Source: Alphaproteobacteria bacterium (GTDB lineage: Bacteria; Pseudomonadota; Alphaproteobacteria; JBMOFM01). From it: a DNA stretch of 64,000 nt. Positions 1-64,000 of the stretch are shown one piece after another; position 1 is the stretch's first letter; every line of letters starts with the position of its first letter. The notes beneath the pieces were generated by a model that worked only from the letters and a program-made list of their open reading frames with translations, made no database searches and was not told where the DNA came from. The translations under genes and the position numbers were made by a program. The stretch spans positions 21,847-85,846 of the forward strand of contig JBMOFM010000013.1 of the NCBI GenBank assembly GCA_049318825.1, given 5' to 3'.

Positions 1-1263
1 ATCCAATAACATTTTTACCGCTCTGGGGTTTAACAGGGTAGGGTTGTTGGCTGTATTGGTGGCTAATCTTTCCAGTAAATTTACCAAATTAGCGGGTTGT
101 AGGTGCAAAAAGGCAATTTGTTTGCCAAAATCCTCGGATGGTTCTTCGTAATGGCAAACACCCTTAATATCAAAATCACGAGAGGTGTTGGTGAGTTCTT
201 TTAACAGACTATCTGGTGTAAATTTTGTGGGTAAATCGCAACCTGCGACAACAGCCCGTTGGTAAAACTCTATAAAATTATCCCCGTAAGTGGGCATAAA
301 TTCTGCGATGTAACCACCACGACCCAATGTTGCGGATAAATCCTCAAATAATTGCTGAGTAAAACCATGATTATGGGGAAATGAAATGCCAGCAGCGAGC
401 AATTGATTGAGTGATACAATAGCCCCACCGCTGTAATCTTCTTCATATTCAGAATTATTATCACCGATTAATAAATCTATTGTGGAATAGAGTAAATCTG
501 AAAATTGTGGATTTGATTCTATAACAGCAGTAATAACACCAGAATTTACAAGTTGCTCGATAGTTCCTTCATATGGTTTTAGACGTGAATACACAGAATT
601 TTCTGCTATATATTCAGCAAAAATATCGGGCAAGGCGCGTGAAAAATTAACTAATAAATTAATATCTTTCTCGTTGCCTTGCAGTAAAATAGCGGCATTG
701 GTAGAAAATAATTGCTGTAAGGCTGCAGTGGTTGATTGTTCTTGAAAATCGTAATCAGGGTCTTTGAGTAAAAAAACTAGCATCTGCCGCATGGAAATGG
801 CCGCCATGATAGCTATCTGGCTTGCTTCATGGGGGGTATTTTCTGCAGCTTTTTCGTGGTGCAAGCGCGTGTTAAATTCTTGAACAATTTTTTCACCGAT
901 CAAGCCAAGGCCAGACCATTCTGTGCTATTGGTTGGGGTATTATTAATAATATCCTGCCATAGGGGGGCTAAGGCAAGCGTAACAGTTGTTGCCATGTGA
1001 AATTCTTTATCATGTTCCGATTGTACATGATTCATGGAGGGGTGGCAGGCGGCCACCAACGCATGGCCAATAATTTCATGTTCTTTAGCAAAGCCTTTTA
1101 ATACGGCAATCGGTTTTTCTAATAAATTGATTGGTTGCGTGATGTCGGATAGTGTTTCACGCATCAAACCATAAGCAACCGCGCCAATCAGCGAAAGTTG
1201 TCGGCTTCTAGCCCACATATCAGCAACAGGCACAAAGGCTTTGGGATCAGAACCTTCGTCCAT
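1..1263 (-). CDS. hypothetical protein (partial; C-terminus beyond left edge). Start ATG at 1263-1261, open frame >420 codons to position 1.
   Basis: Manual translation of minus strand from 'atggacgaaggttctgatcc' (rc of 1244-1263) gives an uninterrupted reading frame to the window edge (MDEGSDPKAFVPVADMWARSRQLSLIGAVAYGLMRE...). It is absent from the ORF track only because no stop lies in the window. No recognisable family. Confidence 0.5.
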   Translation of the reverse strand, partial: MDEGSDPKAFVPVADMWARSRQLSLIGAVAYGLMRETLSDITQPINLLEKPIAVLKGFAKEHEIIGHALVAACHPSMNHVQSEHDKEFHMATTVTLALAPLWQDIINNTPTNSTEWSGLGLIGEKIVQEFNTRLHHEKAAENTPHEASQIAIMAAISMRQMLVFLLKDPDYDFQEQSTTAALQQLFSTNAAILLQGNEKDINLLVNFSRALPDIFAEYIAENSVYSRLKPYEGTIEQLVNSGVITAVIESNPQFSDLLYSTIDLLIGDNNSEYEEDYSGGAIVSLNQLLAAGISFPHNHGFTQQLFEDLSATLGRGGYIAEFMPTYGDNFIEFYQRAVVAGCDLPTKFTPDSLLKELTNTSRDFDIKGVCHYEEPSEDFGKQIAFLHLQPANLVNLLERLATNTANNPTLLNPRAVKMLLD

Positions 1264-1462
1264 CTGTTGTTGAAGGGGTGTGTTGGATATCGGCAATCGC
1301 TTTGTCGTCGGTGCCAACACCATGCCACAAACGGGAATGCAAGAAACCAGAATGAAGAGAACTCATTCGCTTAAAAAACCTATGATAAACAATAAGCTCT
1401 CATTATATATAAATTTTTACTAAAAACAATTTTTAATATCGGTATAGATATTATCCTTACCC

Positions 1463-2206
1463 TTAGAAGGGTAGGATAATATCCATCAATTGTTGGCCAT
1501 AGCGGGGTTGTTGTACGTCTGAAATTTGGCCTCTACCGCCGTAAGAAATTCTAGCCTCTGCAATTTTTTCATAAGAAATCGTATTATCGGGGCTAATATC
1601 TTCAGGCCGCACCACGCCAGTGACCAGCAATTCGCGCACTTCAAAATTCACGCGTACTTCTTGGCGGCCTTGGATCAACAAATTACCATTAGGCAGTACC
1701 TGAGAAATAAGGGCAGCGACTTGTAGTTTTATGCTTTCATTGCGGGTGATTTTGCCCGTGCCTTTGCTTTTGGAATCGCTGCTGGTATCAAGCAATTTAG
1801 AAGCATCCACCGCATTGGGTAGAATATTGGCCAGTTTGGTTTCAAAACCCAACACATTGGGTACGCCAGTGCTTTCAGCATTGGTGCGGCCGCGTTCTGT
1901 TTGGTTATTGATGGTGGCATTATCATTAATTTCTATGGTAACGGTGAGCACATCGCCCACGCGGGTGGCGCGTTGATCCTTAAAAAAAGACCGCGCCCCA
2001 GATTGCCAGAGAGAATTTTGTTGCCTGATTTCCGGCTGATAATTGGGCATGGGTAGGCTTACCTGTTTAATTCCCGTTCCCAGTTTTTCACGATTAATAT
2101 CGCTTAAATCGGGTTCTTTCCCAATATTTTGTAGCCTGTCTAAACTGTTACAAGCTGGCAATAGCAATAGGCTGCAAAATATTAAATGGGTGGAAATTTT
2201 TTTCAT
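1463..2206 (-). CDS. flgH: flagellar L-ring lipoprotein FlgH
   Basis: 247 aa; lipoprotein signal peptide with lipobox LLLPAC; FlgH-like sequence throughout; lies in flgG-flgA-flgH operon order. Confidence 0.85.
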   Translation of the reverse strand: MKKISTHLIFCSLLLLPACNSLDRLQNIGKEPDLSDINREKLGTGIKQVSLPMPNYQPEIRQQNSLWQSGARSFFKDQRATRVGDVLTVTIEINDNATINNQTERGRTNAESTGVPNVLGFETKLANILPNAVDASKLLDTSSDSKSKGTGKITRNESIKLQVAALISQVLPNGNLLIQGRQEVRVNFEVRELLVTGVVRPEDISPDNTISYEKIAEARISYGGRGQISDVQQPRYGQQLMDIILPF

Positions 2207-2232
2207 GGAATTTGCCCTGTTACTTATTTGTT

Positions 2233-3207
2233 TTATCTTGCTAACGCAAGATTTGTGCCAACTCTATTTTTAACCTGTGATGGTGGATAAACTCTCAAGG
2301 TTTGTGGGGCAATAATTTCACCTTCTATGACGCGGTTACTCATGGGATTAACGGCGCGAATATAATCGCCCACCGCGCCTTCCTGAATGGCCTTACCAGT
2401 GGCGGTGATGCTCATGACATCCGATTCCAGCACCATGGTAACGGTTTCACCACGTTTTACGGCAACGGGCATCATCATTTCTGGGGCAGCCAAGGCCACA
2501 TTCGGGCGTAGATAGGTGCGTGCTTTCATGCCCACCATTTTTTTATCGTCTAATATGGCATTGGCGGGTAGGCGGTCGCGGCGAATTTCTTGCCAACCGA
2601 TCGAAGATGCTTGAATAATATCGCCCGTGCCTACCCCTTGTAGCAATATCGGCACTTTTACCATATCCACCAATTTACCCGATATGCGGGCAATGGTGCG
2701 GGGTTTATCTAAGCCTTCATTGGCATCCACCCGAAAACTTAGCCGTTGTTGTTCTGTATTATATTGTACATCATTCAAGCTGAGGCTGGCCTCGATGGTG
2801 GTTGCCATATTATTGGGGGTGACATCGGCAATAAATTGCCTTTTTAAGCCGTCCAGAGGAAGCTGATCGGTGATTTTTTTTAAGGCCATATCGGTGATTT
2901 CACTCATGGTAATGGGCCGGCTTTTTCGCGTAATGGTGATGTCTTCATTATTATTAGCGGTAAGCCCATAAGAACTGGCAATGTTTGCCATATGATCGGC
3001 CGTGAAATGTTGGCTTTCTCCCGGCAGGGGGGCTGCGGCCACTATTTTATCTTGGGTTGGGTTAACTAAAGGAAACAGATCAGATAATTGAATAACGGGT
3101 TTAATAATTTCTATATCTCTAGCGGCAGCACTGGGGTGGTGAATGGTGAATAATAAGATTGTTAAACAAGTCACGCGGCTGATTTTTTTGCTGTTGATGC
3201 TCTGCAT
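2233..3207 (-). CDS. flgA: flagellar basal-body P-ring formation protein FlgA (SAF-domain chaperone)
   Basis: Signal peptide; C-terminal SAF/FlgA motif ...GETVTMVLESDVMSITATGKAIQEGAVGDYIRAVNPMSNRVIEGEI; position between flgG and flgH as in Caulobacter flgF-flgG-flgA-flgH. Confidence 0.7.
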   Translation of the reverse strand: MQSINSKKISRVTCLTILLFTIHHPSAAARDIEIIKPVIQLSDLFPLVNPTQDKIVAAAPLPGESQHFTADHMANIASSYGLTANNNEDITITRKSRPITMSEITDMALKKITDQLPLDGLKRQFIADVTPNNMATTIEASLSLNDVQYNTEQQRLSFRVDANEGLDKPRTIARISGKLVDMVKVPILLQGVGTGDIIQASSIGWQEIRRDRLPANAILDDKKMVGMKARTYLRPNVALAAPEMMMPVAVKRGETVTMVLESDVMSITATGKAIQEGAVGDYIRAVNPMSNRVIEGEIIAPQTLRVYPPSQVKNRVGTNLALAR

Positions 3208-3240
3208 GCTATATTTTCCTTATGCTAGATAAATTGTTGA

Positions 3241-4047
3241 TTATCGTAACTGGCTTGTTGTACCCATCATTTCATCGCTGGTTTTAATAACTTTGGAATT
3301 CATTTCATAAGCCCGTTGGGCGGTAATAAGGTTAGTAATTTCATTCACAACATTCACGTTGGAAGATTCCAGCGCGCCTTGTAAAATTGTACCAACACCA
3401 CTTTGGCCGGCGGTGCCTGTTACTGGTTGCCCAGAGGCAGAAGTGGCGGTGAATAAATTATCGCCAATGGCTTCTAAGCCAGCAGGGTTTTGGAATGTAA
3501 CCATTTGAAATTGGCCTGCCGCTTGTTCAGCAGTTTGCCCAGCCAATTTTACAAATACCTCCCCCGCATCATTAATGGTAACCGCTGTTGCTTCTTGCGA
3601 AATAGGAGAAGGCCCCACCACTGGATAACCTTGCGGCGTTACAATAGAGCCGATATTGGCCGGCGCGCCACTTACTTGAAAGGAACCAGCTCTGGTGTAG
3701 GCGGTTGTGCCATCGGGCATGGTTACTTGAAAAAAACCATTGCCTTTAATCGCAACATCCATGGGGTTTTCGGTCATTTGCATCGCCCCTTGCTCATTGA
3801 TGCGATACACGCCGCCAGCTTTTACACCAGCCCCAAGCTGTACCCCAGAAGGCAAAGTTGTGCCAATTTCTGAAGATTGCGCGCCGGGGCGTTTTTGATT
3901 ATCATATAATAAATCTTGAAATTCCGCGCGCTGGCGCTTGAAACCTGTGGTGGTCATGTTAGCAATATTGTTGGAAATAACTTCCACATTTAATTGCTGC
4001 GCCAACATGCCAGTAGCACCAATACTTAAAGAACGCATATTTCCCAC
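3241..4047 (-). CDS. flgG: flagellar basal-body distal rod protein FlgG
   Basis: 268 aa; N-terminus MGNMRSLSIGATGMLAQQLNVEVISNNIANMTTTGFKRQRAEFQDLLY and C-terminal rod-protein motif (ITAQRAYEMNSKVIKTSDEM) typical of FlgG. Confidence 0.9.
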   Translation of the reverse strand: MGNMRSLSIGATGMLAQQLNVEVISNNIANMTTTGFKRQRAEFQDLLYDNQKRPGAQSSEIGTTLPSGVQLGAGVKAGGVYRINEQGAMQMTENPMDVAIKGNGFFQVTMPDGTTAYTRAGSFQVSGAPANIGSIVTPQGYPVVGPSPISQEATAVTINDAGEVFVKLAGQTAEQAAGQFQMVTFQNPAGLEAIGDNLFTATSASGQPVTGTAGQSGVGTILQGALESSNVNVVNEITNLITAQRAYEMNSKVIKTSDEMMGTTSQLR

Positions 4048-4076
4048 CCTTTACATGTCTATTGGTGGGGTATGTA

Positions 4077-4093
4077 TGCATAAACCGTGCCAA
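4077..4093 (-). promoter_or_regulatory. sigma-54 (RpoN) -24/-12 promoter for flgG-flgA-flgH operon
   Basis: Minus-strand sequence TTGGCACGGTTTATGCA matches TGGCACG-N4-TTGCA with one mismatch. The -12 GC lies about 30 nt upstream of the flgG ATG. The sigma-54 activator FlbD is encoded in the same window. Confidence 0.55.
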
Positions 4094-4125
4094 AAATACT
4101 GGCCAACCTTCAATAGAAGGAGCTT

Positions 4126-4758
4126 TTAGGGAATACCCATTAATTTGTGGGTTTGCAGGCTAATGCGCCAAGGTGGGTTGTTAAGGCAATAGGCCACTGC
4201 TTGATTGGTATTATCAATACGGCATTCATTATCCATGGGCTGCAGGAAAAAATGTTGAAAATCAAGGGTTGCAAATTCTTCAGGTTCTAGGCCTGTTTGT
4301 GGATAAACCAGCTTTAATTCCTGCCCCGTTTTTTGTACCAATTTAGCTCCAGCCTTGGGGCTAATACATAGCCAATCGATTCCTGCTGGCGCTGTAATGG
4401 TACCGTTGCTTTCTACGGCTATAGAAAAGCCTTGTTGTTTGATGGCGGTGATTAAGGCTTCATCGAGCTGTAATAATGGCTCACCGCCTGTAAATACCAC
4501 CAGCCTGTGCGCTGTGCCATTCCCCCAACAATGGGCGATGGTTGCGGCTAAGGCTTCAGCACTGGCAAATTTTCCACCATTTTCACCATTTATTCCCACA
4601 AAATCAGTATCGCAAAAACGGCAAATGGCGGTGGCGCGGTCACGCTCTAGGCCGCTCCATAAATTGCAGCCAGAAAACCGACAAAAAACGGCAGCTTTTC
4701 CCGCTTGCCCCCCTTCGCCTTGCAAGGTTTTGAAAATTTCTTTTACGGTATAAGTCAT
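4126..4758 (-). CDS. queE: 7-carboxy-7-deazaguanine synthase QueE (radical SAM)
   Basis: 210 aa; N-terminal motif FKTLQGEGGQAGKAAVFCRFSGCNLWSG typical of QueE; overlaps queD by 4 bp (operon). Confidence 0.85.
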   Translation of the reverse strand: MTYTVKEIFKTLQGEGGQAGKAAVFCRFSGCNLWSGLERDRATAICRFCDTDFVGINGENGGKFASAEALAATIAHCWGNGTAHRLVVFTGGEPLLQLDEALITAIKQQGFSIAVESNGTITAPAGIDWLCISPKAGAKLVQKTGQELKLVYPQTGLEPEEFATLDFQHFFLQPMDNECRIDNTNQAVAYCLNNPPWRISLQTHKLMGIP

Positions 4759-5285
4759 AAATCATTGATACTCATATCAGGGCGATTCCACCAATAATCA
4801 CCAGTAATTTGGTGAAACCATTGATGGTGCGCGGGGGCTTTTAAGCGTATGTGATTGGTGGGTGTTTCTTCAATTAATATTTCTTGGCAGGTTAAACCAA
4901 TGGCGGCTTTTGCTAAAAAAGCATTGATTTTGGCATGAAAACACGCCGCTAAGCATTCGGTGGTGGGATCACCGGGGGTTATCAGTAAACGCTGGCAACG
5001 CTGGGGCTCATGCGTGGTAAACCATTGAATAAGTGGATCAAATTGCGATAATTGCAGGGCGTGATCCACATGATGATCTATCCATTCATGCCACCGTGAT
5101 TTTAACATTGAAAATTCGGCAAACATGTTGCTTTTAGCATCTAGGGAAAAATCAGCAGGTGTTTCTAAAGAGATGGTCACCAATTCATTATGGCCATGTG
5201 GGGTAGCGCATTTTTCTGAAAAGCCAGAAATCAGCCGATGTGCCATAGAATAGCGGCGGGTGAATTGATAGGTAAACATAGGCAT
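4755..5285 (-). CDS. queD: 6-carboxy-5,6,7,8-tetrahydropterin synthase QueD-like (PTPS family)
   Basis: CxxxHGH zinc motif (CATPHGHNE) preceded by AHRL; coupled to queE. Longer than the classical 120-aa QueD. Confidence 0.65.
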   Translation of the reverse strand: MPMFTYQFTRRYSMAHRLISGFSEKCATPHGHNELVTISLETPADFSLDAKSNMFAEFSMLKSRWHEWIDHHVDHALQLSQFDPLIQWFTTHEPQRCQRLLITPGDPTTECLAACFHAKINAFLAKAAIGLTCQEILIEETPTNHIRLKAPAHHQWFHQITGDYWWNRPDMSINDL

Positions 5286-5435
5286 ATTCTAAGAGAAAAT
5301 AAGTAATAAATCCATGCGACAGCTTTGGGCTATAACCCAACTAAAACCGCTAGGCAATTTTTGCCTAGCTTTAAGGGCTTCTTTACTTAAAGGGGCGAAT
5401 AATGAAAGCTTGAAATAAAGTGAAGAGTTGTCACC

Positions 5436-7136
5436 TTGAATGCATTTTTTCAAACACTAAAAAATCTTGGAGCTGCACGCCTTGCCATTATTGGTTTGGT
5501 AACCGTTGGCTTGTTGGGCTTTTTTCTATTTGTGATGCTCAACGCCTCTACGGGGGATATGGCTATTTTATACCGCGATCTTAACACGGCAGATTCAGCA
5601 GCCATTGTTCAAAAGTTAGAAGAAAAGAAAATTCCCTACAACATTAGCGATGATAGCGCTAGAATAAGCGTGGCCGCTAAAGAAGTAGGGCGTATTCGCA
5701 TGGTATTGGCGCAGGATGGTTTGCCATCTGGCGGTTCTATTGGGTATGAAATTTTTGATAAGGGCAACCAATTGGGGGCCACCAGTTTTGTCCAGAATAT
5801 TAATCAAATACGGGCATTAGAAGGAGAATTGGCTAGAACCATTGCAACCCTAACCTCTGTAAAAAATGCCCGTATTCATTTGGTATTGCCTAAACGTGAG
5901 CTATTCTCGCGGGAGGCATCGCCCGCATCGGCCAGTGTTTTTTTACAACTCAAAGGCTCATCGGAGCTGAGCAAGGAAAATGTGCTGGCTATTCAGCAAT
6001 TGGTGGCGGCGGCAGTGCCCCAACTGAAACCATCGGCCGTTTCAGTGATTGATTCTCGCGGTAATTTATTGGCAAAAGCAAGGGATGAAAATGAAGCCGG
6101 CTTTGCGATGCAAAATGCCGAAGAAATGCGCCGGTCTTTTGAAGGCCGAATGAGTGCTCAAATAGAAGATTTATTAAGTAAAAGCCTTGGTTATGGCAAG
6201 GTGCGTGTCACTGTGGCCGCTGATTTAGATTTTGACCGCGTGCAAACCAACACTGAAAGCTATGATCCCGATCAACAGGTGGTGCGTTCTACTCAAACCT
6301 CTGGCGAAGATAATAAAAATAAAGAAGGGGCAGATAAGGCCGTATCGGTGGGTAATGCATTACCCGGCGGCGCGCAAGGGAATGGCCAGGAAGATGCGAT
6401 ACAATCCACACAAAGCCGTAAAGAAGAAACCACCAATTATGAAATCGGTAAAACCGTTAAAACACAATTGCGCGAGGGTGGGCAGGTTAAGCGTTTAGCC
6501 GTGGCCGTATTGGTGGATGGTATTACCACCAAAAAAGAGGATGGCAAAGAAGAATATGCCCCGCGCAGCGAAACTGAATTAAAGCAACTCAATACCTTGG
6601 TGCGCCAAGCCATGGGCTATAATAGTGAACGCGGCGATACGGTAGAAGTGGTGAATATGCGTTTTGCCGATAGTATGGCTGCCGATCAAGGAGAAAGCGG
6701 TCAAAAAGAAATTTTCATGGGCATGAACAAGGAAGATGTTATGAAAATAGCCCAAAGCCTGATGGTGGCTTTGGTGGCAATCATGGTGTTGTTGATGGTG
6801 GTGCGCCCCGTATTGATGCGGGTGTTGCAGGTGTCGTCTGGTCAGGCAGGCATTCCCATGAGTGATGATGACCGTGTGTTATTAGAACAAGCCATGAATC
6901 CAGCCGCAGCGTTAATGGCTCCTCATTCTTCCCATTCTTCTAATAGCGTGACTCAAGCTTTAGCTGATGCTGCGGGACAACCAGAAAATGAATTAGAACG
7001 GATGATTTCAATTAATCAGATTGAAGGTCAGGTACGGGCATCGTCGTTGCGTAAAATTGGCGATATGGTTGAAAGGCATCCTCAAGAAACCGCCAATATT
7101 ATTAGAAGTTGGATGTATCAAGAGCAGGCAAATTAA
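5436..7136 (+). CDS. fliF: flagellar M-ring protein FliF
   Basis: 566 aa; N-terminal TM helix, FliF/YscJ domain, second TM near C-terminus (IAQSLMVALVAIMVLLMVV); first gene of fliF-fliG-flbE-fliN-flbD arrangement. Confidence 0.9.
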   Translation: MNAFFQTLKNLGAARLAIIGLVTVGLLGFFLFVMLNASTGDMAILYRDLNTADSAAIVQKLEEKKIPYNISDDSARISVAAKEVGRIRMVLAQDGLPSGGSIGYEIFDKGNQLGATSFVQNINQIRALEGELARTIATLTSVKNARIHLVLPKRELFSREASPASASVFLQLKGSSELSKENVLAIQQLVAAAVPQLKPSAVSVIDSRGNLLAKARDENEAGFAMQNAEEMRRSFEGRMSAQIEDLLSKSLGYGKVRVTVAADLDFDRVQTNTESYDPDQQVVRSTQTSGEDNKNKEGADKAVSVGNALPGGAQGNGQEDAIQSTQSRKEETTNYEIGKTVKTQLREGGQVKRLAVAVLVDGITTKKEDGKEEYAPRSETELKQLNTLVRQAMGYNSERGDTVEVVNMRFADSMAADQGESGQKEIFMGMNKEDVMKIAQSLMVALVAIMVLLMVVRPVLMRVLQVSSGQAGIPMSDDDRVLLEQAMNPAAALMAPHSSHSSNSVTQALADAAGQPENELERMISINQIEGQVRASSLRKIGDMVERHPQETANIIRSWMYQEQAN

Positions 7137-7164
7137 GGACTATTGTTGAATATAAGAGGTAATC

Positions 7165-8181
7165 ATGCGGTTGCGTGAAGATTTTAGATCGTTAAATGGC
7201 ACTGAGAAAGCGGCAATTTTTATGTTGTCATTGAATGAGGATCAGGCTGCCAAAATTTTTGAGCAAATGCATGAAGAGGAAATAAAAGAGCTTTCGCAAA
7301 TTATGGCTAATCTAGGCACGGTAAGCTCTGGCGTGGTGGAACGCTTATTCGTTGAATTTGCGGATCAGATGTCCAAAACCGGCAATTTGGTGGGTACTTA
7401 TGAAAGTACCGAGCGATTGCTGTTAAAGGTGATGGATAAAAACAAAGTGGCCGGCATTATGGAAGAAATGCGCGGGCCAGCTGGTCGTACCATGTGGGAT
7501 AAATTGGGCAATGTGAATGAGAATGTGCTGGCGAATTATCTGAAAAATGAATACCCCCAAACCGTGGCCGTGGTGCTTTCTAAAATTAGACCCGACCATG
7601 GAGCAAGGGTATTGCAAATATTGCCCGATACTTTTGCCATGGAAGTGGTGATGCGGATGTTACGCATGGAAACCGTGCCCAAAGAAATTTTGGAGGATGT
7701 GGAAAAGGTGCTGCGCAATGAATTTATGACCAACCTAGCCCGCACCGCTAAACGCGATTCTCATGAAATGATGGCGGAAATATTTAATAATCTTGATCGG
7801 GCGATTGAGGGGCGGTTTATGTCGTCTTTAGAAGAGCGTAATCGTGATTCGGCTGAAAAAATCAAGAGCTTGATGTTTACCTTTGAAGATTTGAATAAAC
7901 TCGACCCCACTGGCATACAAACATTAATGCGCAGTATTGATAAAGAAAAAATGCCCTTGGCACTAAAAGGCGCCAGCGATGCCCTCAAGGATTTATTTTT
8001 CAGCAATATGTCTGAGCGTGCTTGTAAAATTTTGAAAGATGAAATGGCTTCTTTGGGGCCAGTGCGCCTGCGGGATGTGGAAGAGGCGCAGCAAATGATG
8101 GTAACTGTGGCCAAGGATCTTTCTGCCAGAGGAGAGTTGGTATTAGCGGATGGTAAGGGAGATGATGAGCTGGTTTACTAA
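7165..8181 (+). CDS. fliG: flagellar motor switch protein FliG
   Basis: 338 aa; FliG middle and C-terminal domains recognisable ([25 protein letters not shown]...; charged C-terminal helix region). Confidence 0.9.
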
Positions 8182-8220
8182 AAATTTTGAGGTGTATGAG
8201 AGATTGTAGGGGTAAAATCA

Positions 8221-8841
8221 TTGAGTGGTATTAAGCTTTTTGAGTTTTCAGAATTTAATGAACGGCCAGTGGTGGAGCCTGAACCTGAGCCGATAGATGA
8301 GCGTGCCCTACCACAATATAATGATTATCAGATGGAAGAAGCAACCCGCCATGCTTTTGAACAAGGCACAATAGAAGGGGTAAAGCAAGCAGAAGAAGGG
8401 CTGGCCAGAATAGCTGCCGATTTAGCCAATAACGCCGTGCAACAATTACAGTTTTTATTGGAGGCGGAAGATAAAAGAGATGAAAAAGCCGAGAAAGAAG
8501 CGATAAAATTGGCCGTGTTATTAGCTAAGCATTTGGTGCCGCAACTGATGAGCCGTCACCCCATGGAAGAAATTGACAATATATTGGGTCAGGTTTTGGC
8601 ATTAAGGGTAGAAGAACCGCGCATTACATTAAAGGTTCACCCCATGATGGTAGAAGAAGTAAAAAGCCGTTTTACGGTTCTGGCTGAACAAGCCGGCTTT
8701 AGCGGTAAATATTTAGTATTGGCAGAAGCCGGCTTACAGCCGCCAGATATAAAAGCAGAATGGCAAAGTGGTGGAATGGAGCGGTTGATTAATCAATTAT
8801 GGGATCAGGCAAAAGATTTATGCCTGCGGGCAGTAGAATAG
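8221..8841 (+). CDS. FliH/FlbE-like flagellar assembly protein (TTG start)
   Basis: 206 aa acidic coiled-coil protein between fliG and fliN, the position occupied by flbE (fliH-like) in the Caulobacter fliF operon. Assignment is by context plus weak FliH-like character. Confidence 0.5.
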   Translation: MSGIKLFEFSEFNERPVVEPEPEPIDERALPQYNDYQMEEATRHAFEQGTIEGVKQAEEGLARIAADLANNAVQQLQFLLEAEDKRDEKAEKEAIKLAVLLAKHLVPQLMSRHPMEEIDNILGQVLALRVEEPRITLKVHPMMVEEVKSRFTVLAEQAGFSGKYLVLAEAGLQPPDIKAEWQSGGMERLINQLWDQAKDLCLRAVE

Positions 8842-8859
8842 AAAAAGGGGATAGATAAA

Positions 8860-9192
8860 ATGGCGAGTGATTTTAATTTGCATGAGCTGGAAGGTGGCAT
8901 GCAAGGCGGTGATAGCGGTGGCGGCGGTAATGGTATATTACAGCAGCGTGACCTTGATGCGATTTATGATATTCCCGTGCAAATATCGGCGGTGTTGGGT
9001 AAATCCAGCATGCAGGTAAGCCAGTTGCTGAAATTGGGGCGCGGTGCAGTGGTGGAGCTAGACCGCAAAGTAGGGGAGGCGATTGATATTTATGTGAATA
9101 ATCGCTTGGTTGCCCGCGGTGAGGTGGTGGTGGTTGAAGATCGCCTTGGGGTGACCATGACTGAAATTGTAAAATCTGATCGTACAAGCTAG
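8860..9192 (+). CDS. fliN: flagellar motor switch protein FliN
   Basis: 110 aa; C-terminal SpoA motif VGEAIDIYVNNRLVARGEVVVVEDRLGVTMTEI; good RBS (AAAGGGGA) upstream. Confidence 0.85.
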   Translation: MASDFNLHELEGGMQGGDSGGGGNGILQQRDLDAIYDIPVQISAVLGKSSMQVSQLLKLGRGAVVELDRKVGEAIDIYVNNRLVARGEVVVVEDRLGVTMTEIVKSDRTS

Positions 9193-9201
9193 AGGCATCT
9201 C

Positions 9202-18141: not shown

Positions 18142-20475
18142 ATGTCTTTGCCATCCGCTTTGCCTAGCCATCATGCTGCCGCTATGAGTAATATGTCTCA
18201 ACAACAATCATGGTTGCGTGGCCTTAATGCCCCACAGCGGGCAGCCGTAGAGCATGGTGAAGGCCCATTATTAGTATTGGCTGGTGCTGGTACGGGTAAA
18301 ACTAGGGTGCTCACCAGCCGTATTGCTTTTTTGATGAATAGAGACCGGCTCTATGATAATCAATGGCTAGCGGTTACCTTTACCAATAAAGCCGCACAGG
18401 AAATGAAACACCGCTTAGCAAATATGTTACAGCGACCCGTGGAAGGAAGTTGGCTTGGCACCTTTCACTCTTTATCGTTGCGCATGTTGCGCCGTCATGG
18501 TGAAGCGGTTGGACTGCATAGTGATTTTACGATTTTGGATGCTGATGACCAATTGCGCCTGATCCGTCAGATTTTGCAGGCGGCCAATATCGATGAAAAG
18601 AAAACCCCGCCGCGCATGGTGATGGCGATTATTAGCCGGTGGAAGGATAAGGGCTTATTACCAGAACAAGTGCAAGAGCATGATAAAATCATGGTGCGGC
18701 TCTATCAGCATTATCAGCAGCGTTTAGCGCAGCTTAATGCGTGTGATTTTGGCGATTTGATGCTGCATGGTGTTAATTTACTAGCGCAAAACCCAGAAAT
18801 TTTACAGCGTTACGGCGAAAATTTCCGCTATATTCTGGTGGATGAGTATCAAGATACCAATGCCGTGCAATATCGCTGGTTATCGCTATTGGCTTCCAAC
18901 CACCATAATATTTGCTGCGTGGGGGATGATGACCAATCTATCTACGGTTGGCGCGGGGCTGAAATTGAAAATATTTTACGGTTTGAAAAAGATTTTCCGG
19001 GCGCAGTAACCATTCGTTTGGAACAAAATTACCGTTCTAGCCAGCATATATTATCAGCAGCGGGTGGTTTAATTGCCCATAATCAAGGCCGTTTGGGGAA
19101 AACCTTATGGACAGAAGATCCCCATGGTGTGCCCGTACAGTTACAAATAACCAGCGATAGCACCGAAGAAGCCCGTTTTGTGGGCGATGAAATTGAAAAA
19201 TTAGAAAAGCAAGGGGTTAGCCTCAATCACATTGCCGTATTGGTGCGGGCGGGCTACCAAATGCGGGAATTTGAGGAACGCTTCATTCATATTGGTTTGC
19301 CTTATAGGGTGATTGGTGGCCCACGCTTTTATGAACGGCAAGAAATTAAAGATGCGTTGGGGTATCTCCGCCTTATTCGCAATAAGGCGGATGATATTTC
19401 TTTCGAGCGGGTGATTAACGTGCCGCGCCGTGGTATTGGTGCAACAACCTTGCAACAATTGCATATGGTGGCCAGAGAGCGGGGCATCAGCCTTTATGAT
19501 GCTGCGGCTTCAATGTGTGAAGAAGGAACCATTGGCACAAGGGCAGGTAAACCAATTCGCCAGTTTTTACAGCAATTAGAGATGTGGCGGCAGAAATCGG
19601 CCAACTTATCCTTAAAAGATTTGCTGCAGATGGTGCTGGATGAATCGGGATACACTGCCATGTGGCAGCAGGAAAAAACGCCAGAGGCTGAGGGCAGGTT
19701 AGAAAATTTGAAAGAAATGAGTGCCTTTATGGCTGATTTTCCGAGCTTAACTGATTTTCTGGAGCATGTGGCCTTGGTAAGTGAGGTAGAAAAAGGCGAT
19801 CAAACGCGCGCTCAGGTGAGTATTATGAGTTTGCATGGGGCTAAAGGCTTGGAATTTGACGCGGTGTTTCTACCGGGGTGGGAAGAGGGGGTATTTCCCA
19901 GCCAGAAAAGTTTGGATGAAAATGGCCTGAAAGGCGTAGAAGAAGAGCGGCGCTTGGCGTATGTGGGGCTTACCCGTGCCAAAAAACTGGCCTATGTGAG
20001 CATGGCGCGGCGGCGGCGTACCTATGGCTATTGGGGCGATTCTATTCCCTCACGTTTTGTGATGGAATTGCCTGAAAAACATATAGAACGCCGTAAGGAA
20101 ATAACTGCCTCTTATGGCAGTGGGTTTTCTTCGGGTTTCTGGCAAAATGATAAAATTGATGATGATTATGAAGAAGGGGCAAAAATTTATACCCCTTCTA
20201 ACGCCCCCAATCCCTTTATGAGTGGGAATAGTGGCAGTAGTTGGCAAAAATCCCCGCCGCGGCCATTGCGCTCTTCGGCGCGGGCGGTGGATGTGGAGCC
20301 GCGCCCAACCCCTGCTGCAGTGCGTCCGCAAACTTCCATGCGCTTGGGCGAGCGGGTGTTTCATGAAAAATATGGTTATGGCGTGGTTGTGGTGCTGGAT
20401 AAGGATAAGGCCGAAATAGATTTTGGTGATAGCGGCGTTAAAAAAATTATGTTGGGCTATTTGAAGAAGGGTTGA
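18142..20475 (+). CDS. uvrD: ATP-dependent DNA helicase UvrD (DNA helicase II)
   Basis: 777 aa; SF1 helicase motifs (AGAGTGKT Walker A, DEYQDTN, VGDDDQSIYGWRGA, LEQNYRSS, etc.) and UvrD C-terminal domain (GERVFHEKYGYGVV). Confidence 0.9.
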   Translation: MSLPSALPSHHAAAMSNMSQQQSWLRGLNAPQRAAVEHGEGPLLVLAGAGTGKTRVLTSRIAFLMNRDRLYDNQWLAVTFTNKAAQEMKHRLANMLQRPVEGSWLGTFHSLSLRMLRRHGEAVGLHSDFTILDADDQLRLIRQILQAANIDEKKTPPRMVMAIISRWKDKGLLPEQVQEHDKIMVRLYQHYQQRLAQLNACDFGDLMLHGVNLLAQNPEILQRYGENFRYILVDEYQDTNAVQYRWLSLLASNHHNICCVGDDDQSIYGWRGAEIENILRFEKDFPGAVTIRLEQNYRSSQHILSAAGGLIAHNQGRLGKTLWTEDPHGVPVQLQITSDSTEEARFVGDEIEKLEKQGVSLNHIAVLVRAGYQMREFEERFIHIGLPYRVIGGPRFYERQEIKDALGYLRLIRNKADDISFERVINVPRRGIGATTLQQLHMVARERGISLYDAAASMCEEGTIGTRAGKPIRQFLQQLEMWRQKSANLSLKDLLQMVLDESGYTAMWQQEKTPEAEGRLENLKEMSAFMADFPSLTDFLEHVALVSEVEKGDQTRAQVSIMSLHGAKGLEFDAVFLPGWEEGVFPSQKSLDENGLKGVEEERRLAYVGLTRAKKLAYVSMARRRRTYGYWGDSIPSRFVMELPEKHIERRKEITASYGSGFSSGFWQNDKIDDDYEEGAKIYTPSNAPNPFMSGNSGSSWQKSPPRPLRSSARAVDVEPRPTPAAVRPQTSMRLGERVFHEKYGYGVVVVLDKDKAEIDFGDSGVKKIMLGYLKKG

Positions 20476-20488
20476 TAGCCCTCACCCT

Positions 20489-20540
20489 AAAGACAGCTTG
20501 GCTGTCTTTTTCCCCTCTCCCTTAGGGAGAGGGATTTTTT
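20489..20540 (+). terminator. tandem intrinsic terminators downstream of uvrD
   Basis: Hairpin 1: AAAGACAGC-ttg-GCTGTCTTT followed by TTTT. Hairpin 2: CCCTCTCCC-tta-GGGAGAGGG followed by ATTTTTT. Confidence 0.75.
20513..20533. repeat. palindromic repeat copy 1: CCCTCTCCC-TTA-GGGAGAGGG
   Basis: Perfect 9-bp stems; identical stems recur at 22310-22330 with an inverted loop (TAA). Confidence 0.8.
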
Positions 20541-20587
20541 GAGTTCTTTTGATTTTTATTGAGCAATCAAAGCAAAATGGATAAAAA

Positions 20588-21673
20588 ATGAGCGACGAAC
20601 AGTGGTTGAATATGCCTCACTTGCCTTCTTTAGTGATTAAAAATTTTCGCTGCCTTGAAGATTTAACCATTCAAAAGCTGGGGCATGTGAATTTAATTGT
20701 GGGCGCTAATAATTCAGGCAAAAGCACCATTTTGGAAGCTTTAAGGATTTATGCTGGAGAATTAGCAGACTTTAGGTTGTTCTTCGATTTATTATCCGCA
20801 AGAGATGAATTTATTCCCTCTCATTGGTCGGCGCAAACTCATATTGTACAATCTTACCAAGATCATCCTGCTAGGTCTTTGTTTACCAATAGAGCGATAG
20901 AAAAAAATAAAAAAATTGAAATAGGTGACATCAATAGTCTTCAGAATGGCGTGATTGTTGAAGGAGAATTTGAACATTTAGGAGAATTTTATGTTGGCTT
21001 GAAAGTTGTTTCCAAATACAATGGACTTGAAAGGTCTACGGCTGGAATTTCATTGCTTCATTTGGGCTCATATGTTGGAGATAAAAAAGCAACCTCTCCA
21101 TACAAAGATGGTTATGTTTCTTCACAATTGCCTTCAACTGATGACCAGATGGCTTTGTTTGCAGAAATAAATAGAGAATATGGCGATAATCAAATTTTAA
21201 CTGATGCCCTTAAAATCATTGAGCCGCGCATCATCAATGTTTTTTTTGATCCTATTGATCAAATATGTTTTGTAAAGCATCAAGATTTCCAGAAAACCAT
21301 CCCGCTAAAAACCTTAGGCGAAGGGATGATGCGCATATTGCAACTGGCTTTGTTTATCCCTAGAGCGCAAAAAACTGGATTTTTACTGATTGATGAATTT
21401 GAGAATGGTTTATATTGGCGTACGCAAAGCAAAATTTGGGAATTTTTATTTGAAATAGCCAAACGCTACAATATTCAAATTTTTGCGACCACTCATAGTA
21501 AAGATACCATCAACAGCTTTGCAAAAATAGCCCTTTCAAGAAAAGATATGGAAGGGGTATTGATCAGTTTGGATAGAAGTGCCGCAAAAAAGGATAATAA
21601 TAAAATCATCGCCATTGAATATGATGAGGAATCCCTAGCCAATATCATCGAAGATAATATTGAGGTGCGATAA
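20588..21673 (+). CDS. OLD-family/AAA_15-21-type ABC ATPase, ATPase subunit of a split OLD-like two-gene module (AriA/AbiLi-like)
   Basis: 361 aa; Walker A GANNSGKST near the N-terminus, ABC signature-like LGEGMMR, Walker B FLLIDEFENGL, H-loop ATTHS; AT-rich relative to flanking uvrD/prmA; 5-bp gap to the next gene. Confidence 0.8.
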   Translation: MSDEQWLNMPHLPSLVIKNFRCLEDLTIQKLGHVNLIVGANNSGKSTILEALRIYAGELADFRLFFDLLSARDEFIPSHWSAQTHIVQSYQDHPARSLFTNRAIEKNKKIEIGDINSLQNGVIVEGEFEHLGEFYVGLKVVSKYNGLERSTAGISLLHLGSYVGDKKATSPYKDGYVSSQLPSTDDQMALFAEINREYGDNQILTDALKIIEPRIINVFFDPIDQICFVKHQDFQKTIPLKTLGEGMMRILQLALFIPRAQKTGFLLIDEFENGLYWRTQSKIWEFLFEIAKRYNIQIFATTHSKDTINSFAKIALSRKDMEGVLISLDRSAAKKDNNKIIAIEYDEESLANIIEDNIEVR

Positions 21674-21678
21674 CCCTC

Positions 21679-22446
21679 ATGAGTGAAAAAATACTATTGG
21701 TAGAAGGCTTTGCAGATCAGGCATTTTTTAAAAAACTACTTGAAGGTGATGATAATCTGATTATTCACAATATTAGTGTGGAACAACAAGGTGGCAGGCA
21801 GGGTTTATTCAGCGATAAAAAACTTGCCGAACACGTTAAGAAAATTCGTGGAACAAAAATATCAGCGATTGCCATGATTGTTGATGCTGATTCAGGTGAT
21901 AACAATATGGCTGGTTTTCAGCATACAAAAAATATCCTATCTGAAAAATTACAAGAACATGACTATATTTCAGAGCCTGAATTGGTGCCTAATAGTTCGG
22001 GTTTAATATATAAACATAAAGAAGAAGGCATTATTCCTTTTGGTTTATATATTATGCCTAATAATCAAGATAATGGTGAAATGGAAGATTGGTTAGCAAA
22101 GTGCCTTACGCCAGATATTCAACCAATGCTTAAATGTGCTGAAAAAATTGTGCAGAAAGTAGCAAAAAAATTTTCCTCACCATCTTTTAAACCCAATAAG
22201 ATCAATAAAGCAAAAATTTACACCATGTTGGCTTGGTTGCGTGATCCGGGGGTAGAAAGCCATAAGCTGCTTAAAGATAACAAAATTAACCACCAAAGCC
22301 GTCTTTTTTCCCTCTCCCTAAGGGAGAGGGATTTGTCTGTTTCTAAGGTAAGGGGCAGGAATGGCCATATTGGCTGTTGCTGTAATTGCCGGCGGGAAAG
22401 GTTAGAAATTAATGCTAAAAACATGCAACAAATTAAAATGATATGA
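21679..22446 (+). CDS. TOPRIM-like partner protein (DUF4276/RloB- or AriB-like) of the split OLD-family module
   Basis: N-terminus MSEKILLVEGFADQAFF (conserved Glu) and IAMIVDADSGD (DxD) about 60 aa later form a TOPRIM signature. About 210 aa of plausible protein are followed by a tail that reads through a palindromic repeat (SLSLRERD) into low-complexity sequence (GCCCNCRRER), so the C-terminus is probably altered. Confidence 0.6.
   Translation: MSEKILLVEGFADQAFFKKLLEGDDNLIIHNISVEQQGGRQGLFSDKKLAEHVKKIRGTKISAIAMIVDADSGDNNMAGFQHTKNILSEKLQEHDYISEPELVPNSSGLIYKHKEEGIIPFGLYIMPNNQDNGEMEDWLAKCLTPDIQPMLKCAEKIVQKVAKKFSSPSFKPNKINKAKIYTMLAWLRDPGVESHKLLKDNKINHQSRLFSLSLRERDLSVSKVRGRNGHIGCCCNCRRERLEINAKNMQQIKMI
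22310..22330. repeat. palindromic repeat copy 2: CCCTCTCCC-TAA-GGGAGAGGG (inside the 3' end of the TOPRIM-like ORF)
   Basis: Same 9-bp stems as copy 1. It is preceded by TTTTTT and followed by ATTTG, whereas copy 1 has TTTTCC before and ATTTTTT after. Confidence 0.8.
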
Positions 22447-22577
22447 AAATATATTATATGTATTTTCCATGGTCAATATGTTACTTGCTTGTTATCAGCA
22501 TTGGAATAGAGCTATATAGCTAAATAGGGGGGATGCGACTGCAGCACCGCACCCATTTGGGTGCGTGAAAAAATAAC

Positions 22578-22625
22578 TATAATGGCACATAAATAAAAGA
22601 ATTCTTTTATTTATGTGCCATTATA
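22578..22625. repeat. 48-bp perfect palindrome centred on GAATTC, carrying TATAAT on both strands
   Basis: TATAATGGCACATAAATAAAAGAATTCTTTTATTTATGTGCCATTATA reads identically on both strands. It lies between the defence-like module and prmA and overlaps the ORF-track start of prmA. Confidence 0.8.
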
Positions 22626-22678
22626 AATTATTATCAGTCCTCACCACTAAAAGAACCCACTATTATTTTGAGCCATTC

Positions 22679-23638
22679 ATGACGAAGATGCCTACCTCTT
22701 TTAAGCCTTTGCAGCGTTTAATGATTAATTTGCCGGCGGGGTGTGATCCTTCCATGCTGGTGCAAGCTTTAAGTGAAGAAGCCGTGGCGGTTTCAGCCAT
22801 GGAAATTAATGCCGCTGCTCGCCCACCCATGGGTATTGAGGATGAGGAAATTGACTGGCTGAATTATCCAACCGAGATTGAAGCCCTATTCACCAAAAAA
22901 CCAGCCGATCAGTGGTTGCTGCCCTTATTATTTTTATTAGAGGCCAGCACTGGCCATGCGCCCTTGCATGTTGAATGGTTTGAATTGCCAATGACGGATT
23001 GGTTGCAACAGGTATATACGGGTTTTCCGCGCCTGAAAATTGGCCGTTTTGTGATTTATGGTTCGCATCATGCTATACCATCCATGGGCACGGGTTTGCC
23101 GTTGAAAGTGGATGCAGGCATGGCCTTTGGTTCAGGCGAACACCCCACCACCAGAGGTTGCTTAATGGCCTTAGAAAAATTGGCAAAATTTTATCGGCCG
23201 CAATCGGGTTATGATGCTGGTTGTGGCAGTGGTGTTTTGGCCATGGCTATGGTAAGGCTGTGGCATATTCCGGTATTGGGGGTGGATATTGATCCACAAT
23301 CGGCTTTGGTAACCAAAACTAATGCCCGTATTAATCAGCTTTCTCCCTTTATTAAAGCCGATGCAGGCGATGCCAGCACCAAAATGGGGCGGCAGCGTTT
23401 TGATATTATTACGGCCAATATTTTAGCCCGCCCGCTTGTTAAAATGGCACCAAAATTAGCCGCTGCCTTAAACCCTAATGGTTATATTATTGTTTCTGGC
23501 CTGTTATCCATGCAACGCGCTGCTATTTGCCATGCTTATCGCACCCAAGGCTTGCAATTGGCAGGGGAGATTGTTAATGGTGAAAATATTAATGGTGAAT
23601 GGCCAACCCTTATTTTTTGTAACACCCAATCCCGATAA
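22679..23638 (+). CDS. prmA: ribosomal protein L11 methyltransferase PrmA
   Basis: SAM-MTase motifs (VLDAGCGSGVLAMA) and PrmA motif MAFGSGEHPTTRGCL. The start at ATG 22679 (MTKMPTSF) is chosen because the track start at 22613 falls inside the palindrome. Confidence 0.8.
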   Translation: MTKMPTSFKPLQRLMINLPAGCDPSMLVQALSEEAVAVSAMEINAAARPPMGIEDEEIDWLNYPTEIEALFTKKPADQWLLPLLFLLEASTGHAPLHVEWFELPMTDWLQQVYTGFPRLKIGRFVIYGSHHAIPSMGTGLPLKVDAGMAFGSGEHPTTRGCLMALEKLAKFYRPQSGYDAGCGSGVLAMAMVRLWHIPVLGVDIDPQSALVTKTNARINQLSPFIKADAGDASTKMGRQRFDIITANILARPLVKMAPKLAAALNPNGYIIVSGLLSMQRAAICHAYRTQGLQLAGEIVNGENINGEWPTLIFCNTQSR

Positions 23639-23659
23639 AAAATGACCCCCCGATAAAAA

Positions 23660-25453
23660 ATGACCAAAGCTTCAAAAGAAACTGCTCCTCCATCGCATTT
23701 GTCCCTATTGCGGCAATGGTTGAAAAAACATAATTTTTCAGGTTTTTTTGTACCGCGCGGCGATCGCTATTTGGGTGAATATGTGCCCGCTTGCGATGAA
23801 CGCTTGCAGTGGGTGAGTGGTTTTAGTGGTTCAGCCGGCATGGCGGTAGTGGGGGGTAAAAAAGCGGCCTTGTTGGTGGATGGGCGTTATACCATTCAAG
23901 CGGCCGCTGAAGTGAATAATCAGGAATGGGATATTCTACCATGGGGCGATGATGAAGCCCTGATGGCATGGCTTAATGCTCATATAAAGGGCAGGGATGT
24001 GGGCTATGATCCGCATTTACATAGTGAGCAATGGCGCAGAAAATGGGAAAAAAAGCTGGATGTTTTAGGCTTTACTCTTACCAAAATTGAAAAAAATAAC
24101 CCGATTGATGGATTGTGGAATAATCGCCCCGCAGCCCCTTGCAGCGAGTTATATGCTTATAAAAAATCGGGTGGTTCTATTGATAATAAGCACCAGAAAC
24201 TTTTTGAAATTGTAACCCAACATAATGCAGATGCGGTGTTTTTGGCTGATCCGCATGGTGTGAATTGGCTGTTGAATATTCGCGGGCAGGATTTGGCTTA
24301 TACTCCTTTGGTGTTGTGTCAGGCCTTGGTGCGCCGCGATGAAGTGGTTTTATTGCTTGACCCTGCCCGTGTGCCCGATTCTTTGCGGTCTATATGGGGG
24401 GATCAGATTAAAATTCGCCACCCACAAGAAAAACTGCCATGGGTGATGCCGCATGAGCGAGTGTTGGTGGATGAGGCAATCACCAATGTGGCGGATATGG
24501 GCAAATTAAGCGCAGAAGCGGCACAAATTATAAAAGGTGATGATCCAACCCTTATTCTAAAAGCCAGAAAAACCGCCGTAGAATTGCGCGATGCGATCAG
24601 CGTGCATGAGCAAGATGGTTTAGCCGTGATAGAGTTTCTGTATTGGTTGAAGCAGGAGAGCGCGCGCAGAACCATTGGGGAGTTAGAGGCGGCGGCTTAT
24701 TTATTGCAATGTCGTCAGCAGCAGGCTGGGTTTGTATGCCCTAGCTTTGAAACCATCTCTGGCGCGGCTGGTAATGGGGCTATTGTGCATTATCGTGCTA
24801 CCCCTCACACTGAAAAAAATTTGCAGCAAGGCTCTCTCTATTTGGTGGATAGTGGGGGGCAATATCAAGGTGGTACTACCGATATAACGCGTACCATCGC
24901 TATTGGTGTGCCCACCCCAACCATGAAAAAGCATTATACCTTAGTGTTGAAAGGGCATTTAGCACTGGCACGGGCGGTATTTCCTAAAGGCACAAAAGGC
25001 TGGCAGATTGATATATTAGCGCGCCAATATTTATGGCGGGAGGGCTTGGATTATCAACATGGCACTGGCCATGGGGTGGGGTCTTTTCTGAGTGTGCATG
25101 AAGGGCCGGCGCGTATTTCAAAATATTATCACACCGCGGCCTTGGAGGCTGGCATGGTGCTTTCTAATGAACCCGGCTTATATATAGAAGGGCAATATGG
25201 TATCCGTATTGAAAATTTATTTTATATTGCCCCTAGCCCGCATGCCGATTATTTACAATGCAATAGTCTCACCCTTGTGCCGTATGATATAAGTTTGATC
25301 GATGTGGATTTACTAGAAAAACAAGAAATCGCCCAAATTCAGCGTTATCACCAGCGCATAGAAGAGGTGCTGGCCAGCCGCCTAGCAGCACCACAGGCGG
25401 CATGGGTACAAAATATAGTGAAGTTATGCAACCAATGGAATGCAAAACAATAA
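23660..25453 (+). CDS. Xaa-Pro aminopeptidase (M24B aminopeptidase P family, long form)
   Basis: 597 aa; M24 metal-binding motifs including HGTGHGVG and SNEPG; creatinase-like N-terminal domains. Confidence 0.8.
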   Translation: MTKASKETAPPSHLSLLRQWLKKHNFSGFFVPRGDRYLGEYVPACDERLQWVSGFSGSAGMAVVGGKKAALLVDGRYTIQAAAEVNNQEWDILPWGDDEALMAWLNAHIKGRDVGYDPHLHSEQWRRKWEKKLDVLGFTLTKIEKNNPIDGLWNNRPAAPCSELYAYKKSGGSIDNKHQKLFEIVTQHNADAVFLADPHGVNWLLNIRGQDLAYTPLVLCQALVRRDEVVLLLDPARVPDSLRSIWGDQIKIRHPQEKLPWVMPHERVLVDEAITNVADMGKLSAEAAQIIKGDDPTLILKARKTAVELRDAISVHEQDGLAVIEFLYWLKQESARRTIGELEAAAYLLQCRQQQAGFVCPSFETISGAAGNGAIVHYRATPHTEKNLQQGSLYLVDSGGQYQGGTTDITRTIAIGVPTPTMKKHYTLVLKGHLALARAVFPKGTKGWQIDILARQYLWREGLDYQHGTGHGVGSFLSVHEGPARISKYYHTAALEAGMVLSNEPGLYIEGQYGIRIENLFYIAPSPHADYLQCNSLTLVPYDISLIDVDLLEKQEIAQIQRYHQRIEEVLASRLAAPQAAWVQNIVKLCNQWNAKQ

Positions 25454-25514
25454 AACTTGAAATTTATTCTATTTACTGTAATTTGCATTGTATTTTACAA
25501 TAAATAAAATTCTT

Positions 25515-35368: not shown

Positions 35369-36664
35369 CTAGACTAATAAAGATAATGGATCTTCAATCA
35401 GCTTTTTGAAAGCTGCTAAAAACTCGGCCCCCACGGCTCCATCCACCGCGCGGTGATCCACGGATAGGGTGCAGCTCATGATGGATGCAATTTCTATAGC
35501 GCCATCGCGCACAACTGGTTTTTGTTCAGAGGTGCCCACGGCCAAAATACAAGCTTGGGGTGGGTTAATAATGGCGCCAAATTCCTTAATGCCAAACATA
35601 CCAAGGTTTGAAATTGAGAATGTACCGCCTTGAAATTCTTCTGGCTTCAATTTGTTATCGCGCGCTCTTGCTGCCAAATCTTTCATTTGGGCAGAAATCT
35701 CAGAAAGGCTTTTCTTTTGAGCTGTTTTTATAATCGGTGTGATCAGGCCATTGGGGGTGGCTACCGCTACAGAAATATCAGCATCTTCAAATTGTAGCAT
35801 GGAATCATCACCCCAAGCCACATTGGCGGCGGGCACTTTTTTCAGCGCTAAAGCCACGGCTTTAATAACAAAATCATTCACTGAAAGCTTTACTTCTCCC
35901 CGCGCATTAATTTTTTGTCGCCAATCCAGTAATGCTGTAATATCCGTTTCAATGGTCAGATAAAAATGTGGAACATTCTGCTTGGATTCGGTAAGACGAC
36001 GGGCGATTACTTTACGCACGCTGCTATTGGGCACTTCTTTATAGCGCATACCATAAGCATCAGCCAATTGTTTCGCCGCCGATAAAGAAGCGGCCACTGG
36101 TGCTTTGCCAGCAGCTGGAGCGGCTATTATCGCGGGGGTTGCTGGTGAAGTTTGTGCTTTTTCAACATCCTTGCGTACAATCCGGCCATGGGGGCCAGTG
36201 CCTTTAATATTGGCTAAATCAAGCCCTGCATTTTTAGCAAGCCTTTTAGCTAAGGGGCTTGCAAAAAGGCGTGATTTTGGTTGCGTTGTTGCCAAGGGGT
36301 TCCCTTGCCCTGTTGTTAGCATTGCTGGTGCAGAGCTTGGCGTTGGAGCCGCAGTAACTTTAGCAACGGGGGCTGCTAATGGTAGTGGTGCAGCCAATTT
36401 AATTGGCGCTGCATCATTCTCGCCTTCAGCTTTTAATACGGCAATTACACTATTAACGGCTACATTTTCAGTGCCTTCAGCCACCAAAATTTGTGCTACC
36501 AAGCCTTCATCCACGGCTTCTACTTCCATGGTGGCTTTATCGGTTTCAATTTCAGCAATAACATCCCCAGGGGATACAATATCTCCTGTTTTTACTAACC
36601 ATCGAGCCAATTTGCCCTCAGTCATGGTTGGAGAAAGGGCGGGCATCAAAATATCTATGGGCAT
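35369..36664 (-). CDS. pdhC: pyruvate dehydrogenase E2 (dihydrolipoamide acetyltransferase)
   Basis: N-terminal lipoyl domain ([12 protein letters not shown]), Ala/Pro linker, C-terminal catalytic domain with DHRAVDGA. Confidence 0.9.
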
Positions 36665-36692
36665 GCTTATATTCCCTCTAATTCTTTAATCT

Positions 36693-38075
36693 TTATTGCA
36701 ACAAGGATTTAGCGGCTTGTACAATATTATCAGGCTGTGGCAGCGCTAATTTTTCTAAATTGGCAGCATAGGGCAGGGGCACATCCGCCCCATGAATCCG
36801 CACCACAGGTGCATCCAGCCAATCAAAACATTGCTCCATAACCACAGCGGCTAACTCTGATCCAATACCAGCAAAAGGCCAACCTTCTTCTACCGATATT
36901 AAACGGCTGGTTTTTTTAACACTTTCTACTATTGTCGGCACATCTAATGGCCGGATGGTACGCAAATCAATAACTTCTGCGTCAATTCCTTCTTTGGCCA
37001 ATATTTCAGCGGCGGCTAGCGCATGACCAACCATGATTGAAAAGGCAGTGATCGTGACATCGCTTCCCTTACGCACAATTTTAGCTTTACCAATAGGTAG
37101 CACAAAGTCTGGATCGGTTGGTACGTCAAAGCTTTGACCATACAAAATTTCATTTTCAAGAAATACCACCGGATTGGGATCACGAATGGCCGCTTTCATC
37201 AAACCCTTTGCATCCCCTGCTGAATAAGGAGCCACCACTTTTAAGCCCGGAACATGAGCATACCAGCTTGCATAACATTGAGAATGTTGGGCTCCAACCC
37301 GTGAGGCAGCTCCATTAGGGCCACGAAACACAATAGGGCAACCCATTTGGCCACCAGACATATAAAGGGTTTTAGCAGCAGAATTGATGATATGATCAAT
37401 GGCCTGCATCGAAAAGTTAAAGGTCATGAATTCAATGATTGGGCGCAATCCACCAAAGGCAGCGCCTACACCAAGGCCAGCAAAGCCATGTTCAGTAATC
37501 GGGCTATCAATCACCCGTTTGCTACCAAATTCATCGAGCAACCCTTGGCTTACCTTATAAGCTCCGTTATATTCTGCTACTTCTTCCCCCAGCAAAAACA
37601 CGGTTTCATCGCGCCGCATTTCTTCTGCCATCGCATCGCGCAAGGCCTCACGCACAGTTTGACGAGTGGTTGATGTATAAAATTTTTCTTCATTAATATC
37701 CAGCACGGCAACCGCTACGGGTTGGGGCGCCCAAGCTGGGGCTGTTTTGGTAACAGCTTGATCAATTTCAGGTTCCGCTGAGCAAGATGCTGTTGTTTCT
37801 TTATTGCAGGATGTCTTGCTTAGGGAAATGATCTCACCTTCGGCGCTTAATAAAGCAATTGGGGTATTTACGGCTACATTTTCGGTGCCTTCTGCAATTA
37901 ATATTTTGCCCAAAACACCCTCATCCACGGCTTCTACTTCCATGGTGGCCTTATCGGTTTCAATTTCAGCAATCACGTCGCCGGGTGATACTTGTTCACC
38001 TTCTCTTTTTAGCCAACGTGCAATTTTCCCTTCAGTCATGGTGGGGGAGAGGGCTGGCATCAACACTTCAATCAT
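36693..38075 (-). CDS. pdhB: pyruvate dehydrogenase E1 beta subunit with N-terminal lipoyl domain
   Basis: 460 aa; lipoyl domain ([16 protein letters not shown]) fused to transketolase-like E1-beta. Confidence 0.9.
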
Positions 38076-38160
38076 TTATCTCTATCCTCTTTTTAGAGCA
38101 AACCCATCCATTTTTAGAATGTTTGATTTATTTGCCCGTCAATGAAAAGCTTTTATACTA

Positions 38161-39177
38161 TCAAGATTCTATCAGAATATCTGTCCACAACTCATCAGGG
38201 TGCGGTTCTGGGCTCTGGGTAGCAAATTCAGCTGATTCTGCAACAATAGCACGAATGTCTTTATCCATTTGTTTCAGTTTATCTTCATCAATCAGCTTGC
38301 CATCCAACAACAATTTTTTAGCCAATTCTAGCGGGTCATGCTCTGTTTTGAACTTGTTTACTTCGTCTTTCGAGCGGTATTTAGCTGGATCCGACATCGA
38401 GTGACCACGATAGCGGTAGGTCATGGCTTCTAATACCACTGGACCATTGCCAGCACGAATATAATCCACGGCTTCTTGTGCAGCTTGCCGCACCGCTAAC
38501 ACATCCATCCCATCCACTTGGACGCCGCGAATACCATAAGGGCTGCCGCGCATATATAGGTCACCAGCGGCATGGCGTGCTGTGGCGGTACCCATACCGT
38601 AACGGTTGTTTTCAATCACATAAAGAACTGGTAGTTTCCATAAGGCAGCCATGTTAAAGCTTTCATATACTTGGCCTTGGTTAACCGCACCATCGCCCAT
38701 ATAAGCGGCGCAAACGCCATTATCTTTTTTGTATTTATGAGAAAAGGCCAAACCAGTACCTAAGGGAATTTGAGCCCCCACAATGCCATGACCGCCAAAG
38801 AAATTTTTCTCGCGGCTGAACATATGCATCGACCCGCCTTTTCCGCGTGAATAGCCGGTGCTGCGTCCTGTTAATTCCGCCATAACACCCTTGGCATCCA
38901 TTCCGCAAGCCAACATATGACCATGATCACGATAAGCAGTGATTACGGTATCTTGCGGTTGCAAAACAGCTTGTATGCCCACAACTACCGCTTCTTGACC
39001 AATATAAAGATGACAGAAGCCACCAATTAAACCCATACCATAAAGCTGACCGGCTTTTTCTTCAAAACGACGAATCAGCAACATATCTTGATAATATTTC
39101 AGCAATTCCTTTTCTGTGGCTGCTGTTGCATGTGTTCCATTTAGGCTTGTTTTTTTGGCTGCGGACTTCGCGTTCAC
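38161..39177 (-). CDS. pdhA: pyruvate dehydrogenase E1 alpha subunit
   Basis: 338 aa; TPP-binding motif region (GDGAVNQGQVYESFNMAALWKLP); phosphorylation-loop-like YRYRGHSMSDP. Confidence 0.9.
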   Translation of the reverse strand: MNAKSAAKKTSLNGTHATAATEKELLKYYQDMLLIRRFEEKAGQLYGMGLIGGFCHLYIGQEAVVVGIQAVLQPQDTVITAYRDHGHMLACGMDAKGVMAELTGRSTGYSRGKGGSMHMFSREKNFFGGHGIVGAQIPLGTGLAFSHKYKKDNGVCAAYMGDGAVNQGQVYESFNMAALWKLPVLYVIENNRYGMGTATARHAAGDLYMRGSPYGIRGVQVDGMDVLAVRQAAQEAVDYIRAGNGPVVLEAMTYRYRGHSMSDPAKYRSKDEVNKFKTEHDPLELAKKLLLDGKLIDEDKLKQMDKDIRAIVAESAEFATQSPEPHPDELWTDILIES

Positions 39178-39604
39178 CCTTATTCTCCCTATGCATGATC
39201 GGAACTATTTTATGAAACATGCTGTAGAGATAAATGCACGAAAAATCAAGATTAATTATAACATGGAGCCGTTTTCAAACGCGTCACAATTAACCACTAT
39301 TGTTCGTGGATATAAAAAAACAAGAGGATCCTAATGGAAACCTCTTATTTTGAACATATTATCATCATCAAAATTTAGTTATGACAATTGGGCATGGAAC
39401 CAGAGACGCCGCCGCCATAGCCAATCCTGACAGGATTATAGCTTTTTTCATGAGAGAAATTATTTGCTACTCACCAATCAAGCTTTGTTTAATAAAATTA
39501 TCAATAACTTATTCTATATCATACAAAAGAAATAAACAACACATATTTCATTGATTTTTATTAAATGACCTGCAAGTGCAGAAACATTGATCAACTAATG
39601 ATAG

Positions 39605-40633
39605 CTAGATACTCATTATGGGTTGATTTCTTTGAGTTTTCGCCACAGAAGTTTTAGGCTTATAAAAATCTGCAAGTGTTTCTTCTAATCTATCCGCTAA
39701 TCTTTTTTCAAGCTGTTGTCCCATGGCTTGGCTGGCCTCATTCAGTGCCCCTGGAGAAGTAACATTAACCTCAATCAGCTTTCCGCCAATAACATCAATG
39801 CCCGCCCATAGAATGCCATTACGATGCAACAATGGCGATATGGCTTCGCATATTTCTAGATCACGGTTATTAATATCACATCCCGTGGCCGTACCGCCTG
39901 CGTGAAGATTGGCTAAATAATGACCATTGCTTGGCATGCGCAATAATTGGCCGATTATTTCACCGTTAAACCAGATAATGCGTTTATCTCCTAGGGTGAC
40001 ATCTTCAAGAAATTCTTGTATTACGGCGCAACGTTTACCTTCTTCAGTTTGCTGGTTAAGCCACCAATCTAAATTTTGGTCATTGGGCAGCAATTTAATA
40101 ATCCCTTGACCACCCTTATCATCATTTCTTTTTACAATAGCGCCGCCTTTTTCAATGATAAAATCACGGAAGGCATACACATTGGCTGTGATTAAAGTTT
40201 CAGGAACCAAATGAGGATGTGAAGCCGCGATAAATTGGGGAATGGTTTTTTCTGGTAAGGCAATAACCCCCATCGGATCATTAACAATTAAGGTTTGCTC
40301 GCGTATTAAGCAAAGTTTTTGTGCAGCTTCATAATAATGATAATCAACTGGCGGATCATTGCGCATCAAAATAGCATCAACTTCGGCCAAATTAATTGTT
40401 TCAATATTGCCCTGTGTAAAGTGATTGTTTTCATCCCAACTCAATTCAACGGGTAGGGCATCTACCAGTAAATGACCATTGAGAATATAAAGATCATTGG
40501 GGGTGTATTGATAAATGCTGTACCCCCTGTTTTGACATTCGAGCGCTACACTAAATGTTGAATCAACATAACGGGCAGAAAATTCAAGGTTTTCAAGGGG
40601 ATTTGTTTGTATAGCGATAATATTATTTTTCAT
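39605..40633 (-). CDS. gshB: glutathione synthetase (ATP-grasp)
   Basis: Collinear with E. coli GshB (ILMRNDPP, GDKRIIWFNGE, GIDVIGGKLIEVNVTSP); start at internal ATG 40633 (MKNNIIAIQ). Confidence 0.75.
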   Translation of the reverse strand: MKNNIIAIQTNPLENLEFSARYVDSTFSVALECQNRGYSIYQYTPNDLYILNGHLLVDALPVELSWDENNHFTQGNIETINLAEVDAILMRNDPPVDYHYYEAAQKLCLIREQTLIVNDPMGVIALPEKTIPQFIAASHPHLVPETLITANVYAFRDFIIEKGGAIVKRNDDKGGQGIIKLLPNDQNLDWWLNQQTEEGKRCAVIQEFLEDVTLGDKRIIWFNGEIIGQLLRMPSNGHYLANLHAGGTATGCDINNRDLEICEAISPLLHRNGILWAGIDVIGGKLIEVNVTSPGALNEASQAMGQQLEKRLADRLEETLADFYKPKTSVAKTQRNQPIMSI

Positions 40634-40759
40634 TGAGATTAAACATTGTAAAATTATATGGAAACAGTTGCTTGAATACACTGTTTCCATAAACATACAA
40701 GGGGTCTAATGCAGTGAAAAGGTCGCTATGTTGTATATTGAAGAAATATCACATAAAAT

Positions 40760-41191
40760 TTAATAACCTGCAATATACCGTTTTAGGTGCGTGGTTTCAA
40801 ATTCTAACTCTTCCAGCCTGTGTTTTACCACATCCCCAATGCTGATCATGCCGGCTAAACGCCCTTGATGAATGACTGGCATATGCCGGAAACGATGATT
40901 GGTCATTTGCTGCATGGCTTCAATGATGGGGGTCTCCATGGTGCATGTTCTCACATGGCTGGTCATCACTTCTAAGGCAGGCTTATCTAAAAAACTTAGG
41001 CCATCTTCATCAAGGCGGTGCATCACATCCCGTTCTGTTACAATACCTTCCACATGCACACCGTCATTACTGATAATCACAGCACCTATACGCCATTTCC
41101 GCATGGTTTTAATTAACTCGCTAACTCGCTGATGGGTGGTAGCGGTGATGGTGGCCATGCCTTTTGATTTTAATATTGTGGCTACGCTCAT
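40760..41191 (-). CDS. CBS-domain protein
   Basis: 143 aa with two CBS repeats (hydrophobic-G-hhT-x-D pattern). Confidence 0.7.
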   Translation of the reverse strand: MSVATILKSKGMATITATTHQRVSELIKTMRKWRIGAVIISNDGVHVEGIVTERDVMHRLDEDGLSFLDKPALEVMTSHVRTCTMETPIIEAMQQMTNHRFRHMPVIHQGRLAGMISIGDVVKHRLEELEFETTHLKRYIAGY

Positions 41192-41327
41192 TCTTTTCTC
41201 TCCCCAATTAGTTTTTTATAATTAGTTTTTTATTTCCTCCAATGTTATGGGTATGTGCGACAATTAGCAAGTAAATTAAGGCTAGAAAACATTAAATAAT
41301 TGACATTAAGGTTATTTTTGAAATTTT

Positions 41328-42341
41328 TTACTGTTTTGGTAGCAAAGTTTCTACAATTCTTCCCATTTCTAAATTGCCCATCAGCGTGGATGAAATAGAA
41401 ATAGAAAGCTTCATCGAGGGAATAATAATAAGCCCATTTTTTCTATCGCTGCTAATCATTAAAAAATCGCGCGGGCTAAATTCAAGCAGCGAGCCATCAA
41501 TCTCGGTAAAAATTTTCCCCAGATCATATTGATAGACCTGTTGTCGCCCCAGTGGTATATTCATGAATACACCAACACCAACGGCTGGATTATATTTACT
41601 GCCTTGAAAGCAGGGCAGTAAACTTTCCCATTTCAACAAATGTTTTTGCTGCCAAACGCCTTGCAGGCGGATAAATTCAGCGAGTTTAATCCAATCGTAG
41701 AATCGTAGTTCTAGGCCGCCCTCAAATAAATTTTTCCTATAAAATACAGGGATCTCTTCTGTTGTTTCCCATTTTTTTATAGAGCTACCGGTTGGGTTAA
41801 AATATTTTTGCCGTAGATAGCTGGTGATGGTTTGTGAATGTTTGGAAAGCGCTACAGAAATAGCTTTCGCCGCATATTGATAGCCAGCTGGGTTAAGCCC
41901 CATAAATGTTTCGGGCGGGGCAGTGAGCATGGGTAATTTGTGGGGAGAGGGGTCAAATATTTGATGCAGATCCATCCCACTTGTGTGGTTGAGTAATTGA
42001 CGTAATGTCACTTTTCTATAGGCAGGGGCAGACCATGAGGGTAAATATTTTTCTACTGTATCGTCCCAATTTACCCAGCCATCATCCACCGCAAAGGCTG
42101 TGAGCAAGCAAGCAAAAATTCCTTCTGCTCCCATCATGGGAAAAGAGTCATGGCTAGAAAATATGGGTTGACGCGTATCATTATGGTAATAGCCCACAAA
42201 TGCGCCATCATAATAAATATGAATGGCGTTGATATTGCGATCCAGTTGAGCAAAAGAAACAATGCGGCCTATGCCATCTCTTATTGTTTCAGGGATTATA
42301 ACTTGTTGCGCCATTACCTTTATGGGGGCTGTGGCAACCAT
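41328..42341 (-). CDS. beta-lactamase-related serine-hydrolase-family protein (catalytic Lys of SxxK apparently absent)
   Basis: [11 protein letters not shown] matches the conserved LLxHTSGL motif of class-C beta-lactamase-like esterases. The expected SxxK upstream reads SHDS/SFPM instead. The start was moved downstream of the track start to avoid overlap with rpmG; exact start uncertain. Confidence 0.45.
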
Positions 42342-42456
42342 CAGGGCAATCGCGGCAAAAACACATCTTCCTAATAGAAGCAATCTGTCTATATTGACAT
42401 TCGCAGCGGTGCATTTAATATCACCTTTTATACAATTTCTTGAACGGTTTAATATC

Positions 42457-42639
42457 ATGGCAAAAACATCAACAGTACTGATTAAGCTGGTTAGCACAGC
42501 AGGTACGGGCACTTTTTATGTAAAAAAGAAGAATCCACGTAAAACAACAGAAAAACTCAAATTCAAAAAATTTGATAGAAAAGCTGGTGTTGATGGTCGT
42601 GGTGCTCATGTGGAATTCGTTGAACAAAAAATGAAATAG
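42457..42639 (+). CDS. rpmG: 50S ribosomal protein L33
   Basis: 60 aa, [60 protein letters not shown]; hidden as the C-terminal third of a longer spurious ORF (42262-42639) in the track. Confidence 0.8.
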
Positions 42640-42758
42640 CTGCTGCTGAATATTCAGCATAGCGCCTCATTTTCTTTCGCACAACCATAATATCAAGGTG
42701 CCTTGCTTCTTAATTGAGCAGGGCATTTTTTATGATTCCTGACCCTAAACAAATATTC

Positions 42759-43253
42759 TTAGCTTTTTGGTGGTGGGCGTTTCTTCTCTACAAACTCTTC
42801 GAATCTCTTTTGTGAAAAGGCAGCGGCAATGCTGCGAATATTTTTTGCGTGATTTTGACTGGCTTGCCGAGATGCGGTGCTTTGGGGAAAAGGTTTAGAC
42901 AGCCCAAGAGCCTCTTGCATTAAATCATCAATAGCGGTCGCGTTTTTAGAAGAATTTAAGCGTTTTTCAGTTTGCCGATGAATGGCGCTATCTTCGGGTG
43001 AAAAATTATCCGCCATTTTATTAATTAATGCATCCATGCGTGATTGATCTAACCCCCCCGTTGTTTTTACACGCTGGTTGGCCTGCATAAAATGGCGTAC
43101 TGCATGGGCGGTAATCCCTTTGAGAAAAGGGGTGGTGAGGGCTTTAAGCAATGTTGCATCTTGCATGCAGCGCTGCATAAGAAACTGTTGCGCCAGCACA
43201 GGGTTACCTTTGGCGGCCTTTAGACATTCTTCCACTGCTTTGCCGATGCTCAT
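42759..43253 (-). CDS. hypothetical protein
   Basis: 164-aa ORF with coding-like composition; no family recognised. Confidence 0.4.
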   Translation of the reverse strand: MSIGKAVEECLKAAKGNPVLAQQFLMQRCMQDATLLKALTTPFLKGITAHAVRHFMQANQRVKTTGGLDQSRMDALINKMADNFSPEDSAIHRQTEKRLNSSKNATAIDDLMQEALGLSKPFPQSTASRQASQNHAKNIRSIAAAFSQKRFEEFVEKKRPPPKS

Positions 43254-43323
43254 GAAAAAAACCCATGACTTTTTCTAATCTTCTATAATTTGTTCTGCAA
43301 AAAGTAAATTTTGGGTAAATATT

Positions 43324-44307
43324 CTATGGTTTGCAAGAATGTTGAGATTGAGAAACAGGCAAATAGCAACGAGGCGCTATGGCAAAATAGTTGAAAATAT
43401 TAATAAGTCCATCGTCTAAATGGTGTGTTGTAATTGCGAATTGCTGTAATTTTTGGGTTACGGCTTCTACGCCAGCCTTATAAGTGGGGTCGCCCAATTC
43501 TTGTAAATGCAGTAACACATCTTCAGATAAATCGGCCCCATGTTTTTGCCAAGCATGATGCGCGCCGCAATCAATAGCTACCTGAATATCTCTGGCAGTA
43601 TCTCCTATCATGAGGGTATGCTCTGGTTTTATACCAAAATCAGCCATAATTTTTTGTAGCCCTTGTGGGTTAGGTTTATGCCATGTTGGAGGTAGAGCTT
43701 CAGTTTTGGCAATAACAGCCATTCTTGTTGTACAGGCTAAGTTAATCCCTTCTTGTTCTGCATCTAATGGGTGGAATGGGTCATCAAGGCAGTAAATGCG
43801 ATCAATCAGATCCAATACAGAAAAGCCATTGGGTAGAAAACCTGCAATTTTCTGGCTGTTAATAACAGCAAAACTTAGCCGATTTACTACCCCAGCCTCT
43901 TGGCCATCCGATAATAAAGCGATTTTTGTATGGGTACGGTTGCCATGTTCATCAAAAGCAATAGCAGCTAATGTGGGAATAAAGTGATCAAAAAAGTCGG
44001 TAATCGCGGCTTTTTCGGCATTAAGTTGAGCCACAAGCTCTTTATCACTTTCTTGCAAAGGGAGTAAAAAAGGAAAATGATGCAGCCCAGCACCAATGTC
44101 ATTATACACCAGATTGAATAAATTTTGACCATCCTCTTTTGCTTCAAGCGCATGTTTTTGAATGCGTAGCTTTAATTCTTTGCTATCAAGCCCTCTTGAA
44201 AAAGCCAGCTTTTCATAAAAATTATTATGAGTTTGAACGATAATATCAAAATGTGGAATGATGCAGCCATCAATGTCGAGCACTAATAAATCAATATCGG
44301 GAAGCAT
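43324..44307 (-). CDS. HAD-superfamily hydrolase
   Basis: Motif I LVLDIDGCI, motif IV IGDTARD, large cap insertion. Confidence 0.55.
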   Translation of the reverse strand: MLPDIDLLVLDIDGCIIPHFDIIVQTHNNFYEKLAFSRGLDSKELKLRIQKHALEAKEDGQNLFNLVYNDIGAGLHHFPFLLPLQESDKELVAQLNAEKAAITDFFDHFIPTLAAIAFDEHGNRTHTKIALLSDGQEAGVVNRLSFAVINSQKIAGFLPNGFSVLDLIDRIYCLDDPFHPLDAEQEGINLACTTRMAVIAKTEALPPTWHKPNPQGLQKIMADFGIKPEHTLMIGDTARDIQVAIDCGAHHAWQKHGADLSEDVLLHLQELGDPTYKAGVEAVTQKLQQFAITTHHLDDGLINIFNYFAIAPRCYLPVSQSQHSCKP

Positions 44308-44533
44308 AAAAAAATCCTAAAAATTCACAGTTTTTATTATCAATGATTTTCTTGCATTGCAAGCGCGAAATAATGTGTTGAAAAAACATCATTTGTAGCA
44401 TGTTTAGCGATATTAATGTTGCTTTTTTGTAACAGTTATTGTTGGATGCTGTCGCTTAGCTATAAAGGGGCTTTACCCGCTTGTACAAACCAAGAGAATT
44501 GCATAAAGAACGATAATATTAATACAGGAAAAT

Positions 44534-47278
44534 ATGATGAGCCCATCCAGCCTCGATAGCTTCAAAACCCTGACAACCCTCGATGTCAATGGTAAGCACT
44601 ATGATTACTATAGCTTGCCGAAATTGGCTGCAGCATTAGGGGATGATGGAAAAAAGCTTGGTCGCTTGCCGTTTTCATTAAAAGTATTGTTAGAAAATTT
44701 GCTGCGGGGTGAAGATGGTCGCGGCGTAAAAGCGGATGATATTAAAGCTACTTTTGCTTGGGATGGTCATTCAGAACAGGAAATCGCTTATCGCCCTGCA
44801 CGGGTGTTAATGCAAGATTTTACTGGCGTGCCAGCCGTGGCTGATTTAGCTGCTATGCGTAGCGCCATGACTAAATTGGGTGGAGATGCAGGGCGCATTA
44901 ATCCGCGTAATCAGGTGGATTTAGTCATCGACCATTCGGTAATGGTCGATTATTTTGGGGCGGCCACTTCTTTTGATAGTAATGTGGCCTTGGAATTTGA
45001 GCGTAATATTGAGCGTTATGCCTTTTTGCGCTGGGGACAAAAAGCGTTCTCTAATTTTCGGGTGGTGCCGCCGGGTACGGGTATTTGCCATCAGGTAAAT
45101 CTTGAATATTTAGCGCAGGTGGTGTGGACAGAGCCATCGGAAAATGGTCATGAGCTAGCCTATCCAGATACTTTGGTTGGTACTGATAGCCATACAACCA
45201 TGGTGAATGGTTTAAGCGTATTGGGTTGGGGTGTGGGTGGTATTGAAGCTGAAGCCGCCATGCTGGGGCAGCCAGTTTCGATGGTGTTACCAGAGGTTGT
45301 TGGTTTTCGTTTAACTGGAAAATTGCCCGAAGGCACAACGGCTACCGATTTGGTGCTAACGGTTACCCAAATGCTGCGCAAAAAAGGCGTGGTGAATAAA
45401 TTTGTTGAGTTTTTTGGGGCTGGTTTAGATACATTGGTGCTGGCTGATCGCGCCACGATAGCGAATATGGCACCTGAATATGGAGCAACTTGTGGCTTTT
45501 TCCCGATTGATGAGGAAACCATTCGTTACCTTAATTTTTCTGGCCGTGACCCGCAGCGGGTAAAATTAGTTGAAGCTTATGCCAAGGCGCAAGGCTTGTG
45601 GCGTGAAAAAGGAGCCGCTGATCCATTATTTACCGATATTTTAGAACTGGATCTGGCCACCGTACAACCGTCATTGGCGGGGCCCAAACGCCCGCAAGAT
45701 AGGGTGTTACTGGCCGATATGGCGTCCGTGTTTGATAAGGAATTGGCTGGATTTGGGGTAGAAACAGCAAATCGTAATGCTCGTACTGCTGCCACTGGCA
45801 CAGATTTTTCAGTTGGCCATGGCGATGTGGTGATTGCAGCTATTACCTCTTGCACTAACACCTCTAATCCGGGTGTTATGGTGGCGGCTGGTTTGGTAGC
45901 AAAAAAAGCGGTAGAAAAGGGCTTAAAAGTAAAGCCATGGGTGAAAACTTCTTTGGCACCCGGCTCGCAGGTTGTAACCGATTATTTACAAAAAGCAGAT
46001 CTGCAAAAGCCCCTTGATCAATTGGGTTTTCAGCTGGTGGGGTATGGTTGTACCACCTGTATTGGTAATTCTGGGCCATTACCTGATGCCGTACAAGCTG
46101 CAATCGATCAGGGCAATTTAGCCGTGGCCTCTGTGTTATCGGGTAATCGTAATTTTGAGGGGCGGGTACAGCAGGCAGTAAAGGCTAATTATCTAGCATC
46201 CCCGCCACTAGTAGTTGCCTATGCCTTGGCAGGTTCTGTTAAAATTGATTTACTGAAAGAGCCATTGGGCACCGGGGCTAACGGAGAAGCTGTTTATTTG
46301 AAAGATATTTGGCCAACCAATGAAGAGGTGGCTAAAACCATGGAAAGCTGTTTAACTCCTTCCATGTTCCGTGAACGTTATAGCGATGTGTTCTCTGGCC
46401 CTGAGCAATGGCAGGCCATTCCAGTAACGGAAGGGATAACCTATGAGTGGTTGGCAAGTTCAACTTATGTAAAAAACCCACCATTTTTTGATGATATGCC
46501 AGCAGAGCCACAGCCAGTGAAGGATGTGGCGGGAGCAAGAGCGTTGGCGGTGTTTGGTGATTCTATTACCACCGACCATATTTCACCTGCGGGGAATATT
46601 AAAAAAACATCCCCAGCGGGGGAATATTTAATTAGCCACCATGTGCCCACGCAAGATTTTAACTCCTATGGTGCAAGACGCGGCAATCATGAAGTGATGA
46701 TGCGTGGTACTTTTGCTAATATTCGTATTCGCAATGAATTATTGGCTGGGGTTGAAGGTGGTTATGCGCGGCATGTGCCTTCCAGTGAGGTGTTGCCTAT
46801 TTATGATGTAGCGATGCGTTATGCTGCAGATCATGTGCCTTTATTGGTTTTTGCGGGTAAGGAATATGGTACCGGTTCTAGCCGTGATTGGGCGGCAAAA
46901 GGCACAAGGTTACTGGGCGTAAAAGCGGTGATTGCTGAAAGTTTTGAGCGGATTCACCGCTCGAATCTGGTGGGCATGGGAATATTGCCCCTACAATTTA
47001 AGCAAGGGGAAGATAGGCGCAGCCTAGGACTTACTGGTGATGAATTATTTGATATTCACGGCGTAGAACAGGGCTTGCGTCCTGCCATGGATTTAACTCT
47101 TACCATTCACCGTCCTTCTGGGGTGCAAGATAAAGTAAAATTGCTGTGCCGCGTTGATACATTAGATGAGGTGGAATATTATCGCCACGGTGGTATTTTG
47201 CAGTATGTGTTGCGGCAAATGCTGAAAAACAGCCCAGATAGTGCCAGCAAGGGCAAAGGTGGGAAAGTAGCTGCTTGA
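44534..47278 (+). CDS. acnA: aconitate hydratase A
   Basis: 914 aa; aconitase family domains and Fe-S cluster Cys ligands (e.g. [10 protein letters not shown]; [12 protein letters not shown]). Confidence 0.95.
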
Positions 47279-47355
47279 TTTTTCGTAAAAAACCATTGAT
47301 TTTGTAGGGGGCTTTGCTAGTATAGGAATGGTTTTGTTGTTATAAGCGATATGAT

Positions 47356-48456
47356 ATGCCGTCCCTTACTCGCGCTGATTGTTTAGAAATATTGGGGTTG
47401 GATGGAAAAGAGTTAGACGCTCTATCCACGCCTCAGGCGCAGCTCATCTTGATTACTTCTGCCTATCAAGCGCGGCAGGTTCATTTTCTACCAGAAAATA
47501 ATTTACCGCTGGAGCATAGGAAAGAAAAAAAATCTGCTCAGAGACAATGCCCTGAATGGTTAGAAAATTTAAGAGAGCTGGATGCTGCCTATAGCCAGTT
47601 GGTCTGCAGTCTTCCGGGGGGAAGAAAAACAGTTTTTTTAGGCAGAATTCTTCCATTTGCCGTTATTAATGAGCCGGCCCAAATAATCCCGATTAGTGCA
47701 AGAAAAATTTCATCCATTTTTGAAAAAATGGACTCAAGAAATATCGGTTATTTTGATGGTGAACCAGTATATCCAGCAAAAGCCTTAACTTATAGTGTTA
47801 GTCGTGCTCTTGTGAATGCACAGCAATCATTATTGCTGTGGGCTGGTATAGGAAGCTATATTTCTATCTCCTCCTTGTTGGTTATGTTGATAGCAAGAAC
47901 GTCGGCTACCCTGAAGCCTTCGCAACCCACTCCAGCAGATAGACCAATTTTAGCGATTAATAAGATAGCCAATATTATTAATGACAATGAGTTGGCTGGA
48001 TCTGTTTGTGTGAGTGTAGAACATAAAACCGCCGCATCATTACGAAATATTGATGAGGCCAGCGAAGTGGTGGTGGATTTTGTTGGTGCTTATGATCAGC
48101 ATATGCAATTAACCCCGTTGGCGCGTCGTTTTATGAAAGCTGTTGGCACAACCGAGGTGAGGCCTTCGCGTCATCCACAGGATAAAGACATAAAAAACAC
48201 TGCTCGCCCACCAGATATAATGAGCTTTTATAGTGCTGGTGCGATCACTGGTGTTGCTAGAGAATTATTCGTTAAAGATATAATGCAACAAGCCAGTGAT
48301 AGTAAAATATTGCTGCCAGCCATGGCATTAAAAATAGAAACCAATGGTAGTAGGGCACCATCACTGCCAAAATATTGTATGCTTGGCAGCGCAAGCGAGG
48401 CCAATATCGTGGTACAAAATCGCGCCAATCGCATTCAAATACGGTATAAATTCTAA
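47356..48456 (+). CDS. hypothetical protein (orphan)
   Basis: 366-aa ORF with no recognisable domain; contains one internal hydrophobic stretch (WAGIGSYISISSLLVMLIA). Confidence 0.4.
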   Translation: MPSLTRADCLEILGLDGKELDALSTPQAQLILITSAYQARQVHFLPENNLPLEHRKEKKSAQRQCPEWLENLRELDAAYSQLVCSLPGGRKTVFLGRILPFAVINEPAQIIPISARKISSIFEKMDSRNIGYFDGEPVYPAKALTYSVSRALVNAQQSLLLWAGIGSYISISSLLVMLIARTSATLKPSQPTPADRPILAINKIANIINDNELAGSVCVSVEHKTAASLRNIDEASEVVVDFVGAYDQHMQLTPLARRFMKAVGTTEVRPSRHPQDKDIKNTARPPDIMSFYSAGAITGVARELFVKDIMQQASDSKILLPAMALKIETNGSRAPSLPKYCMLGSASEANIVVQNRANRIQIRYKF

Positions 48457-48480
48457 CAATTGACGCGATAGCGGCTTTTC

Positions 48481-48954
48481 TTATTTATAGTCTATTTTTA
48501 ATATTTCATAAGATTTAGAACCACCAGGCGTTACCACCTCTACTTGGTCTCCCACCCGCTTGCCGATTAAGGCGCGCGCCAGTGGGGCGGTTATGGATAA
48601 TAACCCCTTGGTAATATCTGATTCATATTGGCCAACAATCTGATACGTCACTTCTTCATCGCTATCCTCATCCACCAAAATAATGGTGGCCCCAAACATA
48701 ACGGTTTTTCCTGATAGTTTTGAAGGATCAATAACTTCAGCGCGGCTAATGCGATCTTCTAACTCCAGCACCCTGCCTTCAATAAAGCTTTGTCTCTCTC
48801 TAGCGGCATGATACTCAGCGTTTTCCGATAAATCTCCATGCTCTCTGGCTTCAGCAATTGCCTTAATAACATTGGGGCGTTCTACTGATTTAAGATTTTT
48901 TAGCTCTTCTTGCATGCCGTTGAAACCAACAGCAGTCATTGGTACTCTTTCCAT
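48481..48954 (-). CDS. greA: transcription elongation factor GreA
   Basis: Collinear with E. coli GreA (REHGDLSENAEYHAARERQ...; C-terminal FKBP-like domain); start set to MERVPMTAVGF. Confidence 0.85.
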   Translation of the reverse strand: MERVPMTAVGFNGMQEELKNLKSVERPNVIKAIAEAREHGDLSENAEYHAARERQSFIEGRVLELEDRISRAEVIDPSKLSGKTVMFGATIILVDEDSDEEVTYQIVGQYESDITKGLLSITAPLARALIGKRVGDQVEVVTPGGSKSYEILKIDYK

Positions 48955-49039
48955 TAGTTCTGTCCTTATCTTTTTCTTTAGAAATCTCTTCAAAACGAGT
49001 TAGAAAAGTGAAATTTTTTATTTTTCGCTCACTTCGCGG

Positions 49040-49108
49040 CGGAAAACCACCATTCACAAAGGTGGTTTTCATAGAAATATCTTCAAAACAAATGTTTTGA
49101 AGATATTT
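49040..49108. terminator. convergent/bidirectional hairpins between carB and greA
   Basis: Hairpin AAAACCACC-attcacaa-GGTGGTTTT plus a 38-bp perfect palindrome AGAAATATCTTCAAAACA-AA-TGTTTTGAAGATATTTCT immediately 3' of the carB stop. Confidence 0.5.
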
Positions 49109-52100
49109 CTATAGCGCAGCTTTTTTACTTCCTTTGGTATCAATTGCTGCTGATTCATAACGTAAATATTCTTGTAAAGCCATGACGCCCATGGGGTTTT
49201 TGCTTGTTGCTTCAATGGCCATTACCGCCGCCTTGGCACCGGCTAAAGTGGTATAATAGGGGATGTTGTGCATCAGTGCCGTTCGGCGTAGGCTCAAGCT
49301 ATCGGCGGTGGCTTGTGCGCCTTCAGTGGTATTAAACACCAATTGCACTTTTCCATTAATCATCGCATCCACAATGTGGGGGGAGCCTTCTAAAACCTTA
49401 TTCACTGGTTGGGCGGCAATACCGTGCTCGCGTAGAAATACACAGCTACCCTTGGTGGCTAGAATTGAAAAACCCATGGCAACCAAGCGGTTGGCCAATT
49501 CTACCACTTGCGGTTTGTGTTTATCTTTTACCGAAATAAAACATTGGCCTGTCATGGGCAATTTTACACCAGCCCCCAATTGTGCCTTGGCAAAAGCCAT
49601 GGCAAAATCAGCATCCAACCCCATCACTTCACCGGTAGAGCGCATTTCTGGGCCTAAAATTACATCCACCCCAGGGAAACGGTTGAATGGAAATACCGCT
49701 TCTTTCACGGCGACTTGATGACCAACTGGTTTTAGGTCAAAATTTTCCAGTTTTTCACCAGCCATTACCCGTGCTGCAATTTTTGCAATGGGCACGCCCG
49801 TGGCTTTGGCCACAAAAGGCACGGTGCGCGATGCTCTGGGGTTAACTTCCAGAATAAATATTTTGCCATCCTTCACGGCAAATTGCACATTCATTAGGCC
49901 TTTTACCTGCAATGCTCTGGCCAGCAATTCGGTTTGGCTTTTAATGGCGGCAATGGTGGTGCTATCTAGGGTATAGGGTGGCAGGGCACAAGCAGAATCA
50001 CCAGAATGGATGCCAGCTTCTTCAATATGCTCCATAATGCCAGCCACATACACAGCATGGCCATCACAGATGGCATCCACATCCACCTCAACCGCATCTT
50101 GCAAATAACCATCAATTAACACGGGGTTGGTACCAGAAACCTTCACGGCTTGGGTAATGTATCGTTCTAGGCCAGCCTCATCATGCACAATTTCCATAGC
50201 GCGCCCACCCAAAACATAAGAGGGGCGAATAACCACCGGAAAACCAATCTGGCGGGCAACATCCAAGGCTTCAACCCGTGAACGTGCCATACCATTAGGG
50301 GGCTGCCGCAATTTCAGCGAGTGTAATAATTGCTGAAAACGCTCACGGTCTTCGGCCAGATCAATAGCATCGGGCGAGGTACCCAAAATAGGAATACCCG
50401 ATTTTTGTAGTTCATCCGCCAATTTTAGTGGGGTTTGCCCTCCCAGCTGTACAATCACGCCCAATAATGCGCCATTGGCTTGTTCTATGCGGGCAATTTC
50501 TATCACATCTTCAGCGGTTAATGGCTCAAAATAGAGGCGGTTGGCGGTATCGTAATCGGTGGAAACCGTTTCGGGGTTACAATTCACCATAATTGTTTCA
50601 ATGCCTTGCTCTTTCAAGGCATAGGCCGCATGAACGCAACAATAATCAAATTCAATACCCTGACCAATGCGGTTAGGCCCCCCCCCCAAAATTATCACTT
50701 TTTCACGGGTGCTAGGCTCTGCTTCACAAATACTTTTGCTCCAGCGACCTTCATAGGTGGAATACATATAAGCGGTGGGGGCAGGAAACTCAGCCGCGCA
50801 GCTATCGATGCGCTTAAAAACAGGATGCACGGCAAAACCACGGCGGATAGCCGCCACTTCTTCTTCTGTTTGACGGGTGAGCCGCGCCAAGCGGGCATCG
50901 GCAAAGCCCATTGATTTAAGGTTTCTGATGCCTTGTGCTTCGCGGGGCAGGCCTTCTAGGCGTAATTTTTCTTCTTCAGCAACAATTTCAGCAATTTGCC
51001 GTAAAAACCATGGGTCTATACGGCTAGCATCATGCACATCTTCTACGCTAAAGCCATGACGAAAAGCATCCGCCACCGCTAAAATACGCTCAGGGGTTGG
51101 CCGTGCTAAAGCCGCGCGAATAGCATCCCGATCCGTGCTGGTTTGAGGGCTGCGCATAAAACGCTCTAACTCATCAAAACCTTGCAGGCCTGTTTCTAAA
51201 CCGCGCAAGGCCTTTTGCATGGATTCCTTAAAGTTTCGGCCAATAGCCATCACTTCACCCACTGATTTCATGGCCGTGGTGAGGGTTGAATCGCTGCCGG
51301 GGAATTTTTCAAAAGCAAAGCGGGGAATTTTAGTGACCACATAATCAATGCTGGGTTCAAAACTGGCAGGGGTTACTTGCGTAATATCGTTTTTCAGCTC
51401 ATCCAGCGTGTAACCCACGGCTAATAAAGCCGCCACCTTGGCAATGGGGAAACCCGTGGCCTTAGAGGCCAAAGCAGAAGAACGGCTAACCCGTGGGTTC
51501 ATTTCAATAACCACCATTCGGCCATCCTTAGGATTTAAGCCAAATTGTACGTTTGAACCGCCCGTATCCACCCCAATTTCACGCAATACCGCCAAAGAGG
51601 CGTTACGCATTTTTTGGTATTCTTTATCGGTGAGGGTTAGGGCAGGGGCAACGGTGATGGAATCGCCCGTATGCACGCCCATGGGGTCGATATTTTCAAT
51701 GGAGCAGATAATGATACAATTATCATTTTTATCGCGCACCACCTCCATCTCATATTCTTTCCAACCCAATACCGATTCTTCAACCAGCACTTCGCCCACA
51801 GGGGAGGCTGACAACCCGTGAAAAATAATTTCTTCATATTGTTGGCGGTTATAAGCAATACCCCCGCCCGTACCACCCAAGGTGAAAGATGGGCGGATAA
51901 TAGCAGGCAACCCTACCATTTCTAAGGCTTTTTTTGCGCCTTCCATATCGCGAATTACCACGCTTTTCGGGCTTTCTAGCCCTATTTTGGTCATGGCTTC
52001 ACGAAATAAATGCCGATCTTCTGCCTTATTAATGGCCTCACGGCTGGCACCAATCAATTCAATATTCAAGCGTTCAAGCACGCCCATTTCTGCTAATTTC

Positions 52101-52399
52101 AGTGCGGTGTTTAAGGCTGTTTGCCCGCCCATGGTGGGCAGCAAGGCGCATGGCCGCTCTTTTTCTAATATGCGCGCCACCACTTCAGGGGTGATGGGTT
52201 CAATATAGGTGGCATCCGCCAAATCGGGGTCGGTCATGATGGTGGCGGGGTTAGAATTCACCAACACCACGCGGTAGCCTTCTGCCCGCAAGGCTTTACA
52301 AGCTTGCGCGCCTGAATAATCAAATTCACAGGCTTGGCCAATAATAATTGGGCCAGCCCCAATAATGGCAATGGTTTTTATATCAGTTCTTTTGGGCAT
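49109..52399 (-). CDS. carB: carbamoyl-phosphate synthase large subunit
   Basis: 1096 aa; duplicated ATP-grasp domains, MGS-like C-terminal domain. Confidence 0.95.
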
Positions 52400-52429
52400 G
52401 GAGGCTTTCCTCGATCTCGGCTGGTGCTT

Positions 52430-53602
52430 TTATGATTTGGTGGTCGCTTCTTGCATGTAATCAATAAAACGCTTGAATAAATAATGGGCATCTTCTGGCC
52501 CGGGGGAAGCCTCGGGGTGATATTGTACCGAAAATACAGGCTTGTTTTTCACGGCAATGCCTTCATTGCTACCATCAAACAGGCTAATATGGGTAATTTC
52601 TACCGTTGCGGGCAGGGTTTCTGGCAACACCATAAAGCCATGATTCTGGCTGGTAATTTCTACCTTGCCCGTTTTTATATCTTTAACGGGGTGGTTACCA
52701 CCGCGATGCCCCAAGCGCATTTTACCAGTTTTAGCCCCTAAAGCTAAGGCCAGTAATTGATGCCCCAAACAAATACCAAAAATGGGTAAGTTTGCGGCCA
52801 ATAAAGCTTGAATAATCGGCACGGCATACATACCCGTGGCGGCAGGATCCCCTGGGCCATTGGATAAAAACACCCCATCTGGCTGAAGACCCAAAATCAC
52901 CGTTGCAGGTGTGTTGGCTGGTACCACGGTCACGCGGCAGCCTTCTTGCACTAAACAGCGCAGAATATTATGTTTTGCACCATAATCAATGGCCACCACA
53001 TGAAAAGGGCGTTTTTCTGGTAAGGGTTTTTCCCAAAGGCCTTGATTCCATTCATAAGTTTCGTCGCAAGTAACCGCTGCGGCTAAATCCAGCCCATTCA
53101 AGCCACTCCATTCTTGGGCTTGCTGCAACAAAGCGGCGAGGTCAAATTTACCATCCGCCTGATGCGCAATCACCCCATTCGGCGCGCCCTTATCACGAAT
53201 ACGGGCGGTTAAGGCGCGGCTATCAATGCCTGCAATTCCAATCAGATTTTTTTGTGTAAGCCACTCATCAAAAGAAATTTCTGAACGCCAATTGGAAGGC
53301 GGTGTGATAACTTCCCGCATGATAACCCCGCGGGCAGCGGGCTGGCGTGATTCCACATCCACAAGATTGCAGCCCACATTACCAATATGGGGAAAGGTAA
53401 AATTGATGATTTGCCCAGCATAGGAGGGGTCGGTAATAATTTCTTGGTAACCACTCATGCTGGTGTTAAAACACACTTCGCCCACGGCATTGCCCGTTGC
53501 ACCCACCCCTTGCCCCCAGAATACATGGCCATCTTCAAGCACAAGAACGGCGGTGGCCACGCGTGGTTGCGGTGGCAAGGTGGCAATAGCAAATTCAGAC
53601 AT
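52430..53602 (-). CDS. carA: carbamoyl-phosphate synthase small subunit (glutamine amidotransferase)
   Basis: 390 aa; class-I GATase triad region (GICLGHQ), CarA N-terminal domain. Confidence 0.95.
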   Translation of the reverse strand: MSEFAIATLPPQPRVATAVLVLEDGHVFWGQGVGATGNAVGEVCFNTSMSGYQEIITDPSYAGQIINFTFPHIGNVGCNLVDVESRQPAARGVIMREVITPPSNWRSEISFDEWLTQKNLIGIAGIDSRALTARIRDKGAPNGVIAHQADGKFDLAALLQQAQEWSGLNGLDLAAAVTCDETYEWNQGLWEKPLPEKRPFHVVAIDYGAKHNILRCLVQEGCRVTVVPANTPATVILGLQPDGVFLSNGPGDPAATGMYAVPIIQALLAANLPIFGICLGHQLLALALGAKTGKMRLGHRGGNHPVKDIKTGKVEITSQNHGFMVLPETLPATVEITHISLFDGSNEGIAVKNKPVFSVQYHPEASPGPEDAHYLFKRFIDYMQEATTKS

Positions 53603-53776
53603 GGGGTTTTCCTGGCTGTTTTAGGATACGCTTTTTAACCGAGTTTCATGCCAGATAAATAACAAAAAAACCAGTGAGCAAAGAAACGCAGCCCCATAAA
53701 ATATATATTGTTAAAATTAGATATAATTAGTAATATAAATGACGTTACATTCTAATAGCGTAATTAAGCAATAATC

Positions 53777-54702
53777 ATGGATGATGTATCCTTAAAAAAA
53801 TTAGCTCAAGAATCCATGGGCAATGAAACTGCGAGTGAAGCAGGCAGTAGATTTCTTCAAGCAAAGGGATTGAGTGGTGCAGCCAGTGTAATATATAAAA
53901 CTGAAATGCTGGATGAATATGGTGAGCAAGGGTATTTTGATGTGCCGCATGAATTTCATCATATTTTATTAGCATTATTTACTGGTAGCGAACTAGATAT
54001 AAGCGTAAAAGCAGAAATTTTAATATTGCTAGGGCAGGATGTCCAAGAATATTCTCACAATGAGAAGGTGCATCAAGCAACAATACCGCCATTACACCTT
54101 TTTATGGGCGATGCGTTACAAGCAGTATATAAAAGCTTTTACTATGGTGTTTGCTCTCACTCTTTCCGCGAAGAGCAGTTAGTTTTACGGGTGGCAGAAT
54201 ATTTACAAAACCACACCAGCTTGGATGTGGAGCTTATTAAACAACGGTTTGGCAGTGATTTTTTTATAAAACAGGCTAAGGATGCCATTAATAACCCCGA
54301 TTATTTTGAACGAGACTATGAAAATATCAGCGATTTTATTAAACAACAGGGGGAATCGATTGCCTTTAATAAACAAGATCCCGCCAAAGCCTTGTGGGAA
54401 CAGCAAAACCCCAACCAAGCCTAGAAGAAATGGCCTTGGCCTATGTGTTTTATAACCATAGTGCGCAAGCAGCCAATGATTATATACAACAACACCCCGA
54501 ACAATATGAAGGCCACACGAAATTTTACGAATTAAATTTTGCCGAGCGCGAGGCTTTTCCTATAGTAGCACTGGTGCCGGATATATCGCGCCGTGCCCTA
54601 AAAGCAGAGGCGGCACTTTTATTAGAAGAAACAGTGGGGACGCAACCCACCCATTCTCAAAGCGTTTCAAAACCTTCAGTAAAAAACATCCTGAAAATCT
54701 AA
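53777..54702 (+). pseudogene. hypothetical protein split into two overlapping frames (53777-54424 frame 2; 54394/54430-54702 frame 1), possible frameshift
   Basis: Two same-strand ORFs overlap by about 30 nt around the homopolymeric tract CAGCAAAACCCCAACC; neither half has a recognisable family. Confidence 0.3.
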
Positions 54703-54784
54703 AAAAGGCCGCAGAACCTATGGGGTTTTGCAGCCTTTTTGCTTTAATATTATGGTCATTCTATCAGTGGAATGACCATAATAT

Positions 54785-55693
54785 TTATGGTTTAGCTGCT
54801 GGTGCAGCGGGTTTTAATAGCTCTGCTGGTGTTTGTACGATGGCGCTGCCACCACCAAAATTAAGAACGGCTGGTACTTGGCCATTCCATTTTTGTGTAA
54901 GAAAATAGGCAGCTACGTTCTCTGAGCCAATTTCTTTGACTAAGGTTCTATAAGCTTCGGCTTGTTTTTGGGTAGCGTAAGCGGTAGCATCGGCATTAAT
55001 TTTTATAGCATTAGCATCGCCCTGCGCTTTAATGGCCGTTGTTTTTGCTTCCACTTCAATTTGTTGTTGTTCTGTTTGTTTTTGAGTAAGTACAGCCTTA
55101 GCTTGTGCAGCCTGAGCGATTCCCTGTTCAAAACCCTGTTCAAACTTAAAATTGGCTACCTGTGTGGTCACAATTTCCAGCCCCAACAATTTAGAAGCTT
55201 CGCGCTCCACTTCTACTGTAACATCTTTAATAATCTGTTCACGATTAAAGGCAATATCTTGCGCATTATTTTTGCCCAGCACAATTTTCATGGCATTGGT
55301 GGCCGTGCTTTGCAATGTTTGTTGATAATTGGGGTTTCTTTCCAGAATTTCTATTACTTTGTCTTGCGGTATTCTGTAAATAACCGTTAACTCAACATGG
55401 ATTTTTTGGTTATCCTTAGTGTAGGTTTCCAAATTACCAATTTCTAAATGCTGTTGGCTTAAATCCATGGCTTTCACCGAACGCCATGGCAGCTTAAACG
55501 AAAGACCGGGTTGTCTGAACTCTGAAGGCTTAAGGGTAACTATTCTACCAAATTCGTAATCCACACCCACTTCTGTTTGCTTAAGTGTTTGTACCGACGT
55601 AAAAATAGTTGTGAGCGTTAGGCCGCCCCCAATACCTGCTACAGCAATATTGCCCCAGTTCCACTCATTCTCATCGTTACGAAGAAAACCCAT
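54785..55693 (-). CDS. SPFH/band-7 (HflC/prohibitin-like) membrane protein
   Basis: 302 aa; N-terminal TM anchor, SPFH domain, Ala/Gln-rich coiled-coil C-terminus. Confidence 0.75.
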   Translation of the reverse strand: MGFLRNDENEWNWGNIAVAGIGGGLTLTTIFTSVQTLKQTEVGVDYEFGRIVTLKPSEFRQPGLSFKLPWRSVKAMDLSQQHLEIGNLETYTKDNQKIHVELTVIYRIPQDKVIEILERNPNYQQTLQSTATNAMKIVLGKNNAQDIAFNREQIIKDVTVEVEREASKLLGLEIVTTQVANFKFEQGFEQGIAQAAQAKAVLTQKQTEQQQIEVEAKTTAIKAQGDANAIKINADATAYATQKQAEAYRTLVKEIGSENVAAYFLTQKWNGQVPAVLNFGGGSAIVQTPAELLKPAAPAAKP

Positions 55694-55851
55694 ATTAATC
55701 CCCCATATTTTATATGTTACTGCTCATATTTTTTTTGAGTAAAGAGCAGCCTTGCAAATACTCCAATAAAGTGTAGTTGCGGTATTTTCAACCACAAAGC
55801 ACAGTAAAAATGGGGATAAGATAAAATAGTTATAAAATTTCTTTTTTCTCA

Positions 55852-57666
55852 TCAGGGAGAGGATTTCACCTCAAAAACCGCCTGCTTAGTAAAAGCGTTG
55901 GCGCGTTCTATCTGCCGCTTGAACACGAAATTTGGTAAATTATCGGCTGTTATAAAAGTGGTTTTTTTCTGGGATAGTAACCCCACTTGCTGGCAATAAA
56001 GCCCGCTATGTTCTAGTAGCATTAAAAAATCGGTGAGGCTACACGGGCGAATATGGGGGGCATTCCACCAACCATCATCCTTGCCGCTTTCACCTTCCAA
56101 TATGGGTACACGGCCAGCCAGCCACCCTTGTAGCCGTACCCGCCAATGGCCATAATTGCTGAATGAGACCAACACTGTTTTGCCAATGCGTGCTAGTTCG
56201 GCCAGCACCATGGCTGGATTCTTTAACGATTGCAGCGCCTTGGATAGCACCACCACATCAAAAGATTGATTGGCATAGGTTACCAAATCTGTTTCGGCAT
56301 CGCCCTGAATAACCGATAATCCCCGTGCTAGTGCTTTTTCTACGCCTTCACGGCTAATTTCCAAGCCAAAGCCTTGGGCATTTTTTTCTATAATTAAGCT
56401 TTCTAATAAACTACCATCGCCGCAGCCCACATCCAGCACTTTTGCCCCTTCTGGAATAAAATCACACAGCATTTGTAAATCTGCCCGTAACGCCGGTTTA
56501 TTGGCGGGTTGCAGTGGTTTTTTTGCGGTAACTGGCAATTGATAATCACGGGCGCAGCGTTCTAAAAAACCTTCCACCACGCGGTAAAAATCTGGCTCTT
56601 CCAGCAAAAAGGCATCATGCCCCTTATCGGTGATAATTTCTGCAAAGCTTACATCCACACCGGCTGCATTTAATGCCAAAACCATGTGGCGTGATTCCAC
56701 CGTGGGAAACAGCCAATCGCTACTAAAGGAAACCACTAGAAAACGGGCAGGGCAATGGCGAAAAGCTTCTGCAATATGCCCATTATGTTCTGCGCCCAAA
56801 TCAAAATAATTGGTGGCACGGGTAATATAAAGGTAAGAATTGGCATCAAAGCGCGCCACAAAACTATGGCCTTGATGGCGTAAATAGCTTTCTATCTGAA
56901 AATCTGCAGCAAAACTGAAACTTAATTTATCATCAGTTTGCAATTTACGACCAAATTTACGTTGCAAGGCACTTTCAGAAAGATAGGTGATATGGGTGGC
57001 CATGCGCGCCACAGCCAAGCCTCTGGCTGGCTTTAACCCCAATAACGGGTAACGCCCTTCCATCCAATCGGGGTCTGCCATAATGGCTTGGCGCGCTACC
57101 TCATGAAACCCCATATTCTGCGCCGAGTGACGGCAAGCGGTGGCAATCGGCATTACGGCAAATATTTTTTGGGGATAATCCGCCGCCCATTGTAAGGCTT
57201 GCATCCCCCCCATGGAAGCACCCACCACGCAAAATAATTGCTCTATACCCAAATGCTCGATTAATTTACTTTGAGCCCGTACCATATCGGCAATAGTAAT
57301 AACAGGAAAAGACAAGCCATAAGGCTCCCCCGTGTTGGGGTTAAGGCTGGAAGGGCCAGTAGAGCCCATGCACCCGCCCAGAATATTACTGCAAATCACA
57401 AAATAGCGTTCAGTATCAATGGGTTTGCCCTTACCCACCAAATTAGACCACCAGCCTTCTTTGCCAGTAATGGGGTGTTGATCGGCTACAAACTGATCAC
57501 CCGTGGTAGCATGGCAAATTAAAATTGCATTATTGCGTTTGGCATTTAATGTGCCATAGGTTTGATAGGCTAATTGCCAAGGTGAGAGTGTAGCACCGCT
57601 ATCAAGTGGCAGGGGTGCTTCCGCTATAAAATATTGGCAAGGCAGGACATTATTATCTATGGTCAT
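55852..57666 (-). CDS. metXW: fused homoserine O-acetyltransferase MetX / methionine biosynthesis protein MetW
   Basis: 604 aa. Residues 1-380 form the MetX alpha/beta-hydrolase domain ([13 protein letters not shown] nucleophile elbow). Residues about 400-604 form a MetW-like SAM-MTase domain ([13 protein letters not shown]). The two are joined in frame by a Pro/Lys-rich linker. Confidence 0.8.
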
Positions 57667-57870
57667 GGTTTAGCAATAACATATAAAATTAGGTTGCGTG
57701 AAAAATATCTGTTAGCACGGCAGCGTTGCTGATATTAAATAAAATTTCATTGGGAATACAATAGACAAATTAGTGACCGATAACCCGTAATTCTTAACCT
57801 GAATATGAGCACATGCGTAAAATACGCAAGGCTGCAAGTGAGAGGGTTGAACAAAAAGGCTGAGTAAAAA

Positions 57871-58584
57871 ATGGTGGATATACAAGAAAAGCTTTTCCAT
57901 TATCGTGCAGAGATCAACCGGTTGGATGCCACGATGCAAGAAGCATTACAGCAGCGCTTTTCAATGGTTAAAGAAATTGCGGCCTTAAAACCAGCCAGTG
58001 AGTTGCCTTTACGCCTTGTGAGAGAGGCGCAAATCATGGAAGCACGGTTGGATGCACACGAACCACCCTTACCATTAAGCACTTTATGGGCAATCTGGCG
58101 TGAAATTATCGGGGCCAGTAGCCTGCAGCAGCGTCCATTTACGGTGGCTACCTTGAAAGCCGAGCCCTTGGCATCGTTAATGGCGCGGGATATGTTTGGG
58201 GTGGAGGCCAGTTTATTGCAGGTGAGTACATCATTGCAACTGGCAGAAATCTTGTTGAAAGGCAAGATGGTGGCCATGGTATCGCCCGCTATTGCCATGC
58301 GTTTAGCCTTACAATATCAAGGAAAATTATGGGTGGGTGGCAGTTTTACTGGGTGGCGCAAAGGCTTGCAGGAAGAATGTTGGCTGCTTTCTTCTCTTGC
58401 GCCGGAAATGGCAGAAAAATCATTGGTATTGAGTGCCATGCCTTATGAAGCTGATAATGCAGAGAATGTATTATTGCCAGAAGAATGGCTGGTTACTATT
58501 AATCATATCCCTTATTTGGTAAAGCTTTCAGACCAATCACATGGTGTGTTATTGGGGCGTTGGCTGCCTGTTTTTTTCGAATAG
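57871..58584 (+). CDS. chorismate mutase (AroQ) domain protein with C-terminal domain of unknown function
   Basis: N-terminal about 90 aa matches the AroQ pattern (YRAEINRLDATMQEALQQRFSMVKEIAALK); the rest is unassigned. Confidence 0.55.
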   Translation: MVDIQEKLFHYRAEINRLDATMQEALQQRFSMVKEIAALKPASELPLRLVREAQIMEARLDAHEPPLPLSTLWAIWREIIGASSLQQRPFTVATLKAEPLASLMARDMFGVEASLLQVSTSLQLAEILLKGKMVAMVSPAIAMRLALQYQGKLWVGGSFTGWRKGLQEECWLLSSLAPEMAEKSLVLSAMPYEADNAENVLLPEEWLVTINHIPYLVKLSDQSHGVLLGRWLPVFFE

Positions 58585-58601
58585 TTGATTAAAGGTTATA
58601 A

Positions 58602-64000: not shown

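Follow-up and report, generated by a model that had tools for sequence, protein, structure and literature searches.

The BoxC/PIT/TMECO intrastrand-triplex motif is a pan-bacterial repeat family (Holder et al. 2015, PMC4666352; Kaplan et al. 2016, PMC5100583), known for decades, in which a loop of 3-6 nt joins a 9-nt C-rich arm (CCCTCNCCC) to a G-rich arm (GGGNGAGGG), and a second loop, of 3 nt, leads to a further G-rich arm (GGGNGAGGG). Copies lie just past the 3′ end of genes or operons, and in Enterobacter and E. coli their number ranges from tens to over 100. A statistical association of the motif with local variability of the E. coli genome has been described, and TMECO loci there are reported as rearrangement hot spots (PMC4666352). 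PIT elements, in the work as cited in PMC4666352, had no terminator activity in E. coli. Two further groups of described systems bear on the locus analysed here. The candidate defence system PDC-M38 and its relatives AbiL, PARIS (AriA/AriB) and class-2 OLD/Gabija nucleases combine an ABC ATPase gene with a small TOPRIM-type gene directly downstream, and att-flanked genomic islets, the product of site-specific integration into a gene's 3′ end or terminator, are stretches of foreign DNA that closely follow a conserved gene and have a direct repeat of the target at their ends. Features recalling each of these are found between the uvrD and prmA genes in the window, a 64-kb stretch of alphaproteobacterial DNA that was analysed as a whole (Table 1).

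Table 1. Features of the uvrD-prmA region, with positions counted from the first nucleotide of the window
Feature	Position	Strand	Remarks
uvrD, 777 aa, left flanking core gene	18142..20475	+	Pfam UvrD-helicase (8e-92), UvrD_C (2e-69); GC 0.479
Complete composite element	20478..20535	-	BoxC/PIT/TMECO-like with inner hairpin; whalefall-1-like architecture
CCCTCACCC, third arm of the composite triplex-motif element	20479..20487	+	3 nt past the uvrD stop; sole CCCTCACCC in the window
Hairpin A (AAAGACAGC-TTG-GCTGTCTTT), then TT	20489..20509	+	Perfect 9-bp stem; fills the second loop of the composite
Direct repeat, copy 1 (37 nt)	20501..20537	+	Repeat search, family D1
Palindrome, copy 1	20513..20533	+	Loop TTA, then A and T6; intrinsic-terminator-like for uvrD
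Gene 1, ABC-type ATPase	20588..21673	+	Pfam AAA_15/AAA_21/SMC_N
Gene 2, family-homologous part, DUF3226/OLD-like TOPRIM	21679..22308	+	Residues 1-210; Pfam DUF3226 (5e-37), OLD-like_TOPRIM (4e-4)
Direct repeat, copy 2 (37 nt)	22298..22334	+	Hairpin A 3′ arm, spacer, palindrome, ATTT; without third arm
Gene 2, non-homologous read-through tail	22309..22446	+	Residues 211-255, starting in palindrome copy 2; no homologue aligns
Palindrome, copy 2	22310..22330	+	Loop TAA, then ATTTGTCTGTTTCT; terminator-like site for the cassette
AT-rich non-coding spacer before prmA	22335..22678		
Perfect AT-rich palindrome, 48 nt	22578..22625		
prmA, 319 aa, right flanking core gene	22679..23638	+	Pfam PrmA (1e-51); NCBI model P0272 has identical start

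The palindrome found twice at this locus (CCCTCTCCC-TTA-GGGAGAGGG in copy 1) is, to judge by its arms, the hairpin of the BoxC/PIT/TMECO motif and not specific to the locus. Its 9-nt arms (CCCTCTCCC, GGGAGAGGG and GGGTGAGGG) are identical to those of the motif, its first loop is likewise 3 nt long, its site past the end of uvrD is typical, and the reported link with locally variable DNA fits the adjoining foreign cassette. The C-rich arm, first loop and G-rich arm are present in both copies. On the minus strand, copy 1 reads CCCTCNCCC-N3-GGGNGAGGG-N25-GGGNGAGGG and includes the third arm, but its second loop measures 25 nt, where the motif is defined by 3 nt, and holds a 9-bp hairpin of its own, which is present in the MFE and centroid folds alike. 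All three arms and an inner hairpin are present in the composite to which copy 1 belongs (fold z-score: -4.2), whereas copy 2 is partial and lacks the third arm. The locus further differs from the described motif in that the window contains only two copies and in the 37-nt direct duplication that brackets a gene cassette, which is not described for the motif in PMC4666352 or PMC5100583. The minus-strand composite also aligns over the whole length of the 56-nt whalefall-1 model (RF01762; Weinberg et al. 2010, PMC2864571; positions 1-56; 27.6 bits; e-value: 1e-5 to 2e-4), with which it shares a CUCUCC/GGAGAG hairpin and a second 9-bp hairpin followed by AGGGUGAGG, although its score falls below the gathering threshold of 37 bits and the composite is known here as DNA sequence alone. 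Twelve other metagenome instances with an inner hairpin gave no match to whalefall-1.

Both palindrome copies have the GC-rich stem and subsequent T run of an intrinsic (rho-independent) terminator, with a 9-bp stem containing seven GC pairs followed by ATTTTTT in copy 1, and a 10-bp stem followed by TTTGTCTGTT in copy 2. At present, copy 1, which ends in a T6 run, is most likely the terminator of uvrD, and copy 2, whose tail is T-rich, most likely that of the cassette operon. An earlier note on this DNA had described a tandem terminator after uvrD. The terminator-like character applies to both palindrome copies, but the supposed tandem is a single composite element made up of CCCTCACCC, the inner hairpin and the palindrome. 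The two palindrome copies and their loops are exactly where that note had placed them, while the repeat to which they belong is longer than the 21 bp it had proposed, forming a direct repeat of 37 nt with 34/37 identical positions. This repeat starts exactly where the loop of hairpin A passes into its 3′ arm, with the first base of that arm, and ends 4 nt beyond the palindrome; the unit bears the flank GCYGTCTTTTTY. The longest exact direct run common to the copies is 14 nt. Past the 37 nt, the next 10 nt match at 5/10 positions in T-rich sequence, which is not significant, and the similarity of a CCACC upstream of copy 2 to the CCCTCACCC arm was judged a chance occurrence, as this CCACC overlaps a conserved gene 2 codon. 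No further palindrome sites were found in the window with up to three mismatches, nor any match in 100 shuffles, nor additional CCCTCTCC or GGAGAGGG hairpins in the window. The suggested genome-wide, REP-like unit is not abundant within the 64 kb of the window, where the palindrome has two copies, both at this locus.

Unrelated metagenome contigs with the exact palindrome number at least 120, and 74 of 120 such loci contain at least one strict TMECO-pattern match. A phage origin of the palindrome was discounted, as only one of 2.9 million viral contigs contains it and none contains the flanked version. In 21 of 125 metagenome instances the palindrome is located in frame within genuine housekeeping ORFs. 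This tolerance, also seen in gene 2, resembles that of the Rickettsia palindromic elements, short palindromic repeats that ORFs reportedly accommodate in frame. The Rickettsia elements differ in sequence family and host taxa, and they add an internal segment where the element in gene 2 replaces the C-terminus. As the element is a member of a known pan-bacterial repeat family, the palindrome alone does not mark an insert, and a crude GC-boundary test likewise gave no indication that it is a general marker of compositional boundaries (47 metagenome instances against 78 control intergenic gaps; p = 0.66).

Between the repeats are two genes on the same strand, separated by 5 nt, which encode an ABC/AAA_15 ATPase and a DUF3226 TOPRIM protein. 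The gene 1 product, for which the NCBI model (P0152) predicts a GTG start at 20633 and 346 aa, shares only ~40% identity with its closest homologue. It matches the PADLOC models PDC-M38A (PDLC04611; e-value: 5e-94), AbiLi (full length; e-value: 1e-47) and AriA (e-value: 1e-27), as well as an OLD-family nuclease in the PDB (6p74; e-value: 8.7e-13). Gene 2 matches PDC-M38B (PDLC04623; e-value: 8e-43), and the TOPRIM E and DxD residues (E9, D69 and D71), which occupy invariant family columns, are conserved. With strong matches to both component models, the cassette is identified as PDC-M38, a candidate defence system in PADLOC with a split, OLD/AbiL/PARIS-like make-up, and would constitute a candidate anti-phage system, the activity of PDC-M38 itself being a prediction. 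Equivalent two-gene units, with a DUF3226 gene of 226-231 aa, are found in Psychrobacter, Methylovulum and one metagenome contig (L202-L204), and in the first two the unit likewise stands alone between core genes. Bracketing repeats are absent from all three, and are not a general property of PDC-M38 cassettes. Gene 2 differs from its counterparts in PARIS and AbiL in being a DUF3226 protein, rather than DUF4435 (AriB) or RloB (AbiLii), and neither AriB nor AbiLii is among its PADLOC matches. Its family profile aligns with the PDB structure of AriB over the first 49 positions only (e-value: 1.3e-3), and a Foldseek comparison of the gene 2 model against the PDB gave weak matches only, including the OLD C-terminal region (e-value: 0.044) and, in eighth place, AriB (e-value: 0.11). 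The GC content between the repeats is 0.352, against the 0.479 of uvrD and 0.46-0.47 of prmA and pepP, and the two genes have the lowest GC contents among the 45 ORFs in the window. On this composition, the cassette appears foreign and horizontally acquired.

Copy 2 is located within the gene 2 ORF (21679-22446), where it is translated as SRLFSLSLRERDL. Homology of the gene 2 product to its family ends at approximately residue 210, where copy 2 starts, and is followed by an unrelated tail of 45 residues. None of 526 homologues, typically 215-230 aa in length, aligns beyond query residue ~211, and the PDC-M38B profile match ends at position 205/219. In the family alignment, the conserved F..L..WL...F C-terminal helix, with its near-invariant Trp, is absent from gene 2 and has been replaced. 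The AF2 model is consistent with this boundary, with pLDDT values of 66-95 for the blocks across residues 1-210 (83-95 in the last four 10-residue blocks) and of 46-58 in the tail. No trace of the helix was detected downstream of copy 2 in any frame, and the best candidate for a surviving native C-terminus, GKGQEWPYWLLL (22347-22382), adds 2.6 bits to the score of a family HMM, a gain equalled by 30% of random 12-mers. What the earlier note had said of an AT-rich cassette, of a second palindrome copy inside the TOPRIM coding sequence and of a replaced native C-terminus thus agrees with these data. A candidate defence nuclease has here had its C-terminus overwritten, and the system may or may not still be functional.

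The two window copies share 14 of 16 flanking bases (left 10/12; right 4/4), while the highest value among 242 oriented metagenome instances is 11/16, with a left-flank maximum of 8/12. This argues that the two copies are related by local duplication. Since they share flank bases common to no other instance, a local partial duplication tied to the insertion of the cassette is the best reading of the locus, one that we hold to be somewhat better than evenly balanced. We infer the following order of events and mechanism of duplication. A foreign two-gene cassette, acquired horizontally, would have settled between uvrD and prmA, immediately downstream of the resident composite triplex-motif hairpin element. 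The 37-nt repeat would be a partial duplicate of this element, arising as the foreign DNA was fixed at its right end by illegitimate joining associated with the hairpin. This joining could have involved the filling-in of a staggered break, template switching at the hairpin or Campbell-type recombination via the short repeat. The joining may have removed the last ~15 codons of gene 2 together with its stop codon, leaving an ORF that now reads via copy 2 into 45 unrelated codons. The status of TMECO loci as rearrangement hot spots (PMC4666352) and the contrast between a three-arm copy 1 and a partial copy 2 favour this reading. It is weakened by the failure to find an empty site or alternative allele among the relatives compared, all of them distant, by the absence of a recombinase from the cassette, by the three homologous cassettes without bracketing repeats, by the lack of a general link between palindrome and foreign DNA among the 47 metagenome instances, and by the reported inactivity of PIT elements as terminators. 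The three mismatches in 37 nt, furthermore, imply an old event or non-identical parents, and the ubiquity of the palindrome family means that the second copy could have arrived independently. From the earlier proposal of insertion at the uvrD terminator or recombination between hairpins, the foreign cassette and the local duplication, with its 14/16 flank identity, are retained, but not the use of the palindrome itself as the mark of an insert. As in a site-specific island, a direct repeat of the target is present at both ends, but neither of the two genes between the repeats encodes an integrase or other recombinase. The repeat is, moreover, imperfect in comparison with those of att-flanked islets, and it cuts a cargo gene, which a clean site-specific event would not do.

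The two copies may alternatively be independent members of the repeat family, with copy 2 having come with the cassette from a donor that likewise had BoxC/TMECO hairpins or having inserted itself, in the manner of a mobile palindromic element, into the 3′ end of gene 2, and with the flank likeness reflecting a typical T-rich context. The motif is indeed pan-bacterial, its palindrome enters coding sequence, as the in-frame housekeeping instances attest, and one unrelated locus (L127/L086) has 8/12 left and 3/4 right flank bases in common with the window copies. Yet no other instance reaches the flank identity of the window pair, and the left flank common to them corresponds to the 3′ arm of an inner hairpin (hairpin A) that is specific to the locus. 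A simple insertion would also have left the native C-terminus of gene 2 downstream in some frame, where none is detectable, and the third arm missing from copy 2 is present in 88/125 metagenome instances. We therefore regard an independent origin of the copies as unlikely.

Similarly doubtful is that the repeat, though local, is not the footprint of cassette entry. It may instead derive from a larger att-flanked island with a recombinase, trimmed by a deletion from the interior of gene 2 to the right repeat edge, or from the subsequent repair of a break in the end of gene 2, with 37 nt copied from the element 1.8 kb upstream. Such a history would jointly account for the absent integrase, the truncated gene 2 and the repeat edge at a hairpin loop, which is a typical endpoint of deletions and template switches. 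It nevertheless requires two events where one suffices, and no remnant of other island genes is evident, the spacer before prmA having no recognisable coding remnant and no similarity to any locus compared. A chimeric join at the repeated hairpin during assembly is very improbable, for although the source is a metagenome-assembled genome and an independent Logan assembly (L001) covers the right side only and not the left junction (uvrD/copy 1/gene 1), that assembly is identical to window positions 21044-22607 (the C-terminal part of gene 1, gene 2 and copy 2), confirming the junction of gene 2, copy 2 and downstream DNA to ~160 nt past it, the 14-nt exact run is too short to collapse a de Bruijn graph, and both flanks are syntenic partners in other alphaproteobacteria.

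The cassette adjoins the element, a 37-nt partial duplicate delimits it on the far side, and a hairpin loop coincides with the breakpoint. Such a locus provides concrete evidence at the sequence level of a way in which a hairpin of this kind can participate in rearrangement. It is a tidy rather than an exceptional example, and as a single anecdote without comparators its value is modest. A far more speculative proposal, to which we attach little probability, is that BoxC/TMECO-type hairpins, 21 nt of which are identical across very distant bacteria, may serve as portable recombination anchors for integrase-less defence cassettes, allowing capture, circle excision and re-insertion by core genes with a partial duplication as footprint, or that the motif may be a palindromic element that actively copies itself and enters housekeeping genes in frame as well.

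In 9/17 alphaproteobacterial loci containing both, uvrD and prmA are direct neighbours, with no more than 30 nt between the aligned segments, and they are also adjacent in L012 and L032. In distant alphaproteobacteria they abut or overlap. This comparison is limited to distant taxa, as the best UvrD relative in GTDB genomes shares 54% identity and the best PrmA relatives in a set of 5.8 billion proteins share 44-51%; exact look-ups of UvrD, PepP, PrmA and gene 1 returned no closer relatives. The spacer that separates the cassette from prmA has a GC content of 0.353, against 0.364 in the pooled native intergenic regions, and the perfect palindrome within it (fold z-score: -9.2) is in the style of other intergenic palindromes in this genome.

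The palindrome CCCTCTCCC-TWA-GGGAGAGGG occurs at exactly two sites in the window, copy 1 downstream of uvrD and copy 2 inside gene 2 of the two-gene cassette located between uvrD and prmA. No third site was found in the 64 kb even at three mismatches, and 100 shuffles gave no match. The pair described in the earlier note, with its coordinates and inverted loop, is thereby borne out, and a repeat search sharpens it to a 37-nt direct repeat, beyond which gapped alignment of both contexts added nothing significant. The left edge of this repeat coincides with the base at which the 3' arm of the inner hairpin begins. The two copies are mutually exact reverse complements across 22 nt, giving the inverted loop, and in direct register their hairpins differ solely in the central loop base. 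Predicted folds form at both, each being followed by T-rich sequence, and copy 1 with its T6 run looks like the uvrD terminator, copy 2 with its T-rich tail like that of the cassette. The loop of copy 2 contains a stop in one frame; gene 2 uses the open frame there.

Coordinates of the features discussed; positions are those of the window unless prefixed by a comparison locus (L-number)
Feature	Position	Description
Inner hairpin, AAAGACAGC-TTG-GCTGTCTTT	20489-20509	Perfect 9-bp stem, upstream of copy 1
Nonamer CCCTCACCC	3 nt past uvrD stop	Upstream of copy 1
Palindrome copy 1	20513-20533	Loop TTA
Palindrome copy 2	22310-22330	Loop TAA
Direct repeat, 37 nt	20501-20537; 22298-22334	34/37 identical
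Gene 1	20588-21673	ABC-type ATPase; NCBI model start GTG 20633
Gene 2	21679-22446	DUF3226 (5e-37), OLD-like TOPRIM N-terminus; PDC-M38B (8e-43)
Strict TMECO motif (CCCTCGCCCCTCCGGGGAGAGGGCCGGGGTGAGGG)	L050:10067-10101	uvrD linker, ~170 nt before stop, another alphaproteobacterial MAG
In-ORF palindromes	L132:795-815, L090:9788, L173:1882, L119:11702, L102:1263	Hosts (Pfam): UvrD-family helicase, MnmG, adenylating (AMP-binding) enzyme, aldehyde dehydrogenase, CCA/poly(A) polymerase
In-ORF palindromes	L193:673 and 1352, L162:1485, L127:5249, L199:3746	Hosts (Pfam): Mur ligase (two copies), GlyS-beta, FemAB, E2 acyltransferase
Genes between uvrD and prmA in Emcibacter-like genomes	L036:10230-12517; L038:10225-12501	Three conserved minus-strand genes, about 257/250/220 aa
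AT-rich intergenic palindromes	22578-22625; 49071-49112; 54746-54785; 61135-61165	Stems of 22, 19, 16 and 12 bp
ORF directly after pepP	25488-30200	1570 aa, TTG start, GC 0.40

Copy 1 had been viewed as the second hairpin of a tandem terminator; that view is corrected here, and the hairpin is not a locus-specific terminator or att site. The exact 21-mer is found on at least 120 metagenome contigs, with host organisms of 36-71% GC, and in 88 of the 125 instances listed a third arm lies at most 16 nt away (CCCTCACC upstream or GGTGAGG downstream). The strict pattern CCCTCNCCC-N3-6-GGGNGAGGG-N3-GGGNGAGGG, matched at least once in 74/120 loci listed, is the TMECO motif, formerly BoxC or PIT elements (PMC4666352), of which Holder et al. 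(2015) reported 3610 copies across 262 proteobacterial genomes (PMC4666352). Its E. coli copies are described as purely intergenic, and rearrangement around them is significantly above that at control sites; earlier work saw neither promoter nor terminator activity, and no mobility genes are associated (PMC4666352). According to Kaplan et al. (2016), these sequences form a G-quadruplex/hairpin switch and lie near operon 3' ends (PMC5100583). Window positions 20479-20533 (minus strand) differ in fitting the pattern only with a 25-nt second loop, which is the inner hairpin, and copy 2 consists of the hairpin, spacer and one inner-hairpin arm, without the third arm. What was taken for a tandem terminator is therefore a single, complete composite element, comprising third arm, inner hairpin and copy 1 and belonging to a known motif family of pan-bacterial spread; copy 2 preserves only a fragment of this element. 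The composite element can also be aligned over the full length of the whalefall-1 model in Rfam, at 27.6 bits against a threshold of 37 (E 1e-5 to 2e-4); since the model matched none of twelve other inner-hairpin instances from metagenomes, this possible resemblance is kept as a lead only. Compositional boundaries were not commoner at palindrome positions in metagenomes than at other intergenic gaps (p = 0.66).

Residence of the palindrome within genes is not restricted to gene 2. Among the 125 metagenome instances listed, 21 lie well inside a long ORF (at least 50 codons in, ORF of at least 250 aa), and the ten cases checked are genuine genes with the palindrome in frame and Pfam domains on both sides. 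At L132 it is translated as ...LSLRER..., the reading frame that it also has in gene 2. Such in-frame residence in housekeeping genes recalls the Rickettsia palindromic elements. Across 80 uvrD loci (1.2 Mb) a single TMECO hairpin was identified, at L050, within uvrD itself, bringing the uvrD-associated cases, with L132 and the window, to three, which may be coincidence.

An exhaustive HMMER search identified 526 relatives of gene 2, typically 215-230 aa in length, none of which align past query residue ~211. In the alignment the family C-terminus is a conserved segment, F..L..WL...F, with a near-invariant Trp. The gene 2 product fits the family through ...KDNKINHQSRLF and continues with SLSLRERDL across the palindrome, followed by 45 unrelated residues. 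AlphaFold pLDDT is 66-95 over ten-residue blocks across residues 1-210 (83-95 in the last four before ~residue 210) and 46-58 in the tail. With homology ending at ~211, the conserved segment absent and an unrelated tail in its place, the earlier claim that the native C-terminus of the TOPRIM protein was replaced is correct. When the lost helix was sought in other frames downstream of gene 2, the sole candidate, GKGQEWPYWLLL, was rejected as no better than chance (+2.6 bits on the family HMM, matched by 30% of random peptides), and the native end is gone rather than merely displaced. The breakpoint falls between 22291 and 22309, where copy 2 of the repeat starts.

The gene 1 product matches Pfam AAA_15, AAA_21 and SMC_N and the PADLOC models PDC-M38A (5e-94), AbiLi (1e-47) and AriA (1e-27), its top PDB match being the OLD-family nuclease 6p74 (8.7e-13). 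TOPRIM residues E9, D69 and D71 of gene 2 are invariant across an alignment with 26 homologues; its family profile matches PARIS AriB in the PDB only weakly (E 1.3e-3, first 49 positions), and Foldseek hits to OLD and AriB are weak as well. Equivalent ATPase and DUF3226 pairs, isolated among core genes, occur in Psychrobacter, Methylovulum and one metagenome contig, with a stop-start overlap in each, a second gene of 226-231 aa and no recombinase beside any of the three. Given this shared two-gene unit, the cassette is assigned to the candidate defence family PDC-M38, a split OLD/AbiL/PARIS-like ATPase-plus-TOPRIM system with a predicted anti-phage role. Both cassette genes have a GC of 0.36, the lowest among the 45 window ORFs (others 0.39-0.50), and their nearest homologues, at about 40% identity, are mostly gammaproteobacterial; a foreign origin of the cassette is well supported. 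No bracketing repeats were found at homologous cassettes at other loci.

The best-supported reading, which we consider somewhat probable, is a four-step, hairpin-associated joining of the foreign cassette. DNA carrying the ATPase-TOPRIM pair would have joined the chromosome right at the composite element after uvrD, by an illegitimate event associated with the hairpin, which would have duplicated 37 nt of the element and removed ~15 codons from the 3' end of gene 2. One boundary of the proposed joining is exactly a hairpin loop. Staggered-break fill-in, template switching and Campbell-type recombination of a circle with the same 37 nt would serve as routes on an equal footing. As the palindrome family is ubiquitous, the two copies could instead be independent family members, donor-derived or not, a view made more credible by the entry of the palindrome into ORFs. 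The left flank, made up of the T-run and the 3' arm of the locus-specific inner hairpin, is however shared by the two copies over 10/12 bases and the right flank over 4/4, whereas the best values among the 242 oriented instances listed elsewhere are 8/12 on the left and 11/16 in total, both from one unrelated locus, and we regard independence as unlikely. Since, in addition, no other arm-like sequence was found in the rest of the window and nothing resembling either junction was found elsewhere, copy 2 is regarded as a probable partial duplicate of the resident element. The proposal that the duplicated hairpin is a trace of cassette integration thus stands as to a local duplication adjoining a foreign cassette and is corrected as to the hairpin's identity. 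As unlikely as independence of the copies is a local duplication separate from cassette entry, through a trimmed larger island or templated repair. An assembly artefact is highly improbable, as an independent 1564-nt Logan assembly (L001) corresponds to window 21044-22607 with no differences, such that the gene 2, copy 2 and downstream junction is not confined to a single assembly. The locus adds one more example to two known classes, PDC-M38-type cassettes and BoxC/TMECO-associated rearrangements. A more ambitious reading, drawn from this one locus, in which such hairpins would be recombination anchors for integrase-less cassettes, is improbable.

The closest UvrD among 185,579 species genomes (one per GTDB species) shares 54% identity and the closest PrmA among 5.8 billion proteins 44-51%, while exact look-ups of the flanking proteins gave no match; the host organism is phylogenetically isolated. 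In 17 alphaproteobacterial loci prmA comes after uvrD in the same orientation, with the aligned segments at most 30 nt apart in 9/17; pepP is next in order, as in the window. For L018 and L002, the two loci in which ORFs were read, the stop codon of uvrD abuts or overlaps the start of prmA, and the two genes are likewise adjacent in L012 and L032. This long-range synteny is consistent with cassette insertion and gives no date for it. Further genes lie between uvrD and prmA in other loci, e.g. L036 and L038, so the junction is not invariant; with the three conserved genes of these Emcibacter-like genomes, it has been opened more than once in Alphaproteobacteria.

The window also contains four perfect, long, AT-rich intergenic palindromes, each of unique sequence, the first lying just upstream of prmA with TATAAT at its outer ends, and a large, low-GC ORF directly after pepP.

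Follow-up and report, generated by a model that had tools for sequence, protein, structure and literature searches.

A catalogued candidate defence pair of the PDC-M38 family, an ABC ATPase and a DUF3226 TOPRIM-like protein, between uvrD and prmA in an alphaproteobacterial contig

RESULTS

An AT-rich two-gene cassette lies between uvrD and prmA

In the window (the whole 64-kb stretch of DNA analysed here), there is a cassette of ~1.8 kb between uvrD and prmA, which comprises two co-directional ORFs on the + strand, gene 1 (20588–21673, 361 aa) and gene 2 (21679–22446, 255 aa). Gene 1 ends with the stop codon TAA at 21671–21673 and gene 2 starts with the ATG at 21679, leaving a gap of 5 nt, exactly as laid out in an earlier note on this DNA. 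The features of the locus are as follows.

20489–20509, + strand: hairpin 1 past the uvrD stop codon, AAAGACAGC-TTG-GCTGTCTTT, without a T-run; read from the sequence, not called by the terminator scan
20501–20537, + strand: direct-repeat copy 1, 37 nt, holding the canonical uvrD terminator hairpin (20513–20533) followed by a T-run; called by the terminator scan
20538–20587, + strand: AT-rich leader of the cassette, presumed to hold the promoter
20588–21673, + strand: gene 1, predicted Rad50/SMC/OLD-type ABC ATPase (PDC-M38A; AAA_15/AAA_21)
20702–20728, 21314–21334, 21383–21409 and 21485–21499, + strand: Walker A, signature, Walker B and H-loop of gene 1
21679–22296, + strand: native part of gene 2, residues 1–206, DUF3226 TOPRIM-like putative nuclease (PDC-M38B)
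21703–21705, 21715–21717, 21883–21885 and 21889–21891, + strand: key codons E9, D13, D69 and D71 of gene 2
22054–22065 and 22207–22209, + strand: further key codons of gene 2, MPNN and K177
22298–22334, + strand: direct-repeat copy 2, the second uvrD terminator hairpin (22310–22330), inside the gene 2 frame (codons 207–219)
22335–22446, + strand: read-through tail of the gene 2 ORF, non-native to residue 255, then stop
22356–22385, + strand: possible out-of-frame remnant of the native gene 2 C-terminus (QEWPYWLLL-stop), not significant
22578–22625, no strand: perfect palindrome of 48 nt in the cassette–prmA interval, overlapping the mechanical ATG (22613) of the prmA ORF

The GC content of the cassette is 0.352, the minimum of all 1.76-kb windows in the 64 kb (mean of the others 0.44, sd 0.028), and GC3 is 0.33 and 0.28 in the two cassette genes versus 0.44–0.47 in uvrD, prmA and pepP, in line with the earlier remark that the pair is more AT-rich than uvrD and prmA. 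The genes flanking the cassette are housekeeping genes, and in relatives of the host, all of them distant, uvrD directly abuts prmA without the pair. This adjacency serves as the empty-site comparison; a UvrD probe in metagenomes, with matches at ≤59% identity, found no strain-level empty site, and a PrmA probe found no close relatives in the genome collection. Because the cassette has the lowest GC in the window, because uvrD is directly followed by prmA in relatives and because the flanks are housekeeping genes, we conclude from the sequence that the cassette is foreign, accessory and horizontally acquired, as had been proposed. No further defence gene was found among the five genes flanking the cassette and six other ORFs of the window. 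The stretch with the second-lowest GC, near 39 kb, contains the housekeeping genes for pyruvate dehydrogenase E1 and glutathione synthetase, and was therefore rejected as a second island.

The cassette had been described as bounded by tandem terminators and palindromes. The canonical terminator at 20513–20533 and the 48-nt palindrome, which occurs once in the window, agree with that description, whereas the hairpin at 20489–20509 lacks the T-run of a terminator. The two copies of the direct repeat (20501–20537 and 22298–22334) are identical at 34 of 37 positions in a local alignment, and the uvrD terminator hairpin pattern that they share occurs twice in the 64 kb, with 0 occurrences expected. 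A consensus scan reported no promoter in the leader (20538–20587). By eye, a weak match, TTGAGC-17-TAAAAA, can be picked out there as a conceivable promoter.

Gene 1 encodes a predicted Rad50/SMC/OLD-type ABC ATPase

Gene 1 carries all four ABC motifs reported earlier, namely Walker A (G39–T47, GANNSGKST), the signature (L243–R249, LGEGMMR), Walker B (L266–G274, LLIDEFENG) and the H-loop (A300–S304, ATTHS), and each of them is invariant over 25 homologues. Translation likely starts at ATG 20612 (M9) rather than at 20588, since the alignments with homologues begin at or before residue 12.

The best PDB sequence match of gene 1 is TsOLD (6p74), and its best matches overall are to AAA_15/21, SMC_N and the structures of OLD, PtuA and Rad50. 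Weak matches to models of transporter ATP-binding subunits (NCBIfam, Pfam) raise the alternative of an ABC transporter, with gene 1 as its ATP-binding subunit and gene 2 as an accessory protein. However, the transporter subunits score lower and over shorter alignments than the Rad50/SMC/OLD-type matches, there is no permease gene nearby, and the pair matches PDC-M38 (below). The transporter reading was rejected on these grounds and is effectively refuted. Gene 1 is thus predicted to be a compact Rad50/SMC/OLD-type ABC ATPase and no transporter subunit.

Gene 2 encodes a TOPRIM-like protein of the DUF3226 family

Gene 2 shows the TOPRIM hallmark, a Glu following strand 1 and, ~60 residues further on, a DxD. 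Specifically, among 31–32 family sequences all have E9 (in VEG) and D71 (in VDADSGD) and ≥90% have D69, confirming the catalytic signature noted before, and D13 is likewise invariant across family members.

Several lines of comparison, each weak individually, point to a TOPRIM-like fold. The best PDB sequence matches of the gene 2 family profile are to AriB (8ux9 and 8v46, E ~3e-3), spanning VEGxxD, and hhalign of the family against an AriB-like protein places E on E and DxD on DxE (E 5.5e-4). Gene 2 itself scores 21.4 bits against OLD-like_TOPRIM (PF20469), below the Pfam cut-off of 23.2. The only secondary Pfam and PADLOC matches of the 32 family members are to OLD-like_TOPRIM (7), AriB (10, best 1.3e-6), RloB, DUF4435, AriAB, mad4, GajA and HEC-01B, with one marginal match to PDC-M42C (E 0.0069). 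Foldseek of the gene 2 model against the PDB returned nothing at E≤0.001; the best named structural neighbours are the founder structure of DUF3226, followed by the TOPRIM regions of OLD (BpOLD) and GajA, none of them significant. Gene 2 therefore does resemble TOPRIM families at the sequence level, the point on which the earlier proposal of a split OLD-family pair turned. That proposal is upheld by the Rad50/SMC/OLD type of the ATPase together with these secondary matches, individually weak and, apart from the marginal PDC-M42C hit, confined to TOPRIM families. E9, D13 and D69-x-D71 would form a TOPRIM-like metal-binding centre, and gene 2 is a putative nuclease.

The pair is assigned to the catalogued candidate system PDC-M38

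The search against PADLOC models that the earlier note had suggested assigns the pair to PDC-M38A/B. Gene 1 matches the PDC-M38A model PDLC04611 at 5.2e-94 and four more PDC-M38A models at 4e-40 to 5e-20, while gene 2 matches the PDC-M38B models PDLC04623 (8.4e-43, over residues 1–208) and PDLC04624 (4e-27); PDC-M38B models match all 32 aligned relatives of gene 2. The order of the two genes is also that of PDC-M38, with A before B, adjacent, on one strand and 5 nt apart. The choice between AriAB, AbiL and a new variant had been left open; judged by its profile matches, the pair is a member of the catalogued PADLOC candidate PDC-M38, neither PARIS nor AbiL, and not a new variant.

The PDC systems are 145 'guilt-by-embedding' candidates from BREX, DISARM or type I RM loci (Payne et al., 10.1101/2024.01.29.577857). 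HEC-01, a comparable ATPase + TOPRIM candidate, gave no protection in the test of the same study (10.1101/2024.01.29.577857). A literature search for PDC-M38, DUF3226 and PF11536 found no main-text mention, and PDC-M38 is named only in a supplement. As in the defining study, relatives of the window pair are embedded in BREX; the window copy differs in being solitary, in being among the most divergent members and in having the C-terminus of its B protein replaced.

Comparison with characterised systems is consistent with a separate family. PARIS (AriA/AriB, OLD class 4) responds to anti-restriction proteins, Ocr among them, as its trigger, and its effector cleaves tRNA-Lys (PMC11464382). AriA is ~55 kDa with hexamer-building insertions, compared with 353–361 aa for gene 1, and its effector is 35 kDa, compared with ~220 aa for the PDC-M38 effector. 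The best-scoring stretches of the AriA models on gene 1 cover only residues 196–306 (1.2e-27 and 4.2e-26), hhalign of gene 1 against AriA aligns only the C-terminal 91 columns, and gene 2 has no DUF4435 or AriB match at E≤1, the remote likeness to AriB being confined to the family level. AriAB identity was rejected because of this partial coverage of gene 1 and the missing DUF4435/AriB match of gene 2.

AbiL is likewise a two-gene pair of an ATPase and a TOPRIM-like protein (PMC13064643), and the AbiLi model PDLC02336 fits gene 1 end to end (1.1e-47, residues 14–361 on profile positions 4–340/340). However, AbiLi ranks second, PDC-M38A fitting gene 1 far better, and gene 2 has no RloB or AbiLii match (RloB is touched by one of the 32 family members, at 1.2e-3); AbiL identity was rejected on both counts.

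OLD and Gabija GajA (classes 1–2) have the same type of ATPase and share the TOPRIM acidic residues with gene 2, but there a single polypeptide carries both the ATPase and the TOPRIM part, in contrast to the separate ORFs of the window pair, parted by a stop codon and 5 nt. Furthermore, Gabija has a dedicated UvrD-like helicase partner, GajB, unlike the window pair. HEC-01 and mad3/mad4 of MADS are also dyads of an ABC ATPase and a small TOPRIM-like protein, inside larger defence loci. Gene 2 and its relatives match HEC-01B and mad4 weakly, as gene 1 does HEC-01A and mad3, but the matches are marginal (E 0.02–0.03 for the window protein), indicating separate families. PH0156 of Pyrococcus horikoshii (PDB 2p62), at 15% identity, is uninformative on mechanism.

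Relatives are paired with an ATPase and recur in BREX loci and on small plasmids

In every one of the 80 loci whose DNA extends upstream, the gene immediately 5′ encodes an ATPase homologue, and the two reading frames mostly overlap by 1 or 4 nt. Among 185,579 species genomes, 294 contain relatives, with a scattered distribution across Proteobacteria, Cyanobacteria, Myxococcota and Methanosarcinales, and a search of the phage collection with gene 2 gave no homologue. At least 13 pairs lie within BREX loci, between pglX and pglZ/brxL. Other pairs are solitary inserts between housekeeping genes, one is the sole cargo of a 6.4-kb ColE-type mobilisable MOBQ plasmid, and several small Acinetobacter plasmids also carry the pair. 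The pair is thus accessory and BREX-embedded elsewhere, rather than a core syntenic pair without defence neighbours. Together with the PDC-M38 match, the embedding in BREX supports the earlier proposal of a candidate anti-phage system.

The small plasmids and the solitary inserts would also suit a selfish addiction module, in which a TOPRIM toxin restrained by the ATPase stabilises the carrier plasmid or island rather than acting against phages, and PARIS itself has been described as type II toxin-antitoxin-like (PMC13064643). However, the embedding of at least 13 loci within BREX operons points to defence, defence genes are also common on small plasmids, and the two roles can coexist. We consider a purely selfish role rather unlikely.

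The position of the pair immediately 3′ of a UvrD-type helicase gene, on the same strand, recalls Gabija, which combines an OLD-type ATPase–TOPRIM protein with a UvrD-like helicase, and suggests a DNA-repair accessory of uvrD, either a Gabija-like unit or a RecF/RecR-like pair. But the upstream gene has native GC and encodes a complete UvrD/PcrA helicase of housekeeping type (805 bits), between it and the pair stand a hairpin and the canonical terminator, and relatives have the pair-free uvrD–prmA adjacency; the Gabija reading with uvrD as GajB was rejected for these reasons. Nor is UvrD a recurrent neighbour, since, of the 43 homologue loci surveyed, only a few have a UvrD-type helicase among their nearest genes, and the pair was found in none of the 80 UvrD loci fetched. 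A repair accessory is accordingly very improbable.

The C-terminus of gene 2 is replaced by read-through sequence

The earlier note had taken the last ~40 residues of gene 2 to be non-native, and this holds. The family profile match stops at residue 211 (profile position 211/222), the model has pLDDT <50 over residues 215–255, and none of the other ORFs in the set of 80 is as long, the family median being 223 aa. From about residue 207 the sequence is read-through, the conserved C-terminal W-L helix is absent, and ~17 native C-terminal residues, including the nearly invariant W-L, are replaced. The gene may be cut short by the cassette junction, or it may have received an insertion of ~47 nt that bears the hairpin. 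When the out-of-frame QEWPYWLLL-stop segment (22356–22385) is spliced on behind residue 210, the profile match gains 9 bits and reaches position 218/223. Because shuffled versions of the downstream DNA equal or beat this gain in 3 of 20 cases, we keep the segment as a possible remnant of the native C-terminus only.

Gene 2 also departs from the family at near-invariant positions (W183M and Q187L), and it is the most divergent member, with 24–34% identity to the others. Because the C-terminal helix is lost and these positions are changed, this copy may be weakened or inactive. A stronger version, in which the hairpin copy destroyed the conserved helix and left an inactive, decaying remnant, draws on the same loss of the native C-terminus, the low-confidence tail and the divergence. 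However, neither ORF shows other damage. All catalytic and ATP-binding residues are kept, and the ~1.85 kb of sequence contains no internal stop or frameshift, although its AT-richness makes stops easy to gain. We regard a dead remnant as rather improbable.

DISCUSSION

The reading that best joins these observations, to which we give a probability of about 0.6, is an acquired PDC-M38 cassette of ~1.8 kb, whose ATPase and DUF3226 TOPRIM-like protein work as a PARIS/OLD/Gabija-like defence, this copy perhaps being weakened. Against it stand the failure of HEC-01 to protect, the lack of other defence genes among the window genes covered, the negative search of the phage collection and the altered gene 2. 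By analogy with the characterised ATPase–TOPRIM systems PARIS, OLD and Gabija, the pair probably serves abortive infection as a nuclease under the control of the ATPase. The ATPase and the TOPRIM-like protein would be co-produced and would form a complex, in which the ATPase would act as infection sensor and keeper. Phage attack would then release or turn on the putative nuclease, which would cut tRNA or DNA and so halt the infected cell. We infer from these systems not only the complex and the nuclease activity but also the substrate, the trigger and the defence role as such.

The significance of the find is modest, an ordinary one in that a PDC-M38 pair is already searchable in PADLOC. The pair is a further case of the widespread ABC ATPase + TOPRIM dyads, which are known or suspected abortive-infection back-ups.

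Host-specific direct repeats flank the window locus and 3 of 61 other loci; at the Thiomargarita locus, one of the copies coincides with the final 64 nt of the homoserine dehydrogenase gene upstream. On the basis of these repeats, the DUF3226/PDC-M38 pairs might make up a fifth kind of split OLD-like system in their own right, whose effector is unusually small at ~220 aa, and might also move as a recombinase-less unit of 1.8–2.4 kb that duplicates 37–73 nt of host sequence at the 3′ ends of housekeeping genes. This combined proposal is doubtful and we offer it as speculation; if true, it would represent an undescribed insertion route for small defence cassettes. The host-derived repeats round some copies hint at a spread of two-gene units without a recombinase of their own.

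The DUF3226 effector branch is absent from the domain set used to annotate the AAA15/21 ATPase defence-system tree (PMC11464382), which makes a tractable DUF3226 member worth an experimental test. The copy on the Citrobacter freundii plasmid NZ_CP055541, at positions 508–2354, which has an E. coli-compatible ColE backbone, is suitable.

Organization and composition of the cassette

The ABC ATPase gene (gene 1) is followed on the same strand, after a gap of 5 nt, by the gene for a DUF3226 TOPRIM-like protein (gene 2); positions and spacing are as the earlier note had claimed.

20489-20509: first hairpin after uvrD
20513-20533: canonical terminator with T-run after uvrD (terminator scan)
20588-21673, + strand: gene 1 ORF, OLD/Rad50-type ABC ATPase, 361 aa
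21679-22446, + strand: gene 2 ORF, DUF3226 TOPRIM-like, 255 aa
22310-22330: second copy of hairpin CCCTCTCCCTWAGGGAGAGGG, within gene 2
22578-22625: perfect 48-nt palindrome TATAATGGCACATAAATAAAAGAATTCTTTTATTTATGTGCCATTATA, just upstream of prmA

Hairpin CCCTCTCCCTWAGGGAGAGGG occurs twice in the window, with 0 occurrences expected. The palindrome occurs once in the window and overlaps ATG 22613, so ATG 22679 is more likely the prmA start.

The stretch between two flanking repeat copies (20538-22297) has a GC content of 0.352, compared with an average of 0.44 (sd 0.028) for 1,175 other same-size windows in the 64 kb, none of which reaches so low a value. Third-position GC is 0.33 in gene 1 and 0.28 in gene 2, versus 0.44-0.47 in uvrD, prmA and pepP, bearing out the reported AT-richness relative to uvrD and prmA.

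All flanking genes are housekeeping genes (MlaC, MlaA, UvrD/PcrA, PrmA and a PepP-like peptidase). Among the UvrD relatives found, the closest reach only 48-59% identity, and in two of them prmA directly follows uvrD without the pair (as in locus L110, at 5908-8106 and 8110-8973, then pepP). The adjacency of these genes in relatives, the absence of the pair from all 80 UvrD loci searched and its deviant composition together show that the pair is an insertion, in line with the horizontally acquired cassette proposed earlier and not with syntenic core genes. A repair function linked to uvrD is very improbable. Both exact protein sequences are already public, from an alphaproteobacterial metagenome-assembled genome.

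Conserved features of the two proteins

Gene 1 matches Pfam AAA_15 (4.6e-27), AAA_21 (2.8e-22) and SMC_N, its predicted structure is confident (pLDDT 82, pTM 0.86), and its top PDB sequence match is the Thermus OLD nuclease. All four hallmark motifs noticed earlier (Walker A, signature, Walker B and H-loop) are present, and their residues do not vary across an alignment with 25 homologues (35-43% identity). Gene 1 encodes an ABC ATPase of OLD/Rad50 type whose ATP site is intact. That the pair is a transporter has a negligible probability. Alignments to homologues begin at residue 12 or before it, so ATG 20612 is likelier to be the true start than 20588. The publicly annotated protein (346 aa) would start at GTG 20633 and drop L12, S14 and L15, residues invariant among homologues; ATG 20612 fits the family N-terminus better.

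The profile searches suggested in the earlier note place gene 2 in DUF3226 (Pfam 5.1e-37, residues 4-210), with OLD-like_TOPRIM (residues 2-52) at 21.4 bits, under the 23.2 cut-off. In an alignment of 32 DUF3226 sequences, E9, D13, D71, M126-P127, N129, G133, E136 and K177 are invariant and D69 nearly so, which preserves the Glu of VEG and the DxD previously read as a TOPRIM signature. AriB chains are the top PDB sequence matches of the family profile, the alignment spanning VEGxxD. Among the 32 members, secondary Pfam matches are only to OLD-like_TOPRIM (7), RloB (1) and DUF4435 (1), and secondary PADLOC matches are to AriB (10, best 1.3e-6), AriAB, mad4, GajA, HEC-01B and, marginally, PDC-M42C (1). 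An hhalign comparison with an AriB-like protein of a Pseudoalteromonas plasmid places Glu on Glu and DxD on DxE (E 5.5e-4, probability only 30%). Each of these independent lines is non-decisive, and in sum a TOPRIM-like assignment is well supported.

Family assignment, distribution and proposed mechanism

PADLOC models identify gene 1 as PDC-M38A (5.2e-94) and gene 2 as PDC-M38B (8.4e-43), components of a candidate phage-defence system; AbiLi (1.1e-47), AriA (1e-27) and GajA score far below for gene 1. As to PARIS and AbiL, AriA and AbiLi match gene 1, yet gene 2 has no match to the AriB or AbiLii models. The choice left undecided earlier between AriAB, AbiL and another variant therefore resolves as PDC-M38. 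The PDC systems are 145 candidates whose genes were discovered within BREX, DISARM and type I RM loci, and HEC-01, a comparable ATPase plus TOPRIM candidate, conferred no protection (10.1101/2024.01.29.577857). The pair adds one member to an already catalogued candidate family and will not surprise a specialist.

The DUF3226 family comprises 3,178 representatives (50% identity, E<=1e-3). Relatives were found in 294 of 185,579 species genomes, from Gamma- and Betaproteobacteria, Cyanobacteria, Myxococcota, Methanosarcinales/ANME and one other alphaproteobacterium. In all 80 loci for which upstream DNA was included, the gene immediately upstream codes for an ATPase homologue, usually with an overlap of 1 or 4 nt, and the small partner, with its conserved TOPRIM-type acidic centre, is tightly coupled to the ATPase. 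In at least 13 loci the pair lies between a PglX-type methylase and PglZ/BrxL; according to a recent survey, OLD-type ABC ATPases linked to TOPRIM proteins are often found as back-up effectors within BREX loci (PMC12839542). Elsewhere the pair lies between hisG and hisD (eight Methylococcaceae loci), adjoins valS (two Moraxellaceae loci), is carried by small Acinetobacter plasmids and is the sole cargo of a 6.4-kb ColE/MOBQ plasmid; a search of the phage collection yielded no homologue. The pair is accessory and mobile in behaviour and frequently embedded in BREX.

In PARIS, AriA keeps hold of AriB until it senses Ocr, and the released AriB goes on to cleave tRNA (PMC11464382, PMC12409363). 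By analogy with PARIS, OLD and Gabija, we infer that the ATPase would sense infection and control the partner nuclease, whose activation would abort infection. Plasmid carriage would also suit an addiction module, an unlikely reading beside the frequent BREX embedding.

Several neighbourhoods show further features. At hisG/hisD (Methylobacter, Methylovulum and other Methylococcaceae; L010, L030, L037, L039, L041, L050, L064 and L068) the co-directional pair sits within genes that normally form a histidine biosynthesis operon, with an extra 270-aa ORF upstream in four of the eight genomes. In Psychrobacter (L001) a second AAA_15/21 ATPase (462 aa, 3253-4641), with a small gene (2681-3244) downstream, lies on the opposite side of valS, and a Thiomargarita locus (L077:8814-15484) holds three ATPase homologues in 7 kb; ATPase-based modules therefore cluster or duplicate. 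On a 9.7-kb Acinetobacter plasmid (L165, NZ_CP035939) the pair (343-2180) adjoins a tet(39)/tetR unit and an ISNCY transposase.

Flanking repeats and the 3′ end of gene 2

Two copies of a 37-nt direct repeat (34/37 identical; 20501-20537 and 22298-22334) bracket the cassette, the right one starting at gene 2 codon 207. The annotated C-terminus of gene 2 is non-native, as the earlier note had suspected: the match to the family profile ends at position 211 of 222, the W-L that is nearly invariant at the C-terminus is missing, residues 215-255 are of low confidence in the predicted structure, and none of the 80 ORFs compared is longer (255 aa, median 223). An out-of-frame stretch (22356-22385, QEWPYWLLL*) resembles the native terminus that is missing; splicing it in gains 9 bits, but 3 of 20 shuffled controls score equally well. 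The gene may be cut short at the cassette junction, or it may have taken up a short insert that carries the hairpin. The window's copy may be impaired; that it is an inactive remnant, as the altered end could suggest, is improbable beside the conserved motifs of both proteins.

Host-specific direct repeats of 64-73 nt (81-95% identical) also flank the pair on both sides in two Thiomargarita genomes and one Rivihabitans genome:

L044: 4471-4534 and 6746-6809
L029: 1208-1277 and 3623-3692
L021: 8657-8729 and 10732-10804

The left copy in L044 is the final 64 nt of an upstream homoserine dehydrogenase ORF. These 2.1-2.4 kb units contain no recombinase gene, and the host-specific repeats of the window and the three genomes, with no such gene to account for them, are the one loose end.

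Elsewhere in the window, a 1,570-aa ORF (25488-30200), with no Pfam family match for its remaining ~1,350 residues, has as sole Pfam match a short stretch of M48 peptidase at residues 140-201, close to the N-terminus, and a GC content of 0.40, under that of neighbouring genes.
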